Virus record (IMG/VR): IMGVR_UViG_3300011116_001170
Coordinates: 1 to 51,148 of that record
Strand: one strand, 5' to 3'
Source of the DNA: a virus
Lineage: Duplodnaviria > Caudoviricetes
Length of the DNA: 51,148 bases
Shown here: positions 1 through 51,148 of the stretch, one piece after another
How positions within the stretch are numbered: position 1 is the stretch's first letter
How the letters are laid out: each line of letters opens with the position of its first letter
Translations under genes and position numbers: made by a program
The notes under the pieces: model-generated
What the model saw: only the letters and a program-made list of their open reading frames with translations
Databases searched by the model: none
What the model was told of the DNA's origin: nothing

Positions 1-40
1 TTTAGCTGTTCTAAAAATTGTTTAAGTTTCATAATTTTAA

Positions 41-232
41 TTATTTATAAGGTTCAAATCTTGGTCTACTTAATTCGCAACCAACAACGTAACCTAAATT
101 AATTCTCGATAATATTGATGTGTATTTGCAGCCATCGGGGGAATGCGCTGCCGCAATTCCTATTAGGAAACCAAAAAGAGCAGTAAATATAGCTGCGGCT
201 ATAAACAACTCTTTTAATAAAAATTGTTTCAT
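41..232 (-). CDS. small membrane protein, hypothetical
   Basis: 63-aa ORF with an N-terminal hydrophobic helix, abutting the exonuclease stop codon. Confidence 0.6.
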   Translation of the reverse strand: MKQFLLKELFIAAAIFTALFGFLIGIAAAHSPDGCKYTSILSRINLGYVVGCELSRPRFEPYK

Positions 233-847
233 CTACTCCTCCTTAATTTTTGTTAATATCTCATCACGCATTGTTATTGTTTTTTGCGCCAGTTTTGCAA
301 GTTCGGCAATGAATTTCTCATCACGATCAACCCTAATAATAAAAAGCTGCTTTTCTTTAAAGTTTGGATGAAATGAAACAAAATCGCAGAATTTGCGACC
401 ACTAACCCAAAGCCCGCCTTGCACTTGTTGCCAATAATCAGTTGGCATTTTGTTATCTAGCAAATATTTGGCATGAGTTGTCGCCATTGGGCATTTAATT
501 TCAAGCAAACCATCATCACCAAGTAAGCCATCAGGCGAATATCCAAAATTACCACAATCGCTTTTAAACATTGTGATTTCTTCGACAATTTCAAAGGTTT
601 GCTCTGCGTAAGCTTGTCTTGCGATTGGTTCTAAATCATTGCCGCGTTGCATGGCTTCGTTTTTGTAGCTTGGATCTGGCTGGCTTAACAAAGATTGAGT
701 TGCAAGTTCTAAGGCATATTTCGGCAATGTCGCTGATTCTTTGCCCGTTGAAGTTATGATTTTATCAAAATTAGACGCTGTAGCAACGCCTAATCTTAAT
801 TGAAGCCATTCTTCCGATCCTTGGACTATGTGTCTAATTATTTGCAT
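233..847 (-). CDS. YqaJ/lambda-exonuclease family recombination nuclease
   Basis: Motifs QGSEEWLQLR, TAS, RGNDLEP, YSPDG, LEIKCP, YWQQVQ; adjacent to RecT; ATG at 847 preferred over the track start at 874. Confidence 0.93.
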   Translation of the reverse strand: MQIIRHIVQGSEEWLQLRLGVATASNFDKIITSTGKESATLPKYALELATQSLLSQPDPSYKNEAMQRGNDLEPIARQAYAEQTFEIVEEITMFKSDCGNFGYSPDGLLGDDGLLEIKCPMATTHAKYLLDNKMPTDYWQQVQGGLWVSGRKFCDFVSFHPNFKEKQLFIIRVDRDEKFIAELAKLAQKTITMRDEILTKIKEE

Positions 848-1727
848 CTTTAACCTCTTCTTTTTCAGCCGCAATTTCCTTAGCCTTATTTTCTAACCTA
901 GTTTTAGCTTCTTCAAATTTAGCAAAGGGAAGATCAATGATTGAATTGATTTTAAAAACCTTGCAAAATTTCTCTTTACTGATTAGTGCATTTTTTAAAA
1001 GATTCTCAATCTCAATTCCTTGCTCTGAATCAATAGTCTCAATTTCGGGGTTAACAACTTTTTCTAAATCATAGTCTTGATTATCAAATTCTGTAATTTT
1101 CTCAATCTGCTGAATCCCGCTAAAATGAATTTTGCAAGCTCGGCGAATGATTGCTACTTTTGCCTTTTCTTCAAACCATTCTTTCCATATAAAATCTTGT
1201 TTAGCTTTGCCTTTAATTTTGTTGATTTCTGCTAAAGACATAGTTTCGCAAAAAGAAACTAAGCGACCGCCAAGAGTGTATGAAATATGGCAATAACCGC
1301 CAATGATTTTATCTCTAGGCGCAAAAGGATTGCTAATTTCTAAAGAGTAAGTTGTCGTGTCGCCTTCGCTTTTTACCACAAACAAATCACCCTCATAAAC
1401 CAATTTACAATCAATATTTGCGTCAGGATAAGCTCGTTTAATTGCGTAAATAAAACCTCTATATCCGATTTGTAAAGTTGCGTTTGAACCATATTTGATT
1501 AAATGGCAATGTTGTCTTCCATCAATTTCAAGCTGTAAATCGCAGGCTTGTTTAATCGCGCTTTCAATACTTAATGGTGTGCATTTAGATAAATCTTTCT
1601 TATCATCGCCGATTGTTTTTCTGATCTCGTTAAGAACGCTAATTACATATTTAGAATGATTAGTTCCTAACTCTGATTTCAGAAGCGCAGAGTTGTTTAA
1701 ATTGTTTTCGATTAATTGAAGTGTCAT
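834..1727 (-). CDS. recT: RecT-family single-strand annealing protein
   Basis: LSKCTP.S, LQIGYRG and W.EWFEE.AK..IRRACK motifs; paired with YqaJ exonuclease. Confidence 0.88.
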   Translation of the reverse strand: MTLQLIENNLNNSALLKSELGTNHSKYVISVLNEIRKTIGDDKKDLSKCTPLSIESAIKQACDLQLEIDGRQHCHLIKYGSNATLQIGYRGFIYAIKRAYPDANIDCKLVYEGDLFVVKSEGDTTTYSLEISNPFAPRDKIIGGYCHISYTLGGRLVSFCETMSLAEINKIKGKAKQDFIWKEWFEEKAKVAIIRRACKIHFSGIQQIEKITEFDNQDYDLEKVVNPEIETIDSEQGIEIENLLKNALISKEKFCKVFKINSIIDLPFAKFEEAKTRLENKAKEIAAEKEEVKDANN

Positions 1728-1738
1728 GTCTTATTTTT

Positions 1739-1933
1739 TTAATTATTAATAATTTCCGTCTTATATCTCGGCTTCTCACCCTCTACCCAATCCAATCTCT
1801 TCTCGCCGTCTCTATCTTCTTGAATAGCCATAGCCCTAACAATTCTTTTAGCCTCCATATCATTGATAGCATTAACTTCTATTGTGTCAAAATTCTCAAT
1901 ATATTTGGTGATTTGTACTTTATATTTTGGCAT
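1739..1933 (-). CDS. hypothetical protein
   Basis: 64-aa ORF in a tightly packed operon; EVNAINDMEAK motif typical of small phage proteins. Confidence 0.65.
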   Translation of the reverse strand: MPKYKVQITKYIENFDTIEVNAINDMEAKRIVRAMAIQEDRDGEKRLDWVEGEKPRYKTEIINN

Positions 1934-2374
1934 TTACTCCTCCGTTTCAGTTAATTCCAAATATTCTTTCAATAATTTAGGGTTTTCATAAATATTTCCA
2001 ATTACTTCAACTTTTTCATGAACTGCACCAAGATAAAAATCCATTCCTTTGATACCTTTGACAAAAAAACCAGCTTTATCATAGAATATTTCTGAAACTG
2101 TTGGATTTGGATCATAAATTTCAAAATGAAACTTACTTGGTTCTTTTTTTATTCTTTTAATAATATCGCCTTCATAAATTTCTTTTCCATTTTTATCGAG
2201 CAAGCCTGTGAATTGCATAACAATTGTTCCTAGTCCATCATTCAAATAATCGTCAAACCCAATAACATCATATCCACCATCAATATTTAATGATTTTTTG
2301 GTTTCAGTTATGTTATAGATCATTTTTCTATCTAAAGAATCCCAAGCCCTAAATTTGTATCGTGAATTTACCAT
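1934..2374 (-). CDS. YopX-family protein
   Basis: KFRAWD, MQFTGLLDKNGKEIYEGDI, EVIGNIYENP motifs. Confidence 0.93.
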   Translation of the reverse strand: MVNSRYKFRAWDSLDRKMIYNITETKKSLNIDGGYDVIGFDDYLNDGLGTIVMQFTGLLDKNGKEIYEGDIIKRIKKEPSKFHFEIYDPNPTVSEIFYDKAGFFVKGIKGMDFYLGAVHEKVEVIGNIYENPKLLKEYLELTETEE

Positions 2375-2513
2375 ATTTATCCTTCTGTTTATTTTTATAG
2401 CTAATTTTAGCGTGATTAGATTTGGTTAATATTTCTAAATTTTCAGGTCTATTATCCAATTTATTTTCGTTAAGGTGATGAACGTCTTCGTCTGGCAGTA
2501 TAAGTCTTACCAT
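2349..2513 (-). pseudogene. HNH endonuclease fragment (54 aa, not in the ORF track)
   Basis: Hand translation MVRLILPDEDVHHLNENKLDNRPENLEILTKSNHAK gives an HNH motif; the frame stays open about 30 codons upstream without an ATG. Confidence 0.7.
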
Positions 2514-2578
2514 TTGCCTTTCAGCATCAATCCAAGCTTGATGAATTTCTGGTGTGATTTCTAATTTAAATTTGTTAA

Positions 2579-2773
2579 TTATTTCATTTCCTCTGGTTGT
2601 TCATAAGTTTTAGTAATTTTACCATTTTCATAAATATGCCAATAAGTCATTTTTTTTGTAAAATGAATTGCAATTTCTTTGCCAAGATATTTCCACAATT
2701 TTGACGTAGGCTTACGGCATTTACAGTAAGGTTGATTGGATGTGCCTTGAGATTGCATTCCTCCCCTTCCCAT
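2579..2773 (-). CDS. hypothetical protein
   Basis: 64-aa ORF, start overlaps the upstream stop. Confidence 0.55.
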   Translation of the reverse strand: MGRGGMQSQGTSNQPYCKCRKPTSKLWKYLGKEIAIHFTKKMTYWHIYENGKITKTYEQPEEMK

Positions 2774-3048
2774 TACCCCTCCATTGATTCTTGTTGAGCG
2801 CGTCTTAATCCTTCGCTTTCAATTTCCGCCGTTTCGTGCCATTTTTTAACCCGATATTCAATATCTCTTTCAATATTCTTAACATAAGAAACGGTTAGTA
2901 AATCTCCGTGGTAGTCAATGTCGTTGATTTCAATTGAAATATCGGGATTTGAACTTGCGCTTACAATTGCATTCACAAATTTTGTTTTTGCTTCCAAAAG
3001 GCAATTCCCTTCAAAATCACCCCAGTCTTCTGTTTTGATAATTACCAT
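2773..3048 (-). CDS. hypothetical protein
   Basis: 91-aa ORF downstream of a promoter-like sequence. Confidence 0.65.
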   Translation of the reverse strand: MVIIKTEDWGDFEGNCLLEAKTKFVNAIVSASSNPDISIEINDIDYHGDLLTVSYVKNIERDIEYRVKKWHETAEIESEGLRRAQQESMEG

Positions 3049-3079
3049 AAAAAATATAATTAATTAATATTCTTACCGC

Positions 3080-3132
3080 ATTAAAAAGATTTAATTTTTA
3101 CTTGCAACAATTATTTTTACTACGGTAGTAAA
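3080..3132 (-). promoter_or_regulatory. sigma70-like promoter with adjacent operator-like palindrome
   Basis: TTGCAA-N16-TTTAAT on the - strand (3107-3080); inverted repeat TTTACTAC-G-GTAGTAAA at 3116-3132. Confidence 0.5.
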
Positions 3133-3193
3133 TAAATCTCTTGACATGAATTTAGCTTAGAGACTGTAGGGAAGAAATTTTCTCTCAATGATT

Positions 3194-3898
3194 CTAAATC
3201 TCTTTTTTTATTAATCGACCATCTAAACGAGTAGCTTTACCTCTTGCCACCGCTCCAAGCATTCTAGTTTTAAAGCATGAAGCAAGGCAGGTAAATATTG
3301 CAAGCATTGGATGTTGGTCTTGTTTAAAAACCTCAATTTCTTTTGCGCCATAGGCTGTTAAAATATTCTTTACTTGCCTTTGATCGTAAACACCACAAGT
3401 TTGCAATCCGTCTGGCCCGTTAGCTACTATTTCGCCTCTTTCATAACCATAAGAGCGCGCGAAACTTAAATCTTCCATGTGATAATCATCGGACTTAAAA
3501 GAAAGAGCCATTCTATCAGAAACATCAGAAATAACCCTAATTACATCATGACGCAGAGTTTGAGGGGCTATGGCTGATATTTTATCACCAAGCGCAATTG
3601 ATAGATCAAAGGGCGCGCTTGAATAAATGGCTTGCATCAAATATTCAGGCTTTGAGATAATATTAAATCTAAGATTGTCTTTGCTGAATACTTTTCCCTC
3701 CTGCTCAAAACCATTATCAAGCAAGAGTTGCTCGGCAATGACTGCGCTTCTGCGGTCAATAATAGTAACCTCAAGAGGTGCTGGATGCTCACTAGCTATT
3801 TCAATAAGCATAGGGATTGATGATCCATTGCCGCCGTCAAAGTCTAATATTCTGGTTTCTGTTTCTTGGTTTAAGTTTTGTTTAATTTTGTTTTTCAT
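3194..3898 (-). CDS. putative class I SAM-dependent methyltransferase-fold protein
   Basis: RILDFDGGNG resembles SAM motif I, followed by a VTIID strand; less Lys-rich than its neighbours. Confidence 0.5.
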   Translation of the reverse strand: MKNKIKQNLNQETETRILDFDGGNGSSIPMLIEIASEHPAPLEVTIIDRRSAVIAEQLLLDNGFEQEGKVFSKDNLRFNIISKPEYLMQAIYSSAPFDLSIALGDKISAIAPQTLRHDVIRVISDVSDRMALSFKSDDYHMEDLSFARSYGYERGEIVANGPDGLQTCGVYDQRQVKNILTAYGAKEIEVFKQDQHPMLAIFTCLASCFKTRMLGAVARGKATRLDGRLIKKEI

Positions 3899-3910
3899 TT
3901 TTACCTCAAT

Positions 3911-4498
3911 TTAATTGTTAATAGCTTCAAAACTCACAACCCAAACCCAAGGATCAGCCTCAAACTTCTCTTTTGGTTTTTTGTGAGTTGCGTTCCAAAA
4001 TATTTCAAAATCTTGGTTAGCAGTTCTGCCCGGATTGTAAACAGGGTGTTGAAAACCAACAAAAGTATTTTTGAAGCCCTCCGCAATCGCATCCTCCTCA
4101 CTAATATCCGCAAGCCTCTCAACCTTAATTCCTGTAATGCGCAGGGTTAGGCGTGAGTGTTCTTGCTTCATGTGTTGAGCTGGTTTCCAATAAGTTTCAA
4201 AACAGTTCTGATCGGCTGCATAAATCGGCAATCCGTCAACCAAATGATTACTACATTTACAGGAAGCTCCCTTTAAATCCCAACAATCAAATTTATCAAA
4301 TATTCTAAAGCTCTCTTTGCAAAAAATCTTTTGTCCTACTTGGTAGGGGCATTTAATAAGTTCAGCCAGATAAGGCTCATCAGCTTTACACATAATCTTC
4401 TTTTCCAATTCAGAAAATTTAATCACCTCCCTAAACATCACTTTTGATCCTTTTAGTATTGCTTGCACTTCTTGTGCTGTGAAAACTTTACCTTTCAT
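3911..4498 (-). CDS. conserved phage protein (ASCH/PUA-like)
   Basis: VQAILKGSK, CPY..G, SRLTLRITGIKVERLADISEEDAIAEG and PWVWVVSF motifs of a widespread phage family. Confidence 0.8.
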   Translation of the reverse strand: MKGKVFTAQEVQAILKGSKVMFREVIKFSELEKKIMCKADEPYLAELIKCPYQVGQKIFCKESFRIFDKFDCWDLKGASCKCSNHLVDGLPIYAADQNCFETYWKPAQHMKQEHSRLTLRITGIKVERLADISEEDAIAEGFKNTFVGFQHPVYNPGRTANQDFEIFWNATHKKPKEKFEADPWVWVVSFEAINN

Positions 4499-4662
4499 AA
4501 TTTTTCCTCCAAAAGTTTGATAAATCTTTTTTCCAGCTCGATTCTGTATTTCGCTTCTCTTTCATAGTCTTTCTTCAAAAGATCGTATTTTTCATTCGTA
4601 ACTTTTACAAAAAATAAAAAAGACATAACAAAAGTTGCGGTTAGTAAATAATAGTAAATCAT
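4495..4662 (-). CDS. small membrane protein (55 aa, not in track)
   Basis: MIYYYLLTATFVMSFLFFVKV...; ATGA overlap with the next gene. Confidence 0.6.
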   Translation of the reverse strand: MIYYYLLTATFVMSFLFFVKVTNEKYDLLKKDYEREAKYRIELEKRFIKLLEEKL

Positions 4663-4688
4663 ACCAAGCCCTTCATTTTAGAATTTAA

Positions 4689-5066
4689 TTAAATTTTTTT
4701 CAGTAATAAAAGTAAAAGACGCGCTGCGGTGTCTGCTAACGATTCGTTTTCTTCCTGTTCAAAAGTAAGTAGCTTGTCAAAACCATCGAAATTTTGATAG
4801 CCAATAAACACCTTGTTTTCGTGATACCAAATTCTAAGTTCGTAGTTACCAATTCCACGACTGAAAAAATCATGTTGTTTTGGCAAAGCCTTTAAAATTG
4901 TCTCGAGGTCGTAAGCCCCGACTTTTTCAATCAAAGCTGGTGTCTGTTCTTTTTCATGGACAAGTTCTGGTTCGCCCGTGTTCCATTTTACCCAATAAAA
5001 TTGAGTTTCAGCTTTAAAACCAGCTTCCGCAAGCTGTTTAGAAATTTCGTAATTAGTTGTTTTCAT
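4689..5066 (-). CDS. hypothetical phage protein
   Basis: TNYEISKQLAEAGF...AYDLETILKALP pattern common in phage proteins. Confidence 0.75.
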   Translation of the reverse strand: MKTTNYEISKQLAEAGFKAETQFYWVKWNTGEPELVHEKEQTPALIEKVGAYDLETILKALPKQHDFFSRGIGNYELRIWYHENKVFIGYQNFDGFDKLLTFEQEENESLADTAARLLLLLLKKI

Positions 5067-5490
5067 TTTCCACCTCTGCCATAAAAAATTGTTTGTTGTC
5101 TCGAAATATAGTTTTTGATTTTTCTTTTGACCGCGTAAATTCTTCGATTTTCACTAACCAACAAGCGTCTGTGTAATAATCAATTTTTCCCGTCATATGA
5201 TTTACAACGGGCATTACTTTTGTGAAAGAAAACCCGTCTGCGTCTAAATCTTCTTCTTTTGGCTGGAAAATATGTTCTGATTCTTTCGCAATAAAATACT
5301 TTGATTTTATTCTAAGTTTTTCTTCAAAAGTCTCTTTTTCTTCAGAAAGACCAACTCCTAAAAAACTACGCAACTGTTCTTCATCTTCTAAAATAAATTT
5401 GACTCCAAACTCTCGCGCCATGTAAATTGCCTTAATCGGGCAAGTAAAATAGAGTCGCTTAGCTGTGTATAATCGTTTAGTTGTTTTCAT
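5053..5490 (-). CDS. hypothetical protein, paralogue of 5603-5983
   Basis: Shares Y.TCPIKAIYM..EFGVK, ESE.IF.P and RDNKQFFMAEVE. Confidence 0.8.
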   Translation of the reverse strand: MKTTKRLYTAKRLYFTCPIKAIYMAREFGVKFILEDEEQLRSFLGVGLSEEKETFEEKLRIKSKYFIAKESEHIFQPKEEDLDADGFSFTKVMPVVNHMTGKIDYYTDACWLVKIEEFTRSKEKSKTIFRDNKQFFMAEVENENN

Positions 5491-5602
5491 TTTTTAATTT
5501 TATTAAATTTATCATTAATAATTGCGTCAATTTTATCTAACCTAGATTTCTGACCTTTTTTGCTCCAACACAGCCAAATAATTAATACAACTACAAAAGA
5601 AT

Positions 5603-5983
5603 TCATTCCACCTCCGCCATAAAAAATTGTTTATTGTCTCGTTCAATAATTTTCCAATCTTTTTTGTGAGAATTTTCCCATCTTTGATGTTTCATATTAT
5701 ACCAAGCCCATGTGCCTGTTTTTTCAAAAATAGCTATAACTAAGCAAGAAAAAGGTAATTCTGGATTGATTGAAAATCCTGCATCGTAAAGTTGCGGCTC
5801 AAAAATATTCTCTGATTCAGTCGCAACGTAAATTTTTGTAATTTCAGGAGTCATGTTTTCATAAAAAATAAAATTATTTTCTTTCAGATCCGCTTCTATT
5901 TTTATTTCTGTTAAACATTTTACACCAAATTCTTTGTGCATGTAAATTGCCTTAATCGGGCAAGTGTAATAATATCTAGCCAT
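5603..5983 (-). CDS. hypothetical protein, paralogue of 5053-5490
   Basis: Same N- and C-terminal motifs with a divergent middle. Confidence 0.8.
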   Translation of the reverse strand: MARYYYTCPIKAIYMHKEFGVKCLTEIKIEADLKENNFIFYENMTPEITKIYVATESENIFEPQLYDAGFSINPELPFSCLVIAIFEKTGTWAWYNMKHQRWENSHKKDWKIIERDNKQFFMAEVE

Positions 5984-5986
5984 TTT

Positions 5987-6346
5987 TTACTCCTTTGTTA
6001 TTGTTAATTGATTACCAACCTTGACCATGATTTTTTTAACACAAATCGCGCCCGTGATTGGTTCTATGTAGTGTTCTTCTTTTTCAATCCATTGCTGCTT
6101 TGGAACAAAAACTTCTAGCCAATCGGCGGGAGCGGGCTTTTTACCATAACCATAAGCCTTGTTCCAATCCTCAAGCTTTGTTTCTTTTAAAATTGCATTA
6201 GAAATATATTTAAAATCGCTATCGCTTATCACATTTTTTAAAGATTCATAAACCACGTCAGAATAGCTTTCAGAATATTCAAAGCCGTAAATTTCTGAAA
6301 AAATAGCTAGTGTTTTTATGAAAATTTTAGGATTAAGCATTTTCAA
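5987..6346 (-). CDS. hypothetical protein (position of a helicase loader or replication accessory)
   Basis: Overlaps the 3' end of the replication initiator; function inferred from synteny only. Confidence 0.55.
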   Translation of the reverse strand: MKMLNPKIFIKTLAIFSEIYGFEYSESYSDVVYESLKNVISDSDFKYISNAILKETKLEDWNKAYGYGKKPAPADWLEVFVPKQQWIEKEEHYIEPITGAICVKKIMVKVGNQLTITKE

Positions 6347-7034
6347 CTCCGTGTCTATTTAAAAATTTTTCAGTAGAATCGGCGTTAGTTTGACGTCTTT
6401 TTTGGTCAGCAGTTAAAAACTGGCTTTGATTATTATTTTTAGGCTCAAAAACCCCCGTCCAGTTGCTTTTAATTGAATTTTCTAGTGATTGATTGGCATC
6501 CAAGCCTTTGTTGTGAAATTTTGTCAGCTCTTTGATTATCAACTCGATTGCTTTTTCTGTCGGCTTTGCTTTTTTTGATTTACGCATTTCTAAAAATGCA
6601 TTCCAAAGCGAAGCGTCAATAAAATTTGGGATTGTTATTTGTGATTTAGATTCTTCATTAAGATTATCATTTAGATTTACATTTACATTATTATTAGGGG
6701 TTACGCTAGGGGTTTTCTTGGGGTTAACTAGGGGTTTTCTTGGGGTTTTTTTACTTTTTGGACGACCTCCTTTAACCCCGTGTTTAGCACCTAGACAGCC
6801 ATTTTTAAATCTAGCCTTATTTGCTATCAATTGTGGTTCAATTAGCCTAAAAATTGTCTTTGGATAGCCAATTAAATCTATCAATTTTGTGTTAAGAGAA
6901 AACTCGCAAATTGCGCGATAAATTTGCAATTGATCAGCATCATCTAAATCACCAATCGCCTCAAAAAAAGAGCGATAAAAAATGAAGCTGTTGCGATTAT
7001 TTGTTGTGGTTGGTTTCATTTTTTGACATTCCAT
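6333..7034 (-). CDS. phage replication initiator (DUF6291-like N-terminus, DnaD-like C-terminus)
   Basis: NSFIFYRSFFEAI N-terminus, GGRPK, low-complexity linker, LWNAFLEMRK...SIKSNWTGVF C-terminus. Confidence 0.8.
   Translation of the reverse strand: MECQKMKPTTTNNRNSFIFYRSFFEAIGDLDDADQLQIYRAICEFSLNTKLIDLIGYPKTIFRLIEPQLIANKARFKNGCLGAKHGVKGGRPKSKKTPRKPLVNPKKTPSVTPNNNVNVNLNDNLNEESKSQITIPNFIDASLWNAFLEMRKSKKAKPTEKAIELIIKELTKFHNKGLDANQSLENSIKSNWTGVFEPKNNNQSQFLTADQKRRQTNADSTEKFLNRHGVENA
6695..6750. repeat. iteron-like repeats, probable replication origin
   Basis: Five T(A)GGGGTT units; CTAGGGGTTTTCTTGGGGTT occurs exactly at 6706-6725 and 6728-6747, next to an AT-rich tract inside the initiator gene. 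Confidence 0.65.
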
Positions 7035-7197
7035 TATTTAACATTGCACAAATATTATTCTTAAAGTGGTAAAGTATTTTCTTAACCGAGGTTTTTTGAT
7101 CGGCATTAGCTTGCATCGACTCAAGAATTGGCATTATATATCCAACAAGCCTCTTGGTTTCGTCATTGATTAAGCCTTCGATTTGATTTTGATTCAT
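6997..7197 (-). CDS. hypothetical protein
   Basis: 66-aa ORF directly upstream of the initiator. Confidence 0.6.
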   Translation of the reverse strand: MNQNQIEGLINDETKRLVGYIMPILESMQANADQKTSVKKILYHFKNNICAMLNNGMSKNETNHNK

Positions 7198-7261
7198 TGC
7201 ATGTTTGACATTAAATTAATTTCCACCACTCTCAATCTTTATTTCTAAAAGTCAAGAAAAA

Positions 7262-7500
7262 ATTGCCTTTTTACAGAAGACTAACTGACTAGAACACGAG
7301 CAGCTTTCTAGCCACGTAAAACATGAATAGAAAAGCAAAGAAATTGGCTTTCGGTGCGCGCGCACCTACTCGCCAAATTACAACTATGTTCTGGAAGTTG
7401 CCTCCGAGCTTGGTTGTGTAATGAGCTACCCAAGCTTCCCTCCTGTTTAACGACCGTCTAAGTCACGTCATTACCGAGTTATGCCTTCTTCTTTAGCCAG
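7262..7500 (-). ncRNA. structured ncRNA, scaffold-1 copy A
   Basis: Closing helix CTGGCTA/TAGTCAG, 3' hairpin GTCTT-CTGTAAA-AAGGC, internal AGUA/GAA loop-E motif; both ends shared with 47949-48141. Confidence 0.65.
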
Positions 7501-7543
7501 GCTGGCTTTCAATAGTGTCGAATTCGACACCTTTAGAATTTGG

Positions 7544-7617
7544 TGGAGCGAGGCAAGGGAATCGAACCCTTCGCTTTAGCTTGGAAGGCTAAGGTATTAC
7601 CACTATACGAGCCCCGC
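7544..7617 (-). tRNA. tRNA-Gly (UCC)
   Basis: GCGGGGC/GCCTCGC acceptor, TTAGC-CTTCCAA-GCTAA anticodon arm, GGTTCGATTCC T-arm, U73, encoded CCA with a second CCA at 7541-7543. Confidence 0.95.
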
Positions 7618-7620
7618 AAA

Positions 7621-7731
7621 AATATTCTCTAAAAACAACACCTCAAAAGTTATCAGCGATTCTTTTGCGACGCGGCTAGATGTTGTTGGACTTCATAACC
7701 TAACGCCGTGATGTTGCTTTTAGAAAATATT
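7621..7731 (-). ncRNA. long-stem ncRNA, scaffold-2 copy A
   Basis: 22-bp stem 7710-7731/7621-7642 whose three non-Watson-Crick pairs are all G-U on the - strand; outer arms identical to 47523-47718. Confidence 0.65.
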
Positions 7732-7853
7732 AAACGAAACCAGCGGGAGTTTGCTCGAGCCTCCCGCCGACCGACTAAGCCAGTTGCAACTAACTTAGCC
7801 CTAGCTCCATCACTTACGTTTAAAAGGAGAGGAATCGCTAGTCTATCTCTTAA

Positions 7854-8032
7854 GCTGATAATTTGAATAGTCCCTATCGTAGTGTGCCCTCTTTTTCTAT
7901 ACCACAAGCGAGGTGGCTCTATCTAAAAATTTATGCATGGTATTGATAAGCAATCGCTTTTAGACTTTCGGCTGTCGAAGCTTTTTCTAACGATAGCAAC
8001 GCGTTAAAAAATTCCGAATTCAAATTATCAAC
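7854..8032 (-). ncRNA. multi-branch structured RNA
   Basis: 15-bp closing stem GTTGATAATTTGAAT/ATTCAAATTATCAGC, inner CTATCGT/ACGATAG and ATACCAT/GTGGTAT helices, two TAGAAAAAG motifs. Confidence 0.55.
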
Positions 8033-8084
8033 GTTTTGAAACCCAAAAATCATGAAAAATCAGAGGAGTATCTTGGGCAATATT

Positions 8085-8163
8085 TTAAGCTGAAACGGTT
8101 GATTTTACAACATATCCCCGACTTTATGCCGATGGCTTTAATTAAGCTACTTTTTCAGCTTAA
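8085..8163 (-). ncRNA. degenerate tRNA-like cloverleaf
   Basis: TTAAGCTGAAA/TTTCAGCTTAA closing stem, TAGCTTAATTAAAGC D-arm-like, TCGGC-ATAAA-GTCGG arm, GTTG-TAAAAT-CAAC T-arm-like; no CCA. Confidence 0.45.
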
Positions 8164-8294
8164 TAAGTTGCCGCCCACTTTTCAATTCAGGCTCTGACGA
8201 ACCGACGGCAACTAATTAAAATGAAAGGGGCGGTGGATTAATGAAAAGAAACCACCGCCCAGCCGCATAAGGGCTACCCGAGGAAGGCTTTTTA

Positions 8295-8323
8295 ATTAAA
8301 AGAACTTAACTTTCCATTGTCAA
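8295..8323 (-). promoter_or_regulatory. sigma70-like promoter heading the RNA island
   Basis: TTGACA-N17-TTTAAT on the - strand immediately upstream of the first hairpins. Confidence 0.7.
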
Positions 8324-8334
8324 TAGTTTTTTTT

Positions 8335-8511
8335 TCATTTTTTTAGATTTAAAGATTGCGTAAAAGTGTTATAAATTATCTCGTAATATTCAGGTTCTAT
8401 TTCAGGTTCTATTTCAGGCTCAATCTTAGGTTCATAAAAAATAAAGAATGCAAAGGCTGCCAGCAAAACTGCGCATATCATTATTTGTAAAATATTATTA
8501 GCTAAATTCAT
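8335..8511 (-). CDS. small membrane protein with EPEI repeats (58 aa, not in track)
   Basis: MNLANNILQIMICAVLLAAFAFFIFYEPKIEPEIEPEIEPEY...; 12-bp tandem repeat; ATGA overlap with the upstream gene. Confidence 0.6.
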   Translation of the reverse strand: MNLANNILQIMICAVLLAAFAFFIFYEPKIEPEIEPEIEPEYYEIIYNTFTQSLNLKK

Positions 8512-8933
8512 TTTTCCACCTCGTTTTTTAAATTTTTTAAGTCTTTTTGATGTTCTTTAAAAGTTTTAAAAAGAAACAAATTTGGATCGGAAATATAATT
8601 GTCAAAATCTTTCTGCAATTCAAGATATCCGTTGCGCCCTGTTCTTTTTTCAAACTTTCTAATTTCGTAAATTTTAATTCTTAAAATTTCTTTTTCATCA
8701 TCATTTAAATGTTTTTTGCGATAATTGTAATCAACTTGTTCTTTCTTGATTCCAAGTTTTTTTAGAACTCTTTTCTTTATATCCTCGTTAAAACCTGGCG
8801 ATTTTAAGCCTAAATTTTGCAAGCTAAAACCATCCAAATAGTTTCCGATTTTATATCTACACGTTAAGCCTAGAGGTTTTATTTCGCGCTCTATGATTCT
8901 ATTGCAAAGCGTTTCTAATTCGTTATTTTCCAT
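8508..8933 (-). CDS. hypothetical protein
   Basis: ORF; ATG at 8933 (MENNELE) more plausible than the track start at 8990. Confidence 0.6.
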   Translation of the reverse strand: MENNELETLCNRIIEREIKPLGLTCRYKIGNYLDGFSLQNLGLKSPGFNEDIKKRVLKKLGIKKEQVDYNYRKKHLNDDEKEILRIKIYEIRKFEKRTGRNGYLELQKDFDNYISDPNLFLFKTFKEHQKDLKNLKNEVEK

Positions 8934-9507
8934 AATATTCTTTAAATTTGTTGAGCGGCGGCAAGTTAAAAAGGTCTTTATTATCTTCAATCAGCCTATT
9001 AATTTCTTCTTCTTGTTTTTGCCAAAATTCTTTGCTTGAGTCAAAAACTTCAACATCGTCAGAGCGATTCATATTTTTTAAAAGAATCGTTTGATTAGTT
9101 GGCTGGCTTTTTATTTCAGCTAACAATTCTTTTAACTGTTCAACGTTCATTGATTCAATTTTTAGAATTTTCGCGCCGATTTCAGAATTAAATTTTGCGT
9201 CAATTTCAAGCTCGATTGCTTTTCTTAATTCCAAAATTTCCAGTTCGGGCGTGCTTGTTAAGCCAGCTTGCAATAGTTCGATTTCTTGAAAGATTTCAGC
9301 GTTTATTTTTTCGTCAAGCGGGTTCTGATTGTAAGCTAAAATCAATCTATTTCTTTCTTGAATGATTGAGTTTATTGTATCTTCGACAGTGAAAGGCTGC
9401 AAAGCATGTTTGTTTTTTTTCAAGCTTTCAATTTGTAGAAGTGAAAGATGTTGTAAGCGTTCAATTAAATCGAGATATTGTAAGCGTTCAATTAAATAGT
9501 TTTTCAT
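8923..9507 (-). CDS. hypothetical helical protein
   Basis: 194-aa ORF with a short N-terminal tandem duplication (LIERLQ x2). Confidence 0.7.
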   Translation of the reverse strand: MKNYLIERLQYLDLIERLQHLSLLQIESLKKNKHALQPFTVEDTINSIIQERNRLILAYNQNPLDEKINAEIFQEIELLQAGLTSTPELEILELRKAIELEIDAKFNSEIGAKILKIESMNVEQLKELLAEIKSQPTNQTILLKNMNRSDDVEVFDSSKEFWQKQEEEINRLIEDNKDLFNLPPLNKFKEYYGK

Positions 9508-9596
9508 TAAGCCTCCAAAAGTTTAGAATTTTCAAAAATATTGCCGACCACTTCGCCAGCTTTTTTATCCCAAGCTCTAAATTTTATTTCTTTCAT
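9507..9596 (-). pseudogene. 29-aa mini-YopX (internal deletion)
   Basis: MKEIKFRAWDKKAGEVVGNIFENSKLLEA joins the YopX N-motif directly to the YopX C-motif; TAATG coupling with the next gene. Confidence 0.75.
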
Positions 9597-9788
9597 TTAA
9601 GCTCCTAAAATTTCATTAAGTTGCTCTTGAACTTTCACAATTTGATTTTGAAGAGCTTTCAAAGGTTTTTTATATTTGTTGTAAGCTTTCCTTCGCTCCG
9701 CATTTTTAAGATTGACTAGCGTTTGCTTTTTGAGTTCTAATTCTATTTTTTGCGCGTGAAGTTCTTTTGCTTTTTTTAAGTTTTTCAT
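9597..9788 (-). CDS. small coiled-coil protein
   Basis: 63-aa ORF in operon. Confidence 0.6.
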   Translation of the reverse strand: MKNLKKAKELHAQKIELELKKQTLVNLKNAERRKAYNKYKKPLKALQNQIVKVQEQLNEILGA

Positions 9789-9792
9789 TTTT

Positions 9793-11373
9793 TTAATTTA
9801 ATAAAAGTTGAGGGTTGCTCGGTAAATGTAAAAAGTTTTTCTTAAAGAATTTTTCCGCTTCATTTTTAGAAACTTTCGAGTTTCCTTCAAATTCTTGCGC
9901 CGCTTCTTCTGGCGATTTAATCCATTTGTTTAATCTTGCCGCTTCGATATTTAAAACTTTGATAAAATCTTGGTTAAATTTGATGTGGACGTTGTTATTC
10001 TTAAAAATCTTAATCTCCGCAAGAGTTGCGCCGTTGCTTTCAAGATTAAACGGAACTCCAGCGGTTTGATATTTATTTCCATCCCATTTTGTCGGAAATC
10101 CCAAGTTATTAGCAACTGCCACAATATCCGCGATTAATTCACAAGCCACATTTGCCAAATATCTTTGAGAATAACCATCCCAACAGCTCCAGTATTCTAA
10201 AATAATTCGATAATCTAGCGTGTAATGCGTGAAGTCTTTCTTTGCATATCTCCAGCCATCTTTTTCCCAAGTTTTTTTGTTAGATTTATAATTTATCACG
10301 TTTTTTTCTTCCGTCATTGCGTGGTGCAATTCAATCAATTGCTGGTCATAATATTGGTTGGCATTCTTTATTGCCCAAATTACAACCGCGAAAATGTTAG
10401 ACTCGTTAAAATCGACAGAAACCTGATCCAGCATTTTTTCTAAAAGTGTTTTTTTCTGTCTAGTCGCCAGCCTACTAGTGATTTTGTCTAATTTATCAAA
10501 TAATTCTTTCCAATAAAGATTTTTAAGCCCCTTAATTTTGCTTTTTAAGCCCTTTTTAGCAATATCAAGGGTGATTCCCAATTCTTTGAGCAAATCCTCG
10601 TCCAATTCGCTTAATTTGCGGTAGTTTGAAAGCAAATTTTCAAGCTCTTTTGAATAAAGAGTTGTTAAAGTTTCAATCAAATTTGTAGCAACCTCAATTT
10701 CATTTTTTATTTTTTTTCTTTTGTCGCTTTCAAAATCGTAATTTGTTTTTTTGCTTGCTTTGATCTTAAATTCGGAATTAAACCAATAATCAAAGGGATC
10801 AACTGGTTTGTCGCTGCCATAGCTATTTTCTTCTCTTAAAATTATTTCCACCAAATCAACTTTTGCCCTTGCTGCCCTGTCTTCAGAATTTAAAAAATCA
10901 AAAGAATCAACAATTGAAACCGTGCCATTTCTTGATTTAATAGCCTCTTTTATTTCGATTGAGTCGCTCCAGCGAGTAGGAATTACAAGATAAATTTTCT
11001 TTGCAAAAGCTTCTTTGATTAGCTTTTCCGACCATTCCACAAATTCAGAATAAGGAGGGTTTGAAAAAATCACGTCAACTTGCTTGTCAATCAGTGATTG
11101 ATTCCAAAAATCAGTTCCCAAAATTACAACATCAGCGGGCAGTTGTGCAATTAAAATTTCTGATTGCTCAATTGCAAATTTTTCAAGTTGTAAATTTGGA
11201 TTAAATTCTTCTAATTTTCTAAAAACCTTCCCATTTCCAGCACCAATTTCCAAAATTGAAATTTTAGAATGAGTGCCAAGCTTTCCAGCCAATGCAAAAA
11301 TAATTTCGTTTGTGGTAGGATAAAATTCTTGGTCTTGCCCCGCTTGTTTTAAATTTTTTATTAAATTTTTCAT
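9793..11373 (-). CDS. N6-adenine-type DNA methyltransferase-like protein (DUF4942-type)
   Basis: QEFYPT, ILEIGAGNG (motif I), FSNPPY (motif IV), C-terminal KIFKNNNVHIKF. Confidence 0.85.
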   Translation of the reverse strand: MKNLIKNLKQAGQDQEFYPTTNEIIFALAGKLGTHSKISILEIGAGNGKVFRKLEEFNPNLQLEKFAIEQSEILIAQLPADVVILGTDFWNQSLIDKQVDVIFSNPPYSEFVEWSEKLIKEAFAKKIYLVIPTRWSDSIEIKEAIKSRNGTVSIVDSFDFLNSEDRAARAKVDLVEIILREENSYGSDKPVDPFDYWFNSEFKIKASKKTNYDFESDKRKKIKNEIEVATNLIETLTTLYSKELENLLSNYRKLSELDEDLLKELGITLDIAKKGLKSKIKGLKNLYWKELFDKLDKITSRLATRQKKTLLEKMLDQVSVDFNESNIFAVVIWAIKNANQYYDQQLIELHHAMTEEKNVINYKSNKKTWEKDGWRYAKKDFTHYTLDYRIILEYWSCWDGYSQRYLANVACELIADIVAVANNLGFPTKWDGNKYQTAGVPFNLESNGATLAEIKIFKNNNVHIKFNQDFIKVLNIEAARLNKWIKSPEEAAQEFEGNSKVSKNEAEKFFKKNFLHLPSNPQLLLN

Positions 11374-11390
11374 TTTTGAACCTCGTTTTT

Positions 11391-11549
11391 TTAAAGATTA
11401 ATGCACTCGCGCACTTGTTGATAATTGACAGCTTGCGCTTTGCACTTGTTTATTGCTTTGTGAGTCAGCCAACCAACAAGAGCGATTGCGATTGAAATAA
11501 AAATTACAAAAGCAATGTCAGTAATATATTTTTTGAAATTTAGGTTCAT
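11391..11549 (-). CDS. small membrane protein (52 aa, not in track)
   Basis: MNLNFKKYITDIAFVIFISIAIALVGWLTHK...; fills the gap between two genes. Confidence 0.5.
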   Translation of the reverse strand: MNLNFKKYITDIAFVIFISIAIALVGWLTHKAINKCKAQAVNYQQVRECINL

Positions 11550-11580
11550 AGAAAATAATAACTTTTTGATTTAAAATAAA

Positions 11581-11871
11581 TTAGGTTGTTTCATTTTGGG
11601 ATTTTTCCAACTCTTCAAAAGAAATTTCTTTGCCAGCAATAACAATTTTTTCTTTTAAAAACATTTTGACTTTTGGGCGTCCGCGTTTTTGAAACGGGCT
11701 TTCAAGATTGTTTTTGAGGCAAAACTTTCTAACTTTTGATTGCAAAGTAAGAGGTTTTAAGTTGAAAAATAGATCCGCGGCTTGCGCGATTGTTAACTTT
11801 TCGTTTTTAATTTTGTTGATTATTTCAAGGTTTATCATTTTTCTAATGTTTAAGTTATTAAAATTCGTCAA
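11581..11871 (-). CDS. putative HTH DNA-binding protein
   Basis: LTIAQAADLFF...TLQSKV helix pattern plus KRGRPK. Confidence 0.55.
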   Translation of the reverse strand: MTNFNNLNIRKMINLEIINKIKNEKLTIAQAADLFFNLKPLTLQSKVRKFCLKNNLESPFQKRGRPKVKMFLKEKIVIAGKEISFEELEKSQNETT

Positions 11872-12085
11872 CTATAGCAATTCCAGCCTTAGTTTTTGAA
11901 TCAAAAGCCGCGTCTATGTCTTTAAATTCATAGCCTTCTAATTCCTTAATTTCAATATTTTCGCCATCGTTTTTTTCAAACGCTTTCAAGGCTTTTTTTT
12001 TGGCTTCTGATTCGTTTTTAGCTTTGACATCAACTTGCCAATTGGCAGGAATTCTTATTGCTAAGCTAACAGTGTAGTTTTTCAT
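11858..12085 (-). CDS. hypothetical protein
   Basis: VKAKNESEAKKKA motif; AAACGAGG ribosome-binding site upstream. Confidence 0.7.
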   Translation of the reverse strand: MKNYTVSLAIRIPANWQVDVKAKNESEAKKKALKAFEKNDGENIEIKELEGYEFKDIDAAFDSKTKAGIAIVDEF

Positions 12086-12128
12086 TTTTTAAATCCTCGT
12101 TTTAATTGTGAAATTGTTTTTTTTGATT

Positions 12129-12374
12129 TTAAAGATTGGCAAAATCATAAATTATTTGATTTTCAACTTGAACAAGTGCATAATCATCATCGCGACCAGT
12201 TATTTTGCCTTGTGCAATAAAGATTTTCTTCATTTCCACAAGTATTTTTGAATTTTCGCGCAATAATTCGTTAGCCAAATAGTTCATTCCGCCCGCGTTG
12301 AAATACATAGCAGCATTGTTTTTATTTGCTAAAAATTCGCCTTTTAAAGTTTTTAAAGTTTTTAAAGTTTTCAT
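12129..12374 (-). CDS. first early gene, hypothetical
   Basis: Downstream of a near-consensus promoter; AAACGAGG RBS; KTL x3 micro-repeat. Confidence 0.7.
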   Translation of the reverse strand: MKTLKTLKTLKGEFLANKNNAAMYFNAGGMNYLANELLRENSKILVEMKKIFIAQGKITGRDDDYALVQVENQIIYDFANL

Positions 12375-12429
12375 TTTTGAACCTCGTTTTTAGTTGTTAA
12401 AATCAAATTGTCTTTACTCGATAAAAATG

Positions 12430-12458
12430 ATTCTAAAGAAGCGTTTCTTAGCAGTCAA
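12430..12458 (-). promoter_or_regulatory. near-consensus sigma70 early promoter
   Basis: TTGACT-N17-TAGAAT with an AT-rich UP-like tract; imperfect palindrome AAGAA-GCGT-TTCTT in the spacer. Confidence 0.8.
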
Positions 12459-12716
12459 GTAATAAATTAAAATAAATTAAAATAATTTTAATCAAGTGTT
12501 TCTAGGATTCATGGCTTTTTCAAAAAATATGTATTGATTTTGAAAAAATTTATAAATACTAATTTGGAGAAAAACTTAGAAACCTCTTAGAGAGCTTCTT
12601 TAAAAATAGAAAATTACTAAAAAAATAACACATAGGTTATTTCGCAAGAAATAATCGTTCCCCCTTAGGGGGCGGAGGGGGGTAAGCGATCTTGAAACGA
12701 AGTAAAAACTTTAATT

Positions 12717-13247
12717 ATGGAAGAACAAAAGCTAACGCGAAAAGAAAAAAAAGAGATTAACAAGAAATTATGGCGAGATTCTACTAATGAAGCTCGAGCT
12801 TTGGTTAAAAGCGAAAGAAAAGAGATTATTGCAAGCTTACGTGCAGATGAAGAATTGACATGGCAAGAGAAATTTCTGGAAGCAATAAAACTAGGTTTGA
12901 ATATGGTTGAATGTGCTAATGCTTGTGCAAAAGGATTGGGTGATATTTATCAGGAGTTTGATGAGAATGAGGATTTTAATAAAAAATACACACGCGCGCG
13001 AGAAATAGCTAATGATTTAAAAGCCGAGTTTTTAGAAACAATAAATGAAGAACCTCCGCGTGAAGGATTTGATGCGCAAGGCAATAAATTTTACGATAAA
13101 ACAGAATTGCAATGGCGGAAAGCAAAAGAGGATACAACAAAATGGTTGCTTGCAATTAGAGATCCAAAGAAATTTGGGAATAATAGCAAGGTAGATACAA
13201 CTGTTAGCGGCGTTATGACAACTAAAATAATCCGCGACGATATTTAA
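12717..13247 (+). CDS. terS: terminase small subunit
   Basis: F.KKYTRARE and KWLLAIRDPKKFG motifs; upstream of terL. Confidence 0.8.
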   Translation: MEEQKLTRKEKKEINKKLWRDSTNEARALVKSERKEIIASLRADEELTWQEKFLEAIKLGLNMVECANACAKGLGDIYQEFDENEDFNKKYTRAREIANDLKAEFLETINEEPPREGFDAQGNKFYDKTELQWRKAKEDTTKWLLAIRDPKKFGNNSKVDTTVSGVMTTKIIRDDI

Positions 13248-13255
13248 TCAATAAC

Positions 13256-13330
13256 GCCGTAGTAGCACAACAGTAGTGCATCATTCTTGTAAAATGGAGG
13301 TTCTGGGTGCAAATCCTAGCTACGGCACCA
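13256..13330 (+). tRNA. tRNA-Thr (UGU)
   Basis: GCCGTAG/CTACGGC acceptor, TCATT-CTTGTAA-AATGG anticodon arm, ACCA end; non-canonical D- and T-loops. Confidence 0.85.
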
Positions 13331-13339
13331 AAAATATAA

Positions 13340-14638
13340 ATGATAAAACTAAGCGAAAAAATCGCACCAATATTTCATCCAGTCCACCGCGCCATTCGCG
13401 ATAAAACTGCCGATGAATTTTGGATAAAAGGCGGGCGTAATTCGACTAAATCAAGTTTCGTTGCTTTGGAAATAGTTTTGGGCATCATGCAAGACCCTGA
13501 CGCTAACGCTGTTTGTTTTAGAAAAGTTGGGGCATTTATCAAAGACTCAATTCAAGCGACTATTCTTTGGGCGATTGATGAACTTGGCGAGACAGAAAAC
13601 TTTGCATCGATTAATTCACCGCATGAAATAACCTACTTGCCAACTGGTCAAAAAATCTTGCTTAGAGGCTTAGATAAGCCAACTAAAATCAAATCAATTA
13701 AATTGCGCCGTGGTTATTTCAAATTTTTGTGGTTTGAAGAAGCTGACGAATATTCTGGTGATGATGAGATTAGGAGCGTTGAACAATCTGTTTTGCGCGG
13801 TGATAAATCAAAAAAGTTTGTGGAGTTTTTAACTTATAACCCGCCAAAAAATTCTAAGCACTGGATAAATAAATTGTCTGAAGAAAATGTTGATGAAAAA
13901 TTTATTCATCATTCGACTTATTTAGACATACCGCCCGAGTGGTTAAGTGAAAAAACATTGCAAAAGATTAATCGCCTGAAAGAAAACAACTATGAAGCCT
14001 ACGTTCACGAGTATTTAGGCAAATGCGTTGGCAATCCAAAAGAAATTATTTTTAGCGGCAAATTTGAAGAAGCTGAATTTGAAACGCCGCCGCTTAATCA
14101 ACTTTATCAAAGCCGTTTCTTTTTTGGTGCCGATTGGGGTTTTGCCGCAGATCCCAGCGTATTGATTAGAATGTTCATAAAAGACGATTGTCTTTGGATT
14201 GATTATGAAGCTTACGCGGCACAAGTTGAAATTGACCATATTGGGCAAGTTATTTTTGATAAAATACCCGAATCAAGAAAATGGCAAATAAAAGCCGATA
14301 ATTCAAGACCTGAAACTATAAGTAATTTAAGACGGCAGGGCTTTAATATAAGCGGTGCAAAAAAATGGGGCGGTAGTGTTGAAGAAGGCATTGAATACAT
14401 CAAGTCTTTTAAAAAAATCATAATTCACAAACGCTGTCCTAGAATTTTACGCGAGTTTGAGACTTACAATTACAAAATCGACAAAAACACACGCGAAATA
14501 TTGCCTGTGATTGATGATACAAAATCGCGGATTTATGAGAAGGGTGATAAGATTGGCACTAAAGATGATGGAATTGACGCTTGCAGATATGGATTAGCTG
14601 ATTACATTCGCGGCGTGACTGATATTATTGCTTTTTAA
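13340..14638 (+). CDS. terL: terminase large subunit, PBSX family
   Basis: KGGRNSTKS Walker A, WFEEADE Walker B, TYNPP, GADWGF and DDGIDACRY nuclease motifs. Confidence 0.95.
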   Translation: MIKLSEKIAPIFHPVHRAIRDKTADEFWIKGGRNSTKSSFVALEIVLGIMQDPDANAVCFRKVGAFIKDSIQATILWAIDELGETENFASINSPHEITYLPTGQKILLRGLDKPTKIKSIKLRRGYFKFLWFEEADEYSGDDEIRSVEQSVLRGDKSKKFVEFLTYNPPKNSKHWINKLSEENVDEKFIHHSTYLDIPPEWLSEKTLQKINRLKENNYEAYVHEYLGKCVGNPKEIIFSGKFEEAEFETPPLNQLYQSRFFFGADWGFAADPSVLIRMFIKDDCLWIDYEAYAAQVEIDHIGQVIFDKIPESRKWQIKADNSRPETISNLRRQGFNISGAKKWGGSVEEGIEYIKSFKKIIIHKRCPRILREFETYNYKIDKNTREILPVIDDTKSRIYEKGDKIGTKDDGIDACRYGLADYIRGVTDIIAF

Positions 14639-14785
14639 TTCTTAACTTTTATTTTTATGCTTGCGTTTATTCTAATTTTTGTTTTTATAATTTTACCAAT
14701 TTTAGTAACTATTGGCTCTTTGCGCGCTGGTTGGATAATTGGTAAAAAGTTAGGAAATAATGAAAAAACTATCAAATAAATAACT

Positions 14786-15070
14786 ATGATAAAACTGCCA
14801 TTTTCAAAAAGCATAGCAAAAAAACCAATATATGACCAAGTTATTCTTTTTTCAGAAACTTTACTTCCGAATGAAAAAATAATTGTTTCAAGAGAAGATT
14901 TTATAAAAATAGTCAAATGTAAAAATGAATATGGTCATCATATCGGGCATTGGGATCGCGGATATAATGTATCAGGATTTAAACTTGAAAAAGAAATAAT
15001 AAATAATTTTTTTAGAGTTGAACTTGGCGAAACAAAAACTAATCGCAATTTTGAATTAAAAAATGTTTAA
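14786..15070 (+). CDS. hypothetical protein
   Basis: 94-aa ORF between terL and portal. Confidence 0.55.
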   Translation: MIKLPFSKSIAKKPIYDQVILFSETLLPNEKIIVSREDFIKIVKCKNEYGHHIGHWDRGYNVSGFKLEKEIINNFFRVELGETKTNRNFELKNV

Positions 15071-15222
15071 AAACTTTTCACCATTAAAAATCTTGCAAAT
15101 ACTTCTTTTACTTCAAATCTTGATTTTAGTTTTTGCTTTACCATTTCTGCCAACCTACTTTGCTTGTTTTAAAGTAATCGCCACAATAGCGATCTCGATG
15201 ATATTAAGCTATTTTATCAATA

Positions 15223-16605
15223 ATGTTTAGCAAAATCTTCAAGCCAAAAGAACTTAAGAGCTATGGCAATAATAGGCTAAGCTTATTGCAATTATTATCT
15301 GGCGATTATGAATACAAAAACAGCCCTAGCGAGTTCTTAAATTACTACACTGAAGCTTGTCCTGTTTTTACTGCGACAAAGATGATTGCTGATGCTAGTT
15401 CATCAATTAAATTGGTGATAAAAGATTACAAAAAAGATGAATTTATTTATAGCCACCCTTTTCTTGAGCGTTTAAAAAATCCAAATCCTTTTATTGATGG
15501 TGAGTTATTTTTAAAAGAGGTGATTAGTTATTACCTGCTAACTGGCAATAATTATGTTAATGTTGTTCAAAGTTTTAATAAAAAAGATTTAATTGAATTA
15601 AATGTTTTTGCACCAAATAAAATTACAATTCAAAAGAATCGGAATGATGGCTACGCTGGCGAGTATACTTACGCAAGTGGCAATCAAAATTTAATCTATA
15701 CAAGAAACGATCAAAAGAAATTTGTTGATAAAACGGGCAATGAATTAATTCACTTGCGAGATTTCAGCCCAAATTTCTCTTCTGACAATTTAGTTGGTTC
15801 TTCTGCCTTTTTGGGATGTCAATTAGAGATTAGCCAATATGTTGCAGCAAGTGTTCATAATAATTCATTGCTTAGAAATCAGGCGCGCCCAAGCGGGTTT
15901 TTGACTTACAAAGGAACTGATTTATTAATGGATACTCAGGTTGCTAAAATTCGTGAAATGATAGATAGCAAAATGTCTGGCGCAAACAACACTGGCAAAC
16001 CTGCTTTTTTAAATGGTAATTTTGAATGGCAGCAACTTTCCGAATCAATCAAGGACATGGATTTTCCGACACTTAAAAAGATGGTTGCCGAGTCTATTTA
16101 CAACGCAGTCAAAATACCTTTGCCGATGGTAAGTCCTGATAATATGAGCTTTGCTAATATGGACGCGGCAAAATATGCTTTCTATGACAATGCTGTGCTT
16201 CCCGTTCTTGGTAGAGTTTTAAAATTCTTTACAAAAAATCTTTTAAGCAAATATGCAGGCTCTGAAAATTTAGAATTGACTTTCGACCCTTGTTCAATTG
16301 ATGCTCTTGAATCGCGCAAAGTCGATAATGCACTGACAATTTCAAAGAGTGGAGTTTTAACAATAAATGAAATTAGAACGACGCTTGGCTACGAATCAAT
16401 TCAAAATGGCGACTCTGTTTATCAACCAGCTAATCTATTGCCAGTTGGTGCTGACAATTACACAATAGATAACCGCGAATCTCCAGCCTCTAAATCAGAA
16501 AAAGCCGAATACATACGTTTGATGACATCATTGAAAACAACTGATGGCAAGAGGCTTTACTCTGACGGTGTAATTAAAAAGCAGCTCGAAACTTTTTATG
16601 AGTAG
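15223..16605 (+). CDS. portal protein (HK97 family)
   Basis: NPNP, LTGNNY, IHLR, N.ARPSG, LTINEIR motifs. Confidence 0.93.
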   Translation: MFSKIFKPKELKSYGNNRLSLLQLLSGDYEYKNSPSEFLNYYTEACPVFTATKMIADASSSIKLVIKDYKKDEFIYSHPFLERLKNPNPFIDGELFLKEVISYYLLTGNNYVNVVQSFNKKDLIELNVFAPNKITIQKNRNDGYAGEYTYASGNQNLIYTRNDQKKFVDKTGNELIHLRDFSPNFSSDNLVGSSAFLGCQLEISQYVAASVHNNSLLRNQARPSGFLTYKGTDLLMDTQVAKIREMIDSKMSGANNTGKPAFLNGNFEWQQLSESIKDMDFPTLKKMVAESIYNAVKIPLPMVSPDNMSFANMDAAKYAFYDNAVLPVLGRVLKFFTKNLLSKYAGSENLELTFDPCSIDALESRKVDNALTISKSGVLTINEIRTTLGYESIQNGDSVYQPANLLPVGADNYTIDNRESPASKSEKAEYIRLMTSLKTTDGKRLYSDGVIKKQLETFYE

Positions 16606-17458
16606 AAAAGAGGCGCAAAGGATTGATCTTGAGAAATTAAGAATTGAAGCCACAATCGCACCAAAATTTAAGACGATCTTCAATAATATTGCGCGAGATG
16701 CTGAAAGACTTTACAAAACCACTGGCAAACTTCCAGTGCAAGAATTAGCACAGAATTATTATCCTGAATTTGTCAAAGAAATTCGCGATGCGATGCGTAA
16801 GACGATTAAGTTATTCGGCTTTGATTTAAGAAAAGCTCTTGAATTGAAAGGCTTTAATTTTGACGCAGAATTTAAAAGCGGATTTATTGATTTAGAGAAA
16901 AAGCTAAAAATAATTGATGAAAATTTAGATCCAAAGCTCGAAGAAATTAATAATCAATTTTTAAAGAATGCGACTTTATTCATTGCTAATCAAAGCGAAA
17001 TACAGGCTGATTATATTACACAGACTAACGCGAAAGAGTTGGCGTTGGCAGTTTTGCAAGAGGAGACAGCTTATTTATCAAATCAAAAGGCAAATGAGAC
17101 TTGGGCAATTATTGCTAAAAATCTTTTCATAAATCTTTTGGACAGAAGGGATGGTAGGGTTGATTTAATTTCAAGCCAAGTTGTAGGGCTTGCGGAAGCG
17201 TGGAGTCGGCAAGAAGAGGCGCGCTTAATTAATCAAGCTGAATTACAATCTCAAAATAAACCTGTTAAAGTTCTTAAAACTTGGTGGGCAATTTTAGATT
17301 CAAAGACTCGAGGCAGCCATGTTGCGGCAGACCAGCAGCAAGTTAATGTTGACGAATTGTTTTATGTTGGCGGATTTTCTGCAATATATCCAAGAGACCC
17401 TAATTTGCCAGCCAGTGAGTCGATTAATTGCCGTTGTGTGAGCGTTAATTCTGTTTAG
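16598..17458 (+). CDS. head morphogenesis/minor head protein (SPP1 gp7/Mu F family)
   Basis: KTWWAILDSKTRGSH...YPRDP...INCRC. Confidence 0.88.
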   Translation: MSRKEAQRIDLEKLRIEATIAPKFKTIFNNIARDAERLYKTTGKLPVQELAQNYYPEFVKEIRDAMRKTIKLFGFDLRKALELKGFNFDAEFKSGFIDLEKKLKIIDENLDPKLEEINNQFLKNATLFIANQSEIQADYITQTNAKELALAVLQEETAYLSNQKANETWAIIAKNLFINLLDRRDGRVDLISSQVVGLAEAWSRQEEARLINQAELQSQNKPVKVLKTWWAILDSKTRGSHVAADQQQVNVDELFYVGGFSAIYPRDPNLPASESINCRCVSVNSV

Positions 17459-17784
17459 CAAAAAACTTTTCTAAATTCTGCAATATATTCTTTTGTTTTT
17501 TCTTCAAAATCATCAATAATTAATTTTTTGTCTAATTTTGCTTTTTCAACAGCTTCTTCATAAGTTTCGCGAAATATTTTCAAATCGCGAAGAGTATTAT
17601 TTACTTTTTCTTTTTCCAATTCTTTTTCCAATCTAATTTTTTGCAACTTTTCTTCTTGTTCAGCTTCCATAACATCTACAAGAGCATGCGCCGCATTTCT
17701 TAAGTCAGAAAAACTACAATCTTCTTCTTTTAGAGCATTTTTTAATTCTGCCAAAGCACTTTCAACTTTAAAATTTATCGTCAT
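17455..17784 (-). CDS. hypothetical coiled-coil protein (inverted cassette)
   Basis: 109-aa ORF overlapping the Ntn-hydrolase stop. Confidence 0.7.
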   Translation of the reverse strand: MTINFKVESALAELKNALKEEDCSFSDLRNAAHALVDVMEAEQEEKLQKIRLEKELEKEKVNNTLRDLKIFRETYEEAVEKAKLDKKLIIDDFEEKTKEYIAEFRKVFC

Positions 17785-18299
17785 TTTTTCCTAATCTCTA
17801 TAATTTGTGCTTCACCAGAAGTCCACACATTCATTTGAACAGTTAAGTCAATCGCTTCTTTAACTGATTTTCCAAGGTGCATAGCCATATAAGCTTCTTT
17901 AAATCCAGCTCCATCGGTTGCAAAATCATTTTCTAAAATTTCTTGAACTGCACCACCTTGATAATGAAATAATTTTTTTTCAAAAACTAAAAAATAATGA
18001 TTTTCTACTTTTCCATTTGCTTCAATATTTTGTTCTTTTAACCATTTTCCAAAATCAATAAAGAATCTTTGAATACCTAACTGGTCGTTTCTTTCGGGCT
18101 TTCTTGTTTGGCAAAATAACGCAAAATTAACTTGTTCAGAATAAAGACCAGTTGAAGAAAAGACAATATCATTGACTGTTGCAATTTTTTGTTGGATTTG
18201 ATGATTGCTACAATGAAATTTATGATTGCCCATAAATAGCCCCGTGTCAGCTCCCAAGATTATTTTTTCTTTTGTATGTTGCGCGATTAATACTGTCAT
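17781..18299 (-). CDS. Ntn-hydrolase, proteasome-beta/HslV-like protein
   Basis: Thr after the initiator Met (MTVLIA), ILGADT, QQKI, GAG...AYMAMHLG...EAI pattern. Confidence 0.7.
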   Translation of the reverse strand: MTVLIAQHTKEKIILGADTGLFMGNHKFHCSNHQIQQKIATVNDIVFSSTGLYSEQVNFALFCQTRKPERNDQLGIQRFFIDFGKWLKEQNIEANGKVENHYFLVFEKKLFHYQGGAVQEILENDFATDGAGFKEAYMAMHLGKSVKEAIDLTVQMNVWTSGEAQIIEIRKK

Positions 18300-18583
18300 T
18301 TTTTCCTATTTTTAAATTCTTCTTTTAATTGCTCCAAAGTTCTTACATTCTCTTCTTTTATTTTTCCCATAAGTCGCGCAATTACTAAATCTTTATGTAA
18401 AGAGTTCCAAACGCGTGTAGGAACGCCGTAATGATTCCAATCATGGCACATACTTTTACAATAAGGCAATGATGCGCTAAATCTCAAAACTTCCCCGTTG
18501 TAAGGCAACGCCTCTTTATGCTTTTTGATTATCCATTTAAGCAATTCGTAATCGCCACTAAATCTAATGTTAAATAAGTCCAT
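18296..18583 (-). CDS. hypothetical protein (inverted cassette)
   Basis: 95-aa ORF, first of three coupled - strand genes. Confidence 0.65.
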   Translation of the reverse strand: MDLFNIRFSGDYELLKWIIKKHKEALPYNGEVLRFSASLPYCKSMCHDWNHYGVPTRVWNSLHKDLVIARLMGKIKEENVRTLEQLKEEFKNRKK

Positions 18584-18592
18584 TTTTTAAAA

Positions 18593-18608
18593 TCTTGGTT
18601 TTCGGATT
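18593..18608. promoter_or_regulatory. repeated late-region motif, copy 1
   Basis: TCTTGGTTTTCGGATT, also at 23835 and 30820, with a variant at 33261. Confidence 0.65.
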
Positions 18609-18636
18609 GGCGATTTTTAGCCACAAATTTATTTAG

Positions 18637-19344
18637 ATGCAAACATTTTTAATAAAATTTTTGCACATGCAACAAAAAATAAAAGAAACTAAGAGCTTTT
18701 CGTTTGAAATCAAGGCTATGTCTGAAGAAGACAATAACTTTATTTTTGAAGGTTACGCCTCAACTTTTGGCAATGTCGATTTAGGCGAAGATGTTATCGC
18801 TGCTGGTGCATTTGCCAAAACGCTTATTGAAACCCCTAATGTCCCGATTTTATGGCAACATGAAATGGATGAGCCAATTGGAATTTCAATCACTTTAAGA
18901 GAAGACGCTAAGGGCTTATTTGTTCAAGCTAAATTACCAAAAGATGATACACAAGTAAGCGGTAAAGTAATTCCGCAAATGAGAATTGGCTCGGTCAGAG
19001 AAATGTCGATTGGTTATTTTGCAATCAATTGCGAATACCAAGATGAAATCAGAATTATCAAAGAAATTGAACTCTTTGAAATTTCTCTAGTTACCAAAGC
19101 CATGAATCCAAAAGCTTTAGTAACTGGCTTTAAATCTCTTGAGTCGCTAAGCGATGTCGAAAAATCACTCAAAGAAAGAGGGTTCTCAAATACCGAGGCT
19201 AAAACCCTAATTTCTAAAATCAAAGAATTTTCCAATCAGCGTGATGCTGAAGAAATAAAGGCTCTGCGCGATGCCGAGCAAAAAGCCGAATTGCTGGCTA
19301 AAATAAGCGAATTAACAAACTTTATTAAATCAAAAAAACAATAA
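18637..19344 (+). CDS. HK97-family prohead protease
   Basis: FEGYASTF, LWQH, EDAKGL, MSIGY, LFEISLV; true start may be 18667. Confidence 0.93.
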   Translation: MQTFLIKFLHMQQKIKETKSFSFEIKAMSEEDNNFIFEGYASTFGNVDLGEDVIAAGAFAKTLIETPNVPILWQHEMDEPIGISITLREDAKGLFVQAKLPKDDTQVSGKVIPQMRIGSVREMSIGYFAINCEYQDEIRIIKEIELFEISLVTKAMNPKALVTGFKSLESLSDVEKSLKERGFSNTEAKTLISKIKEFSNQRDAEEIKALRDAEQKAELLAKISELTNFIKSKKQ

Positions 19345-19345
19345 T

Positions 19346-20539
19346 ATGTCAGATATTAATCAACAAACAATGGAAGCCTTAAATTTCTTGCGCGAAGAAG
19401 TTAAATCAATTTCACCGCGTCAAGAAGTAATCGACAGATGTAACAAATTTTTAGATGTTCAAGAAGATTTGAACCAAAAAGATACGCAAGAAAAGAATGC
19501 TTTACGAGCAGAATTAAAAGAAGTGAAAGAAACTTTATCTGCTTTTGAAGCAAACTTAAAAAGACCAAATCTTGGTTCTGAAGAAAAGCAAAAAGCATCA
19601 GAAGAATTAAAAGCTTTTGAAAAGTTTTTGAAAATGGGTAAAGAATTTCAACATGAACCAGAAAGAAAATATCTAAGAACTGACGTTTCTACAGGCGGCG
19701 GATTTTTAGTTCATGAAACTTATGTTAATTCAATTCTTGAAGCAGTTGTTGAAGTTTCTCCAGTTCGTCAAGTTGCTAACGTTCAAACAACTACTAATGC
19801 TAAATCTTTAATTTTCACTAAAGAAACAGGACTTCCTACTGTTTACTGGGTTGGTGAAGGTCAATCTAATACTGCGAGTGATCCAACCTTTGGAACTGAA
19901 GAAATTTTCCTTAAAAAAATGGCTTTCAAAATTGAGCTTACTCGTGAGTTATTCGATGATTCAGCTTTTGACATGAAAGCAGTAGTTACTAAGCAAATTC
20001 TTAAACAAATTGCAAAAGGTGAAGGTACTGCATTTATTAACGGAACTGGAACTTTAGATCCTGAAGGCTTAATGACAAATGCAAGCGTTGGCTATACTGC
20101 AAGTGGTTACGCTTCAACTTTAGGAGCTGGTGAAGCTTTGCTTAAAGTTCAAGGTGATATTGTTAATCCAAGTGCTTACAACCTTTCTTTCATGTTCAAT
20201 CGTAAAACATTGCACCAAGGAATTAGAACTTTGCGCGGCACTACTAACGACAATTACTTGTTTCAACCTGCATTAAATGGCGGAACTCCAAACTTGGTTG
20301 CTGGCTTGCCTTACAATCTTGCTAACGATATGCCAGACATTGGAGCTAACACTTTCCCAATTATCTGTGGAGACTTCATGGAAGGTTATGTAATTGCCGA
20401 CAATAACAATCTTCGCATTATTGAAGATCAATATACTCAAGTTGGTAGCGACAAATTAGTTTATCACGTGTTCAAAAGAACTGGTGGCAAAGTAGTGCGT
20501 CCTGAAGTTTTGAAAAAAATCAAAATTGCAACTTCTTAA
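19346..20539 (+). CDS. major capsid protein (HK97 fold with delta domain)
   Basis: Coiled-coil N-terminus, GGFLV, WVGEG, FINGTG..PEGL, GDF..GY. Confidence 0.95.
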   Translation: MSDINQQTMEALNFLREEVKSISPRQEVIDRCNKFLDVQEDLNQKDTQEKNALRAELKEVKETLSAFEANLKRPNLGSEEKQKASEELKAFEKFLKMGKEFQHEPERKYLRTDVSTGGGFLVHETYVNSILEAVVEVSPVRQVANVQTTTNAKSLIFTKETGLPTVYWVGEGQSNTASDPTFGTEEIFLKKMAFKIELTRELFDDSAFDMKAVVTKQILKQIAKGEGTAFINGTGTLDPEGLMTNASVGYTASGYASTLGAGEALLKVQGDIVNPSAYNLSFMFNRKTLHQGIRTLRGTTNDNYLFQPALNGGTPNLVAGLPYNLANDMPDIGANTFPIICGDFMEGYVIADNNNLRIIEDQYTQVGSDKLVYHVFKRTGGKVVRPEVLKKIKIATS

Positions 20540-20566
20540 TCAATATTAATTTAATTTTTTAAAAAA

Positions 20567-20959
20567 ATGGCTTCTGTAGATTTTAAAAATAGTTGCGTAG
20601 TTACTAACGCGCTAAATATTCAAACAATTGCAACCAACGCAACAACTGCTGGTTCTTCAATTGATTTGAACGCTTATGAATCAGCAACTTTCAATTTCAA
20701 ATTGGGAGTTAGAACCGATGGTTCTTACCTTCCAGTTATTACTGAAAGTGATGATGGTACGACTTTTACCGCCGTTGACGCTTCTTTCTTAATTGGAACT
20801 CCAACAGCTTTGACAGCTTCTCACGCTAGTCAAAGAATTGGCTACGTAGGAAAGAAAAGATATGTAAAAGCATCAATAACATCAACTTCTGTAACTTCAG
20901 GCTCTCTTGCAACTGCCGATGTTATTTTAGGCTCGCCTAGAACTACACCAACTGCTTAG
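20567..20959 (+). CDS. capsid decoration/cement-like protein
   Basis: Directly after the major capsid gene; ESDDG and RIGYVGKKRYV motifs. Confidence 0.65.
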   Translation: MASVDFKNSCVVTNALNIQTIATNATTAGSSIDLNAYESATFNFKLGVRTDGSYLPVITESDDGTTFTAVDASFLIGTPTALTASHASQRIGYVGKKRYVKASITSTSVTSGSLATADVILGSPRTTPTA

Positions 20960-20964
20960 CAATT

Positions 20965-20993
20965 AAAAGGGGGTTTTTATGCCCCCTTTTTTT
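20965..20993 (+). terminator. intrinsic terminator (possibly bidirectional)
   Basis: AAAAGGGGG-TTTTTATG-CCCCCTTTTTTT. Confidence 0.85.
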
Positions 20994-21004
20994 AATCAAT
21001 TTAT

Positions 21005-21283
21005 ATGCAAATTAAAGTTTTAAAAACCACCAACGCCGCATCAAACCAAATAGGAAATTTCTCAAAAGAATATAAAGAAGGCGAAACTTACGAAATATTT
21101 GATGAATTAGCACAAGTCTTTATCAATGAAAAATGGGGTGTTTTGGTATCAGAAGAAAAGGCTTTTGATGAAACTTTAGAAAACAAAGCAATTCAAAAAG
21201 CTCCTGAAAATAAATTGTTTGGAAAAAAACAAAAAAAAATTGAAGTAGCTTCTGAAACTAAAGAAATTGAAGAAGAAAAATAA
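21005..21283 (+). CDS. hypothetical head-associated protein
   Basis: ENKA...PENK motif typical at this position. Confidence 0.7.
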   Translation: MQIKVLKTTNAASNQIGNFSKEYKEGETYEIFDELAQVFINEKWGVLVSEEKAFDETLENKAIQKAPENKLFGKKQKKIEVASETKEIEEEK

Positions 21284-21284
21284 A

Positions 21285-21872
21285 ATGATTTTTAGCCAGC
21301 CAATCAATTACACTCTAATCACTGATGCCACCAGTGAACCAATAACTTTAAATGAAGTTAGAAATCATTTAAGAATTGATGGAATTGATTATGATGCTAT
21401 CTTAACGCCTTTGATTAAAACAGCCCGCCAAATCGCAGAAAAAACAACTGGGCGCGACATGATAAATAAAACTTGGCGCACTTACTTAGATTGTTTTCCA
21501 AGTTGCAATGGAATTGAGATAAAAAAAAGCAAACTACAATCAATCACATCAATAAAATATTACATAAACGATATTTTAACAACGCAGGACGCAAACAGCT
21601 ATTATTTCACTGATGAAGAGTATAGCTCAATTGAAATAAAAAATAGTTATTCTTGGGCTTCAACTGATGAAAGAAAACAAGCCGTTCAAATTACTTTTGT
21701 TTCGGGCTATGGTGCTGATTCAAGTTTTGTGCCACAAGCTTTAAAACAAGCAATGTTATCACACGTTGCTTATCTTTACGAAAATGCTGGCGATTGCATA
21801 GATGGTGGTGAGACTCAATTTAAAAAACTTTATTTTCCATATATTTTGCCACAATTATTGGTGAGTTTATGA
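21285..21872 (+). CDS. head-tail connector (gp6-like)
   Basis: EPITLNEVRNHLRID, GYG...VPQALKQAML...YEN. Confidence 0.88.
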   Translation: MIFSQPINYTLITDATSEPITLNEVRNHLRIDGIDYDAILTPLIKTARQIAEKTTGRDMINKTWRTYLDCFPSCNGIEIKKSKLQSITSIKYYINDILTTQDANSYYFTDEEYSSIEIKNSYSWASTDERKQAVQITFVSGYGADSSFVPQALKQAMLSHVAYLYENAGDCIDGGETQFKKLYFPYILPQLLVSL

Positions 21873-22261
21873 AGTGCCGATCAATTCAAAAAAACATCAA
21901 CAAAGTTTGCGTTGGCGATTTTAATAAAAGAATAAAAATTCAAACTAGCTCAATAAAAGCAAATAATTCACCAAATGCAGTTTCTTCGGTTGCTTTTCAA
22001 ACCCTTGTAAGCGTTTGGGCTTTGATTAAAACAACTTCAAATCGCGAATTTATCGATGGCGTAAATATTGAAAATGGATTGAACACTGACTTCTTTGTTA
22101 GATACATCCCAAGCCTTAATTATGAACAACAGCTTTGGATTGAATATGACAATAACCGCTTCAAAGTCAAAAACATCGAAAATATTGACCAAGAAAATAA
22201 AATAATTCGCATTCGTTGCGTTGAAAAAGGCGACAAATCAATTTTGGCAAACGCTAGATAA
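21869..22261 (+). CDS. head closure/head-tail adaptor
   Basis: GDFNKRIKIQ, VWA, synteny. Confidence 0.82.
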   Translation: MKCRSIQKNINKVCVGDFNKRIKIQTSSIKANNSPNAVSSVAFQTLVSVWALIKTTSNREFIDGVNIENGLNTDFFVRYIPSLNYEQQLWIEYDNNRFKVKNIENIDQENKIIRIRCVEKGDKSILANAR

Positions 22262-22755
22262 TGTTTAGAATAATTAAAGACCCTCAAAACGAAAAAGCTA
22301 TGATGGCTAACGCAGCCTTGCCTAATCACATAACAAAAGGTATTAGAATGGGAGCTTATATTTCGGGCAAGCAATTAGTGGAGAATTTACGCAAAGACAT
22401 GAAGCTTAAAAAAAGCGGGCGTACTTACAAAGTATATGTTGGCGTTAGTGGAGCTTTGAAAAAAGCAAGGTTACACACCGCCTCCGCACCGAGTGAAACC
22501 CCCGCCGTGATTAGTGGCAAATTTAGAAAGTCCGTTGATTTTTTAGTGCGTGGAAATCGAACTTTAGAATTTGGTTCTGGCAATGAAGGTATAGCCAAAG
22601 AATACGCAAAAGTTTTAGAACTTGGAAGTTCAAAAATGGCAGCGAGAAAACCACTTGGGCGTACTGTTAAAAAACTAGAAAAGCAAGTTAAATCAAATCT
22701 TGAAACTGAAATCAATAAACAAATCAAAGCCGCTGGCTTCAAAAACTCAAATTAA
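22261..22755 (+). CDS. HK97 gp10-like tail completion protein
   Basis: ASAPSETPA, YAKVLELGSSKMAARKPL. Confidence 0.82.
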   Translation: MFRIIKDPQNEKAMMANAALPNHITKGIRMGAYISGKQLVENLRKDMKLKKSGRTYKVYVGVSGALKKARLHTASAPSETPAVISGKFRKSVDFLVRGNRTLEFGSGNEGIAKEYAKVLELGSSKMAARKPLGRTVKKLEKQVKSNLETEINKQIKAAGFKNSN

Positions 22756-22757
22756 TT

Positions 22758-23834
22758 ATGCAAGCTATTGATGTTGTAAATAGACTAAAAGAAATATTGC
22801 CAAGCTTCACCGATGATTTTAGCGATATTAAAAGCGTTTCTTCTTTGACTCAATCAAGCGGCATAATTACAGCGACTACATTAAGCGCGCACAACTTAGC
22901 AACTGGAAACTACATCACAGTTAGAGGCGCAAAAAAACCAATCGCTTTAGTTTCTTTGACTCGTGTAGGAAATATTGTAACCGCTACATCTTTAACCGAT
23001 CATGAATTATCCGATCCATCTTTATTTTCTTTAGAAAATTTGCCGCTTTATGTTGAAATTGCTGGCGCAAGCACTGGATACAGCGGCAGTTTTGAACTTT
23101 TAAGCGTTCCGACAAGCTACATCTTTACTTTTAAAATTACAACAACGCCAACAACACCAGCGGCAGTTGCTGGCTATCTTTTGCTTGAAGACCAGACTAG
23201 CTACAATGGCTATAAACAAATTACAGTTACTTCACCAACTCAATTTACTTACGCAAGCTCAAACTCAAATCTTAACTCACCAGCGCAAGGCACAATTGAA
23301 ATAAGCAGTGGCACCCGTGTTGATTATGCAGCAACTGCTCAAAGAATTTTAGATTATTATTCGGCAAATTCTAATAAGATTTTTAAACCTTGGATGTTTG
23401 TTGTTTTGAACGCAAAATCAATTTATAAAAACGAAACAATCGCAAGCAATATTTCATCTGCTCAAAATAAAAATCAATCTTTTTATTTTGAAGCTCAACA
23501 AGATTTTTCTCTTTATGTTTTTTTACCAAGCAAAACTAGCACGTTAGGTGGTGAACAATCTGACACGGCGCGAATTTACGAAAAGCCAATTTTAAAAAGT
23601 ATTGCCAATCATATTTTTGATTCAAATTTAGTTGAAAGAACTTATCAACCTTGTGCCTATGTTGGCAATGAGTCTGATGATTATGTCGCTGCTTATTATG
23701 TTCATAGATTCGACTTTTTAGCTAAAGGATTTGTGCAATCTGGTGATACTGCTGATTTCAATAATGGAACTCCTCTAAAAATAATTAATGGAACTTTAGA
23801 CAGCGGATTAATTTTTAAACCAAATTTCCGTTAG
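22758..23834 (+). CDS. tail terminator/neck protein with inserted beta-rich repeats
   Basis: Position before the sheath; two SLT..G...TAT...H.L repeats, also found in baseplate J. Confidence 0.6.
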   Translation: MQAIDVVNRLKEILPSFTDDFSDIKSVSSLTQSSGIITATTLSAHNLATGNYITVRGAKKPIALVSLTRVGNIVTATSLTDHELSDPSLFSLENLPLYVEIAGASTGYSGSFELLSVPTSYIFTFKITTTPTTPAAVAGYLLLEDQTSYNGYKQITVTSPTQFTYASSNSNLNSPAQGTIEISSGTRVDYAATAQRILDYYSANSNKIFKPWMFVVLNAKSIYKNETIASNISSAQNKNQSFYFEAQQDFSLYVFLPSKTSTLGGEQSDTARIYEKPILKSIANHIFDSNLVERTYQPCAYVGNESDDYVAAYYVHRFDFLAKGFVQSGDTADFNNGTPLKIINGTLDSGLIFKPNFR

Positions 23835-23850
23835 TCTTGGTTTTCGGATT
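23835..23850. promoter_or_regulatory. repeated late-region motif, copy 2
   Basis: TCTTGGTTTTCGGATT followed by TTGTTT-N17-TTTGAT upstream of the sheath operon. Confidence 0.65.
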
Positions 23851-23905
23851 TTTGTTTTTCTTTTTTAAAAATATTTTGATTTCAACATTTAATTAAATTC
23901 TGTTT

Positions 23906-24091
23906 ATGAAATTAAAACTAAATCAAAATCTTTCCACACCGCAGGGTAAGCTGCTTAAAGACGCAATCATTGAAGTTGCCGCAGATGAAAATTCAATTCC
24001 TTTGGATTTATTTTGGCGCAGTCGTTTAGCTGATTCTGTTATTGATAATTGCGTTGAAATAGTTTCTGAAACCTTAAAATCAAAAAAATAA
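23906..24091 (+). CDS. small pre-sheath protein (Mu gp38-like)
   Basis: FWRSRLAD motif; position before the sheath. Confidence 0.65.
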   Translation: MKLKLNQNLSTPQGKLLKDAIIEVAADENSIPLDLFWRSRLADSVIDNCVEIVSETLKSKK

Positions 24092-24092
24092 T

Positions 24093-25646
24093 ATGGCTGC
24101 TTCTTTTCCAAATGTAACTACTAATATTCTTTCAGCTAAAACCCCACAAACCCCTGACGCTCGTTCAATTTTGATTGTTGGCGGCATGGTTTCGGGAACT
24201 GCTTCAAGTGGTGCTTTGGTTGACAATTTACTTTCTGCCACAGATTTTAATAATGCTTTTGGTAGAACTTCTCACATTGCTAAGGCTGGTCGCGCTTTAA
24301 TTGAACAACTTTCAATTTCAAGAATTAGACCAAAAGTTAGCGCAATTGGATTGACTGACAGCGGAAGCGGTGTTGCCGCAACTGGAATTGTCGCCTTTAC
24401 TGGAACTGCAACAGAAGCTGGCACAATTACAGTTTACATCGATTCAATTCGCAATGGTGTTTACAAAATTAATGTTGCAAGTGGTGCGACTGCCGCTTCT
24501 CTTGGAACTTTACTCGAAACCGCAATTAATGCAAATTTAGACAGACCAGTAAATGCGGTCAATACAACTGGAAGCGTTGCTTTAACTGCAATTAATAAAG
24601 GAACTGTTGGAAATTCAATTGGCTTAAAATATTCAGGATCTGTCGCTGGAATTACAACAACTCTTACAGCTTTTGCAAGCGGTGCAACTAACCCAACTTT
24701 GACAGCGGTATTTGACGCAATTGCAAGCACTCGTTATTCAACAATAATTTTCCCAGCAGAATGGGGCATTTCAACTTTAACAACTGAAACCGAATCCAAA
24801 TTCAATGTTGACAATAAAATTGTTCACGAGTTCGGTATTGTTTGTAAAAATGATACTTATGCTAACAGCAACACCGCTTTAGATGCTTTAAATCAAAAAA
24901 CACTCGGTTATATTCCAAATAAGCTGATTTCAGGAACTGCTCACAAAGGCGGTGCTATATTTGAGAATCCGATTGTTATTGCCGCCTATGCTGCCGCTTT
25001 GCGTGAATTAAGACTTACTGTAAATTCAAATACATCTTCAATCACAACCAACGGGCAATCATTAGGCGGTTCTTTCTTTGCTGCAATTCCTTATCATAAC
25101 ACTCCATTTAATTTATTGCCAATTATTGAAACTGGAAATGATTTTTCTGACGCGGAAGCTTTAGAATTACAAAATTCTGGTGGTTGGGTGCTTAGAAATA
25201 ATCCTGCAAATACTGTTATTATTTCAAATGAAGCGGTAACGACTTACAAAACCAACATGCTTGGAAATGCAGACGTAACCTTTAAATATATCAACTATTT
25301 TGATACTTTAACCTTAACCGCTGAATACATTTTTAATAATCTTAAAGCTGATTTCTCACAACATATTTTAACAACTGGACAACTTATTGCTGGTCGTCCA
25401 ATGGTCAATAAAGAAGGTTTTATCGCTGCTTTGATGGGCTACTATGCTACACTTTCGGGCATCAATGGCAATAACAATTATTGCTTGTTAAGAGCTGGCA
25501 CGGATCAACAAGCAGCTTTCAAAAAAGCTTTGACTGATTCTGTAGTTATCAATCTTGCAACTGGCACGCTAACAGCTGAAGCAATTGCAAATATTACAAC
25601 TCAAGTAAGAAATATTTTAGTTAATTTTACCCCAACTTTTGAATAA
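24093..25646 (+). CDS. contractile tail sheath (Mu gpL-like)
   Basis: FGRTS, ATG...FTGTATEAGT, LTAINKG..GN, VTTYKTN..G.AD. Confidence 0.9.
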   Translation: MAASFPNVTTNILSAKTPQTPDARSILIVGGMVSGTASSGALVDNLLSATDFNNAFGRTSHIAKAGRALIEQLSISRIRPKVSAIGLTDSGSGVAATGIVAFTGTATEAGTITVYIDSIRNGVYKINVASGATAASLGTLLETAINANLDRPVNAVNTTGSVALTAINKGTVGNSIGLKYSGSVAGITTTLTAFASGATNPTLTAVFDAIASTRYSTIIFPAEWGISTLTTETESKFNVDNKIVHEFGIVCKNDTYANSNTALDALNQKTLGYIPNKLISGTAHKGGAIFENPIVIAAYAAALRELRLTVNSNTSSITTNGQSLGGSFFAAIPYHNTPFNLLPIIETGNDFSDAEALELQNSGGWVLRNNPANTVIISNEAVTTYKTNMLGNADVTFKYINYFDTLTLTAEYIFNNLKADFSQHILTTGQLIAGRPMVNKEGFIAALMGYYATLSGINGNNNYCLLRAGTDQQAAFKKALTDSVVINLATGTLTAEAIANITTQVRNILVNFTPTFE

Positions 25647-25651
25647 AACAT

Positions 25652-25993
25652 ATGACTATTTTAGATTACGGCAATTTAATAATTAATGGCAAATCAGTGA
25701 GTTATGAAGCTATTGAAATAACTCCGGGTTCAATAACTCGAAAGCCAAATCCACAAATTAATGGTAAGAATATTTTTACAACTGACGTTATGTCAAATTA
25801 TTCTACAATCAAGATTACTCAACGCGTTAGTCCTACATCAAATGAATTGTTTAATGGAATTTACAACAACGGTGACAATAATACAATTACTTATCGAAGC
25901 GAAAATTTTTCTAGTTGCACAATGGAAGCGTTGCCTGCTCGCAAAGACCAAGATACTGTCGATTATATAATATTTGGCGATCCTGCTGTTTAA
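25652..25993 (+). CDS. tail tube protein
   Basis: 113 aa directly after the sheath. Confidence 0.75.
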   Translation: MTILDYGNLIINGKSVSYEAIEITPGSITRKPNPQINGKNIFTTDVMSNYSTIKITQRVSPTSNELFNGIYNNGDNNTITYRSENFSSCTMEALPARKDQDTVDYIIFGDPAV

Positions 25994-26005
25994 TTTTTTT
26001 AAAAT

Positions 26006-26476
26006 ATGGAATCTTTAACTTTCGATTTATCAACACCAATTAAAGTTCAAATAAATGTTGATAGCAAAAATGACTTTGCTGATATTGATAAAATTTATTT
26101 ATCTGCGCCAAGTTTTAAACATCGCGATTTAACAATTGTTTTGAAAAAGAAATTTATTGAAGCCGTATTTGCAATGACCGCTTCGCTTCCAAAAGATGAA
26201 GCACAAAAGCAAGTACAAGTAAATGATGAAAATGGTAAATTAGAAGCAAAATCAATCAAGGCTATTTTATACGCGGCTAAGGATTTTGATATTGTTTCTT
26301 TCTTTAAAAGATTTGAAACATTTTTAATTTCTGACATCGCTTTTAAAGATGAAGAAAGAAAACAAAAGCTAGTTGCATTGGATTTACAAAAGCTTGATGA
26401 ATCTGATTTTGAGGAGCTATTGGCTAAATATTTAGAGGTTTTTTTTATTGTTTCTTGGATGAAAACACTAAGCTAG
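26006..26476 (+). CDS. tail assembly chaperone (gpG-like)
   Basis: Between tube and tape measure; slippery T8 run near the 3' end. Confidence 0.8.
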   Translation: MESLTFDLSTPIKVQINVDSKNDFADIDKIYLSAPSFKHRDLTIVLKKKFIEAVFAMTASLPKDEAQKQVQVNDENGKLEAKSIKAILYAAKDFDIVSFFKRFETFLISDIAFKDEERKQKLVALDLQKLDESDFEELLAKYLEVFFIVSWMKTLS

Positions 26477-26619
26477 AATCTTTGATTTGCAATTTAGCTT
26501 ATTTTTACAAAGGCGCGGCAAGTTTTGAATGGTTAGAAAGTTTGCCAATTCCAAAACTTTTAAGACTCAATGAAGAAGCAACTAAAATCAACGAAGCAAT
26601 GAAATCAAAAGAGAAATAA
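26438..26619 (+). CDS. -1 frameshift extension of the chaperone (gpGT-like)
   Basis: GAG GTT TTT TTT ATT slippery site; the -1 frame reads YCFLDENTKLESLICNLAYFYKG...KSKEK to TAA at 26619, 3 nt before the tape measure ATG. Confidence 0.8.
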
Positions 26620-26622
26620 AAG

Positions 26623-28014
26623 ATGTTTCAAATAAAATATGTCTACGATTTAGTTGATAAAATTAGCCCCAAACTTAAGACGATTCAAACTAATTTAAAA
26701 GCTACGGCCGATAAGGTTGAAGAGTCTGCTCTAAAGATGTCAAATGGATTTGATAAAGTAAAAAGCAATTTAGATAAAATTGGCAATAAATCTGCACAAA
26801 TTGGTAAAAATTTAATTTTAAAAACAACCCTTCCGCTTGGATTGCTTGGAAATAAGTTTATAAAAACCGCATCAGATTATCAAGAATCTTTAAATAAAGT
26901 CGAAGTTGCCTTTGGTGGTGCTGCAAATAGCGTTAAAAGCTTTTCTGAAAGTGCTGGAAAAAACTTTGGTATTGATCGAGGTTCTGCTTTAGATATGGCA
27001 GCAATGTTTGGTGATATGTCAACGTCAATGGGTTTATCGCAAACAAAAGCCGCAGATTTATCAACTAAGTTAGTTGGATTAGCTGGCGATTTAGCTTCAT
27101 TTAAAAATATTAATGTAAGCGAAGCAACTACGGCATTAGCTGGAGTTTTTACTGGAGAAACCGAGTCTTTAAAACGCCTTGGAATTGTAATGACAGAAGT
27201 AAATTTACAACAATTTGCTTTGAGTCAAGGAATTACAAAAAAGCTTCAAAAAATGAGTCAAGATGAGAAAGTTCTTTTGCGCTATAATTATATTATGGCA
27301 ATGACGAAGAACTCGCAAGGCGACTTTACTAGAACTCAAGCAGGCTTTGCAAATCAAACTAGAATTTTATCTTCTCGCTTTAAAGATTTAAGTATAACTC
27401 TCGGATCTATTTTACTGCCTTATGCAAATAAAATTTTGAGCGTAATAATTAATTTGATTGGAAAATTTCAAGCTTTAAGTCCAACAACTCAAAAAATAAT
27501 TCTTGTTTTGGGTGCTTTAGCTGTAATAATTCCGCCTCTTTTAATTGCTTTTGGTTTTATGGCTAATGGAATTGTAGCTATTGGTGCAGCGTTTGCGCTT
27601 TTAATTTCACCAGTTGGCTTAGTAATTGCTGGAATTGCTGCCCTTGCCGTTGCTGGCTATCTTTTAAAAGATAGTTTTATGATAGTTTTCAATTTTTTAA
27701 AAGACGAATTTCTTTCAATTTTTGATGCTATAGGTGCAAAGATTGACGTAGCAATTGCAAAGTTTAATTCTTTTAGAACTGATGCGGCAAGCGTGCTTTC
27801 TTTTGTTGGCTTAGATTCTTTAGCAAATAGCGTTGCGCCTTCACCAGTAAATCAAGCAGCTAGTCAAAATATTAACCAACAACAACAAGTAACCGCTGGC
27901 GGTCAAATGGACATTAACATTAAAGGCTTGCCAAAAGGTTCAAATACTAGTTTTGCCCCTGCGCCTAAAAACTTTATGAATGTTGGCGTCAATTCAGTTT
28001 ATGCGGGGAGCTAA
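26623..28014 (+). CDS. tape measure protein
   Basis: LAGDLASFKN and GETESLKRLGI motifs, hydrophobic repeats. Confidence 0.88.
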   Translation: MFQIKYVYDLVDKISPKLKTIQTNLKATADKVEESALKMSNGFDKVKSNLDKIGNKSAQIGKNLILKTTLPLGLLGNKFIKTASDYQESLNKVEVAFGGAANSVKSFSESAGKNFGIDRGSALDMAAMFGDMSTSMGLSQTKAADLSTKLVGLAGDLASFKNINVSEATTALAGVFTGETESLKRLGIVMTEVNLQQFALSQGITKKLQKMSQDEKVLLRYNYIMAMTKNSQGDFTRTQAGFANQTRILSSRFKDLSITLGSILLPYANKILSVIINLIGKFQALSPTTQKIILVLGALAVIIPPLLIAFGFMANGIVAIGAAFALLISPVGLVIAGIAALAVAGYLLKDSFMIVFNFLKDEFLSIFDAIGAKIDVAIAKFNSFRTDAASVLSFVGLDSLANSVAPSPVNQAASQNINQQQQVTAGGQMDINIKGLPKGSNTSFAPAPKNFMNVGVNSVYAGS

Positions 28015-29207
28015 TGACAATTTTTAACATTGCTAGATTGCCAACTGCAAGTTTTAAAGATGTTGAATTTGCTTATCAAGACACAAGCGTTGATGGCGGA
28101 AGAAAAACAATTTCTCATGAATATCCAAACCGCAAAGAACGTTATGTTGAAGATTTAGGCGGAATTGAAAAGAAATTCTCGATTACCGCGTGGACTGATG
28201 ATAATGTTTCTTTTGGCGATAGAGATGCTTTAATTGAAGTCTTAGAAAGTTCGGGAATTGGAACTTTGATTCATCCTACTTTTGGCTCTCAAAACGTTGT
28301 TTGCGTTGGTTACAATGTAAGCGATAATGTAAAAGAGCTGGGCATTTCTAAATTTACTTTGAATTTTGAAGTTGCTTCTTTGAATATTTCGCCCTCTAAG
28401 TTAAAAGGCAATAAAGGGTTTTTAGCTAATTTAAAAAGTAAGATTCTTGGCAGCAATGAAGCTGTTTTTGATAAAGGATGGAAAAGCGTTGTCAAAGCCA
28501 AAGCAAAATTTGATTCTGCCGTTAAAACAACAAAGCAAGTTGCGAATCAAATAAATAGAGCTTCAAGATTAGTCCAAGGTGCGGCTGATTCAATTGGTGA
28601 TGCAACTACTGCCTTAAACCAAATTGTAAATTCTGCTAATTCTTTAGTTCAAAGCCCTTCAAAATTAGCTGCTAATTTAAGAACTTCTTTCGACAATCTT
28701 TCTGTTGGCTACAATTCGGCAAAAGATGTTTTTGTTGTTATGTCAAGTCTTTTTGGCTTTAATGAAAGAGACCGCGTTTCAAATGGCAATTCTCAATTGC
28801 AGCAAGATATAAAATCAAATCAAGATCAATTAAATAATTTTGTGAACGCTTCGGCGATGGCGATTGCTTACAATGCAGCTGCAAATATTGATTATGCGAC
28901 TTTGCAAGATTTAAATTCTGTAAATTCAAAACTTGAAGCTGGCTTTGCTGCTTTGCCTTCAAACTTAGATAAAGATATTTACCAACTTCTTTTAGATATG
29001 CGCGTTGAAGCTACTAATATTTTTTCGCAACTTTCAATTAGCTTGCCAAACATAATTGATTATGAACAAGTCAATCCAATTTCTTTGAATAATTTAGTTT
29101 ACTCTTTTTATGGATCACTTGATTTAAAAGAAAATATTCGAGAATTAAATCAATTTAGCGACACAAGCCGCATTCAAGGCAACATCAAACTTTTAAGCAA
29201 TGTCTGA
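28014..29207 (+). CDS. Mu gpN-like DNA circularisation/tail protein
   Basis: ASFKDVEF, GGRK..HEYP, VEDLG, GTLIHPTFG. Confidence 0.9.
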   Translation: MTIFNIARLPTASFKDVEFAYQDTSVDGGRKTISHEYPNRKERYVEDLGGIEKKFSITAWTDDNVSFGDRDALIEVLESSGIGTLIHPTFGSQNVVCVGYNVSDNVKELGISKFTLNFEVASLNISPSKLKGNKGFLANLKSKILGSNEAVFDKGWKSVVKAKAKFDSAVKTTKQVANQINRASRLVQGAADSIGDATTALNQIVNSANSLVQSPSKLAANLRTSFDNLSVGYNSAKDVFVVMSSLFGFNERDRVSNGNSQLQQDIKSNQDQLNNFVNASAMAIAYNAAANIDYATLQDLNSVNSKLEAGFAALPSNLDKDIYQLLLDMRVEATNIFSQLSISLPNIIDYEQVNPISLNNLVYSFYGSLDLKENIRELNQFSDTSRIQGNIKLLSNV

Positions 29208-30306
29208 TTTAATCTTGGAAGTAAATGGCATAAAATACCAAGGATTTACTGACGCTGCTATTAATAAATCAATTGAAAATCTTGCAAGTCAATTTTCATT
29301 TTCAACAACAGTCAAAGATTCATTTGATTTTATGGCTGGAGTTTTTGGCAAAATTCAAAATGATTTAAAAGTTCAAGATTCTGTTAAAGTATTTATTGAC
29401 GATAATTTAGTTATGTCGGGCTTTATCGAAGATTTAGATATAAGCTATTCTTCAAGCAGTCACTCAATTTCAGTTTCAGGTCGCGATAAAACTGGAGATT
29501 TAATTGATAGCTCCATAATTCCAAAACAATATTTTCAACGAAATTTTGTTAGGCTTTTGGAAACAGTGTTGAAAGACAATGGACATTCGATCGCTGTTAT
29601 TAATGATGTTGCTGATTTAGGAACTTTAAGCGCAAAAGAAGTTATTGCCACAGAAAAAGGCGATACAATCGCTGCTTTTATGGATAGATACGCAAAAAAA
29701 TTACAAGTTCTTTTGATTACCAATGAAGATGGCGATTTAGTTATTACGCGCGAAGGCAGTGATTTAGCTGTTGGTGGATTGATTCAAGAAATTAATGGCA
29801 ATAATAACAATATTCTTTCTGCTTCAATTAATATAAGCACTACGGAACGTTATAGATTCTTTGAGATTTACTCTTCAAAAGGCAATGATGATTTTGTTGC
29901 TCAAACCGTTGGGCAAAGTGGAATTGCAATTGATAATTCAATTAGAGCAACGAGACGAAAACGCGTTAGTATGTCCGCCGATACTGAATCAGTTTCTTTG
30001 AAAAATTTAGCTAAATGGTATGTTAATATAAGACGTGCAAAAGGCTCGCGCTACAATTGCCGCGTTCAAGGATTTTATACGAATAGAAACAACGGTTTGC
30101 TTTGGCAACCCAACACTTTAGTTCAAGTAAAAGATGAGATGTGCCAAGTAAGCGGTCAATTCTTAATTCAAGGAGTTTCTTTTGTTAAGAATTTACAAGG
30201 TTCTTTTACTGATTTATCAATTGTTGAACAAGGTGCTTTTTCAATTGAAGGCGCAAATATTGCTGATGGAAGTAGTTTTGCCACCGATTTAATTGCTAAG
30301 CCTTAG
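29200..30306 (+). CDS. baseplate hub (Mu gp44-like)
   Basis: SGRDKTGDLIDSS, LWQPNTLV. Confidence 0.9.
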   Translation: MSDLILEVNGIKYQGFTDAAINKSIENLASQFSFSTTVKDSFDFMAGVFGKIQNDLKVQDSVKVFIDDNLVMSGFIEDLDISYSSSSHSISVSGRDKTGDLIDSSIIPKQYFQRNFVRLLETVLKDNGHSIAVINDVADLGTLSAKEVIATEKGDTIAAFMDRYAKKLQVLLITNEDGDLVITREGSDLAVGGLIQEINGNNNNILSASINISTTERYRFFEIYSSKGNDDFVAQTVGQSGIAIDNSIRATRRKRVSMSADTESVSLKNLAKWYVNIRRAKGSRYNCRVQGFYTNRNNGLLWQPNTLVQVKDEMCQVSGQFLIQGVSFVKNLQGSFTDLSIVEQGAFSIEGANIADGSSFATDLIAKP

Positions 30307-30307
30307 T

Positions 30308-30814
30308 TTAAGGTGCAATAAGTCCATGCGCTCTAAGCATCACTAATATTGAGTCAACCGTTGCATGAAGTTCAGATAAACCAGCTAATGGGTTAGTAAT
30401 TGCGGGCTGCCGCTCTTTTAAAACTTGCACTCCATCAACTTTGTAAACTCCGCTTGTGTTGATATTGCCAACCGCATTAATCAAGCCAGAAAAAAGAGCA
30501 GAATTACAATTTATCTCAATATCACCATTCTTTTTAAAAGTAATTTTATTTCCAGCGGAAAAATTACCAATTGCTTTCTCGCCAGTTTCTAAAGTTGGCT
30601 GGAGAAGTGGATTATATGGCACGGCAAAGGCACTTGTTTTACTGCCCTGCGGATAGAAAAGCAAAACTAAGCTTCCTTTATCAATTATTGGATTGCTGGC
30701 TTCTCCATAAGGTTGTAAAATCAAAACCTTGTCCAAAATTTCACCTTCAAAAGTTTTTACCTTACATTTAAGCCCGCCATCGCTTGTGCTTAAAATTTGC
30801 GCTTTGCTAATCAT
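30308..30814 (-). CDS. baseplate spike (Mu gp45/gpV-like), inverted
   Basis: QPYG..S.P, LETGE.AI, ITFKKNGDIEI; occupies the gp45 slot between gp44 and gp46. Confidence 0.8.
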   Translation of the reverse strand: MISKAQILSTSDGGLKCKVKTFEGEILDKVLILQPYGEASNPIIDKGSLVLLFYPQGSKTSAFAVPYNPLLQPTLETGEKAIGNFSAGNKITFKKNGDIEINCNSALFSGLINAVGNINTSGVYKVDGVQVLKERQPAITNPLAGLSELHATVDSILVMLRAHGLIAP

Positions 30815-30819
30815 AAAAA

Positions 30820-30835
30820 TCTTGGTTTTCGGATT
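30820..30835. promoter_or_regulatory. repeated late-region motif, copy 3
   Basis: TCTTGGTTTTCGGATT between the divergent gp45-like and gp46-like genes. Confidence 0.65.
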
Positions 30836-30886
30836 TTGTTTTTTGGGATTTAAAAAATACTTTTAATCAAACATTTTTTGTAAATT

Positions 30887-31327
30887 ATGGCAATCGATTT
30901 AAAATTCAAGCAAGATTCAAACGGAGATTGGGATATTGATTTCGCTAATGGTGATTTTGAATTGACCGATGGTTTAGATACCGCTGTTTATATGTCTGTT
31001 TTTTGCGAAAAAAGAGCCTCTAGTTCCCAAATTTCAGAGCCTAATTTGCGACGGGGACATTTTACAAACGAATTTTCTAAAAAAGAAGGCTATCAAGTTG
31101 GCTCGCTTTTCTGGCTATATACAGAGCAAGCTAAAAATACTGACAGCAATTTAAGATTGCTTGAAGGCGCAATTACCGATGGCTTGGCTTGGATGATTGA
31201 AGACAATATTTTTTCAAAAACAAAAGTACAAGCGACTAGATTAAATACTCAAATTGAACTTCAAATCGAACTTGTAAATAAGCTTCAAAAAAATAGCCAA
31301 TATTATAATTTATTTGCCGCCACATGA
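30887..31327 (+). CDS. baseplate protein (Mu gp46-like)
   Basis: LDTAVYMSVF...RA, RRG, GSLFWL, LAWMIED. Confidence 0.88.
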   Translation: MAIDLKFKQDSNGDWDIDFANGDFELTDGLDTAVYMSVFCEKRASSSQISEPNLRRGHFTNEFSKKEGYQVGSLFWLYTEQAKNTDSNLRLLEGAITDGLAWMIEDNIFSKTKVQATRLNTQIELQIELVNKLQKNSQYYNLFAAT

Positions 31328-32667
31328 CAATAAACTTTCCATCAATTACACAGATTCAAGAAAGGATTGTTAGTGATTTAATTTTAGCGATAAACGCTGG
31401 TCAATTAGATAGCTCGAAACATGTCGATCCAAATATTCGCAATAACGCAATTCGCGGTTTAACAAGTGCGATGTCCGCTGGTTTTGATGAAAACAATGAT
31501 TTAATCAAAGATCTTTTAAAACAACTTTTTCCGCAAACTGCGACAGATGAATATTTAGAAAATTGGGCTTCATTTTTTGGCATTACTCGCAAAATTGCCA
31601 TGCAAGCTTCTGGTTATGTTATTTTTGAAGGCACTGCGTCAACTTTAATTCCCGCCGCAACTGCAATTCAATCAGCAGATGGCACAGAATACGAAACCCA
31701 AGCAGCAGCGACAATTTCAACATCAACAATTGGATTGGCTTCACTAACTAGAAGCGGCGCAACGGCAACGGCAACCACTACTTCAGCACATAATTTAGCG
31801 ACTGGTGCAACCATAACTATTTCAGGTGCGTCTCAATCAGACTACAATATCACAACTACAATTGTAGTAATTTCAGAAACCTCTTTCACATTCCAAGTTG
31901 CTAATTCACCAGTAACGCCAGCAACTGGCACAATTTTGGCAACTTTCACAACTGCCAAAGTTCAAGTTTCAGCTGTTGAATACGGGGCAAATGGTAATTC
32001 GGGCGGTGGTTCAGAATTAACTTTAATAAGCCCGATTGTAGGCGTTGAAACTAGTTGTTATATTGATTATAGCGGATTTACAAATGGACTTGATTTAGAA
32101 GATGATGAGTCTTTACGCACAAGACTTTTGGAAAGAACTTCTAATTTTAGCGCGCCTTTTACTGCTAACGGATTGCCTGTTTTTATTAAAGAAAAAATAA
32201 GTGGCATTAATAGGGTCTGGGTTCAAACAGCAACGCCAGCCGCTGGGAAAGTTACAATTTATTTTACAAGGGATGGCGACGCAAATAATATTCCTACATC
32301 AGCACAAGCCTTAGCTGTTAAAAATGCAATTATTGATCCAGATAGCGGCATTACGCCAGCAAATACGCCTGACAGTTATGTAATTGTGAGTCCACCAACA
32401 GCAGTTCCAATAAATTTTAGCTTCTCTTCTTTATCGCCAAATACTGCTGCAATGCGTTCGGCAATTTCAACAACTCTTTATGATTATTTTAGAAGTGATT
32501 CGGTTGCGGTTGGTGGCGATTTAGTTGCTAATGAGTACAACTCTTTAATTTATAGCGTAATTGATGCAGACGGCAATTCTCCAACTTTTAGCTTAACATT
32601 GCCAAGCGGCACAATTTCAATTTCTGATTCAGAATTAGCAACTTTAGGTAATATTACATTTCCATGA
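31324..32667 (+). CDS. baseplate J (Mu gp47-like)
   Basis: QLFPQTA..EYL..W...GITRK, G.D.EDDESLRTRLL. Confidence 0.9.
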   Translation: MTINFPSITQIQERIVSDLILAINAGQLDSSKHVDPNIRNNAIRGLTSAMSAGFDENNDLIKDLLKQLFPQTATDEYLENWASFFGITRKIAMQASGYVIFEGTASTLIPAATAIQSADGTEYETQAAATISTSTIGLASLTRSGATATATTTSAHNLATGATITISGASQSDYNITTTIVVISETSFTFQVANSPVTPATGTILATFTTAKVQVSAVEYGANGNSGGGSELTLISPIVGVETSCYIDYSGFTNGLDLEDDESLRTRLLERTSNFSAPFTANGLPVFIKEKISGINRVWVQTATPAAGKVTIYFTRDGDANNIPTSAQALAVKNAIIDPDSGITPANTPDSYVIVSPPTAVPINFSFSSLSPNTAAMRSAISTTLYDYFRSDSVAVGGDLVANEYNSLIYSVIDADGNSPTFSLTLPSGTISISDSELATLGNITFP

Positions 32668-33266
32668 GTTTTTTAGAAAATAGAAGCATCGCAACGCAAA
32701 CAAATATTCTGGCTGGTTATTTACCAAACGACGATTTGCACCAACTTAAAAATTGCGAAGGTTCAAATTTAAGAAAAGTTTTGATCGGATTGGCTTCGCA
32801 ATGGCTAGAATTTAGAAATAAAATTAATGAAGTTTTCGACGAATATAACCCAAACAATACCACCGCGCTTTTAGAAGAATGGGAAGGTTTTGTTGGCATA
32901 CCTGATTTTTGCATTTCAAACGTTGGTACGATTGAACAAAGAAGATTGAATATTTTACTTAAATTGTCGGGCGTAAATGCGACGACTAAAAAACAATTTG
33001 AAAACATCGCGGCAATTTTAGGTTACAGTGTAGTCGTTCAAACTGGAGTTGATACCTCAACATTTCCGCTTACATTGCCATTTATTTTAATGAGTGAAGA
33101 AGAAGCCCCATTTATTATTGTTGTGAAACTTCCTGCTTCTTTGCAACCAAACGGCTTTCCTTTGACTTTACCTTTTACGCTAAGTTCTGGTGCACCTGAA
33201 ATTTTGAATTGTCTTTTTAATAAATTGAAGCCAGCAAATACAAAACTTTATTTTTTATACTCTTGA
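32664..33266 (+). CDS. baseplate wedge (Mu gp48/YmfQ-like)
   Basis: LLEEWE..VGIPD.C, CLFNKLKPANT. Confidence 0.88.
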   Translation: MSFLENRSIATQTNILAGYLPNDDLHQLKNCEGSNLRKVLIGLASQWLEFRNKINEVFDEYNPNNTTALLEEWEGFVGIPDFCISNVGTIEQRRLNILLKLSGVNATTKKQFENIAAILGYSVVVQTGVDTSTFPLTLPFILMSEEEAPFIIVVKLPASLQPNGFPLTLPFTLSSGAPEILNCLFNKLKPANTKLYFLYS

Positions 33267-33276
33267 AATTCGGATT
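33261..33276. promoter_or_regulatory. repeated late-region motif, variant copy 4
   Basis: TCTTGAAATTCGGATT upstream of the tail fibre gene. Confidence 0.55.
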
Positions 33277-33333
33277 TTGTTTTTTTGTTAAAAAAAGCAC
33301 AATTTTTTTAAATTAAAACTATAATAAAAAAAT

Positions 33334-34815
33334 ATGTCAAGTTTTATCACGTCAAAAGTAAATGGAAATCAAGTCGGCGCAGACGAATGGAATCAATTAG
33401 CTGATTACAACGCTCTTATTTCATCGAGCCGTCAAACTCCAAGCACATCAGATACAAACCAAAGCTCTATTGCTGCGGCAAGTTATGCAAGCGGTGGTCA
33501 ATTTTATTTAGACATTGGAACGGAAAATTCTTATGTTTTAAATACAGTTTTACCTTTTAAAGCTCCTGTCAATGCAACGCTTACCTACTTTGTTGGCATG
33601 ATAATTAAATTTCGCGCTGGCAATGCCAACACAGGTGCATCAACTGTCAACGTCAATTCCGCTGGAGTTAAAAACCTTAAAAAAGAAGACGGCATAACTG
33701 ATTTAGATGTTGGTGATATTTCAACAACTAATGATATAACATTTAGATATAATGGCACTTCGTTTGTTCGAGTGCTTGAAAAAAATCCTTTATTTTCAAA
33801 CAAAAACGCCATCATCAATGGCGATTTTAACATTTGGCAACGCGGAACTTCTTTTGCAAGTGTTGTGGATTCTACATATACAACCGATCGTTTTATTTAT
33901 AGAAAAACTGGCTCAATGGTTCACGATATTTCGCGTTCAACTGATGTTCCAACGCAAGCGGGCAGACTATTTAATTATTCTGCATTAGTTGATTGCCAAA
34001 CAGCAGATGCTTCAATTTCTGCAACAAAATTTTGTCATTTGACTCAAGCTGTAGAAGGTTTTAATTTTTTACCTTTGGCGCAAAAATCAATGACTTTGTC
34101 TTTTTATGTAAAAGCAACTAAAACAGGCATTTATTGCGTTTCTTTTAAAAACGCTGCAAACAATAGATCGTTTGTTGCCGAATACACGATAAACGCTTCT
34201 GACACTTGGGAATTTAAAACTGTTGTAATTGCCGCTTCGCCAAGCGCTGGAACTTGGGATTACACAAATGGTATTGGAATTGCTGTTGGTTTTACTTTAG
34301 CTTGTGGCTCAAACTTTCAAACAACAGCAAATTCTTGGCAAACTGGTGATTTTGTAGCGACAGCAAACCAAGTGAATGCTTGCGACAGCACTTCAAACAA
34401 TTTCAGAATAACTGGCGTTCAACTAGAAGCTGGCTCGGTTGCTACCCCTTTTGAAAATAGAACTATTCAAGAAGAATTAACTTTGTGCCAAAGATATTTT
34501 GAAATTTTAGGAGGAAGTGCTAATACTCCTTTGTGTACAGCTTTCGCATCATCAACTACAGGGGCGCAAGGGATTATCAATTATGTTGTTGAAAAAAGAG
34601 CAGCTGCTTCAATATCTTTTGGGGGGACTAATAAGTTTAGATTCAATAATGCAACTTCTAATTATGTGTCTTCAAATGTAGTTGCTAACAATTCCGCCAA
34701 TAATGTTAAAAGTTTTAATTTAACTTTAACAATTTCTGGGGTTACGGCTAATTCAGGAGGTGTTATCGATACCGTTGACACTTTAGGAACAATATCAATT
34801 TCTTCGGAATTATAA
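33334..34815 (+). CDS. tail fibre protein
   Basis: NTGASTVNVN, KNAIINGDFNIWQRGTSF, GVQLEAGSVATPFE...EL.LCQRYF. Confidence 0.88.
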   Translation: MSSFITSKVNGNQVGADEWNQLADYNALISSSRQTPSTSDTNQSSIAAASYASGGQFYLDIGTENSYVLNTVLPFKAPVNATLTYFVGMIIKFRAGNANTGASTVNVNSAGVKNLKKEDGITDLDVGDISTTNDITFRYNGTSFVRVLEKNPLFSNKNAIINGDFNIWQRGTSFASVVDSTYTTDRFIYRKTGSMVHDISRSTDVPTQAGRLFNYSALVDCQTADASISATKFCHLTQAVEGFNFLPLAQKSMTLSFYVKATKTGIYCVSFKNAANNRSFVAEYTINASDTWEFKTVVIAASPSAGTWDYTNGIGIAVGFTLACGSNFQTTANSWQTGDFVATANQVNACDSTSNNFRITGVQLEAGSVATPFENRTIQEELTLCQRYFEILGGSANTPLCTAFASSTTGAQGIINYVVEKRAAASISFGGTNKFRFNNATSNYVSSNVVANNSANNVKSFNLTLTISGVTANSGGVIDTVDTLGTISISSEL

Positions 34816-34818
34816 ACC

Positions 34819-35370
34819 ATGAAAATTACAAAAGTTCAAGAACAAAAAAATAGTTATCTGGTCAATGATTCAATATTTGTGCCAAATGCACAAGACAATT
34901 CTGATTATCAAGCTGTGCAAAAATGGATTGCTGATGGTGGAGTTGTTGAAGCTTTTGATTATTTGGCAGAAGCTAAATTAGCTAAAATAGCTCAAGTAAA
35001 AATTAATCGCAATGCAGCTTTGGAAAAAACTTGGGTTGCTTCTACAGCTCATGAATGGGAGAAAGAAGAAGAGCCAAAAGTATATTTTGAATTTAGCACA
35101 AAATCAACTGGAATTGTATTAACAGAGCCGCACACAATTGTTTTTGGCGCGCTTCTTAGTGTAGTGCCAATTAAGTATAGTTGTAAAATAATTGAAGGCG
35201 AGAGTAGGCGTGAAGGTTACATTATTTTGAATCAAGAAGTTGCTGGAAAATTATCTAATCATCTTAGAAATGATGGAACAACTTATGTTACTTTTGCAAA
35301 TGAGAAAGAAGCAGAAATAAATGCTTGCACAACTCTTGAAGAAATTGAAGCAATTGACATTACTTTTTAA
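34819..35370 (+). CDS. tail fibre assembly/chaperone-like protein
   Basis: VP...NSDYQAVQKW..DGG, C-terminal INACTTLEEIEAI. Confidence 0.7.
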   Translation: MKITKVQEQKNSYLVNDSIFVPNAQDNSDYQAVQKWIADGGVVEAFDYLAEAKLAKIAQVKINRNAALEKTWVASTAHEWEKEEEPKVYFEFSTKSTGIVLTEPHTIVFGALLSVVPIKYSCKIIEGESRREGYIILNQEVAGKLSNHLRNDGTTYVTFANEKEAEINACTTLEEIEAIDITF

Positions 35371-35372
35371 AT

Positions 35373-35741
35373 ATGACAGCTGGCATTTCAAACATTAATT
35401 GCGAAATTGGTGCAACTTTCGACCAGCTTTTAACATGCAAAGATAGCAGCGGGAATTTAATTAATTTTACTGGCTATACTGCAAAATTGCAAGTCCGCAC
35501 GAATAAATCAGACACACCAGCTATTTTAACTCTTACGACTGATGCTGGTGGCGGCATAACTCTTGGCGGAGCTTTAGGCACAATTGCAATTCATATTAAA
35601 AACACTCAAACAACTGCTTTAACTGCTGGCGTTTATTATTATGATTTGCTTACAAGTGTTTTTAATTCTGGTTTAAATGAAACCATTGCAACTAGATTAG
35701 TTGAAGGCACGTTTACAGTGATTGAAGGAGTTACTCGATGA
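35373..35741 (+). CDS. virion adaptor (BppU N-terminal-like)
   Basis: GATF, NFTGYTAKLQVR, YYYDL, RLVEG.F.V...VTR. Confidence 0.7.
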   Translation: MTAGISNINCEIGATFDQLLTCKDSSGNLINFTGYTAKLQVRTNKSDTPAILTLTTDAGGGITLGGALGTIAIHIKNTQTTALTAGVYYYDLLTSVFNSGLNETIATRLVEGTFTVIEGVTR

Positions 35742-36142
35742 CTGAGGTTATTTCTGATTCTGAAAATACAATTATTGAAGTTGAAATCGATAAAATCAAT
35801 GTTGAGATTTTAGAAAATAACATCGATTTAAACATACAGATTAACAAAAACATTGTCGAAATTGTTAATCAAACCAATGAAGTAATCGTAAATCTTCAAG
35901 GCATCCAAGGCGCAACAGGTGATTCAACAATTTTAGGCGATTCTCCAATCTTTTCTTACAACAACGATAAAACCCTAGCTCAAATTCTTTACACTTCAAA
36001 CAACGCGACAAAAACTACAACTTATGATGGCAAGTATTTAAAATATTTAGATTCAACAGTTAATAGCATAACTACGCGTAAAGAGTTCTTTTGGAATTTA
36101 GATAATACTTTGGAAAAAATTGTTAAAACAACCTTAAATTAA
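35738..36142 (+). CDS. hypothetical virion protein
   Basis: Coupled ORF with a short Gly-X-Y stretch. Confidence 0.6.
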   Translation: MTEVISDSENTIIEVEIDKINVEILENNIDLNIQINKNIVEIVNQTNEVIVNLQGIQGATGDSTILGDSPIFSYNNDKTLAQILYTSNNATKTTTYDGKYLKYLDSTVNSITTRKEFFWNLDNTLEKIVKTTLN

Positions 36143-36143
36143 A

Positions 36144-39100
36144 ATGGCTGCTATCACATCCGCACAGTCTGGCCTTTGGTCTGCAACCTCAACTTGGGTA
36201 GGTGGTGTTGTGCCGGGCATTGCGGATACAGTAACTATTGCAGCTACTCACATAGTCACGCTAGATGGAACAGTTGTAACAGGAGGTGATACGGCTACAG
36301 GCTTCGTGGTTCGTGGTACGGTGAAAGCATCGCGCACTGTCAGTTCCTCTCTCACGGTGCGGGCTAACATCAACGTAGCGCAAGCTGATGCTGGGTTAGA
36401 TTTCGGCACAAACAGCGACCCGATCCCGCAAGGCATCACCGCCGAACTTGTTGTTAATGCGAGTGCGACCCCAGCGGGTGGCAAATACAACATTTCGCAG
36501 ACTGTAAACGGCGTCTCCTTTCGCTTCTGCGGCGCACCAAAGACCCGCAACGCTTTCCTGACCGCGCCTGTGTCGGCTGGTGCTACATCCATCCAAGTGA
36601 CCAGCACATCGGGCTGGGTGGTGGGCGATAGCCTATTCTTGGAGCAGCCGACCAACGATGTTGCACAAACGCAAACCGTCACCATCACCTCAATCTCTGG
36701 TACGACTGTCGGTGTCTCTGCCGTCACGCTGGCCCGTGTGTCTGGTCTGGCTGTCAGCAACATCAGTTGCAACGTGCTTATTCGGTCGCAGGTAGACACA
36801 TCTGTTTCAGCCAATTATTTGCAGGTTTCTTCAACTGCTGCACCAAACGGACTTGTTGAGGTCAGAAATTGCGAAATTAGAAACATTGGATACTTGTACT
36901 TAAACTGGAATAGTGGTAGCTCTGTACCACCAGCAACTCCAGCTACATTCGATTCTTGTTATCTAAACAGCACAACATCAAGTATTAGTATGATTGGCTC
37001 TACCTTTGGTAGCCTTTCAATGCCATTTCAAAACAACATTTTAATCGGTGGTATTAACTATACGCAACAAAACTTGATTCACCCAAACAACTCTTCTCTG
37101 TCCGTTTTAAACTCTGTTTTCTATAATCTTAGTTCAAATTCATTTTCGGGCGCACTTGGTTACAATGGTTTATCTGAACTCAGACTAACAAATTGCCGTA
37201 TCAACAGTTATGTTAACTGCCTAACAATTGCCAATGCAAATTCACATATATATACAAATTGCAGATTTCGCTCCAAAACCGCAGAGTTAATATCAACAAC
37301 TCTTTGTAATGTGCAGACGATTGACTGCGACTTTTTATCGCAAGGAAGCATAAAATACTTAAAGTCATACGGTAATAGTGGTGGTGTATTTTCAATGCAG
37401 AACCCAATTGTTGATGACCCAAATAAGATAAACCCAAGCGCCGTTTATGGTTTGATGAGGAATCCTGCCTATAACATCAACAACGTGTTTACCTCTAACC
37501 GAGAGTACACATATAACTCCGCTGCGATTAATCAAAATACCGTATTGAATCGAGCTACTAGAAATATTGCTTTACAGAGAAATAATTCGCAGACAACAGG
37601 TACATACACATTCTCATTTCAAGGAGTATCAGGTGTAGCACAAAGAATTATTGGGTATCTTCGCCACGATACAACTTATGGAGCATCAAATCCGCCTTCT
37701 ATTTCATTCTCAGGGGCAGGTGTATCAGGCTCGTTTACTTCAAGCACAACGGTAAACATTTGGGAGAAATTTGATATTACTTTAACCCCAACATCAACCG
37801 GAACTATTACCGCAACGGTTACTTTTGCAGGAGCAACAAATGGAACGGCTTATCTTGATGGTGTTTATCAGTTTCCTTTTATTACTGAAAACTGGATTTA
37901 TGGTTTCCAAAAACTCGCACAAGTAAATTCAGTTATTGATTCAAATATTACATTATCTGAATCAGCGGTTGCGGCATTAAGTTCATCCGCCACGTTTGAT
38001 AATGTTTATGATTCAGCAACTTATTGGAGTGTAGTTAATGGACCAACTTTAGGTTCTTACATAATCATAGTGTCCGCATCAGGAACTGACTTAAACTTTG
38101 GCTCTAATAGTGTAGTAATAGATAATGGAGCAGCTTCTAATTTTAGTTACTCAGGCACAACTGCCACAATTAAATCATCGGCTTTGACTAAAGGTGCTAA
38201 GTTTGATAATTTAATAGCTTCATCTATTACAATGACCACGCCTATAACTAACGCCACTCTAACAAGTAATGTTAGTCAAGCAACGCCAACTAACTTAACA
38301 GGCGTGACAATCAATGGCGATCTGACTTACAATACCAACACGCCTATTACCATCACTTTGACCAACTGCGCCATCAGCGGCACGATCAGCAACAGCGGCA
38401 CGGGTTTGGTTACGATCAATTTAACTAACTCAATAATTGGCTCAACTGGCTCAAATGTTATTTCACGTCTAACAACATCTTTAACAATTAATGGTTTAGC
38501 TGCTGGTTCTCAAATTTACATTGCAACTGAAGCTGGCACGCAAGTCGATTATGTAGCTTCAAGTGGCACTAGCTATACGCTTGACACAACTGGTGGAACT
38601 GGAACGTGGATTTACAAAGTTGCGCGCTATGGCTATATTTCGCAAAGTGGAAATCATTTGCCAGCAAACGCAAACACTACTATTTCAATTAGCTTGATTG
38701 CTGATGTATTTATTACGCAAGCAACCAAAGCAACTGTTGGGTCATATACTACACTTGAAAATCCTGACAAGATTTATGATTACGCAGCCTATTTTGAAAC
38801 GACAAACGCGGGCATTGTAATTTCACGCGTTATTTCAAAAGCAGCAACTTTTGCAAGTGCTGGCTCTTACGCATTAGTTTTAAATAACACTGGCGCAGTT
38901 TGGGATTTAACAAGCGGAATTTTAACTTTAAGAATTACAAATAATTTTGTTGGTGGCTCTACAATTACAGGCGGTTTGCTCACAACTGGCGCGATTACTT
39001 TAAATGCTCAAGCTTCAAGTGCTGGCAATTATGCAATCATAAGCGGCAATTCAATTTCAATTTTTGCCGCAAATTATCAAAACCTTGTTGCCATAGCTTC

Positions 39101-40070
39101 TATTAGTGGCTTTCCAACTTTAGGCTCAATTTCTGCCGCTGGTTCAATTGATTTTGGTAACTCTACAATTGCGGCAACTGGTGATTTATCTGCAAGCAAT
39201 ACTTCTTTTGCTGGCGTGCTTAATATTACCACGTCAAGCAACAGAATTTTGAATTTAACGAATTGCTCAAGCTCTGGTTTTACAATCAATGCAAGTGGTG
39301 GCGGATCTATTTTAGTGCGTTGTCTCGGCACTACTTTAGCAACAGCGATTACAGCTGGAACTAATGTTACTATCATAAAAGTTGCCCCAATTACCGCGCC
39401 AAATCTTTTAAGTGGTTCAAGAGTTCGACTTTACAACATTACTGACAGCGTAGAGATTTATAACGATGTGCTTTCATCGGCTGGCTTTAGCTATGATTAT
39501 TCGTGGACAGAAAATAAAACAATGAAACTAACCGCAACTTATCAAAACGGCACAACAGCAAAATTGACAGTTGCAGCGGTTGGCGTAGTTACTTCAAGTG
39601 GCTTGCAATTTTTAGACTCACAAGTTGATGACGCAATTTACAATAGCTACGCACTCGATGGTTCAGCAATTACCAAATTTCAAGCTGATTATGTGAACGA
39701 TCAAATCGACTTAAGAATTGCAACTGACTTTTTAGCGACTGAACTTTATGCGTGGTGGGTATATAACCTTACCACTATCAATGGCATTCGTGATTTTGTA
39801 GGCGGCATAACCGCAGAAGACGCAGCTAATCTTAGAATCAATGCAAGTATTATTTCTGTAAAACTTGATAATATAACAGCGACAGATCTTATTCAAACTG
39901 ACAACATAAGAATTTATCGCTCTGATTCGGTTTATCCTGTCGTTCGCCCAACTTCAGGCGGTGGCGGAATTAATGTGAATTGGCAAAATCAAGTCTATGT
40001 AGCAGATCTTGATAGCAGTGCAATCGAAAGAATTTTGATAAATACTAATTTAATACCGGGACTTTTTTAA
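36144..40070 (+). CDS. large G8-domain/beta-helix adhesin-like virion protein
   Basis: N-terminal SGLWSATSTW.GGVVP..DTVTI...H.VTLD (G8-like), Ser/Thr/Gly-rich beta repeats, 1308 aa. Confidence 0.75.
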   Translation: MAAITSAQSGLWSATSTWVGGVVPGIADTVTIAATHIVTLDGTVVTGGDTATGFVVRGTVKASRTVSSSLTVRANINVAQADAGLDFGTNSDPIPQGITAELVVNASATPAGGKYNISQTVNGVSFRFCGAPKTRNAFLTAPVSAGATSIQVTSTSGWVVGDSLFLEQPTNDVAQTQTVTITSISGTTVGVSAVTLARVSGLAVSNISCNVLIRSQVDTSVSANYLQVSSTAAPNGLVEVRNCEIRNIGYLYLNWNSGSSVPPATPATFDSCYLNSTTSSISMIGSTFGSLSMPFQNNILIGGINYTQQNLIHPNNSSLSVLNSVFYNLSSNSFSGALGYNGLSELRLTNCRINSYVNCLTIANANSHIYTNCRFRSKTAELISTTLCNVQTIDCDFLSQGSIKYLKSYGNSGGVFSMQNPIVDDPNKINPSAVYGLMRNPAYNINNVFTSNREYTYNSAAINQNTVLNRATRNIALQRNNSQTTGTYTFSFQGVSGVAQRIIGYLRHDTTYGASNPPSISFSGAGVSGSFTSSTTVNIWEKFDITLTPTSTGTITATVTFAGATNGTAYLDGVYQFPFITENWIYGFQKLAQVNSVIDSNITLSESAVAALSSSATFDNVYDSATYWSVVNGPTLGSYIIIVSASGTDLNFGSNSVVIDNGAASNFSYSGTTATIKSSALTKGAKFDNLIASSITMTTPITNATLTSNVSQATPTNLTGVTINGDLTYNTNTPITITLTNCAISGTISNSGTGLVTINLTNSIIGSTGSNVISRLTTSLTINGLAAGSQIYIATEAGTQVDYVASSGTSYTLDTTGGTGTWIYKVARYGYISQSGNHLPANANTTISISLIADVFITQATKATVGSYTTLENPDKIYDYAAYFETTNAGIVISRVISKAATFASAGSYALVLNNTGAVWDLTSGILTLRITNNFVGGSTITGGLLTTGAITLNAQASSAGNYAIISGNSISIFAANYQNLVAIASISGFPTLGSISAAGSIDFGNSTIAATGDLSASNTSFAGVLNITTSSNRILNLTNCSSSGFTINASGGGSILVRCLGTTLATAITAGTNVTIIKVAPITAPNLLSGSRVRLYNITDSVEIYNDVLSSAGFSYDYSWTENKTMKLTATYQNGTTAKLTVAAVGVVTSSGLQFLDSQVDDAIYNSYALDGSAITKFQADYVNDQIDLRIATDFLATELYAWWVYNLTTINGIRDFVGGITAEDAANLRINASIISVKLDNITATDLIQTDNIRIYRSDSVYPVVRPTSGGGGINVNWQNQVYVADLDSSAIERILINTNLIPGLF

Positions 40071-40072
40071 TT

Positions 40073-40399
40073 ATGAATTTAACTTCTATTTATGAAATTA
40101 TTGGAATTGCTTCTTTTGTAATTGCTGGTGTAAATTTTATAGTTATTGTAATTGCAAAAACGTTTTGGAAACTTACTTTTGAAAAAAAACAGCAAGATGA
40201 TGAAAAAAGATTCCAAAAAATTGAGATAACATTAGAAAGACTTAATCAAAATGAGGAAAAAAATAAATTTTTTAGACATAATTTTAATTCTGTTACTAAA
40301 AATTTAGAATCTCTAATTTCATCTGAAATAAAACATTTTAGTAAATTAATTGAAGTTCAAATCCAAAATATTTTAGAAAAAATCAATGAAAAAAAGTAA
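40073..40399 (+). CDS. single-TM coiled-coil protein (holin/antiholin-like)
   Basis: N-terminal TM helix at the start of the lysis region. Confidence 0.55.
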   Translation: MNLTSIYEIIGIASFVIAGVNFIVIVIAKTFWKLTFEKKQQDDEKRFQKIEITLERLNQNEEKNKFFRHNFNSVTKNLESLISSEIKHFSKLIEVQIQNILEKINEKK

Positions 40400-40553
40400 T
40401 TTAGAAATAGCTCTTGAAGCTTTTAAATATTTTTTAAAATATTTAGACAACCATAAAATCCAAGCTAGAATTATTATTGCTGCTTTATGTTTTTATATAG
40501 TTGCAAAAAGCTGTTCAAATGAAATTGCAATTTTAATTCAAGCTTTTAAATGA
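40386..40553 (+). CDS. small membrane protein (55 aa, not in track)
   Basis: MKKSNLEIALEAFKYF...ARIIIAALCFYIVAK...; overlaps both neighbours. Confidence 0.55.
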   Translation: MKKSNLEIALEAFKYFLKYLDNHKIQARIIIAALCFYIVAKSCSNEIAILIQAFK

Positions 40554-40783
40554 AAAAACGCCTAATTGAATTTTTGCAAGATTCTGACAAGCAACTTTCC
40601 AGCAAAAGATTAGCTGGCTTAAGTGGTGCTTTAACTTTTATTTTGCTTGGAATTCTTGGAGGTGTTGTAATGTTAACAAAAGGAAATTATCAAGATTTTA
40701 TTAGATTATTAGATTCTATTGGTGTTTTTTCAATGACAATTTTAGGCGTTGGAATTTTTGAATATAAATATAAAAATAAATAA
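40550..40783 (+). CDS. putative holin (2 TM)
   Basis: SSKRL motif and two hydrophobic helices. Confidence 0.65.
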   Translation: MKKRLIEFLQDSDKQLSSKRLAGLSGALTFILLGILGGVVMLTKGNYQDFIRLLDSIGVFSMTILGVGIFEYKYKNK

Positions 40784-41037
40784 TGATTGATTTAAAATCA
40801 CTTTTAACCTTAATAACTAGTTTTCTTGGTGCAGTTGCTTGGTTTTTATATGGCAATAAAAAACAAGAACTTGAAAAACTAGAAAAAGAAAATTTAGAAA
40901 AAGACTTAATAAACAAAGACTTAATAAACAAAGACTTAATTCAAAATGCACAAATTAAAAAAGATGTTGCTACCACTTCTTTTCCTGAATTGTCTAGCCA
41001 GTTGCGAAAAAAATCAAGAACCAAAGTTGATAAATAA
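40783..41037 (+). CDS. i-spanin (Rz-like)
   Basis: N-terminal TM plus coiled coil with KDLIN repeats; overlaps the lipoprotein gene. Confidence 0.7.
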   Translation: MIDLKSLLTLITSFLGAVAWFLYGNKKQELEKLEKENLEKDLINKDLINKDLIQNAQIKKDVATTSFPELSSQLRKKSRTKVDK

Positions 41038-41242
41038 TTTTTGCGATTTACAACCTGAATTTCCAATTGTAAGCGATCAAGTTTATGACTATTGGGAAGC
41101 AATTGAAACAAAGATTGCTAACAAAGAAAAATTAAAAACTCAACTAACATCAGAAGAAGCTTTTGCTAAAGTCTTTATTGAGTTTGCTGCGAAAAGCGAC
41201 AAAACAAGGCAATTAAAATGTAATGTTTATTCATCAAACTAG
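40946..41242 (+). CDS. o-spanin (Rz1-like lipoprotein)
   Basis: Signal peptide and lipobox LASC; overlaps the i-spanin in another frame. Confidence 0.72.
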   Translation: MHKLKKMLLPLLFLNCLASCEKNQEPKLINNFCDLQPEFPIVSDQVYDYWEAIETKIANKEKLKTQLTSEEAFAKVFIEFAAKSDKTRQLKCNVYSSN

Positions 41243-41316
41243 GTGAGATAAATTAGAAAAAGTTAATAAAATGTTGAGACAAATGGCGTATAAATTTAAT
41301 TAATTTTACAATAAAA

Positions 41317-41637
41317 ATGAAAAAACTTTTAGAATATTTTAAAAAAAAATTAGAAATAAGAAAGTTAGTTTCTCAAATGGAATTATTATCTTACAATACG
41401 CCAAACATTTTTCGTTTTGCTCGTGAAAATGAAAATTTTAAGAAAAAATTTAATCCATCAGACTACGAAATAAAAGGCTTTACAAACCCATATAAGCCAG
41501 ATTTGAAATTTAAACCAAAAGGAAAAACAATTCCTATGAATCTTAAATTTTCTTATGGATTTACTAACCCAGCCAAAACTTTTAACAAAAACACTTTGCC
41601 AAAACCAAAGGGCGTTCCTTCAGGTTCAAAAATATGA
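41317..41637 (+). CDS. hypothetical basic protein
   Basis: 106-aa ORF, GFTNP twice. Confidence 0.55.
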   Translation: MKKLLEYFKKKLEIRKLVSQMELLSYNTPNIFRFARENENFKKKFNPSDYEIKGFTNPYKPDLKFKPKGKTIPMNLKFSYGFTNPAKTFNKNTLPKPKGVPSGSKI

Positions 41638-42029
41638 AAAAATTTACAGACGAATTAATTGTAAAGTCTATTGGCAGCAAATGGGAACTTGTAGAGCCAT
41701 TTTGTTTTTATTACGAAAAACTAAATAAAAATACCTATCGATTTGCAGATTCTAACAACTATAATAAAATTGTAATTCCAAAAGGTTTTATTACCGATTT
41801 TGCTTCAACACCAAGAATTTTATATCCAATAATTCCACCAATCGGGATTTACAACAAAGCTTGCATAATTCACGACTATCTTTATCAAGAAAAAATCTTT
41901 TCAAGGAAAAATTGCGATTTGTTTTTTTTGCAAGTAATGAAAATTTTAGACGTTCCAAAGTGGAAAAGAAATTTAATGTTTGTAGTTGTTAGATTATTTG
42001 GGAAAAAATATTATGGAAAAAAATGTTAA
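41634..42029 (+). CDS. DUF1353-family protein
   Basis: IPKGFITDFASTPR, ACIIHDYLY, VRLFG. Confidence 0.88.
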   Translation: MKKFTDELIVKSIGSKWELVEPFCFYYEKLNKNTYRFADSNNYNKIVIPKGFITDFASTPRILYPIIPPIGIYNKACIIHDYLYQEKIFSRKNCDLFFLQVMKILDVPKWKRNLMFVVVRLFGKKYYGKKC

Positions 42030-42466
42030 CTAAAGAAAGCTTAAAAAGAGGCAATTTTACACCTGACGAGTTTTTTGTTTCTGAAAAAGCAAAAGAACTT
42101 GGCATTAATAATTATCCAAAACAAGAGCAATCAGTTTTGCCTTGTTTGATGGTAGTTGCTGACAAAATTCAAGAAATACGCAATATTTTACAACATCCAA
42201 TTAAAATTAACTCTGCTTATCGTTGCTTGGAAGTAAATCGCGCTATAGGAAGCAAAGATAGTAGTCAACACGTCCAAGGTTCTGCTATTGATTTTGTTTG
42301 CCCTTCATTTGGTAGTCCTTTGGAAATTGTAAAATTTTTAAAAAAAAATAAAATTAAAGTTGACCAATGTTTAGTTGAGTCAAGTTGGGTTCATTTATCT
42401 ATTAAACACTATAATAACCGCAATCAATTTGCCTCTTTATTAAAAGGAAAATTTACAATCATTTAG
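42023..42466 (+). CDS. peptidase M15 endolysin
   Basis: INSAYRC..VNRAIG, SQH..G.AID, WVHLS Zn-ligand motifs. Confidence 0.9.
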   Translation: MLTKESLKRGNFTPDEFFVSEKAKELGINNYPKQEQSVLPCLMVVADKIQEIRNILQHPIKINSAYRCLEVNRAIGSKDSSQHVQGSAIDFVCPSFGSPLEIVKFLKKNKIKVDQCLVESSWVHLSIKHYNNRNQFASLLKGKFTII

Positions 42467-42601
42467 CAATTTGCAAAATTCAAATCAATCAATTTTGATT
42501 TTGCATCCAATATATTCGTTTTTTTAGAGTCAAAGAAGAGTCTAAAATCAAACCAAAAAAACGCAGTAAGTTAATTTATTATCCTAAAGTAAAATAAAAA
42601 T

Positions 42602-42778
42602 ATGAAAAAAGTTATAGTTCTTAACGGCGCAAATAAATTATATTTTCCATTTGCGTTAATATATGCATTTTTGATTATGCAACTATCTTTAATAGCAGCT
42701 TTTTTCATCTCATTATTTAGGTGGCAATTACCAAGTAATTTTCAGTTTATCAACAAAGAAATTAGCAAAGAAAAATGA
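42602..42778 (+). CDS. small membrane protein (58 aa, not in track)
   Basis: MKKVIVLNGANKLYFPFALIYAFLIMQ...; ATGA overlap with the nuclease gene. Confidence 0.5.
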   Translation: MKKVIVLNGANKLYFPFALIYAFLIMQLSLIAAFFISLFRWQLPSNFQFINKEISKEK

Positions 42779-43218
42779 AATCTTCAATTTGTTTTTTATT
42801 TTTTTCGTTATGTTTTTTTAGCTATTCAATAACTTCCGCTTTGTCGGCAAAAATTGAGTTAAAAACCTTAAATTGGAAAATAATTGAAGCAGTTGACGGA
42901 GACACTTTAAGAATTGAAATACCTTCGATGTTGCCTTTGAAATACTCAATTAGAATCAATGGAATTGACACTCCTGAAAAAGCTGGTCGCGCTAAATGTG
43001 AAAAAGAAGCTTTGCTTGCAAAAAAGGCTTCCGAATTTACAAAGGTTTTAGTTAATAATTTAAAATCTTTTAAAATAACTAACGTCAAACATGATAAATA
43101 CGGCGGCAGATTACTTGCTGATGTTGAAATAAATAATGTTGACGTTGGTAGAACTTTAATAAAAGAAGGTTTTGCTAGAGTTTATCATGGCGATAAAAAG
43201 CTAAGCTGGTGTAATTAA
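42775..43218 (+). CDS. thermonuclease (SNase-like) with signal peptide
   Basis: VDGDT, IRINGIDTPE, DKYGGRLLA, LIKEGFARVY. Confidence 0.93.
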   Translation: MKSSICFLFFSLCFFSYSITSALSAKIELKTLNWKIIEAVDGDTLRIEIPSMLPLKYSIRINGIDTPEKAGRAKCEKEALLAKKASEFTKVLVNNLKSFKITNVKHDKYGGRLLADVEINNVDVGRTLIKEGFARVYHGDKKLSWCN

Positions 43219-43404
43219 CTCTTTTAATTACTTAAAATTTTATTCTGCTAGTTTTAATTTCATTAGTAACCTCATTTTTTTCTTAAGCCCTTCTTTGTTT
43301 TTTTTTGAATATAATCTGAAATATCTGCTAAAAACCATCCCACGCAAAAAAGAACCAAAAAAATTAACACAAACATAAAAGTTTCAAAATTAATCATTTT
43401 TTTA

Positions 43405-43947
43405 TTAAACACCAGTTGAACCAAAACCACCCCTGCCAGTATCTTCAAAATCTTCTACAACTGTAAAATTTGATGGCGCAAGCTCTCTAATCAACATTTG
43501 AGCAATCTTATCGCCTTTTTTGATTGTGTAAGGCTTGTCTCCATGATTAATCATGATTACGCCAATTTCTTTGCGGTAAGAATTATCGATTGTGCCAGGC
43601 GAGTTAAGAACTGTCAATCCATAATTCAAAGCTAAACCCGAACGCGGTCGAATGTCGGCAACAGCATAACCAGTAATTTCAAATTCTTCTTTTATTATAT
43701 TTTCTAAAAGTTTGCTGCTTTCAAAATGAAAACCAAAATCTGCGCCTAGAGTTCCTTCGCAATATCTTTTAGGTAATTCAATTGCCAAGCCAGTTTTAAC
43801 TAAAACTCTTTGGTTTGGAAATAACTCAAACGAATCTTGCTCTAAATCATTAAAATTGTCTGCAAATAAGTCCCAAAGATCACCATCATTTGAACGTTCT
43901 GGCAGTTTTGCGGTTTCAGTTAGTTTTTTTATTTTGAAGGGAATCAT
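43405..43947 (-). CDS. dut: trimeric dUTPase with insertion
   Basis: RPRSGLA, NSPGTIDNSYR, GDKIAQM, RGGFGSTG. Confidence 0.95.
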   Translation of the reverse strand: MIPFKIKKLTETAKLPERSNDGDLWDLFADNFNDLEQDSFELFPNQRVLVKTGLAIELPKRYCEGTLGADFGFHFESSKLLENIIKEEFEITGYAVADIRPRSGLALNYGLTVLNSPGTIDNSYRKEIGVIMINHGDKPYTIKKGDKIAQMLIRELAPSNFTVVEDFEDTGRGGFGSTGV

Positions 43948-43962
43948 AAGTTTTAAATTAAG

Positions 43963-44148
43963 TTATTTATTTTCTGCACCGTTTAATGGTTGAGCAACTC
44001 CACTTACTGGTTTTAAATTTACAATTGTTTGGCATTGCCTATGAACGCCCAAATTATACATAATTGCAATCGCAATTGCGTAAAAAAATAGTATAGCTAC
44101 AAGAATTTTTATTAGTGTTTTTGAGTCTTCGCTTAAGTTATTGAACAT
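43963..44148 (-). CDS. small membrane protein
   Basis: One TM helix. Confidence 0.6.
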   Translation of the reverse strand: MFNNLSEDSKTLIKILVAILFFYAIAIAIMYNLGVHRQCQTIVNLKPVSGVAQPLNGAENK

Positions 44149-44293
44149 TTTGCTTTTCCAAAAAATCAGTTAAAATTTCACGAATTAAACAAGAGACGCT
44201 TTTTTTGCCTTTGCTTTCTTGAGCAATTTTTTTAAGAGCCTCTTTTTGTTCTTTTTCTATAATAACACAAAGCGCGGTTAGTTTTTCTTTCAT
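44138..44293 (-). CDS. ribbon-helix-helix DNA-binding protein
   Basis: LCVIIEKEQKEALKKIA...SVSCLIREIL..FL CopG-like pattern. Confidence 0.7.
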   Translation of the reverse strand: MKEKLTALCVIIEKEQKEALKKIAQESKGKKSVSCLIREILTDFLEKQNVQ

Positions 44294-44294
44294 A

Positions 44295-44534
44295 TTATTT
44301 TTTATTAAAAAATTTAGCAATTTTACCGGTTGGATTTTGTTCTAAATGTTCTTTTCCTGCTTCATGTAAAGCAAAAATAAAAGAAGAACCTACAATCAAT
44401 AATAACATAACTATCCAATAGACAATATGGTTAAAATCAAAAATACTAGGCACAACTAATAATAGTGCTGCTGGCACAATTATAGGAACTATAACAATAA
44501 TTCCACAAATTAAATTTTTTAGTTTTTCTTTCAT
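44295..44534 (-). CDS. two-TM membrane protein
   Basis: Two hydrophobic helices. Confidence 0.65.
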   Translation of the reverse strand: MKEKLKNLICGIIVIVPIIVPAALLLVVPSIFDFNHIVYWIVMLLLIVGSSFIFALHEAGKEHLEQNPTGKIAKFFNKK

Positions 44535-44536
44535 AT

Positions 44537-45352
44537 TTATTTTAAATTAATTTTTTTTAACTCTTGAATATCTTTTTGCATTTGCTCAAAGGCGTTAAGA
44601 AAGTCGGTTAAGGTAGTAGCTTCTTTTATATTTTTGTCAATTTTTTTATCGCCAGTGAAAATTTTAGAAAGTATAGGCATAATAACTCTTCCATCTTTCA
44701 TTCTAACTAAAAATTGTGCATTTCGTTTATCTAATTCTTTTAACTCATTACCATCTTTCCAAATACTCACTGGCTCAACACATTCTTCTTTCGTATCGAT
44801 TTTAGGCTCTTCTTTCGACCCTTCAAGCCAAAATTCTGGGTGAACCTCTTCATTACCACCATTTTCATAAAGAGAAAACCATTTGTTTAAAAACCATTGA
44901 GCTTTAAATATTTTATGTCTTTTGTTGGCATTTTCCTTAACAATAATTGATGAGCCATCTTTAGGAGCGCAATTAATTGGTAACCATTGCTCTTCTTTCG
45001 ATGTAACAATTTTATTAACTTTTAAATCAGCTTCCAAAACATCTACAAGATTTTGCGCTGCTTCTCTTAATTCTTCATAATCAATACTTGTACGATAATT
45101 CATATAATTTATAGGCTTAACACATTCTTTCAATTTTTCCAAAGCCCTTTCAACTTCGCTGACTTTTTCTTTCTCAAGGTCAACTTTATTTTCTGTAAGT
45201 TCTTCAAACCAATCCCAAAAATATGAAATATGTATTCTCCAACCATTATCTATAAAAAAAAATTCATCATTTATTGAATTTACAGTTGCCTCCATTTTTG
45301 GAAAATTGCGATATCTATATCTCTGACCCACTACTGGCAATTTATTTGTCAT
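44537..45352 (-). CDS. mosaic hypothetical protein with a DUF551-like segment
   Basis: Internal WLPINCAPKDGS...HPEFW segment. Confidence 0.65.
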   Translation of the reverse strand: MTNKLPVVGQRYRYRNFPKMEATVNSINDEFFFIDNGWRIHISYFWDWFEELTENKVDLEKEKVSEVERALEKLKECVKPINYMNYRTSIDYEELREAAQNLVDVLEADLKVNKIVTSKEEQWLPINCAPKDGSSIIVKENANKRHKIFKAQWFLNKWFSLYENGGNEEVHPEFWLEGSKEEPKIDTKEECVEPVSIWKDGNELKELDKRNAQFLVRMKDGRVIMPILSKIFTGDKKIDKNIKEATTLTDFLNAFEQMQKDIQELKKINLK

Positions 45353-45707
45353 TTTTTTCCTTTTTTTTATATTTACTTAGCCCAGTTTCAATAAACATAT
45401 ATTCGGGATATTTAAACTGAAAAAGTTTTGCCTTAATTTTATAGCTTTCGGTTTTAAAACCTTTTGAATCTTCGGCAACCAAGCATTTAAATTTATTGTC
45501 AAAATAAACAAAATCTGGCGTGTATTCAATTTTTCTTACTGCTTTGCCTTGTTTGTTTTTAAAAGTTGGTTGTAGCTCAAAAACAACTTGTTCTTGAAAG
45601 TTTTTAATCTCACCAGCTCTTTGTAATAGTTTTAACTCGTTAGCGCGTTTGCATTCGGTTTTAGAGTCGTAGCCTTTGTATTTTTTGGTTTTAAAGTAGT
45701 TATTCAT
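45342..45707 (-). CDS. DUF1064-family putative nuclease
   Basis: DSKTE.KR..ELKLL.RAGEI, YTPDFVY, EDSKGFKT..YKIK.KLF. Confidence 0.88.
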   Translation of the reverse strand: MNNYFKTKKYKGYDSKTECKRANELKLLQRAGEIKNFQEQVVFELQPTFKNKQGKAVRKIEYTPDFVYFDNKFKCLVAEDSKGFKTESYKIKAKLFQFKYPEYMFIETGLSKYKKKEKNDK

Positions 45708-46009
45708 TTAGTTTGTAATTTTTTCTTTAATTCTAATGGGCAGAAATTTATTTTAAATACCAGTTTATCGTTTTCAAATTTTATATCATAAATTTTTAGA
45801 ATAGGCGTAATCATCACGCCTCTTTGCCAAATACTATATTCCCAGTAATCTAAGAATCTTCTTTGGTGCATTTTAATTCCATGCCAGCGCAATTTTCCTT
45901 TTGTAATTTCACCTTTGATTTTTGCTATAAATACAGCGCATCTTATCAAATCAGATTTTAGCTCTTCTTGCATATTATGAATTTTATGAATGTCTTGTTT
46001 GTAGTCCAT
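45704..46009 (-). CDS. hypothetical protein
   Basis: 101-aa coupled ORF. Confidence 0.65.
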   Translation of the reverse strand: MDYKQDIHKIHNMQEELKSDLIRCAVFIAKIKGEITKGKLRWHGIKMHQRRFLDYWEYSIWQRGVMITPILKIYDIKFENDKLVFKINFCPLELKKKLQTK

Positions 46010-46566
46010 TATCTAATTTCCCCCCCGTTATCAATTAGTATCTGCAAATTTTTTCCTCTGTAATCGTCAACGTAATTTTTTTCTCCATCTTTATCGAGAC
46101 TAAAAACAACAAAATCTTTTTCGTCAATTGCGCCTTCTTGACAAACTTTAACTAGAGATTGAATCATTTCGCGCGAGTGAGTTGTAGCAAAAATTTGAAC
46201 ATCGTTTTCAATTGTTGCCGCAATAACATTAAGCCAAAAATCCTTCATAACGCTATGGTGCAAACCATTTTCAATTTCTTCAAATAAAAATATTTTTTCT
46301 TCTTTTTTAAAATAGTTCAAAACTAAATCGCGCGCTTGTGGCTTAAAACCAAGTTTTCTAAGGCTTCTATACTCCGAAACATCTTTGTAATATTCTTCAA
46401 AAATATCAGGAAAAATTACTTTGTTTTCATATTTTTTTTTTATGCTTTCAAGTATTGCGGTTTTTCCAGCTCCATTTTTACCAACCAGCAAATTAATGCG
46501 TTTGCAATCATTAATTTTTAGATCTTTAATGCTGTGATAATTTTGAATGTGAATGTCTTTAATCAT
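46009..46566 (-). CDS. miniature ABC/AAA_21-type ATPase, copy 1
   Basis: GKNGAGKT Walker A, FEEIENGLH Walker B/D-loop, TTHS H-loop; only about 55 aa between A and B. Confidence 0.85.
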   Translation of the reverse strand: MIKDIHIQNYHSIKDLKINDCKRINLLVGKNGAGKTAILESIKKKYENKVIFPDIFEEYYKDVSEYRSLRKLGFKPQARDLVLNYFKKEEKIFLFEEIENGLHHSVMKDFWLNVIAATIENDVQIFATTHSREMIQSLVKVCQEGAIDEKDFVVFSLDKDGEKNYVDDYRGKNLQILIDNGGEIR

Positions 46567-46718
46567 AAGCTTTTAGTTTTCTCATTAATTCTAATTTTTC
46601 TTTTTCAAAATCTGTTTCTAAAATTTGCTTCCACCCTTCATTTCGCTTTTTTACATCAAGCCGAGCAAGAGTAAGAACTTGTTTAACATTTTTCCCCTCA
46701 ACTTCGACTTGAGCATTG
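46499..46718. repeat. 220-bp direct repeat, copy 1
   Basis: Identical by eye to 47286-47505; spans a gene junction. Confidence 0.9.
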
Positions 46719-46792
46719 TTGTCAAAGTAATGGACCGTGATCTTGCGGTTAAGGCTGTCTTTGTAGTATTCGATTTTTGGATTTTTATTCAT
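46559..46792 (-). CDS. small partner protein
   Basis: 77 aa; C-terminal about 52 aa duplicated at 47346-47505. Confidence 0.7.
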   Translation of the reverse strand: MNKNPKIEYYKDSLNRKITVHYFDNNAQVEVEGKNVKQVLTLARLDVKKRNEGWKQILETDFEKEKLELMRKLKAYD

Positions 46793-47353
46793 TCATTTTT
46801 TCTCTATAAATTTACAAAATTGTTCCGAACTAAATTCTGTTATATTGTGTAAGCAGGGGTCACCATCACGCATATTTCTTCCTTCTTTAATAAGCTGATC
46901 AGTTGCCCACGATTCAAATTTCATTACACCATTTCCTTCTTCGTTTTTATGAAGCCGATAAACCCTAATTTCTTCTTGCTCAATAAGATTGGTTTCTTCC
47001 GCTGCTTTAACCAAAGCCTCCATCATCTCGTGAGAATGAGTTGTAGCAAAAATTTGAAAATTATTAGCTAACGCCATTTTAATAATGTAACGCCAAAAAT
47101 CCTTCATAACGCTATGATGCAAACCATTTTCAATTTCATCAAATAAAATAATTTTTGAATCTTGGTTTGTTTTAAAAGCTCTCCACGAAGAATAAAATGG
47201 CGCATATTCTTTGTGGTAAGATTGTTTTATAAATTCTAAAACTGTTGTTTTTCCAACTTCATTTTTCCCGACTAGTAAATTAATCCGTTTGCAATCATTA
47301 ATTTTTAGATCTTTAATGCTGTGATAATTTTGAATGTGAATGTCTTTAATCAT
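46793..47353 (-). CDS. miniature ABC/AAA_21-type ATPase, copy 2
   Basis: GKNEVGKT, FDEIENGLH, TTHS; only about 30 aa between Walker A and B. Confidence 0.85.
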   Translation of the reverse strand: MIKDIHIQNYHSIKDLKINDCKRINLLVGKNEVGKTTVLEFIKQSYHKEYAPFYSSWRAFKTNQDSKIILFDEIENGLHHSVMKDFWRYIIKMALANNFQIFATTHSHEMMEALVKAAEETNLIEQEEIRVYRLHKNEEGNGVMKFESWATDQLIKEGRNMRDGDPCLHNITEFSSEQFCKFIEKK

Positions 47354-47505
47354 AAGCTTTTAGTTTTCTCATTAATTCTAATTTTTCTTTTTCAAAATCT
47401 GTTTCTAAAATTTGCTTCCACCCTTCATTTCGCTTTTTTACATCAAGCCGAGCAAGAGTAAGAACTTGTTTAACATTTTTCCCCTCAACTTCGACTTGAG
47501 CATTG
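47286..47505. repeat. 220-bp direct repeat, copy 2
   Basis: Identical by eye to 46499-46718 (offset 787). Confidence 0.9.
47346..47505 (-). pseudogene. 5'-truncated copy of the small partner gene
   Basis: Same C-terminus as 46559-46792; the only start (TTG 47549) lies inside an RNA stem. Confidence 0.55.
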
Positions 47506-47522
47506 CCGTTAAAGTTTTTATT

Positions 47523-47718
47523 AATATTCTCTAAAAGCGGCACTGGCAAAGGACTTTCACCTTTGCATTTGCTTAGACAGCTTCACACTAGTATTATTGC
47601 CATCCACAAGAGTATTGCTTCTGTTTATCCTACTTTTTGCAGTTTTCGGATTGTGAGTCATCTTTCGAGCCTCTACATAGTGTCTTATTCCACCACAGTG
47701 CCGCCATTAGAAAATATT
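47523..47718 (-). ncRNA. tRNA-Leu-like RNA with about 110-nt insert, inside scaffold-2 copy B
   Basis: GCGGCACTG/CAGTGCCGC stem, TG-GTG-GAATAAGA-CAC D-arm-like, GCAAAGG-TGAAAGT-CCTTTGC T-arm-like, outer AATATTTTCTAA/TTAGAGAATATT. Confidence 0.65.
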
Positions 47719-47885
47719 GGTGGAAGGGGTAAGATTTTAACTTACTAAACCAAATCAATCTAAAATATTTAGGGTAATTAATCCAACATTTTAAACATGA
47801 TTAGCGGGTAATTAATCCGCTTACTGGTGATTTGCCTACTGGTCGACCGCTGACAAATTGGCATTAACACTCGCCCACCCTTACC
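47718..47885 (-). ncRNA. expanded type-II-tRNA-like RNA ending in ACCA
   Basis: GG(T)AAGGG/CCCTTCC acceptor, GGC/GCC D-stem, ATTTGTC/GGCAAAT stem, GTAAG-TTAAAAT-CTTAC T-arm, ACCA; giant variable region. Confidence 0.65.
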
Positions 47886-47887
47886 AT

Positions 47888-48142
47888 AAAAACGAAGCCA
47901 GAACGCGCCTAAACGACGCAATAACAAATGTGTCCTGACTTCGTAGATTTGCCTTTTTACAGAAAGGCTAACTGGCTAATCTTGAACTTACGAAAGCGAT
48001 GATCGTAATTAGCTTGCTCGTATCAGAGGTTTTGCATTCAATATCACTAGCAAAACGTAACCGCTTGATGATTGAAGCCCTTTCGGGCAATTTAACTAGC
48101 TCAACTTGCGTCGTCTAATATTTCTACACTCTTCTTTAGCCG
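47888..48142 (-). ncRNA. pseudoknotted ncRNA, scaffold-1 copy B, with terminator-like 3' hairpin
   Basis: GGCTAA/TTAGCC, GCCC-GAAA-GGGC, GTTTTGC/GCAAAAC, TTACGA/TCGTAA, 13-bp hairpin plus U-tract, 12-nt long-range complementarity. Confidence 0.7.
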
Positions 48143-48152
48143 TGCCGATTGA

Positions 48153-48968
48153 TTATTTGCCCAAAGGCAACATAATATTATTTCCGCCGCTAGTAATTAC
48201 AGTCGTTGGAGCTACACCATCCCATTTATCTGCAAATGCCGCATTTACTTCAACTTGTTTTAATTCAACAATTTTAGGATTGCTGGTAATTGCGTTAGCG
48301 GTAATTCTGATTGCTTCGGCATCAGCTTTTGATTTAATAATAGTTTGGTCGGCTTCTGCTTGAATTTGCTGCTTTTTAATTTCAGCAGTTTCGGCATCTT
48401 GTTTGGCAATTACTTTATTTTGAATTGATTGTTTCCACTGAGCATTTTCAAATTCAAAGCTAGTAATACTAATATCATCAATTACGGCTAAATGATTAAT
48501 TCTTTCAGCTAATCTTTCTTTGACATATTTGCTTACTTCCGATCGATTAGAAATAAGGTCTTCTGCTGAATATCTAGCCAAAGCATCTCTGATACTTTCG
48601 TTAGCTCTCGGTGCTATCAAAACTTGAAAAATATCACCTTTTATGGTTTTTAAATTATCAAGCACTTTGTCTTCTGGGATAGCGTAAAGAACTCGGTAAT
48701 TTACACTAACTGGTTGCAAATCTTTGGTTTGAGTTCCATTTAATTGAAAAGTTTCTTGATGTTGTCTTAAAGAGAAAATTTCGATAGTTTGAAAAAATGG
48801 TAATTTAAAATGAATTCCTTCTTCTAAAACAGAATTATGGATTACGCCCGCTGTTTTTCTAATCCCTACTTCAGAAGTTTTAATGATGCTAAATGTTGAT
48901 AAAAAAACAATTATACCAATGATAAGCTTTAACAATTTGTAGCGATTTTTTATGATTTGCATGAACAT
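48153..48968 (-). CDS. SPFH/prohibitin (band 7) protein
   Basis: N-terminal TM, EGIHFKLPF, TKDLQ.V, KWDG. Confidence 0.92.
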   Translation of the reverse strand: MFMQIIKNRYKLLKLIIGIIVFLSTFSIIKTSEVGIRKTAGVIHNSVLEEGIHFKLPFFQTIEIFSLRQHQETFQLNGTQTKDLQPVSVNYRVLYAIPEDKVLDNLKTIKGDIFQVLIAPRANESIRDALARYSAEDLISNRSEVSKYVKERLAERINHLAVIDDISITSFEFENAQWKQSIQNKVIAKQDAETAEIKKQQIQAEADQTIIKSKADAEAIRITANAITSNPKIVELKQVEVNAAFADKWDGVAPTTVITSGGNNIMLPLGK

Positions 48969-49028
48969 ATATATTATGATTAGTTGTTATTAAAAAAATT
49001 AATTTAATTGTCAATGACGAATACCATT

Positions 49029-49442
49029 TTAAAACGGCGGTTCTTCACCAAAATCTTCTTCAACATTATTACTTTGAGGTGCATAACCATTTCCTTTGTC
49101 TTTTGAATGTTGAGAAATCTCGCCTCTAGCCTCATTGATAATCATTTTAAAATAGCTAATATCTTTCCCAGTTTCTTTATCCGCAAAACTATCAACCATT
49201 ATATTAAAACTAGCTTGAAAAGGTTGGCTACCAGAATGAAGCAGGGTAGTAGTAGTTTCAGCGTCAATCTTTGATTTAAACGCTGTAAATGGGATTGGTT
49301 TAGAAATCCATTTATTACCTTTTTTGCTTGAGATTGACACTTTGCCGCTAATCGTTCCATCAGTTTCTCTTAGCTCAAATTTATCTTTGTCATAAGATTT
49401 AGATTGATTGTTCCAAGTGTTTTGTAATTTTAGTTTTTGCAT
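49029..49442 (-). CDS. putative single-stranded DNA-binding protein
   Basis: Beta-rich body and acidic tail ending EEDFGEEPPF. Confidence 0.6.
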   Translation of the reverse strand: MQKLKLQNTWNNQSKSYDKDKFELRETDGTISGKVSISSKKGNKWISKPIPFTAFKSKIDAETTTTLLHSGSQPFQASFNIMVDSFADKETGKDISYFKMIINEARGEISQHSKDKGNGYAPQSNNVEEDFGEEPPF

Positions 49443-49472
49443 ATTTTACTCCTTAATTATTTGTTTTATTCT

Positions 49473-49805
49473 TTATTTATCTGACTTAGTCATATAGCCC
49501 ATTGAAAAACCAGAAATATCACCATTTTTAAGGTTAGCATATTTCTCGACAGCCATAGGAACTAAAGTTGTTAATAATTCTGTAAAATATAAACCAATAT
49601 CGTCTTTTTCTATTTTTGCCCTACCAATTACTTTGTCATCTTTTTTGACTTCTATCTCATCCCCTACATTATCACAAAAGTCTTTGTCAAAAAGAATAAG
49701 GTCATTGCCACAAGAAGAATCGTTATTTGTAAATCTTAAAATATAATTTTTCACTTTTTTACTCCCGTAAATAGTTTTTTCACTTTCATTTACCTTTACT
49801 GCCAT
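49473..49805 (-). CDS. degenerate prohead-protease-like protein
   Basis: D..GNDLI, IGRAKIEKDDIGLYF and KNGDISGFSMGY resemble HK97/XkdF protease motifs. Confidence 0.5.
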   Translation of the reverse strand: MAVKVNESEKTIYGSKKVKNYILRFTNNDSSCGNDLILFDKDFCDNVGDEIEVKKDDKVIGRAKIEKDDIGLYFTELLTTLVPMAVEKYANLKNGDISGFSMGYMTKSDK

Positions 49806-49807
49806 TC

Positions 49808-50080
49808 TTACTCCTTAATTATTTTTTTTATTTGTTCTATTTTTTCTTGAGAAACTCCATGATGCCAGCTACAATATTCAATTCCTGATTTTTTAATTTT
49901 GGCGCAATAAATAAAAATCATGCAAAGAATTAAAAAATTTACAAAATAGCTTCCGCCAATGAAATTATGATTAAACCAGCAAAAAAATCCTAATATTCCC
50001 AGCGATGTAACATTTTTAGCCAAAGAAACTAAATAGCTTTCTTGATTAATTACGACTGAATATTTTTTTTGTTCTGACAT
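49808..50080 (-). CDS. two-TM membrane protein
   Basis: Two hydrophobic segments. Confidence 0.65.
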   Translation of the reverse strand: MSEQKKYSVVINQESYLVSLAKNVTSLGILGFFCWFNHNFIGGSYFVNFLILCMIFIYCAKIKKSGIEYCSWHHGVSQEKIEQIKKIIKE

Positions 50081-50083
50081 ATT

Positions 50084-50398
50084 TTACTCCTTTATTTTAA
50101 AAGTTTCTTCAAGTAATTTTACTTTTTTATCCATTTCAGCGTAGTCTAAACAAATTTCTTTCCAATTTTCGCATTTTATTTTAAAATATTTTTGTCTGTC
50201 TTCTTGGATTTCGGCTTCTAATGATTTGATTTTTTTACCAATTTCTTTGATTTGTTTTCCCGTGATAAAAAATCTATCATTATCGTGAAGATTATCAAAG
50301 TTAGTTTCAGTTGGTGATTTAAAATTAGAAATTTCTTTAGAAGCAATTAAAGTTAAAAAAATAAGAAAACCAAATATTATGGGAACGAAAATTTCCAT
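50084..50398 (-). CDS. membrane-anchored hypothetical protein
   Basis: N-terminal TM; AAACGAGG RBS; promoter upstream. Confidence 0.65.
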   Translation of the reverse strand: MEIFVPIIFGFLIFLTLIASKEISNFKSPTETNFDNLHDNDRFFITGKQIKEIGKKIKSLEAEIQEDRQKYFKIKCENWKEICLDYAEMDKKVKLLEETFKIKE

Positions 50399-50427
50399 GT
50401 TTTTATTCCTCGTTTGTTATTTTAGTT

Positions 50428-50456
50428 ATTAGAAACTAATAAAAAATATTAGTCAA
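50428..50456 (-). promoter_or_regulatory. sigma70-like promoter
   Basis: TTGACT-N17-TCTAAT. Confidence 0.6.
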
Positions 50457-50459
50457 GAA

Positions 50460-50891
50460 TTATTTTTTAAAATAATTTTCTTGTTCGCGCAACTCTTCGG
50501 GCATAAGCTCATAGTTTTTTAAACCAAAAGTTTCGCACATAAAATAAAGTTTTTCAATCAATAAACTTATCTCTTCACTAGTAATTTTTGTTAAACTTTT
50601 TGGCAATGCGCCAGTTTTTGTTTTTAAGCAATACCCAGTGCTTATTTTTGCCAAATCGCTAACCATTTCTTTATCAAAGATTTGACCGTAGCTTTTTTGC
50701 AAGCAAGGCACTAACAAACCACAAAGCCGCCAATAACCTCGCAAACTTTTGCCTGATTTACTTTTGGCAACTTCTTTAAACTTAATTTCAAAATCTTTAC
50801 CACAAGCAAGATGTTTCATAATTGCATCAGAAAGCTCGACTTGCAATTTAACCCAGTTTGGTTTGTTGGATTGTAAAAATGTGAGTTTCAT
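50460..50891 (-). CDS. NinB/Orf-like recombination accessory protein
   Basis: KSKS.KSLRGYW...KSLTKITSEEIS.LIE pattern; near the recombination module if the genome is circular. Confidence 0.55.
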   Translation of the reverse strand: MKLTFLQSNKPNWVKLQVELSDAIMKHLACGKDFEIKFKEVAKSKSGKSLRGYWRLCGLLVPCLQKSYGQIFDKEMVSDLAKISTGYCLKTKTGALPKSLTKITSEEISLLIEKLYFMCETFGLKNYELMPEELREQENYFKK

Positions 50892-50892
50892 T

Positions 50893-51105
50893 TTAAATTT
50901 TAAATCCTTTAAAAAGACTTTTTAGCTCTTCTTTGTTTGGTTGCTCATCAAGAGATTTGCCAAGATGCCAATCAGTCCAATCTACACCTTTTGAACCGCT
51001 TACAACAATTTGAACAGTATCATCATCAGTAAGTTCAATTCTTAAATCGTCTTCGTCTTTCTTTGCTAATTTAATTATTTTAGTTAAATATTCTTCTAAG
51101 TTCAT
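50893..51105 (-). CDS. hypothetical protein
   Basis: 70-aa ORF following a copy of the exonuclease 3' end. Confidence 0.65.
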   Translation of the reverse strand: MNLEEYLTKIIKLAKKDEDDLRIELTDDDTVQIVVSGSKGVDWTDWHLGKSLDEQPNKEELKSLFKGFKI

Positions 51106-51148
51106 CTACTCCCCCTTAATTTTTGTTAATATCTCATCACACATTGTT
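51101..51148. repeat. imperfect copy of 228-275 (exonuclease 3' end)
   Basis: 46/48 identical by hand alignment. Confidence 0.9.

Follow-up and report, generated by a model that had tools for sequence, protein, structure and literature searches.

Arrays of structured RNA modules with shared end-pieces in an uncultured freshwater phage genome

Two islands in an early gene block

The window, by which we mean the whole stretch of DNA that was analyzed (51,148 nucleotides), belongs to a small uncultured freshwater myovirus of 51 kb, which encodes RecT and YqaJ and whose capsid protein is at most ~32% identical to its top-ranked matches among isolated phages. Within the early, leftward gene block lie two islands, island 1 at 7260–8323 and island 2 at 47520–48145, in which predicted minus-strand RNA structures are combined with two recurring scaffolds, hereafter also termed frames. 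From the promoter to a downstream box, with z denoting folding stability relative to shuffled sequences, island 1 reads as follows:

8295–8323, minus: promoter-like site, with the −35 element TTGACA at 8323–8318, a 17-nt spacer, and the −10 element TTTAAT at 8300–8295
8083–8290, minus: module Ma, a promoter-proximal structured RNA (MFE −69.2 kcal/mol, z −4.1; plus strand −60.3)
7848–8082, minus: module Mb, 235 nt, with a weak fold signal (z −1.6), cleanly missing from a close relative
7735–7847, minus: module Mc, two to three hairpins (z −3.6 on the minus strand versus −1.0 on the plus)
7621–7731, minus: scaffold-2 unit, a 22-bp closing stalk around a 60–70-nt interior (z −6.8)
7544–7617, minus: tRNA-Gly (UCC), called by ARAGORN and scoring 56.9 bits with the Rfam tRNA model against a gathering score of 29
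7502–7543, minus: palindromic hairpin separating the scaffold-1 unit from the tRNA (z −2.7)
7263–7501, minus: scaffold-1 unit, consisting of a 5′ hairpin (7482–7501), an interior, and a 3′ motif (7263–7287)
7216–7259, minus: conserved box just downstream of island 1 and upstream of a 66-aa ORF (6997–7197)

Island 2 has four parts:

47949–48145, minus: scaffold-1 unit, consisting of a 5′ hairpin (48126–48145), an interior termed cargo A, and a 3′ motif (47949–47974)
47888–47946, minus: module M1, a long hairpin (z −5.8), with homologues in contigs L013, L010, and L027
47719–47887, minus: module M2, a multi-helix RNA with an invariant core (z −1.4), with homologues in L013, L026, and L016
47523–47718, minus: scaffold-2 unit, a 12-bp basal and a 9-bp inner helix around a 150-nt interior (z −4.9)

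The TTGACA-N17-TTTAAT promoter that a first-pass annotation had placed ahead of island 1 is present to the letter (8323–8295, minus), and the stretch 8083–8332 is kept in close-relative contigs. A promoter scan of the window did not call this site because its −10 element, lacking an A at position 2, is non-canonical. Sigma-70-like promoters can likewise be read from the sequence just upstream of units in L004, L012, L022, L030, L034, L035, and L070; as a rule the frames have no promoter, and only some adjoin one. The tRNAs lie within the arrays or next to them, in the same orientation. Module Ma, which is kept with indels in relative contigs, includes a 9-bp GC hairpin (8228–8260) lying ~50 nt into the presumed transcript, with a U-rich run behind it, and a comparable feature is the palindromic hairpin that follows the tRNA-Gly. 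Transcription could stop at either of them, and a single long precursor is thus not assured. Shine-Dalgarno use is mixed, and weak hints of the host come from motif-bearing contigs found in MAGs labelled Rickettsiales, Ca. Fonsibacter, and Peribacteria.

Coding content, composition, and folding

Neither island contains a credible ORF, a claim of the first-pass annotation that the ORF listing and Pfam bear out. The longest ORF across 7035–8510 has 84 aa (7653–7907, minus, TTG start), and the sole ORFs of island 2, of 81 and 85 aa, both lie on the plus strand and start with TTG. A Pfam search of five small island ORFs returned no family at E ≤ 1, which rules out small-peptide genes as the island content for the five tested. 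The islands had also been described as richer in GC than the genome; the rise is genuine and modest, reaching 0.434 at 7501–8000 and 0.392 at 47501–48000 compared with mostly 0.28–0.38 elsewhere, and it is not peculiar to them, given that 36001–37000 exceeds both at 0.46–0.50. Individual modules span 0.36–0.54.

Folding is both stronger than expected and strand-specific. Six of the 11 modules have minus-strand z values of −3.6 or below, down to −6.8, relative to shuffles; the remaining five range from −0.46 to −2.66, among them the genuine tRNA at −1.02 and, at −0.46, the scaffold-1 unit of island 2. Four coding controls gave −0.75 to +1.4 on the minus (coding) strand and −1.17 to +1.42 on the plus. 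The minus strand is the more stable in 10 of 11 modules, by 16 kcal/mol in the island-1 scaffold-1 unit (z −2.1), the exception being the island-2 scaffold-1 unit. The imperfect pairs of the helices are mostly G-U when read on the minus strand, as had been remarked at the outset, and would be A-C on the other; the fold z values agree. The minus strand is thereby supported as the RNA sense of the islands. Single-sequence z is weak for Mb (−1.6), M2 (−1.4), and the island-2 scaffold-1 unit (−0.5).

The proposal that these are RNAs gains further from homologues that show covariation. In alignment A1 of cargo A, comprising nine homologues, 99.4% of the cells of the 40 pairs are paired and 10 of the 40 pairs are compensatory, a count matched by none of 500 shuffles and by no slid control (≤2). 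Compensatory pairs number 7 of 49 in the alifold of four M2 sequences, 7 of 29 in that of three Mc sequences (homologues in L032, L026, and L072), and 1 of 18 in that of three M1 sequences. The interiors show GNRA-capped helices, a likely pseudoknot, and T-arm-like hairpins. On these predicted folds each island is a string of structured-RNA modules of 60–240 nt that are independent of one another and closed on themselves, and the two arrays together hold at least 10 such modules.

Known RNA families and database searches

Rfam 15, searched at gathering scores over the whole window, recovered nothing beyond two tRNAs, and within the islands the tRNA-Gly is the sole match; the islands otherwise lie outside the Rfam families, in line with the initial failure to recognize one. 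Relaxing the threshold to E ≤ 10 on both strands of both islands produced no credible match; the stray hits, RAGATH-27 among them with 22.9 where the gathering score is 76.1, fell far below threshold and on the wrong strand. The models of GOLLD and ROOL match neither strand of either island at gathering score or at E ≤ 10; those of the known self-cleaving ribozymes and riboswitches yield nothing near gathering scores in either island, and the islands have no Rfam match to Y RNA (YrlA). Over 12 related loci (118,607 nt), Rfam finds only tRNAs. Among isolated phages, blastn matches island 1 only at the tRNA (11 records) and island 2 not at all. The 51-kb record contains no TROVE (Ro60) domain, no RVT_1 (the reverse transcriptase of retrons and DGRs), and neither Y1_Tnp nor an integrase. 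Some of the island modules may already figure, unnamed, among the 8,495 candidate structured RNAs that the available text of Fremin et al. (2023) describes as predicted from IMG/VR intergenic regions.

The first-pass annotation saw the scaffolds as interleaved with a real tRNA and with tRNA-shaped RNAs. The former is the tRNA-Gly (UCC), on which ARAGORN and Rfam concur. The latter do not hold up in the window: run with or without intron detection, ARAGORN gives none in the islands beyond the tRNA-Gly, and neither does the Rfam tRNA model. Interiors resembling tRNA were seen only in related contigs and not in the window's own scaffold-2 units; in L007, the scaffold-2 interior scores 40.5 bits over 123 nt with the Rfam tRNA model, and ARAGORN calls it only with an intron.

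Two frames around unrelated interiors

Exactly four blocks of 12–16 nt are common to both islands, and they are the ends of two framed units:

7263–7278 = 47949–47964
7487–7498 = 48130–48141
7621–7634 = 47523–47536
7720–7731 = 47707–47718

The islands share ten 12-mers, compared with 0.23 on average and never more than 3 across 458 control windows, and the shared 16-mer has two forward occurrences and none in a reversed control. Two terminal scaffolds that recur around unrelated interiors, as originally proposed, are therefore well founded, and the two kinds of unit follow one another in opposite order in the two islands. Scaffold 1 had been taken for a single structure closing its unit; it consists instead of two separable end-pieces, given that interiors occur with neither piece or with only the 3′ one.

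The 5′ piece of scaffold 1 is a hairpin with a covarying 4–5-bp stem and a conserved loop of ~12 nt. As read from a list of stems across instances, one conserved loop type sits on GCAC/GUGC, GCCU/AGGC, GCUC/GAGC, ACUC/GGGU or GAGU, and GCAAC/GUUGC, and contig L024 carries a chimeric hairpin with one stem half from each type. Pairing between the 5′ loop and the 3′ tail, possible in the window's two units, is lost in the commonest 5′ variant with the 3′ motif unchanged, and a box C/D-like kink-turn is ruled out by the lack of covariation between the ends.

The 3′ piece is a hairpin whose loop is that of the tRNA-Tyr anticodon: the same seven nucleotides occur in the tRNA-Tyr of two MAGs that contain motif contigs, on different stems. 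Strict mimicry of the tRNA-Tyr arm is weakened by the loop variants, namely, a U-to-A change in L030 and 8-nt loops in L070 and possibly island 2. Variants of the motif retain the stem through G-U pairs. The motif is present in 30 IMG/VR contigs, often behind sigma-70-like promoters and adjoining tRNAs, and in four phage-like MAG contigs; most instances were retrieved with the motif as the search pattern, which biases the figures for its conservation. It is nonetheless conserved well beyond what a merely protective hairpin needs, which hints at a specific partner. Two other identities were rejected, a sigma-70 promoter on the grounds that the would-be −10 is not kept, and an attP copy of tRNA-Tyr on the grounds that identity stops at the 7-nt loop, no integrase is present, and each genome has at least two copies.

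Scaffold 2 is an AU-rich stalk of ~19–24 pairs between the ends of the unit. In island 1, 22 contiguous pairs join the two ends, and the arms are identical to those of island 2, which are in turn those of contig L017. The basal 12 bp are nearly invariant, and the inner helix varies in sequence between units with its pairing kept. Evidence for the stalk is drawn from these end-to-end duplexes, the interiors in alignment A3 being too ragged for pair counting. In relatives, the stalk encloses tRNA-like RNAs.

Turnover between related phages

In close-relative contigs whose flanking genes are ~95–97% identical to those of the window, 7260–7734 is swapped for 1114 other letters, and homology starts again exactly at 7259. 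To within 3 nt, this replacement takes out the scaffold-2 and scaffold-1 units of island 1 together with the tRNA and hairpin that lie between them. The same contigs lack 7848–8082, that is, Mb; the joint 7847/8083 is found in contigs from three runs of one study, and a direct repeat of ~10 nt follows both 7847 and 8082. The breakpoints between close relatives thus fall at module borders. None of the datasets listed as containing these sequences is recorded as RNA, and four runs labelled RNA-Seq contain 20-kb contigs that span genes and islands alike and are probably DNA.

Contig L072, with a terminase 97% identical to that of the window, has an ORF-free island of 0.75 kb in the same place. 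It is built from modules common to L026, L019, L009, and L039, and shares with the window only the core of Mc and the downstream box, which is present twice there and is also found in L009, L015, L019, L026, L032, and L039. Near-identical copies of the 7502–7543 hairpin occur in L003 and L030, and modules are found singly and in other orders in other contigs. Queries with neighboring proteins returned one IMG/VR locus for DUF6291 (L039, with a different island) and none for SPFH, and an alignment query in metagenome contigs returned no relative. Related phages combine the same RNA parts in different ways, a pattern suggestive of a hitherto undescribed toolkit of exchangeable RNAs.

A proposed mechanism and its alternatives

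The locus presents families of structured RNAs on one strand, spread as a mosaic among phages whose close relatives differ by whole modules. We consider it probable that the islands are minus-strand arrays of structured-RNA genes, co-transcribed and cut into stable small RNAs, with frames that also serve as recombination linkers. Each array would be transcribed from a sigma-70-type promoter, together with the tRNA-Gly and downstream genes, and the transcript would then be cut into discrete stable RNAs. Each module appears to close on itself as an RNA family of its own, with the two scaffolds acting as reusable frames. The scaffold-2 stalk, assembled from the two ends of its unit, has the form of an RNase III processing stalk, by which analogy RNase III may release the interior. 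In scaffold 1, the 5′ cap hairpin and the 3′ hairpin would mark, and probably protect, the ends of the interior RNA once RNase E and RNase P had cut single-stranded linkers or the neighboring tRNA. Being near-identical between otherwise unrelated neighbors, the frames would also serve as short homologies, which the phage RecT/YqaJ recombinase could use to swap, gain, and lose modules. As a guess, the interior RNAs may act on host tRNA-handling or translation factors.

An extension of this proposal, which we regard as quite improbable, makes the frames a standard "plug" system through which any enclosed RNA is expressed, excised, and stabilized, such that cassettes are traded like genes within a habitat and possibly serve as decoys. 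With a 3′ plug that copies the tRNA-Tyr anticodon loop and a number of interiors resembling tRNA, the cassettes could act as sponges or decoys on host enzymes that recognize the anticodon arm of tRNAs; such enzymes would include defence nucleases destroying tRNA-Tyr, an activity ascribed to the Septu/PtuAB type in the portion of the literature available.

It is unlikely that the early genes downstream have the islands as their cis-acting leaders. In such a leader, the 3′ hairpin and its A-rich tail would control transcription or translation, whether as a standby site or as a nut/put-like antitermination signal, and everything else would be structured 5′ UTR. The islands do lie between a promoter and same-strand genes, the 3′ motif of L030 comes ~25 nt after its promoter, and in 16 of 40 instances an ATG ORF of at least 45 aa starts 21–35 nt past the motif, behind a conserved A/U-rich spacer. 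However, the proteins encoded downstream belong to numerous unrelated clusters, of which the largest holds 7 of 32, with no consistent gene partner, and the motif also directly precedes tRNAs (L014, L028), other RNA modules (L010, L012, L017, L027), and a terminator-like hairpin (L023, L024). Cargo A occurs without the motif in L005, and the content of the two arrays exceeds what a leader needs.

We hold it very improbable that island 1 encodes a single giant ornate RNA like GOLLD or ROOL, working as one large particle with conserved and variable parts and a tRNA embedded in it. Its length of ~1 kb, phage location, freshwater source, and internal tRNA speak for this reading; GOLLD, in the available text of PMC12286853, has a conserved 3′ and a variable 5′ region, sometimes tRNAs in the linker, and tRNA islands nearby. 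Yet neither model matches even at E ≤ 10, self-closed modules are found singly and reordered in other contigs, a close relative lacks one module and has four others replaced, and the two framed units exchange their order between the islands.

There is equally scant chance that the scaffolds are DNA-level features, whether non-autonomous mobile-element ends (MITE-like or IS200/IS605-like) or recombination sites, with RNA structure secondary: scaffold 2 does have 12-nt inverted ends, conserved ends surround variable interiors, module-sized indels and replacements break at unit borders, and a ~10-nt direct repeat flanks the 235-nt indel, but the window has no Y1 transposase, integrase, or reverse transcriptase, the stems covary with G-U pairs on one strand only, the interiors hold the GNRA-capped helices, likely pseudoknot, and T-arm-like hairpins noted above, all copies are oriented as the flanking genes and promoters, scaffold-1 ends are not inverted repeats, and recombination at borders is equally compatible with co-transcribed RNA gene arrays.

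Comparison with known systems

Phage T4 encodes small stable RNAs inside its tRNA gene cluster, which derive from the same precursor as the tRNAs through host tRNA-processing enzymes and whose function is unknown. In the islands, too, phage-encoded non-tRNA RNAs sit among tRNA genes; unlike the T4 RNAs, to which they bear no sequence relation, they comprise many module families with standard end-pieces and are evidently swapped between phages. Leader–trailer stalks cut by RNase III are familiar from rRNA and tRNA operons, and scaffold 2 resembles them in form, as a helix of ~20–24 bp made from sequences on either side of an interior RNA. Its basal 12 bp are, however, near-invariant in sequence, which is more than a stalk needs. 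The scaffold-2 interiors of relatives recall Y RNAs and tRNA mimics in joining a T-arm-like hairpin to an acceptor-like helix that runs into a long stem; however, the islands have no Y RNA match in Rfam, the window has no Ro60/TROVE gene, and its own scaffold-2 interiors are not tRNA-like. IS200/IS605 elements and MITEs find no counterpart, the window having neither Y1_Tnp nor integrase and no target duplication being seen by eye at the scaffold-2 ends, and the record has no RVT_1 of a retron or DGR.

With GOLLD and ROOL the islands share a phage or prophage location, a tRNA-gene neighborhood, freshwater or marine metagenome sources, and an unknown function. For GOLLD in particular, where tRNAs can sit in the variable linker between the conserved 3′ and variable 5′ regions and tRNA islands are near (PMC12286853, in its available text), the context and size (>800 nt) of island 1 fit, yet the stretch splits into independent modules. 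In contrast to both families, whose models do not match, the islands consist of self-closed 60–240-nt modules in which no single conserved large core was found.

PeSLs, as far as the available text of PMC4122927 describes them, are composite motifs of promoter and terminator by which modules are shuffled in T4-like phages, and are thought to be points of homologous exchange, as proposed here for the frames. Like them, short conserved stem-loop sequences flank variable cassettes in the islands and coincide with indel and replacement borders in close relatives: the 7260–7734 replacement and the 7848–8082 loss end at module borders, and the 5′ hairpin of L024 is chimeric. By that same description, PeSL cassettes are ORFs, whereas those of the islands are ORF-free structured RNAs; the island frames consist either of a long stalk or of an RNA hairpin at each end, only some adjoin a promoter, and they belong to a 51-kb myovirus.

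To our knowledge, the T4 stable RNAs, GOLLD, and ROOL have lacked a function for decades. The islands contribute several structured-RNA families outside Rfam with covariation support and, as features not described for those three systems, shared end-pieces and module-by-module turnover between near-identical phages. This turnover offers natural gain and loss variants for comparison, conserved short handles for finding further members, and a specific hypothesis in which processing and exchange are guided by the frames. Should the interiors prove to target host enzymes of tRNA handling or defence, the arrays would parallel, at the RNA level, the protein-coding "accessory gene" islands of phages.

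Structured islands and their frames

The two islands, 1.06 and 0.63 kb in length, contain self-closed, strand-specific, covarying RNA structures set in reusable frames, namely the end-pieces of two recurrent units termed scaffolds 1 and 2. The features, whose RNA sense is the minus strand, are arranged as follows.

Island 1 (7260–8323)
7263–7501, minus: scaffold-1 unit
7502–7543: palindromic hairpin
7544–7617, minus: tRNA-Gly(UCC)
7621–7731, minus: scaffold-2 unit
7735–7847, minus: module Mc
7848–8082, minus: module Mb
8083–8290, minus: module Ma
8295–8323: promoter-like site
Island 2 (47520–48145)
47523–47718, minus: scaffold-2 unit
47719–47887, minus: module M2
47888–47946, minus: module M1
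47949–48145, minus: scaffold-1 unit, with cargo A as its interior

The first-pass annotation described the islands as devoid of credible coding capacity, and indeed no open reading frame (ORF) exceeds 85 amino acids, and five small ORFs had no match in Pfam. The GC enrichment that it reported stands as a modest rise (up to 0.43 in island 1 and 0.39 in island 2 over 500-nt windows, against ~33% genome-wide), although one coding stretch is higher: 36001–37000, the GC peak of the genome (0.46–0.50), which exceeds the RNA islands, lies at the start of a 1308-aa ORF and suggests a foreign or repetitive domain. The islands were divided into 11 modules, each folded separately with a z-score per strand. 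Six reached minus-strand z ≤ −3.6 (lowest, −6.8), and the remaining five, among them the tRNA and the scaffold-1 unit of island 2, ranged from −0.46 to −2.66. The minus strand was the stabler in 10 of the 11, by up to 16 kcal/mol, consistent with the helix-packed minus-strand RNA originally perceived; four coding controls gave z of −0.75 to +1.4 on the minus (coding) strand and −1.17 to +1.42 on the plus strand.

Exactly four blocks of 12–16 nt are common to the islands, and these are both ends of the scaffold-1 unit and both ends of the scaffold-2 unit in each, bearing out the recurrence of two scaffolds. The islands share 10 12-mers, whereas 458 control windows averaged 0.23 and never exceeded 3; the scaffold-1 and scaffold-2 units stand in opposite order in the two islands. 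RNA structures of this kind are associated with promoters and same-strand tRNAs. The promoter noted before island 1 is present in the sequence, but its −10 element is weak and it is missing from the consensus-scan list. Likewise, the tRNA-Gly is real, but no further tRNA-like element was detected in the window to match the tRNA-shaped RNAs said to accompany it. Overall, the observation is real, and the initial structural insight was largely right.

Scaffold 1 and the borders between RNAs

In RNA sense, the 5′ part of scaffold 1 is a hairpin with a 4–5-bp stem and a ~12-nt loop of type GGYUAAAGAWGA, and its 3′ part comprises CAGUUAGCC, then a 5-bp hairpin (loop CUGUAAA), and finally the tail AA. 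A pattern search with the 3′ part retrieved 30 IMG/VR stretches; in species-representative genomes it retrieved six, comprising four short phage-like MAG contigs and two chance matches to coding sequence. In the loci so retrieved, the single 5′ loop type is carried on varied stems (GCAC/GUGC, GCCU/AGGC, GCUC/GAGC, ACUC/GGGU or GAGU, and GCAAC/GUUGC), a variation that amounts to covariation and includes wobble pairs fitting the RNA-sense strand only. The 3′ hairpin varies little, and its variants retain pairing through G–U, a conservation that is overstated because most instances were found by the 3′ motif itself. In one contig (L024) the 5′ hairpin takes one stem half from each of two types, exactly the chimera expected from crossing over within the conserved loop. 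Pairing of the 5′ loop with the 3′ tail, allowed in the window copies, is impossible in the commonest 5′ variant and was rejected. The 3′ loop is identical to the anticodon loop of tRNA-Tyr in the MAGs examined; an attP origin of the motif is excluded, as only the loop matches tRNA-Tyr.

Scaffold 1 had been conceived as one framing pair, a view that its relatives contradict. In L022 and L035 the units lack a 5′ hairpin and begin immediately behind a promoter, L005 has the cargo A interior with neither part, and a solitary 3′ part is found between two tRNAs in the 175-kb phage contig L014 and immediately behind a promoter in L030. In four further contigs (L010, L012, L017, and L027) another 5′ hairpin begins no more than ~10 nt beyond a 3′ part, so that the two together also form a border between consecutive RNAs. 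A third framed unit of ~110 nt, absent from the window, lies between the scaffold-2 and scaffold-1 units (RNA sense) in L004, L021, L023–L025, and L070. Its terminal hairpin has a GAAAGA-type loop and resembles the scaffold-1 3′ hairpin in its flanks; the same ending follows a tRNA-Leu in L028.

In 16 of 40 instances, the 3′ motif is followed at a distance of 21–35 nt by the ATG start of an ORF of ≥45 amino acids, as would be expected were the islands cis-acting leaders of downstream genes. However, these ORFs bear no relation to one another, and the motif is also found ahead of tRNAs and other RNAs, which makes a leader function unlikely.

Scaffold 2 and its interiors

The ends of scaffold 2 form a basal helix of ~12 AU-rich pairs, a small internal loop, and an inner helix of 8–10 pairs whose sequence varies from unit to unit with pairing kept, for a total of ~19–24 pairs. 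The arms are identical in both window units and in the related contig L017, and a close variant occurs in other contigs. In several relatives the interior bears a T-arm-like hairpin and an acceptor-like helix; that of L007 scores 40.5 bits over 123 nt with the Rfam tRNA model, and ARAGORN calls it a tRNA only with an intron allowed. The window's own scaffold-2 interiors are not tRNA-like by either ARAGORN or the Rfam tRNA model.

Interior RNA families

By comparative analysis, the interiors form separate RNA families. Cargo A has homologues at eight other loci, aligned as A1, as well as in L070 and L005. The nine sequences of A1 support a 40-pair structure, 99.4% paired, with compensatory changes in 10 pairs; on four of five measures the real alignment was matched by none of 500 shuffles (3 of 500 on the fifth), and sliding the alignment by 1–3 columns left at most two compensatory pairs. 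One helix of this structure has a GNRA cap, and an invariant loop is able to pair with an upstream invariant stretch, a possible pseudoknot for or against which covariation does not speak. Other contigs also carry M2 (four sequences, compensatory changes in 7 of 49 pairs), Mc (three sequences, 7 of 29 pairs), and M1 (three sequences), the homologues being distributed in mosaic, with a different subset per contig. This independent behavior of the modules, together with the want of any model match, renders it quite improbable that island 1 is a single giant GOLLD-like RNA, although its size, habitat, and embedded tRNA would all fit.

Turnover between relatives

Exchange is module-sized and occurs at module borders. 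Contigs from three runs of one study, with flanking genes ~95–97% identical to the window, have 1114 other letters in place of 7260–7734, which within 3 nt is the scaffold-2 unit, tRNA-Gly, palindromic hairpin, and scaffold-1 unit. They lack 7848–8082 and retain 7735–7847 and 8083–8332; a ~10-nt direct repeat follows both edges of this 235-nt indel. L072, an IMG/VR relative with a 97% identical terminase (protein) and ~88% identical structural genes (DNA), has a 0.75-kb ORF-free island at the location of island 1. That island lacks both scaffolds, matches the window in nothing but the Mc core and a downstream box, and is built of modules also found in L026, L019, L009, and L039. The phage encodes a RecT/YqaJ pair, of a type able to recombine short homologies. 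Inverted scaffold-2 ends, together with the indels, would fit a purely DNA-level mobile element, a reading rendered just as improbable as the giant RNA by the one-strand wobble pairs, the RNA-type motifs, and the fact that no transposase, integrase, or reverse transcriptase was found in the window.

The downstream box (~30–40 nt; 7216–7259 in the window) lies after the RNA islands and before a conserved 66-aa ORF, with copies in L009, L015, L019, L026, L032, and L039 and two in L072 (2293–2322 and 2427–2461); it may be a promoter, an operator, or another border element.

Genomic setting

The window is an entire IMG/VR virus record of 51,148 nt, which CheckV rates as complete. Its plus strand encodes terminase, portal, capsid, tail sheath, tape measure, and baseplate proteins, a gene set that identifies a small myovirus; its minus strand encodes RecT, YqaJ nuclease, YopX, DNA methyltransferase, dUTPase, and many unknowns. 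Both islands lie within the leftward, early-type gene block. The capsid protein is at most ~32% identical to the top-ranked matches among isolated phages, and parts of the sequence occur in riverine, lake, and other freshwater metagenome runs. A 48-nt direct repeat (228–275 and 51101–51148; 96% identical, spacing 50,873 nt) lies near the record ends. The record probably overlaps itself, the genome being circularly permuted or terminally redundant, and the islands would therefore be only ~11 kb apart across the ends.

Further elements of the genome are the following.

46009–46566 and 46793–47353, minus: paralogous ORFs of ~185 aa each, just downstream of island 2
13256–13330, plus: tRNA-Thr(UGU), a second tRNA, between the small and large terminase genes
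42775–43218, plus: staphylococcal-nuclease-like gene
23835–23871, 30820–30856, and 33261–33297: 37-nt repeat, 70–84% identical, at three gene ends of the tail/baseplate block

The paralogues, joined by a 294-nt repeat (93% identical), match only the N- and C-terminal ends of the AAA_15/AAA_21 profiles, ATPases of the type in abortive-infection and Septu-like systems, and look like truncated or minimal ATPases. The tRNA-Thr is 95% conserved in L072 and a second relative, L071. In these the nuclease-like homologue (79% DNA identity; L071 1216–1573, L072 8329–8685) adjoins the terminase genes, and its position at 42.8 kb in the window represents a rearrangement between close relatives. The 37-nt repeat may be a late terminator or promoter motif.

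Proposed processing and function

We propose that each island is transcribed leftward with the tRNA, perhaps together with genes beyond. RNase P would release the tRNA, RNase III would cleave the long AU stalks of scaffold 2, and an endonuclease such as RNase E could cleave the short single-stranded linkers from a 3′ hairpin to the next 5′ hairpin, after which the terminal hairpins would shield the freed RNAs. The sequences of the 5′ loop, 3′ hairpin, and basal stalk hardly vary, which suggests a specific partner, either protein or RNA, and the tRNA-like interiors and tRNA-Tyr-type 3′ loop point loosely to host tRNA-handling factors as the interiors' target.

Relation to known systems

At gathering score, Rfam 15 finds only two tRNAs in the whole window, in agreement with the earlier impression of no known family. 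All other matches in both islands fall far below threshold in permissive mode, twelve related loci yield tRNAs only, and a nucleotide search of isolated phages with the islands found the tRNA alone in common. A narrow literature search on pelagiphage noncoding RNA, phage structured RNA and tRNA arrays, and anticodon stem-loop mimics or decoys found no description of the frames. By its own account, an intergenic screen of IMG/VR yielded thousands of unnamed structured-RNA candidates (Fremin et al., 2023). Single modules may already be among these anonymous candidates. The islands represent a set of undescribed families of structured RNA that share frames and turn over in the manner of cassettes among uncultured phages of freshwater.

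Three systems are closest in kind, and the islands belong to none of them. The T4 tRNA cluster encodes small stable RNAs. GOLLD and ROOL are described as ornate, tRNA-adjacent phage RNAs (PMC12286853), from which the islands are set apart because no Rfam model of either matches them. For the exchange aspect, the closest are the PeSL cassettes of T4-like phages, which the islands are not, because these cassettes, as their report portrays them, have ORFs and a promoter/terminator composite (PMC4122927).

Follow-up and report, generated by a model that had tools for sequence, protein, structure and literature searches.

Covarying pseudoknot and hairpin modules as predicted, portable boundaries of small-RNA units in freshwater phages

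Compact structures at the ends of bacterial RNAs and clusters of small RNAs in phage genomes are represented by several well-known systems. The ompA leader hairpin is a 5'-terminal stabilising structure of bacterial RNA, the tRNA region of phage T4 is a tRNA cluster that also holds small stable RNAs of unknown function, and the preQ1-I riboswitch aptamer is a small H-type pseudoknot with an A-rich third loop. Here we analyse two loci of a phage genome, cassettes A and B, each of which comprises a 5' module (a predicted pseudoknot), an interior that we call the cargo, and a 3' module in which CAGUUA is followed by a hairpin and AA. Like the 5'-terminal stabilisers, the 5' module would be a compact fold at the very 5' end of a transcript, as is predicted for two loci (L059 and L024); unlike them, it is not a simple hairpin but an H-type pseudoknot of 25 nt whose A-rich loop is conserved, and it is portable, being found on unrelated RNAs and inside polycistronic arrays. 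As in phage tRNA clusters, tRNAs and other structured RNAs lie head to tail in one transcription unit; the difference is that dedicated covarying boundary modules are present here and that many units are partly or not at all tRNA-like. With its short stem 1, its stem 2 made of the hairpin loop and the 3' tail, and its A-rich loop 3, the 5' module is similar to the preQ1-I aptamer, but it has no nucleotides between the S2-5' and S1-3' strands, and so no such ligand pocket, and it has no expression platform; moreover, preQ1-I gave no Rfam match in either region at E <= 10. The 3' module shares a 5-bp stem and the 7-nt loop CUGUAAA with the anticodon stem-loop of tRNA-Tyr, and differs in standing alone between CAGUUA on its 5' side and AA on its 3' side, with no D arm, T arm or acceptor stem. 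Finally, as in integron cassettes with attC sites, a conserved folded element delimits interchangeable cargos, whose presence varies between relatives; unlike in those cassettes, the cargos are non-coding RNAs, the pairing includes RNA-strand-specific U.G pairs and no integrase is linked.

Neither module has a family in Rfam 15. A scan of the DNA under study at gathering thresholds gave two tRNAs only (a tRNA-Gly and one at 13256-13327), and E-value scans of both regions gave chance-level matches only, among them pemK, Yfr20 and RAGATH-27 (RF03100), the last on the opposite strand at 7263-7349 with 22.9 bits against a gathering threshold of 76.1 (E = 2.6). The tRNA model (RF00005) had no match in 7262-7510 or in 47949-48150. 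In blastn searches against GenBank phages, region A matched through its tRNA-Gly only and region B matched nothing. A catalogue published in 2023 (PMC10690425) lists 8,495 candidate structured RNAs found in IMG/VR; the portion of its main text available to us names no motif like the two modules, and its supplementary tables may list overlapping candidates. The portions of the literature on Fonsibacter, phages and tRNA available to us likewise hold nothing on such RNAs.

Genomic setting of the two cassettes

The DNA analysed (hereafter the window) is the full 51,148 bp of an IMG/VR record that represents a whole phage genome, rated 100% complete, with a G+C content of about 34%. It encodes a large terminase, a portal, a major head protein, a tail sheath, a tape measure and baseplate proteins; the sheath, baseplate and other structural genes indicate a contractile-tailed (myovirus-type) phage. 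Metagenomes with near-identical or related DNA come chiefly from rivers, lakes and other freshwater, and none of the sequencing runs on record as holding the locus is an RNA run. Both cassettes are flanked by minus-strand genes and cassette A starts 36 nt downstream of a minus-strand tRNA-Gly(UCC), from which we take the RNA sense of both loci to be the minus strand; the initial annotation, which had seen an RNA feature of that strand in cassette A, is borne out here. Cassette A is the last part of a non-coding minus-strand stretch of about 1 kb (from about 8290 down to 7263), in which it is preceded by several structured RNAs and the tRNA-Gly. The features of the two loci are as follows:

7544..7617, minus strand: tRNA-Gly(UCC), found by ARAGORN and by the Rfam tRNA model (56.9 bits), directly upstream of cassette A in a common array
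7483..7507, minus strand: 5' module of cassette A, a predicted 25-nt H-type pseudoknot, from a descriptor match and a 27-row alignment
7288..7482, minus strand: cargo A, a 195-nt lineage-specific interior with two hairpins in its MFE fold and without a homolog in the sequences searched
7263..7287, minus strand: 3' module of cassette A (CAGUUA, hairpin, AA), from a pattern scan and stem covariation
7227..7256, minus strand: conserved 30-nt element CTTGACTTTTAGAAATAAAGATTGAGAGTG, between the 3' module and a 66-aa ORF (7197-6997)
48126..48150, minus strand: predicted 5' pseudoknot of cassette B, from descriptor and alignment, 2 nt past the stop codon of an SPFH-domain ORF (Band_7)
47975..48125, minus strand: cargo B, from blastn homologs and RNAalifold
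47949..47974, minus strand: 3' module of cassette B, CAGUUAGCCUUUCUGUAAAAAGGCAA, with one extra U, from its match to the cassette A motif

The two loci had initially been described as copies of one RNA, a common scaffold with a differing interior, on the strength of short strings shared at their ends. These strings are real: the 12-mer TCTTCTTTAGCC has its only two sites in the window at 7487-7498 and 48130-48141 (with at most one mismatch allowed, shuffles hold a mean of 0.36 matches and two were reached in 4 of 100 shuffles), the 3' motif of about 30 nt (7263-7291 and 47949-47978) aligns at 90% identity with one indel (E 5.5e-5), and the 16-mer TTGCCTTTTTACAGAA has exactly two occurrences. 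The notion of a scaffold is also essentially right. What fails is the notion of copies, as the interiors are unrelated and blastn of A against B aligns the 30-nt 3' motif only. Given these unrelated interiors, and homologs elsewhere for cargo B and none for cargo A, we regard A and B as two cargos in one frame.

Structure and covariation of the two modules

The 5' motif follows a plan of a 4-nt S1-5' strand, an L1 of 0-1 nt, a 4-nt S2-5' strand, a 4-nt S1-3' strand, the L3 loop AAAGAWGA and a 4-nt S2-3' strand. In cassette A, S1 pairs AGCC (7507-7504) with GGCU (7498-7495) and S2 pairs GCCU (7502-7499) with AGGC (7486-7483), both perfectly, L1 being A (7503) and L3 being AAAGAAGA (7494-7487). 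Cassette B reads AAUC-G-GCAC-GGCU-AAAGAAGA-GUGU, with one A.C mismatch in S1 and one G.U in S2. Elsewhere S1 takes the forms ACUC/GGGU, ACUC/GAGU, CCUC/GAGG, ACCU/AGGU, AGCC/GGCU, AGUC/GGCU, AACC/GGUU, GCUA/UGGC and AGCU/AGCU, to which a later scan added AUCC/GGAU, and S2 the forms GCAC/GUGC, GCCU/AGGC, UGCC/GGCA, ACUC/GAGU and GCUC/GAGC. Across 410 kb of loci the loop AAAGAWNA occurs 932 times, with both 4-bp stems perfect in 35 occurrences (17 distinct) and in 1 of the slid control.

In the 27-row alignment (A1), 94.0% of the cells at paired positions are paired, against 75.0 +/- 2.0 in shuffles, none of 500 of which reaches the observed value; the choice of 25 of the 27 rows by the pairing descriptor inflates this share, and leaves the variety of pair types uninflated. 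Four of the rows, of the L1 = 0 type, lie out of register there and were counted against the structure, and three loci (L088, L090 and L091) were left out as chance matches of the pattern. Slid-partner controls on the same alignment gave 17-39% paired, and changes on both sides are seen in 7 of the 8 pairs (4/4 in S1, 3/4 in S2). One S1 pair is U.G in 11 of the 27 rows; the frequency of this pair, which would be a C.A mismatch on the other strand, argues for an RNA of the minus strand rather than for DNA. This comparative evidence identifies the 5' motif as a putative self-contained H-type pseudoknot, both stems of which covary. A k-turn or box C/D-like motif was considered for its loop and set aside, the G.A positions being a misfit by eye.

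The same strands bear on the helix GGCUAA/UUAGCC, which the initial annotation had proposed to close each RNA by pairing its 5' and 3' ends. GGCUAA/UUAGYC pairing is open to both window copies; a helix of this kind is part of the MFE fold of B, and in the MFE fold of A the 3' motif is paired with AGAAGGC.UAACU. Among homologs, however, the GGCU that the helix needs is present in only 3 of the 21 units with both modules. GGCUAA consists of the S1-3' strand and the start of L3, and the S1-3' bases (GGGU, AGGU, GAGG, GGUU, UGGC etc.) change with the 4 nt directly upstream, that is, with another partner, while the 3' UUAGCC is constant across homologs. The closing helix is thus contradicted by a strand that varies opposite one that is fixed.

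In the 3' module of cassette A, positions 7281-7277 pair with 7269-7265 (one G.U) around the loop CUGUAAA (7276-7270), which agrees with the 5-bp stem and 7-nt loop first proposed, and the stem covaries across phage groups. For cassette B a 6-nt loop had been given; its extra U permits this loop on a 6-bp stem, or else an 8-nt loop on a 5-bp stem. It had further been suggested that two C/U differences between the cassettes, each opposite G, keep their pairing, which holds for the change inside the hairpin stem and not for the other, whose G is in no supported pair. An exact-pattern scan found the 3' motif in 36 IMG/VR contigs (a stricter version gave 2), and a relaxed scan, in which CAGTTAG, the loop CTGTAAA, a single closing C and AA were the only fixed parts and four variable stem positions were free, found 40, of which 14 were new. 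A paired stem and two U-A pairs are kept in 13 of these 14, with the stem types GAGUU/AACUC (8 contigs), GGCUU/AAGUC (2) and GCUUU/AAAGC (1), one wobble and one mismatch; the fourteenth (L067), unpaired, without the UU/AA pairs and in an unrelated context, was left out as a chance match. Over 11 distinct hairpin variants the share of paired cells is 98.2%, double changes are seen at both variable pairs, and the covariation score was reached by 1 of 500 shuffles. The loop is identical in 10 of the 11 variants (L043b has CAGUAAA), there is little or no variation in the CAGUUA flank and the trailing AA, and an extra base is found in the hairpins of cassette B, L019b and L062b. The invariance of loop and flank suggests that the hairpin is specifically recognised; as a 5-bp stem-loop with two U-A pairs, it makes a weak block to exonucleases.

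Two other identities were rejected for the 3' module. As a sigma-70 promoter it would have a -10 box that varies between contexts (by eye). As for an intrinsic terminator, a scan of 6900-8600 gave none, and the U run that follows the hairpin in A is absent in B and in most homologs. In both regions, scans for promoters and terminators gave no more than shuffles did.

The loop CUGUAAA is what we take to be the anticodon loop of tRNA-Tyr, with U33, the anticodon GUA and A37 in tRNA numbering, and the geometry of that arm (5-bp stem, 7-nt loop, U33, G34 U35 A36, purine 37) is found in copy A and in 8 of the 11 distinct variants. The hairpin might then mimic the arm, either as a substrate or as a decoy, and so engage a tRNA-directed host enzyme or an anticodon nuclease; the cassettes would serve to counter host defence. 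Its constant loop on a covarying stem speaks for such mimicry, as does its residence in tRNA arrays where none of the 25 tRNAs found by ARAGORN is a tRNA-Tyr. Against it, the extra base of three hairpins alters the geometry and L043b departs from the loop, the CAGUUA flank is as invariant as the loop and has no counterpart in a tRNA arm, and no defence or counter-defence gene is linked. We judge this explanation improbable.

Cargos between the modules

The strings initially reported for the interior of cassette A are all present on the minus strand: TTGGC-GAGTA-GGTGCGCGCGCACC-GAAA-GCCAA at 7376-7344, AGCTTGG/CCAAGCT at 7436-7430/7413-7407, and GTAATGA/TCATTAC at 7474-7468/7424-7418. The last of these had been taken for an internal pseudoknot, and here the complementarity is no better than chance, since a 7-nt loop finds at least one such pair in 71%, and at least two in 45%, of 1000 mononucleotide shuffles. 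The MFE fold of A holds two hairpins, AGUA/GAA (7376-7344) and AGCUUGG/CCAAGCU (7436-7407). Its fold energy is ordinary, no better than that of shuffles, as is that of B (z of -1.39 and -0.19, respectively; the strand opposite A gives -0.79). In the first hairpin, AGUA lies opposite GAA (G-AGUA-GG...CC-GAA-A-G) in an internal loop between two helices of the MFE fold, a match in sequence only that makes a bulged-G (loop E, sarcin-ricin-like) module plausible. An IMG/VR pattern found this framed hairpin in 12 other viral contigs, with differing inner stems, the hairpin alone being common to them. The ribosomal sarcin-ricin target of ribotoxins carries a GAGA tetraloop. The loop of the cargo A hairpin is GCGC, which weakens its reading as a decoy of rRNA nucleases. 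That reading belongs to the original model in which A and B are two copies of one RNA, held by a helix of its 5' and 3' ends, containing an internal pseudoknot and presenting a loop-E decoy of rRNA nucleases. The recurrence of the AGUA/GAA hairpin and the helices of the MFE folds are in its favour; in view of the unrelated interiors, the partner switching of the helix bases, the chance-level pseudoknot and the GCGC loop, we consider it very improbable.

Cargo A has no homolog in 45 loci (blastn), by the IMG/VR hairpin pattern or by a metagenome pattern; a pattern for its second hairpin gave three chance matches in metagenomes, in GC-rich coding DNA. In related phages from four runs, contigs span the ORF next to the cassette as well as its 3' edge and 5' motif, leaving 7299-7469 uncovered, and one of them joins 7265 to 7483. 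Three other module-sized skips are seen in the same array (7549-7716, 7847-8083 and 7849-8142). These skips, together with the uncovered cargo A, indicate that cargos come and go between close relatives.

Cargo B has blastn homologs at 81-88% identity in L038, L018, L015 and L024, and occurs also in L059, L062 and L076. RNAalifold on five sequences of the family finds eight pairs with compensatory change, which identifies cargo B as a probable conserved structured RNA family, unrelated to cargo A. More generally, the sequences upstream of the 3' motif are of many mutually unrelated types, and an Rfam scan of 15 related loci at gathering thresholds gave 19 matches, all of them tRNA.

Arrays, rival readings and the probable role of the modules

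The 3' motif usually closes arrays of tRNAs and structured RNAs outside Rfam. In five loci (L020, L024, L029, L041 and L043) units stand in tandem, the hairpin being followed after 4-8 nt by the next pseudoknot, and in three (L026, L042 and L077) the next feature after the hairpin is a tRNA. A strict pseudoknot lies within 450 nt upstream of 21 of the 50 distinct hairpins; several of the remaining hairpins have imperfect or variant pseudoknots and others have none, and pseudoknot units without the hairpin are found in L089 and L092. The 30-nt element CTTGACTTTTAGAAATAAAGATTGAGAGTG occurs once in the window, and follows the hairpin, with a gene after it, also in at least seven loci (L006, L010, L021, L030, L040, L045 and L019); it could serve as a promoter or operator or else mark a recombination boundary. 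In the DNA compared, the window and the second hairpin-bearing phage group have no protein in common. These comparisons show both modules to be covarying and portable as predicted RNA structures, independent of one another, which mark the boundaries of units with interchangeable cargos in many phages.

At the 5' side of the units, a TTGACA-16-TATCAT promoter (11/12) ends 8 nt before the pseudoknot in L059 and L024, with the predicted +1/+2 at the pseudoknot start, which would put the pseudoknot at the outermost 5' end of the transcript. A cargo of the B type follows a promoter directly in L062, with no pseudoknot in between. In cassette B and in L010 the pseudoknot begins within a few bases of the upstream stop codon.

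We favour, at about an even chance, the explanation that the modules are the end-defining and end-protecting pieces of a phage small-RNA cassette system. The locus in the window would be one cassette of a small-RNA array, consisting of a pseudoknot, a 195-nt cargo and a 3' punctuation hairpin, and in cassette B both modules would be reused to enclose another, conserved cargo. As the fold at the 5' terminus of the mature RNA or primary transcript, the pseudoknot would shield that end from 5'-end-dependent decay. The CAGUUA-hairpin, for its part, would be a sequence-specific end or processing signal, which is read by a host or phage factor and parts the stable RNAs from downstream sequence. The cargo would be the bearer of the biological activity and would be exchanged between phages by recombination at the conserved boundaries. 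Points against this explanation are the weakness of the short hairpin as an exonuclease block, the ordinary fold energies of A and B, and the lack, in the DNA compared, of a protein common to the two hairpin-bearing phage groups.

The surroundings of the 3' module admit a different account. An ATG-initiated ORF of at least 40 aa starts within 70 nt of the hairpin in 22 of the 50 distinct cases (21-65 nt away, mostly 21-34 nt), and in one group, L066 and similar phages, no RNA array is present: the hairpin is flanked by protein genes, with a conserved TAAATACT box upstream of it and, 21-31 nt downstream, a small ORF that has a GGAG site. Judged from these cases, the hairpin might just as well belong to the 5' UTR of the next gene. 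It would then be a leader element of the sequence that follows, and the pseudoknot an unrelated 5' element, as their independent occurrence would also allow. Variants of such a leader would be a 5'-terminal stabiliser after cleavage near the CAG-UUA junction, a translational operator or a nut-like antitermination site. In L037 and L076, however, a GC-rich, terminator-like hairpin separates the 3' motif from the leader of the next gene, which places the motif with the upstream RNA; what follows the hairpin in the tandem and tRNA-containing loci is a pseudoknot unit or a tRNA rather than a gene; and about 400 nt of further non-coding RNA lie downstream of cassette B. We regard a leader role as unlikely, though it is the main rival of the favoured explanation.

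It is also conceivable that the conserved ends are chiefly recombination boundaries at the DNA level, akin to integron-like cassette swapping, with structure being secondary. This would fit the module-sized presence and absence between close relatives, a hybrid pseudoknot in L076, in which the S1/S2-5' strands are of one type and the S2-3' strand of another, and duplicated copies of the 30-nt element that flank inserts in L006, L007 and L089. But double covariation in two interleaved 4-bp stems and the frequent U.G pair argue for selection on the RNA fold, conserved sequence is expected to recombine as a by-product without any dedicated site, and no recombinase is linked. This account appears to us distinctly improbable.

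A scan of genomes gave eight matches, of which four are true and lie on small MAG contigs assigned to Rickettsiales (2), Ca. Fonsibacter lacus and Peribacteria; the other four are chance matches in coding DNA. The hairpin occurs in 1 of 301 genomes of the order of the Fonsibacter MAG, namely in that MAG itself, on a phage-like 1.1-kb contig, and the motif is thus missing from the host genomes covered by the search. These matches hint weakly at freshwater SAR11-type hosts. A bolder proposal, to which we attach a low probability, is that freshwater phages carry a two-part RNA chassis for interchangeable cargos, with the pseudoknot as a "cap" and the tRNA-Tyr-arm-like hairpin as a "tail" that would draw in, or act as a decoy for, a tRNA-directed host enzyme or an anticodon nuclease. 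Such a chassis would give the phages, whose hosts are possibly of the LD12/SAR11 type, a swappable RNA arsenal against host defence or for the takeover of translation.

If the favoured explanation of end-defining and end-protecting modules is true, these phages would possess a natural plug-in system for stable structured RNAs, in which a 25-nt pseudoknot and a 25-nt hairpin signal serve unrelated cargos, and which may be a natural counterpart to the engineered tRNA scaffolds that stabilise recombinant RNA. The modules would offer two compact, strongly covarying motifs outside Rfam for structural and biochemical study, and also a handle on unknown phage non-coding RNAs, as the sequence that lies between them. 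As the arrays also make clear, the tRNA clusters of uncultivated aquatic phages contain far more than tRNAs.

Recurrent cargo and unit ends

Among the loci compared with the window (L-numbers; related or pattern-matched, mostly IMG/VR contigs), nine (L012, L013, L014, L022, L031, L036, L037, L042 and L063) share conserved cargos of one family, about 140 nt long and flanked by the 5' pseudoknot and the 3' hairpin module. At its 3' end this family has a T-arm-like GUGGGUUCAAGUCCCAU and then CACAAUUG; no tRNA or tmRNA was called for it. A second recurring unit end, ACAGCUSGGAAAGACSGCAA, is seen in L013, L018, L019, L021, L038 and others; in it, CAG is followed by a small hairpin whose loop reads GAAAGA, and within arrays it stands before the next pseudoknot. 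In L075, three hairpin modules are clustered in about 170 nt (10690-10861), two of them back to back (CAGCUAGCC... and then GAGUUAGCC...).

The bulged-G hairpin outside the cassette

7344-7376, minus strand: framed bulged-G hairpin, GGC-GAGUA-GG...CC-GAAA-GCC

This hairpin of the window was found again in 12 other IMG/VR contigs (L046-L057). Five of these (L046, L048, L053, L055 and L056) have it a short way upstream of an ORF judged, by eye only, to be similar to a DGR reverse transcriptase. In another five (L047, L049, L050, L054 and L057) it lies inside a T-run, terminator-like hairpin, and L051 and L052 present it in still other contexts.

Surroundings of region B, and a repeat at the record ends

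47537-47705, minus strand: tRNA-like element with a large insert (helix plus T-arm-like hairpin)
46435-46728 and 47222-47515: direct repeat, 294 nt, 93% identity
228-275 and 51101-51148: repeat, 48 nt, 96% identity, close to both record ends

The tRNA-like element near region B, the second cassette with these end modules, combines an acceptor-like helix (GGCACUG...CAGUGCC) with a T-arm-like hairpin (CAAAGG-UGAAAGU-CCUUUG), the two being separated by about 110 nt; neither ARAGORN nor Rfam gave a call for it. An element resembling it was observed in L025, and similarly built ones in L016 (where one scores 40.5 bits as a 123-nt tRNA), L023, L038 and L044. The 294-nt repeat corresponds to the 3' part of a 77-aa ORF (46559-46792), duplicated as a 67-aa ORF directly downstream of the region-B RNAs, and repeats are also common to the AAA-ATPase-like ORFs at 46009-46566 and 46793-47353. 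The 48-nt repeat may represent the start of a paralogous gene, or else a remnant of the genome ends.

The array of cassette A and its boundary element

7620-8290, minus strand: remainder of cassette A's non-coding array, upstream of tRNA-Gly
7227-7256, minus strand: 30-nt element CTTGAYTYTTAGAAATARRGRTTGAGAGTG, 3' of the hairpin module in many loci

Upstream of tRNA-Gly the array holds more conserved structured RNAs. Relatives share 7716-7849 and 8142-8332; some have 7847-8142 and others lack it. There is a 9-bp GC hairpin at about 8262-8222 (minus strand), its tail rich in U, and a TTGACA box at about 8320. The 30-nt element occurs twice in L006, L007 and L089, one copy on each side of a structured segment that has been inserted, an arrangement that would fit entry of inserts at this boundary.

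What the first reader, a model, noticed from the sequence alone, without database searches (positions are those of the whole stretch)
47523..47718. tRNA-Leu-shaped RNA with the anticodon arm replaced by a roughly 110-nt domain
Seen: a 9-bp acceptor-like stem, TGGTGGAATAAGACAC resembling the tRNA-Leu D-arm, a 7-bp T-arm with TGAAAGT loop, and an insert with TAGA/TCTA, TCACA/TGTGA and ATCC/GGAT helices; no CCA. Inference: a tRNA elbow used as a stabilising chassis for a cargo domain, as in tmRNA or Y RNA but matching neither by eye.
Basis: partly seen in the sequence, partly recalled or inferred. Interest (0 to 1): 0.7.

Follow-up and report, generated by a model that had tools for sequence, protein, structure and literature searches.

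The report
tRNA-Leu-derived phage RNA with swappable insert
A freshwater phage carries a small RNA gene built on the frame of a leucine tRNA, in which the anticodon region is replaced by an insert that differs completely between related phages, much like the tRNA scaffold that engineers use to stabilise RNAs.

Summary
The feature is real and lies on the minus strand of a complete 51-kb phage record. A 22-bp closing helix encloses a tRNA-Leu-type D arm, a 113-nt insert and a 7-bp T arm. There is no CCA.

I found 12 relatives in IMG/VR phage contigs, so 13 members in all. They share this frame. On a model-fitted alignment, 96.5% of cells are paired and 12 of 29 pairs show compensatory changes (0 of 500 shuffles reach either value). 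They carry eight unrelated insert classes of 53-145 nt.

Three relatives keep the canonical tRNA-Leu D loop. All 13 have G at T-loop position 55, where the true tRNAs beside them have U. In most relatives the element sits in a tRNA/ncRNA operon.

ARAGORN (including intron and tmRNA modes) of 13, and no Rfam family matches. The phage has no Ro60, reverse transcriptase or integrase.

Best reading: a tRNA-derived frame carrying exchangeable effector inserts. The function is untested. The main rival is a tRNA-mimic decoy. I rate it a new variant of the tRNA-like ncRNA kind.

The parts
47523..47718 (-). Whole helix-closed tRNA-Leu-like RNA unit (element A), 196 nt
   Evidence: MFE z -5.57. It scores 107.4 bits, E 1.9e-18, against family model R1 with filters off.
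47707..47718 (-). Outer A/U-rich helix, 5' strand (12 nt)
   Evidence: Pairs with 47523-47534 in the MFE. The same 12-bp outer helix closes a second cassette at 7621-7731.
47696..47705 (-). Acceptor-like stem, 5' strand (10 nt)
   Evidence: 10 contiguous pairs with 47536-47545. Four different acceptor sequences across the family are all complementary. 5 of 7 inner pairs show changes on both sides.
47680..47693 (-). D arm: 3-bp stem with 8-nt loop, tRNA-Leu (type II) type
   Evidence: The stem is GUG/CAC here and GCG/CGC in 9 relatives, a compensatory change (L021: GCG/CGA). L008, L021 and L030 keep the canonical 11-nt loop.
47567..47679 (-). Insert ('cargo'), 113 nt, in place of the anticodon and variable arms
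   Evidence: Unique to this phage among the 13 members. Folded alone it gives z +0.52. A lake metatranscriptome contig has the same frame with 105 other letters at this position.
47546..47566 (-). T arm: 7-bp stem with 7-nt loop UGAAAGU
   Evidence: The T stem is 6-7 bp in 13 of 13 members, with 4 of 6 modelled pairs changed on both sides. The loop is U-G-N-R-A-N-U in 13 of 13.
47536..47545 (-). Acceptor-like stem, 3' strand; no CCA follows
47523..47534 (-). Outer A/U-rich helix, 3' strand
   Evidence: The 3' flank was not required by the search pattern, yet it is complementary in 13 of 13 members.

Best explanation
Element A belongs to a small, undescribed family of phage non-coding RNAs that descend from a tRNA-Leu gene.

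**Shown**
- The RNA keeps the acceptor helix, lengthened to 10-14 bp and extended by an A/U-rich outer helix to about 22 bp.
- It keeps the type II D arm and a 6-7-bp T arm.
- It has lost the anticodon stem-loop, the CCA end and U55.
- Between the D and T arms it carries an insert that is exchanged as a module between phages.
- In most relatives it lies in the same orientation and spacing as true tRNAs, inside a promoter-to-terminator tRNA/ncRNA operon.

**Inferred mechanism**
- The RNA is transcribed as part of such a polycistronic transcript.
- The long closing helix, shared with non-tRNA cassettes of the same operons, serves as the release and protection signal. An RNase III-type cut is my guess, because true tRNAs in these operons lack this helix.
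- The compact tRNA-like body then acts as a folding and stability frame that presents the lineage-specific insert, which is the effector part.
- Recombination within the about 40-nt conserved frame arms lets phages swap inserts. This phage encodes YqaJ exonuclease and RecT.

What the inserts bind or regulate is unknown.
For: **Structure**
- z -5.57 for the whole unit.
- On the 13-member model-fitted alignment A6, 96.5% of 371 cells are paired against 90.7 +/- 0.6 in shuffles. 12 of 29 pairs change on both sides against 4.6 +/- 1.3. 0 of 500 shuffles reach either value. Slid controls give 40-46% paired.

**tRNA-Leu descent**
- L008, L021 and L030 carry the canonical D loop.
- Among the five members with an 11-nt D loop, the position-19 equivalent and T-loop position 56 read G with C in 4 and U with A in 1 (L032).

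**Modularity**
- 8 insert classes show no similarity to each other (z at most about 4), while within-class z is 22-59.
- One acceptor sequence carries 4 insert classes (b, c, L009, L021; L009's 3' strand differs at one base); L016 carries a fifth on a 3-nt-longer variant.
- Identical 109-nt inserts in L002 and L025 sit on frames with different D and T loops.

**Inserts under selection in two classes**
- Class b shows a compensatory change between L002 and L033. Class c shows C-G to A-U in L030. I read both directly from the sequences.

**Operon context**
- tRNAs lie immediately upstream in L002, L008, L009, L016, L021, L025, L033 and L038.
- TTGACA-17-TATAAT promoters are visible in the sequence.

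**Expression hint**
- One RNA-library contig (X14, 344 nt) holds the window-type frame with another insert.

**Closing helix is shared by non-tRNA cassettes**
- Window 7621-7731 and cassettes in L007, L008 and L010.

**Recombination genes**
- YqaJ and RecT.
Against: - The window's insert, and 4 of the 9 other inserts folded, fold no better than shuffles. A structured effector is therefore not shown for this copy.
- The window insert has no antisense target in the phage beyond chance: longest match 12 nt, while shuffles give 10-14.
- Transcription of the window's own copy is not shown. No promoter-like site was found on the minus strand in 47300-48300.
- The RNA contigs come from relatives, and RNA libraries can contain DNA.
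- Processing enzymes, RNA ends and stability were not tested.
- Members were found with a pattern that required the 5' flank and the D-arm motif. Conservation of those two parts is therefore partly ascertainment. This is offset by a second pattern that did not require them.
- The alignment used for pair counts was fitted to the model structure.
Confidence: 0.5

Rival explanations
1. tRNA-mimic decoy. The active part is the tRNA-Leu-like body. It binds a host or phage protein that recognises tRNA shape, for example a tRNA-targeting defence nuclease, LeuRS or a modification enzyme. Loss of the anticodon loop, CCA and U55 keeps it out of translation and out of reach of cleavage. The inserts are tolerated filler.
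For: - The frame is the conserved, covarying part.
- G55 is fixed in 13 of 13 members, while neighbouring true tRNAs have U55.
- The anticodon loop is removed.
- Half of the inserts tested show no fold beyond chance.
- In this window the element is followed by two half-size AbiLi/AriA-like ATPase genes, which are defence-type proteins.
- From recall, no call: bacterial LeuRS does not need the anticodon.
Against: - Filler would be expected to shrink or drift. Instead inserts are 53-145 nt, fall into discrete unrelated classes, and two classes are conserved with compensatory changes.
- The elbow pair G19-C56 is lost in most members.
- The long closing helix buries the acceptor end.
- No binding partner is identified.
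Confidence: 0.25
2. Decaying pseudogene. A phage tRNA-Leu gene was disrupted by insertions and has no function of its own. It is kept only by linkage within the operon.
For: - No tRNA model recognises it.
- The D loop is eroded in 10 of 13 members.
- L030 has a degraded 5' acceptor strand, with only 5 contiguous pairs.
- The window insert is structureless by energy.
Against: - Compensatory changes keep the acceptor, D and T helices in two phage groups with different gene neighbourhoods.
- G55 and the complementary outer helix are kept in 13 of 13 members.
- 12 of 13 members keep 10-14 contiguous acceptor pairs.
Confidence: 0.1
3. DNA-level element. The inverted flanks mark a mobile or recombination cassette (MITE-like, or an attachment site derived from a tRNA gene), and the RNA fold is incidental.
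For: - In this window the unit sits outside the tRNA operon and abuts the end of a 294-nt duplicated segment (47222-47515, 93% identical to 46435-46728).
- Two cassettes in the genome share the same 12-bp flanks.
- Inserts appear to be exchanged by recombination.
Against: - No tyrosine integrase was found and no reverse transcriptase.
- The internal D and T hairpins covary, which a DNA site does not require.
- The units always lie in the transcription direction of the operon.
- GC rises to 0.40-0.42 over the non-coding stretch, against about 0.28-0.33 in the flanking genes, as in structured RNA of A/T-rich genomes.
Confidence: 0.07
4. Intron-bearing tRNA-Leu that is spliced to a working tRNA.
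For: - The D arm is of tRNA-Leu type.
- Class c inserts start with a hairpin whose loop contains UAG or UAA, both Leu anticodon triplets (read).
Against: - ARAGORN intron mode of 13. At an 80% threshold it of 13 with 6 different isotypes, one of them on the opposite strand.
- There is no group I intron or any other Rfam match.
- There is no CCA although neighbouring tRNAs encode it.
- G55 is fixed, the T stem is 6-7 bp and the acceptor helix is 10-14 bp.
Confidence: 0.03

Closest known systems
tmRNA (tRNA-like domain plus inserted functional domain)
   Same: The topology matches. The 5' and 3' ends pair as the acceptor helix, there is a reduced D region and a T arm, and a large domain sits where the anticodon arm would be.
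   Different: - There is no CCA and no recognisable tag reading frame.
- Position 55 is G, and the acceptor end is buried in a 22-bp helix.
- ARAGORN tmRNA mode of 13, and there is no Rfam tmRNA match.
- The insert differs between relatives, whereas tmRNA's is conserved (the latter from recall).
Bacterial Y RNAs with a tRNA-like domain (YrlA, D. radiodurans Yrn1)
   Same: These are non-coding RNAs with tRNA-like D and T arms and a long terminal helix. They also occur in phages (PMC4201824, passages read). Yrn1 has the stem-loop between the arms at the anticodon position, as here.
   Different: - In YrlA the closed stem-loop is the acceptor and the ends lie on the anticodon side.
- The YrlA model gives no match on element A; only sub-threshold matches fall on true tRNAs nearby.
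- This phage has no Ro60/TROVE gene.
- Pseudouridine at position 55 is impossible with G55.
Phage T4 RNAC and RNAD (small stable RNAs of the T4 tRNA region)
   Same: They are small RNAs of unknown role transcribed from a phage tRNA gene cluster (PMC3014915, one passage read).
   Different: I did not compare sequence or structure. No T4 sequence was fetched, and the 'phages' collection gave no DNA match to the window element.
Engineered tRNA scaffold for recombinant RNA
   Same: An RNA of interest replaces the anticodon region of a tRNA, so that the tRNA body gives folding and stability in vivo (PMC3753655 and PMC3401473, search listing and abstracts only).
   Different: - That is a man-made design that relies on normal tRNA processing and ends.
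- Here the frame is natural, lacks CCA and U55, and is closed by a long extra helix.
- Stabilisation is inferred, not measured.

Membership tests
tRNA (functional tRNA-Leu) | Recognised by tRNA gene models | tested here: not met
   ARAGORN finds nothing on the window element and 0 of 13 members in default and intron modes. Rfam tRNA gives no match at E up to 10 over 47000-48300.
tRNA (functional tRNA-Leu) | 7-bp acceptor plus 5-bp T stem, and a 7-nt anticodon loop on a 5-bp stem | tested here: not met
   The acceptor is 10-14 bp and the T stem 6-7 bp. No canonical anticodon arm is present.
tRNA (functional tRNA-Leu) | T loop U54-U55-C56 and a 3' CCA (encoded in the neighbouring tRNAs) | tested here: not met
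   G55 in 13 of 13 members. C56 in 6 of 13. No CCA.
tRNA (functional tRNA-Leu) | Type II D arm (3-bp stem, loop GAAU..GG..AGA) | tested here: met
   The 3-bp D stem is canonical in 12 of 13 (L021 ends CGA). The full canonical loop is present in L008, L021 and L030 and shortened in the window.
tmRNA | tRNA-Ala-like acceptor with CCA, a tag reading frame, recognised by tmRNA models | tested here: not met
   ARAGORN -m of 13. No Rfam match.
Y RNA-like (YrlA, RF02553) | Match to the family model and linkage to a Ro60/TROVE gene | tested here: not met
   No YrlA match on the element. TROVE is absent from the phage record, and the control rings in 2 known genomes. A host-encoded Ro60 cannot be excluded.
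Group I intron in tRNA-Leu | Group I intron core recognised by Rfam; exons that join to a canonical tRNA | tested here: not met
   No intron family match in the window or in 13 loci. Intron-mode ARAGORN of 13.
Retron ncRNA (msr-msd) | Flanking inverted repeats next to a reverse transcriptase gene | tested here: not met
   Inverted flanks are present, but RVT_1 has no match in the record.
Phage T4 RNAC/RNAD-type stable RNAs | Sequence or structure likeness to the T4 RNAs | not tested
   Only the shared context (a phage tRNA cluster) is known, from PMC3014915.

The most novel reading that the evidence does not exclude
Phages of this group run a natural 'tRNA-scaffold' system. A tRNA-Leu-derived frame has been disabled for translation (no CCA, G55, no anticodon) and is closed by a processing helix. 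It serves as a standard socket into which unrelated effector RNA modules are recombined and traded between phages. The eight insert classes would then be eight different, still unknown RNA functions, possibly counter-defence or host-takeover RNAs.
Probability: 0.3. Interest if true: 0.8.

Novelty: new variant of a known kind. Interest (0 to 1): 0.62.

Why it matters
- tRNA-like non-coding RNAs are known (tmRNA, Y RNAs, viral tRNA-like structures). A conserved tRNA-derived frame that carries interchangeable, unrelated inserts has not turned up in Rfam 15. It also did not turn up in six full-text searches.
- If the frame stabilises or delivers its insert, nature has arrived at the same solution as the engineered tRNA scaffold, and the inserts are a pool of unexplored phage effector RNAs.
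- The surrounding operons hold several other unclassified structured RNAs. These freshwater and marine phages are therefore a compact place to study phage RNA biology.
- The 10,006 candidate viral RNAs of PMC10690425 may include this family. Their list is in supplements that I could not open.

Tried and rejected
**Searches that found nothing or nothing useful**
- blastn of 47400-47900 against 50,697 phage records: no match.
- The search for related loci with the downstream ATPase: no relative.
- Two D-arm plus T-loop patterns in viral contigs found only L002.
- The window-type flank plus acceptor 20-mer found 0 other viral contigs.
- The element B pattern found 0 hits in genome contigs.
Screened by script, none has the closing helix plus T hairpin. 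They are ordinary or tandem tRNA-Leu genes or chance 7-mers. No host was identified.
- TerL is at most 38.6% identical to any named phage.

**Tool behaviour**
- The covariance model with default filters missed the window copy and L038. With filters off it found all 13.

**Tests of the window insert**
- Antisense search against the phage genome: nothing above chance.
- A 34-aa ORF inside the insert (47557-47661, minus strand) is not conserved in any relative, and I take it as chance.

**Possible protein partners**
- The 87-89-aa ORF that follows the element in L008 and L033 has no Pfam match and no homologue in the window.
- PADLOC and Pfam on neighbouring genes give no RNA-processing enzyme among the 30 window proteins scanned against Pfam.

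**Sequencing runs**
- Parts of the stretch without cover in the RNA contigs say nothing.

**Closed or failed calls**
- One paper search failed on a term that was too short.

**Hypotheses rejected.** Retron, Y RNA, tmRNA, intron-bearing tRNA and attP readings are rejected for the reasons given in the membership test.

Full report
**What the window is.** The window is a whole IMG/VR virus record of 51,148 bp, which CheckV rates 100% complete.
- Structural genes lie on the plus strand and early genes on the minus strand. The early genes include YqaJ exonuclease, RecT, dUTPase and a methyltransferase.
- Its large terminase is at most 38.6% identical to any named phage, so the host is unknown.
- Near-identical DNA occurs in a viral metagenome and in riverine metagenomes. 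I laid one riverine run, and its contigs match without differences.

**The observation.** Read 5' to 3', 47718 to 47523 gives, in order:
- a 12-nt A/U-rich strand, one unpaired U, and a 10-nt acceptor-like strand;
- UG, then a 3-bp D stem with an 8-nt loop;
- a 113-nt insert;
- a 7-bp T stem with loop UGAAAGU;
- the 10-nt complementary acceptor strand, one U, and the 12-nt complementary outer strand.

The whole unit folds at -61.7 kcal/mol against -41.65 +/- 3.6 for dinucleotide shuffles (z -5.57). No CCA follows. ARAGORN and Rfam report only two ordinary tRNAs elsewhere in the window. A permissive Rfam scan of 47000-48300 gives four matches, all far below threshold (E 3.6-7.6). The stem is 10 bp, or 22 bp with the extension, rather than 9.

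**The insert.** But the insert alone is no more stable than shuffles (z +0.52; 141 of 200 shuffles fold as well). No relative has the same insert. They are therefore unsupported.

**Relatives.**
- A D-arm plus T-loop pattern found one viral contig, L002. There the same D and T arms are closed by a different, fully complementary acceptor helix and enclose an unrelated insert.
- A neighbouring conserved RNA (element B, window 47950-48157, minus strand) led to further operons in viral and metagenome contigs.
- A pattern of 5' flank plus D motif returned 27 viral stretches, 12 of them family members.
- With the window that makes 13 members. Metagenome loci L012 and L015 duplicate L008 and L009.
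- That pattern forces the 5' flank and the D motif, so I ran a second pattern built only from the T loop, the 3' acceptor start and the 3' flank. Of 90 matches, 9 passed a T-stem and acceptor-helix test. Eight were known members, all with the D arm, and one looks like chance.
- In IMG/VR the family is therefore small, and the D arm, T arm and closing helix go together.

**The frame is conserved as structure.**
- 12 of 13 members have 10-14 contiguous acceptor pairs. L030 has 5.
- All 13 have a 6-7-bp T stem and a loop reading U-G-N-R-A-N-U.
- The D stem alternates between GUG/CAC and GCG/CGC (L021: GCG/CGA).
- A covariance model, run with filters off, aligned all 13 members. On that alignment 96.5% of 371 cells are paired against 90.7 +/- 0.6 in shuffles. 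12 of 29 pairs change on both sides against 4.6 +/- 1.3. 0 of 500 shuffles reach either value, and sliding partners by 1-3 columns gives 40-46% paired.
- Two caveats apply. The alignment is fitted to the model. Five 'unpaired' cells at each of two T-stem pairs are a register artefact of 7-bp against 6-bp stems.

**It descends from tRNA-Leu but is not a tRNA.**
- L008, L021 and L030 carry the canonical type II D arm with the GG dinucleotide. Other members have 2-3-nt deletions there.
- Among the five members with an 11-nt D loop, the position-19 equivalent and T-loop position 56 read G with C four times and U with A once (L032). This hints that the elbow pair was once selected. It rests on one event only.
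- Against tRNA function: G at position 55 in 13 of 13, whereas the true tRNAs beside them have U.
- No CCA, although the four neighbouring tRNAs I read all encode it.
- There is no canonical anticodon arm, and the acceptor and T stems are over-long.
- ARAGORN of 13 in default, tmRNA and intron modes. At an 80% threshold it gives 8 of 13 calls with inconsistent isotypes, one on the wrong strand.
- No locus fetched contains a called tRNA-Leu.

**The inserts are modules.**
- Pairwise local alignment sorts the 13 inserts (53-145 nt) into eight classes: window; b (L002, L025, L033); c (L006, L008, L030, L038); and L009, L016, L019, L021, L032 singly. Within-class z is 22-59 and between-class z is at most about 4.
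- One acceptor sequence carries classes b, c, L009 and L021 (L009's 3' strand differs at one base). Conversely, the identical class b insert sits on frames with different D and T loops.
- Classes b and c each show a compensatory change inside the insert (read).
- By energy alone only L033 is clearly structured (z -4.84). L038, L019, L002 and L032 are modest (-1.8 to -2.6). The window, L008, L009, L016 and L021 are near zero.
- In 1.9 Mb of loci held, inserts occur only inside the frame.
- A 344-nt contig of a lake metatranscriptome (X14) has the window-type flanks, acceptor and D arm with 105 other letters in place of the window's 130. This looks like a ninth insert, and it is a hint of expression, not proof.

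**Context.**
- In most relatives the element lies in an operon that starts at a consensus TTGACA-17-TATAAT promoter and ends with element B and its terminator-like hairpin. Between these lie true tRNAs (Met, Arg, Asn, Trp, Pro, Ser) and several other unclassified structured RNAs.
- Non-tRNA cassettes of these operons share the A/U-rich closing helix. True tRNAs do not.
- The window holds a second such cassette (7621-7731, minus strand; 22-bp closing helix with the same 12 outer pairs; z -6.66) directly upstream of tRNA-Gly.
- L019 and L032 are a more distant phage group with other neighbours, but they have the same frame.
- In the window, elements B and A lie apart from the tRNA operon, between an SPFH-family gene and a tandem pair of small-ORF plus half-size AbiLi-like ATPase modules.
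- In the metatranscriptome relatives, B and A are joined by a 28-nt palindromic hairpin instead of window 47720-47948.

**Known systems excluded.**
- No Rfam family matches the element or any insert in the window or in 13 loci.
- The phage has no TROVE/Ro60 gene, no reverse transcriptase and no tyrosine integrase.
- YrlA has the opposite topology, and only D. radiodurans Yrn1 resembles this one (PMC4201824, passages).
- T4 RNAC and RNAD are the nearest contextual precedent: small RNAs of unknown role from a phage tRNA cluster (PMC3014915, passage).
- Six full-text searches found no description of such a family.
- The viral csRNA catalogue of PMC10690425 mentions tRNA-like candidates (passages), but its lists are in supplements that I could not read.

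**Mechanism.**
- Shown: a conserved, covarying tRNA-Leu-derived frame without the features needed for translation; exchangeable inserts; placement in a tRNA/ncRNA operon; a closing helix shared with non-tRNA cassettes.
- Inferred: the helix is the release and protection signal, and I guess an RNase III-type enzyme because only non-tRNA cassettes carry it. The tRNA-like body gives a stable fold. The insert is the effector. Recombination in the frame arms, helped by phage RecT/YqaJ, trades inserts.
- I put 0.5 on this reading, 0.25 on a tRNA-mimic decoy in which the frame is the active part, 0.1 on a functionless pseudogene, 0.07 on a DNA-level cassette and 0.03 on a spliced tRNA.

**Verdict.** This is a real, rare and apparently undescribed phage RNA family. 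It is a new variant of the tRNA-like ncRNA kind. Interest 0.62.

Noticed in passing
window 47950-48157 (-): Element B is a roughly 200-nt conserved structured RNA that ends the tRNA/ncRNA operons of relatives. I found 9 distinct sequences. 53 pairs are predicted, 11 of them with compensatory changes. It has no Rfam match. RNA-library contigs of three lake metatranscriptome runs cover 47949-48109/48142.
   Followed up: partly
window 7621-7731 (-): A second helix-closed cassette lies directly 5' of tRNA-Gly. It has the same 12-bp outer helix as element A and a 22-bp closing stem, with z -6.66. Its interior is not tRNA-like.
   Followed up: partly
window about 7260-8330 (-): About 1.1 kb of non-coding sequence looks like the phage's main ncRNA operon. 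It has a TTGACA-type promoter, several GC-rich structured stretches, the cassette above and tRNA-Gly. A further RNA begins with the GGCTAAAGAAGAAGGCA-type boundary hairpin and ends in the same terminator-like hairpin as element B. Only the tRNA matches Rfam.
   Followed up: partly
window 47772-47784 and 47806-47818 (+): Two exact copies of a 13-nt near-palindrome (GGGTAATTAATCC) lie 34 nt apart in the spacer between elements B and A. They look like operator sites. In metatranscriptome relatives this whole spacer is replaced by a 28-nt hairpin.
   Followed up: no
window 46009-47549 (-): There is a tandem duplicate of a two-gene module: a 77-aa ORF plus a 185/186-aa ATPase. The ATPases match only the N- and C-terminal parts of AbiLi, PDC-M38A and AriA profiles (E about 1e-34), so they are half-size defence-type ATPases in a phage. 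A 294-nt repeat (93% identical) ends at 47515, next to element A. The upstream small-ORF copy has no ATG, and its only start (TTG at 47549) lies inside A's T stem, 3' strand.
   Followed up: partly
L012 about 5732-5804 (+): Another tRNA-like gene that ARAGORN does not call. It has an acceptor stem with encoded CCA and a T arm with the same UGCAAAU loop (G55). A 7-bp stem capped by GAAA stands where the anticodon arm should be.
   Followed up: no
L007 2066-2240 (+); L013 4323-4497: A different 175-nt cassette has the same flanks, a 10-bp acceptor-like helix and a 5-bp T arm with loop UUUAAAU, but another D region and insert. It matches model R1 weakly (46.5 and 34.4 bits).
   Followed up: no
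L008 4785-5048; L033 7950-8219 (also seen in L012 and L021): A conserved 87-89-aa ORF of no known family is inserted in the ncRNA operon directly after the tRNA-like element. It occurs in phages carrying three different insert classes and is absent from the window.
   Followed up: partly

Follow-up and report, generated by a model that had tools for sequence, protein, structure and literature searches.

An apparently uncatalogued family of conserved structured RNAs predicted in modular RNA islands of tailed phages

Stable small RNAs that are not tRNAs, the so-called species 1 and 2, are reportedly encoded in the tRNA cluster of phage T4. GOLLD is said to have been first found in lake metagenomes, and Rfam 15 includes both GOLLD and ROOL. 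A preprint presents these two as large, conserved, ornate RNAs of phages and prophages (bioRxiv 10.1101/2024.12.08.627333). Arrays of phage non-coding RNAs associated with the UG27 reverse transcriptase are described in another preprint as lying beside the reverse transcriptase and two accessory genes (bioRxiv 10.64898/2026.09.22.753630). In addition, a survey of IMG/VR predicted 8,495 candidate structured RNAs, which are unnamed and some of which are tRNA-like (PMC10690425).

The locus described here belongs to a complete viral record of 51,148 bp (CheckV 100%, G+C 34%), and this whole stretch of DNA is called the window. Its gene content is typical of a tailed phage with a Mu/P2-like baseplate and includes genes for terminase, portal, HK97-type capsid, baseplate J, gpP-like proteins, RecT and dUTPase. 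An interval of 600 nt between an SPFH gene and two ATPase genes has a G+C content of 40% and holds no long ORF. On the minus strand the stretch within this interval consists of four separate modules, namely the hairpin H5, the S1 core, a 25-nt 3' motif and a long hairpin followed by a U-run. Rather than folding as one RNA, it forms a series of modules within a phage "RNA island". In related aquatic phages such islands span 0.6-1.3 kb and hold, besides tRNAs and tRNA-like RNAs, several further folded RNAs that are conserved. The features of the window are as follows.

48968-48153: SPFH/Band-7 gene, upstream of the S1 stretch in the minus-strand sense
48145-48126, minus strand: H5, the 5' bookend hairpin, with stem GCAC/GUGU and the 12-nt loop GGCUAAAGAAGA
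48121-47975, minus strand: S1 core RNA, ~147 nt, placed by covariance model R1
48119-48095, minus strand: P_e, local hairpin AUUAG-A-CGAC-GCAA-GUUG-AG-CUAGU, which contains TAGACGACGCAA
48088-48077, minus strand: P_d, helix of S1
48066-48060, minus strand: AAGCGGU, candidate pseudoknot strand, with partner AUCGCUU at 48000-47994 in the P_b loop
48056-48029, minus strand: P_c, helix of S1
48013-47975, minus strand: P_a, helix of S1 that encloses P_b
48007-47989, minus strand: P_b, helix of S1 inside P_a
47974-47950, minus strand: 3' bookend motif of 25 nt, CAGUUAGCCUUUCUGUAAAAAGGCA, containing a 5-6-bp hairpin whose loop is CUGUAA(A)
47944-47888, minus strand: long hairpin module, with a 13-bp stem (47944-47932 / 47904-47892), an inner hairpin and a U-run
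47931-47920, minus strand: 5' bulge of the long hairpin, 12 nt, from the fold
47919-47905, minus strand: inner hairpin GCGUC-GUUUA-GGCGC, from the ViennaRNA fold
Downstream of the S1 stretch: two small AAA_15/AAA_21-type ATPase genes
7502-7264, minus strand: copy A, with H5 at 7502-7483, the 3' motif at 7287-7264 and an unrelated 195-nt cargo

Compared by description only, T4 species 1 and 2 resemble S1 in several ways: all are structured RNAs of 100-200 nt that phages encode alongside tRNA genes and in the same orientation, and all are probably released by cutting of a shared transcript. S1 differs in its two-hairpin cassette and in that some genomes give it a promoter of its own. Like S1, GOLLD and ROOL are conserved phage-associated RNAs near tRNAs. 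However, S1 is far smaller (~150 nt), and Rfam 15 (4227 models) returned only tRNA, both over the whole window (two tRNAs at the gathering score) and over 13 related loci. With E up to 10, region 47300-48400 gave four chance-level matches of 14.6-17.9 bits, far below the thresholds, and neither ARAGORN nor the Rfam tRNA and tmRNA models found a tRNA or tmRNA within 47888-48145. The UG27 arrays share with the S1 islands ~150-nt structured units in phage arrays, conserved motifs bracketing variable interiors, and units gained or lost between relatives. The cargos of the S1 islands are unrelated folds, whereas the UG27 units are variants of one hairpin. Moreover, the complete 51,148-bp record has no match to the reverse transcriptase domain PF00078 at E up to 1, which sets the islands apart from UG27 arrays as these are described there. 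The candidates of PMC10690425 come from the same data source and are likewise covarying RNA motifs in viral contigs; its main text names no motif like S1, the motif lists being in the supplements, and S1 may already be among those unnamed candidates. A full-text literature search found no description of such an RNA. No GenBank phage record was matched by blastn with the 611-nt region, the copy A island was matched through its tRNA only, and a search of viral contigs through the neighbouring SPFH protein yielded no relatives.

Relatives of S1 were gathered by three pattern scans seeded from the interior of the window copy, here copy B. All 37 metagenome matches were genuine, as were 13 of 46 and 15 of 19 matches in the two viral scans; dropped were 33 matches of the first viral scan, which came without both flanking S1 signatures and were attributed to chance, and four of the second (L086-L089), which lie in G+C-rich coding sequence. 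A covariance model, R1, was built from 37 sequences including the window copy (156 positions, 31 pairs). It matched 55 times in 85 sources, viral and metagenome contigs together, giving 42 distinct rows with E from 1.7e-39 to 1.3e-22. The single match in the window, at 48121-47968 on the minus strand (162.5 bits, E 9.8e-35, model positions 1-156), is partly by construction as the model includes the window sequence, and the family rests on the 54 others. The junctions between the helices are invariant; this is partly ascertainment, because the retrieval patterns, which fix AAGCGGUUA and CCUCUG..ACGAGCAA, demanded invariant junctions. The pattern-anchored set also leaves out more distant relatives.

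The helices of S1 were assessed in alignment A3, in which, fitted as it is to the model structure, pairing reaches 92.5% of the cells and both-sided changes are seen in 23 of the 38 pairs. None of 500 shuffles reached any of five covariation measures, and slid controls paired in 27-54% of the cells. Compensatory changes maintain five helices (P_e, P_d, P_c, P_a and P_b), all of which the window sequence forms. P_e has nine pairs, five with both-sided changes, and 96.8% of its cells are paired; its inner stem is compensated (CAAC/GUUG, UAAC/GUUA, UGUU/AACA and others) and its apex varies from 7 to ~60 nt in 17 versions, with a further six rows unparsed by the regular expression. The 66.7% pairing of P_a in A3 is a register artefact of 6-bp and 7-bp stems. 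By direct count, 39 of 40 distinct rows show full complementarity in P_a, whose stem comes in 11 versions; the sole exception is a contig that runs into adapter sequence. P_b is complementary in all 40 rows with five versions. The loop of P_c is replaced outright in many relatives. RNAalifold recovered P_d, P_c and P_b unaided. U-G pairs are frequent on the S1 strand only (three pairs, for example, are U-G in 12 to 14 rows each), which argues for an RNA and against a DNA element. Judged by these alignments, S1 is a well-supported conserved family of phage-encoded structured RNAs that is apparently uncatalogued.

The initial annotation of the window had proposed a compact tertiary RNA held together by three pseudoknots. 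A compact, conserved structured RNA with five covarying helices, invariant junctions and space for tertiary contacts is supported; the three named pseudoknots are not. For the two that would form inside S1, the sequences named are all present: the loop of the hairpin GTTTTGC/GCAAAAC holds AGTGAT and ATTGAA, ATCGCT lies in another hairpin loop and TTCAAT in a junction. Across the family, TTCAAT and ATTGAA are paired in 68.8% of the cells and their sole C-G pair forms in 2 of 37 rows, and AGTGAT and ATCGCT are paired in 57.3%, with two G-C pairs that form in 2 and 8 of 41 rows. The residual pairing in both cases is A-U complementarity between A+U-rich segments. Another pairing, of AAGCGGU with AUCGCUU, can form in 100% of 41 distinct rows; six of its seven pairs are invariant and it never covaries. 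Selection accounts for part of the invariance of the AAGCGGU strand, which belonged to the search patterns, and RNAalifold gives this strand a rival partner in the CUG of the CCUCUG junction. A pseudoknot between AAGCGGU and AUCGCUU is put forward as a hypothesis only.

In the window, and often in relatives, S1 is enclosed by two small hairpins. The stem of the 5' hairpin H5 covaries across loci (GCCU/AGGC, GCAC/GUGC, GCUC/GAGC, ACUC/GGGU, ACUC/GAGU) and its loop stays near GGYWAAGAWGA. The exact pattern of the 3' motif was found in 32 viral contigs and four short MAG contigs. Reading a host from the labels of these MAGs (Rickettsiales, Ca. Fonsibacter, Ca. Peribacteria) was rejected, the four contigs being possibly mis-binned phage. 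The commonest version of the 3' hairpin occurs in 52 of the collected loci, with the compensated variants GCAUU/AAUGC in two loci and CCCUU/AAGGG in one, and the wobble variants GCUUU and GUCUU. The motif is preceded by RNAs of very different kinds, tRNA-like ends and true tRNAs among them, and stands alone between tRNAs in L016 and L033. It is co-oriented with the tRNAs in all 13 loci that have both, and lies within 120 nt of S1 in 30 of 49 S1 copies.

Copies A and B, ~40 kb apart in the window by their 3' motifs, align in the bookends only, through a 5' piece around GGCUAAAGAAGA and a 3' piece CAGUUAGYCUU(U)CUGUAAAAAGGCA. R1 finds no S1 in copy A, whose cargo is a singleton among 12 cargo clusters. 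Of the "scaffold" fold that had been assigned to both copies, only the paired bookend hairpins are common to them. Regular expressions counted 49 H5, 70 3' motifs and 41 pairs of the two in the collected loci. The pairs enclose 30 distinct cargos of 66-437 nt in 12 unrelated clusters, one of which is S1, in a sample biased towards S1 by the many loci that were fetched with S1 patterns. Two small hairpins around at least 12 unrelated RNAs point to a common step acting on all of them, be it processing, protection or recognition. The idea that the 3' motif is a CRISPR-like repeat was dropped: its spacing is irregular and long (66-437 nt) and the cargos are structured.

What comes after the 3' motif varies. 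Among 55 distinct contexts, an A/U-rich AUUAAC leader with an ATG within ~35 nt follows in 26, the next H5 in six, a conserved CUUGAYUYUUAGRAA box in five, a strong hairpin (the long hairpin of the window, another hairpin or a tRNA) in four, and something else in 14. With 26 of the 55 standing soon before a gene start, a role in the downstream mRNA is as likely as one at the 3' end of the cargo. The variety also shows that the long hairpin of the window is one of several interchangeable elements at this place; in L071 and L028 the motif is followed by a canonical G+C-rich hairpin with U's. Several further proposals were rejected. Pairing of the H5 loop with UUAGCC of the 3' motif fails as the third loop base varies (GGC, GGG, GGU, GAG) against a constant UUAGCC, and L090 has UUAUCCC with H5 unchanged. 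Pairing of the purine run after H5 with CCUUCU is excluded by the covarying H5 stems (GUGC, GAGC, GGGU). As a sigma-70 promoter the 3' motif would be followed by a -10-like hexamer, which is found only in the AUUAAC-leader contexts. A stop for a single-subunit phage RNA polymerase was likewise discarded: the scanned proteins are those of a myovirus, and no RNA polymerase is present among the 30 window proteins scanned (~45 further ORFs lay outside the scan).

The long hairpin, with its 13-bp stem and inner hairpin, is predicted at -24.5 kcal/mol and followed by UUUUU, of which the first U is still paired and the other four lie at 47891-47888. Homologues are found in L011 (with its duplicate L032), L015 (two copies) and L085, where they follow other RNAs or a gene end, and S1 precedes none of them; three of seven matches of the pattern search (L082-L084) lie in coding sequence and were dropped. 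The inner hairpin is compensated, being GCGGC/GCCGC in L015 and GCAUC/GGUGC in L085. The long hairpin is thus an interchangeable module independent of S1. It resembles intrinsic terminators and attenuators in having a U-run after a hairpin that contains G+C, and an upstream segment that could in principle pair with the interior of this hairpin. It differs from them in three respects: the alternative pairing is unconserved, the hairpin has a bulge and goes unflagged in a consensus terminator scan, and the U-run is 3-5 long in the relatives. A tRNA-like RNA with an encoded CCA end starts 3 nt past the U-run, and no minus-strand promoter match lies between the two; any termination here must therefore be leaky and inefficient. 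The long hairpin may be a leaky terminator or a 3'-end hairpin.

The third pseudoknot of the initial annotation joined a terminator loop to the 5' region of the same RNA. The complementarity as such is real: TAGACGACGCAA (48117-48106) and TTGCGTCGTTTA (47921-47910) form 12 pairs, one of them G-U, or 13 if a second G-U is allowed. The latter segment does lie inside the 13-bp hairpin with a U-run, but it is no open loop, as GCGUC-GUUUA-GGCGC folds within. It had been suggested that the hairpin interior and P_e thereby form a cis-acting attenuator, which would switch between termination and read-through into the tRNA-like RNAs and the small ATPase genes. The geometry is that of a switch: 12-13 contiguous pairs give a duplex of -18.1 kcal/mol, which would compete both with P_e (-4.2 kcal/mol) and with the inner hairpin, and the tRNA-like RNA, being without a promoter match, must depend on read-through. 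Nevertheless, a long hairpin follows within 250 nt in only one of the 49 S1 copies with at least 150 nt of downstream sequence, the window's own. The P_e apex of the window (GACGCAAGUUG) recurs in L008 and L123 without the long hairpin, and the interior of the long hairpin recurs in L011 and L032 without S1. The initial annotation had itself made the pairing depend on its presence in homologues, and from these it is absent. Furthermore, 48117-48106 is part of the covarying P_e and 47921-47910 of the compensated inner hairpin. A run of at least 12 Watson-Crick or G-U pairs joining the 24-nt interior of the hairpin to the 201 nt upstream arose in 5.3% of 5000 dinucleotide shuffles of the interior, and one of the same length in 5.4% of 2000 shuffles of the upstream part. 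Forcing the 12-nt pairing gives -64.4 against -69.2 unconstrained, a cost of 4.8 kcal/mol. In addition, S1 is a transcription unit of its own in 10 of 37 contexts, and the genes after it differ between genomes. We consider an attenuator very unlikely and infer that the 12-nt complementarity is a peculiarity of the window genome, outside the mechanism of S1. A striking 12-bp complementarity read from one sequence that is neither conserved nor clearly above chance calls for caution. Complementarity of 12-13 bp is nonetheless unusual (~5% by chance) and may have a genome-specific role.

Where S1 appears to be its own unit, TTGACT stands 34-35 nt before its first base (10 of 37 distinct upstream contexts), with a -10-like hexamer, read by eye, ~17 nt after it; these S1 copies have no H5. 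The arrangement suggests a sigma-70-like promoter belonging to S1. In six further contexts TTGACA is found 63-67 nt upstream of S1, ahead of H5. Between the SPFH gene and S1 of the window there is no minus-strand promoter match, and S1 is presumably read through from upstream. All three lake metatranscriptome runs examined hold S1 as short contigs (191, 193 and 224 nt), covering 47949-48109, 47949-48110 and 47949-48142, which corresponds to S1 together with the 3' motif. Their contig depths are 41, 4.6 and 8. Being contigs and not reads, they are silent on strand, ends and level, and DNA carry-over is possible. The contigs run on into a palindromic hairpin that is absent from the window and may be an assembly break. 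The RNA runs do not cover the SPFH gene or 47744-47928, which is uninformative since the relatives have other neighbours. Runs X4-X20, with their small word shares, were excluded as habitat evidence.

On balance, S1 is probably a trans-acting structured small RNA of the phage, carried in a modular RNA island. It would be made as a discrete stable RNA, transcribed from a sigma-70-type promoter of its own or else processed out of a longer transcript with tRNAs and tRNA-like RNAs, and would act in trans through its tertiary fold, most likely by binding or sequestering a host or phage protein or RNA. The conserved junctions would form the binding or catalytic core. H5 and the 3' hairpin would serve as generic handles for end definition, end protection or protein recognition, and the long hairpin would at most end or protect the 3' side. 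No RNA-processing enzyme was recognised among the genes common to these phages (DnaB, the DUF6291 protein, M15 peptidase, SNase, dUTPase and RecT). Phage genomes have been mined mostly for proteins, and S1 represents a family of 42 distinct sequences that has no Rfam match and is seen in lake metatranscriptomes; its cassette offers a handle for asking why phages carry stable non-tRNA RNAs beside tRNAs.

Other readings of S1 account for parts of the same evidence. The invariant junctions, variable peripheral loops and two GNRA-type loops form an aptamer-like architecture, as in a riboswitch-like leader that senses a ligand or protein and uses the 3' hairpin as expression platform for a gene ~30 nt downstream; the nearness of the 3' motif to S1 in 30 of 49 copies and the AUUAAC leader with its ATG after 26 of 55 motifs would fit such a leader. 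Yet the genes that follow are unrelated from genome to genome and belong to no consistent class, this 3' hairpin is also found after 11 other types of cargo and even after tRNAs, and in the window a non-coding RNA and not a gene comes after S1. The inspected promoter-bearing copies without H5, moreover, run into other non-coding sequence without the 3' motif, and we regard a sensing leader as unlikely. Strictly conserved single-stranded junctions (CCUCUGGNACGAGCAA, UCAUCGCUU) beside variable peripheral helices might equally belong to a self-cleaving or otherwise catalytic RNA that cuts the polycistronic island transcript into modules, and S1 does sit in arrays of RNAs that need separation. Such a ribozyme seems neither more nor less probable than the leader: a search at E up to 10 gave no match to any Rfam ribozyme model, the promoter that often starts at the first base of S1 would leave self-cleavage without an obvious processing purpose, and, as a weak point, the metatranscriptome contigs span the whole core unbroken. 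Finally, the conservation could reside in the DNA, as a replication origin, recombination site or promoter array, given that the islands adjoin replication genes (DnaB, the DUF6291 protein, RecT) and that the 3' motif, over 24 nt, is nearly identical from one module boundary to the next, as might be expected of a recombination linker. This explanation is extremely improbable in view of the compensatory changes that keep pairing, the frequent G-U pairs, which would be A-C on the opposite strand, the orientation shared with the tRNAs in 13 of 13 loci, the presence of the sequence in RNA libraries and the promoters placed for a start exactly at base 1 of S1.

A more specific role can be imagined for the bookends. 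In the canonical anticodon stem-loop, a 5-bp stem carries a 7-nt loop in which U precedes the anticodon and a purine follows it, and GUA is an anticodon of Tyr. The 3' hairpin of most copies combines a 5-bp stem with the sequence CUGUAAA as its 7-nt loop, which is laid out as the anticodon GUA in the anticodon arm of tRNA-Tyr; in copy B of the window it has an extra stem pair and a 6-nt loop. Unlike in a tRNA, no T arm or acceptor stem is attached to it. Together with a D-arm-like H5, the hairpin could be a portable partial tRNA mimic borne by a dozen cargo RNAs, which would present the cargos to a host machine that recognises tRNAs or decoy that machine, for example the anticodon nuclease of a defence system or an enzyme that modifies anticodon loops. 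If true, this would be a modular RNA display or decoy system without a described counterpart; we think it quite unlikely, and anticodon mimicry by the 3' hairpin, as read from the loop letters, is a lead and not a result. The CUGUAAA loop also occurs in two tRNA-Tyr-like RNAs of the related contigs L091 and L034 that were not called by ARAGORN, and the one in L091 carries UUAAAGAGG as the loop at the D-arm position, resembling the loop of H5. The islands are also rich in tRNA-like ends.

Several further RNA features and repeats were found in the window, on the minus strand for the RNA features:
47885-47718 (-), tRNA-like RNA of approximately 168 nt, directly 3' of the long hairpin (13-bp stem and U-run) that lies downstream of S1, the conserved structured RNA core
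47705-47537 (-), additional conserved RNA module with the closing pair GGCGGCACUG/CAGUGCCGCU and a terminal GGUGAAAGUCC hairpin
8330-7198 (-), second RNA island of approximately 1.1 kb containing tRNA-Gly (7617-7544) and the copy A cassette, in which the same two bookends as those of S1 surround an unrelated cargo
7256-7225 (-), conserved box CUUGAYUYUUAGRAAUA..GUUGAGAGUG, also in the related contigs L017, L020, L031 and L036
46435-46728 and 47222-47515, 46146-46304 and 47005-47163, tandem-duplicated segments (spacings 787 and 859 nt, respectively)
228-275 and 51101-51148, 48-nt direct repeat (96% identity) at both record ends

The acceptor-like stem of the 47885-47718 RNA has 7 bp with a bulge and covaries among the window, L015 and L018 (GG-U-AAGGG/CCCUUCC, GG-U-AAAGG/CCUUUCC and GG-A-GAGGG/CCCUCCC, respectively). 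The same RNA has a hairpin resembling a T arm and encodes its CCA end, and neither ARAGORN nor Rfam made a call for it. ARAGORN likewise gave no call for two tRNA-Tyr-like RNAs with the anticodon loop CUGUAAA, one in L091 (approximately 1550-1640 in oriented coordinates, minus strand) and the other in L034 (13190-13280). Both of them have a CCA end and a long variable region.

Copies related to the 47705-47537 module are found in L015, L018 and L029, and the module also occurs in metatranscriptome contigs (run X11, contig depth 15). The module extends over the TTG listed as the start of the ORF at 47346-47549.

The G+C content of the second RNA island is 42% over 7198-7652. When this island was searched against Rfam at E-values up to 1, the tRNA alone was matched; the rest of 8330-7198 contains further unassigned, structured-looking sequence. 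The conserved box lies immediately 3' of the 25-nt 3' motif of the bookends in five contexts, and its first hexamer is -35-like, with no -10 consensus following it.

A small motif, UACUGCGUAGCGGG(G), is inserted in differing peripheral loops across different modules:
P_e helix apex of S1, in L078, L092 and L115
within the 3' hairpin loop, in L093 and L110
ahead of the 3' motif, in L099 and L115
Its behaviour resembles that of a mobile mini-element or of a common docking or binding site. In a shorter relative of the bookends (L011 5230-5262, L015 1350-1380, L019 7790-7820 and L085 325-355, oriented coordinates), a purine-rich 5' part is fused directly to a part with UUAGCUUUCUGUU(U)AA. Covariation is seen in the closing helix of this element (AAGCUAA/UUAGCUU vs. 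CUGGG/CCCAG), which looks like an "empty" cassette.

In the metagenome contig L100, apparent sequencing-adapter sequence (60-85) begins just past the P_b helix of its S1 copy. This contig, which was excluded from the S1 alignment A2, is the only S1 row lacking the P_a helix in the direct count of that helix.

The tandem duplication comprises two small AAA_15/21 ATPase genes together with the small ORFs upstream of them, at 81-93% identity. Each copy of the 48-nt end repeat lies at the start of a small minus-strand gene, and the two genes are similar; the repeat looks less like a terminal repeat than like the result of gene duplication.
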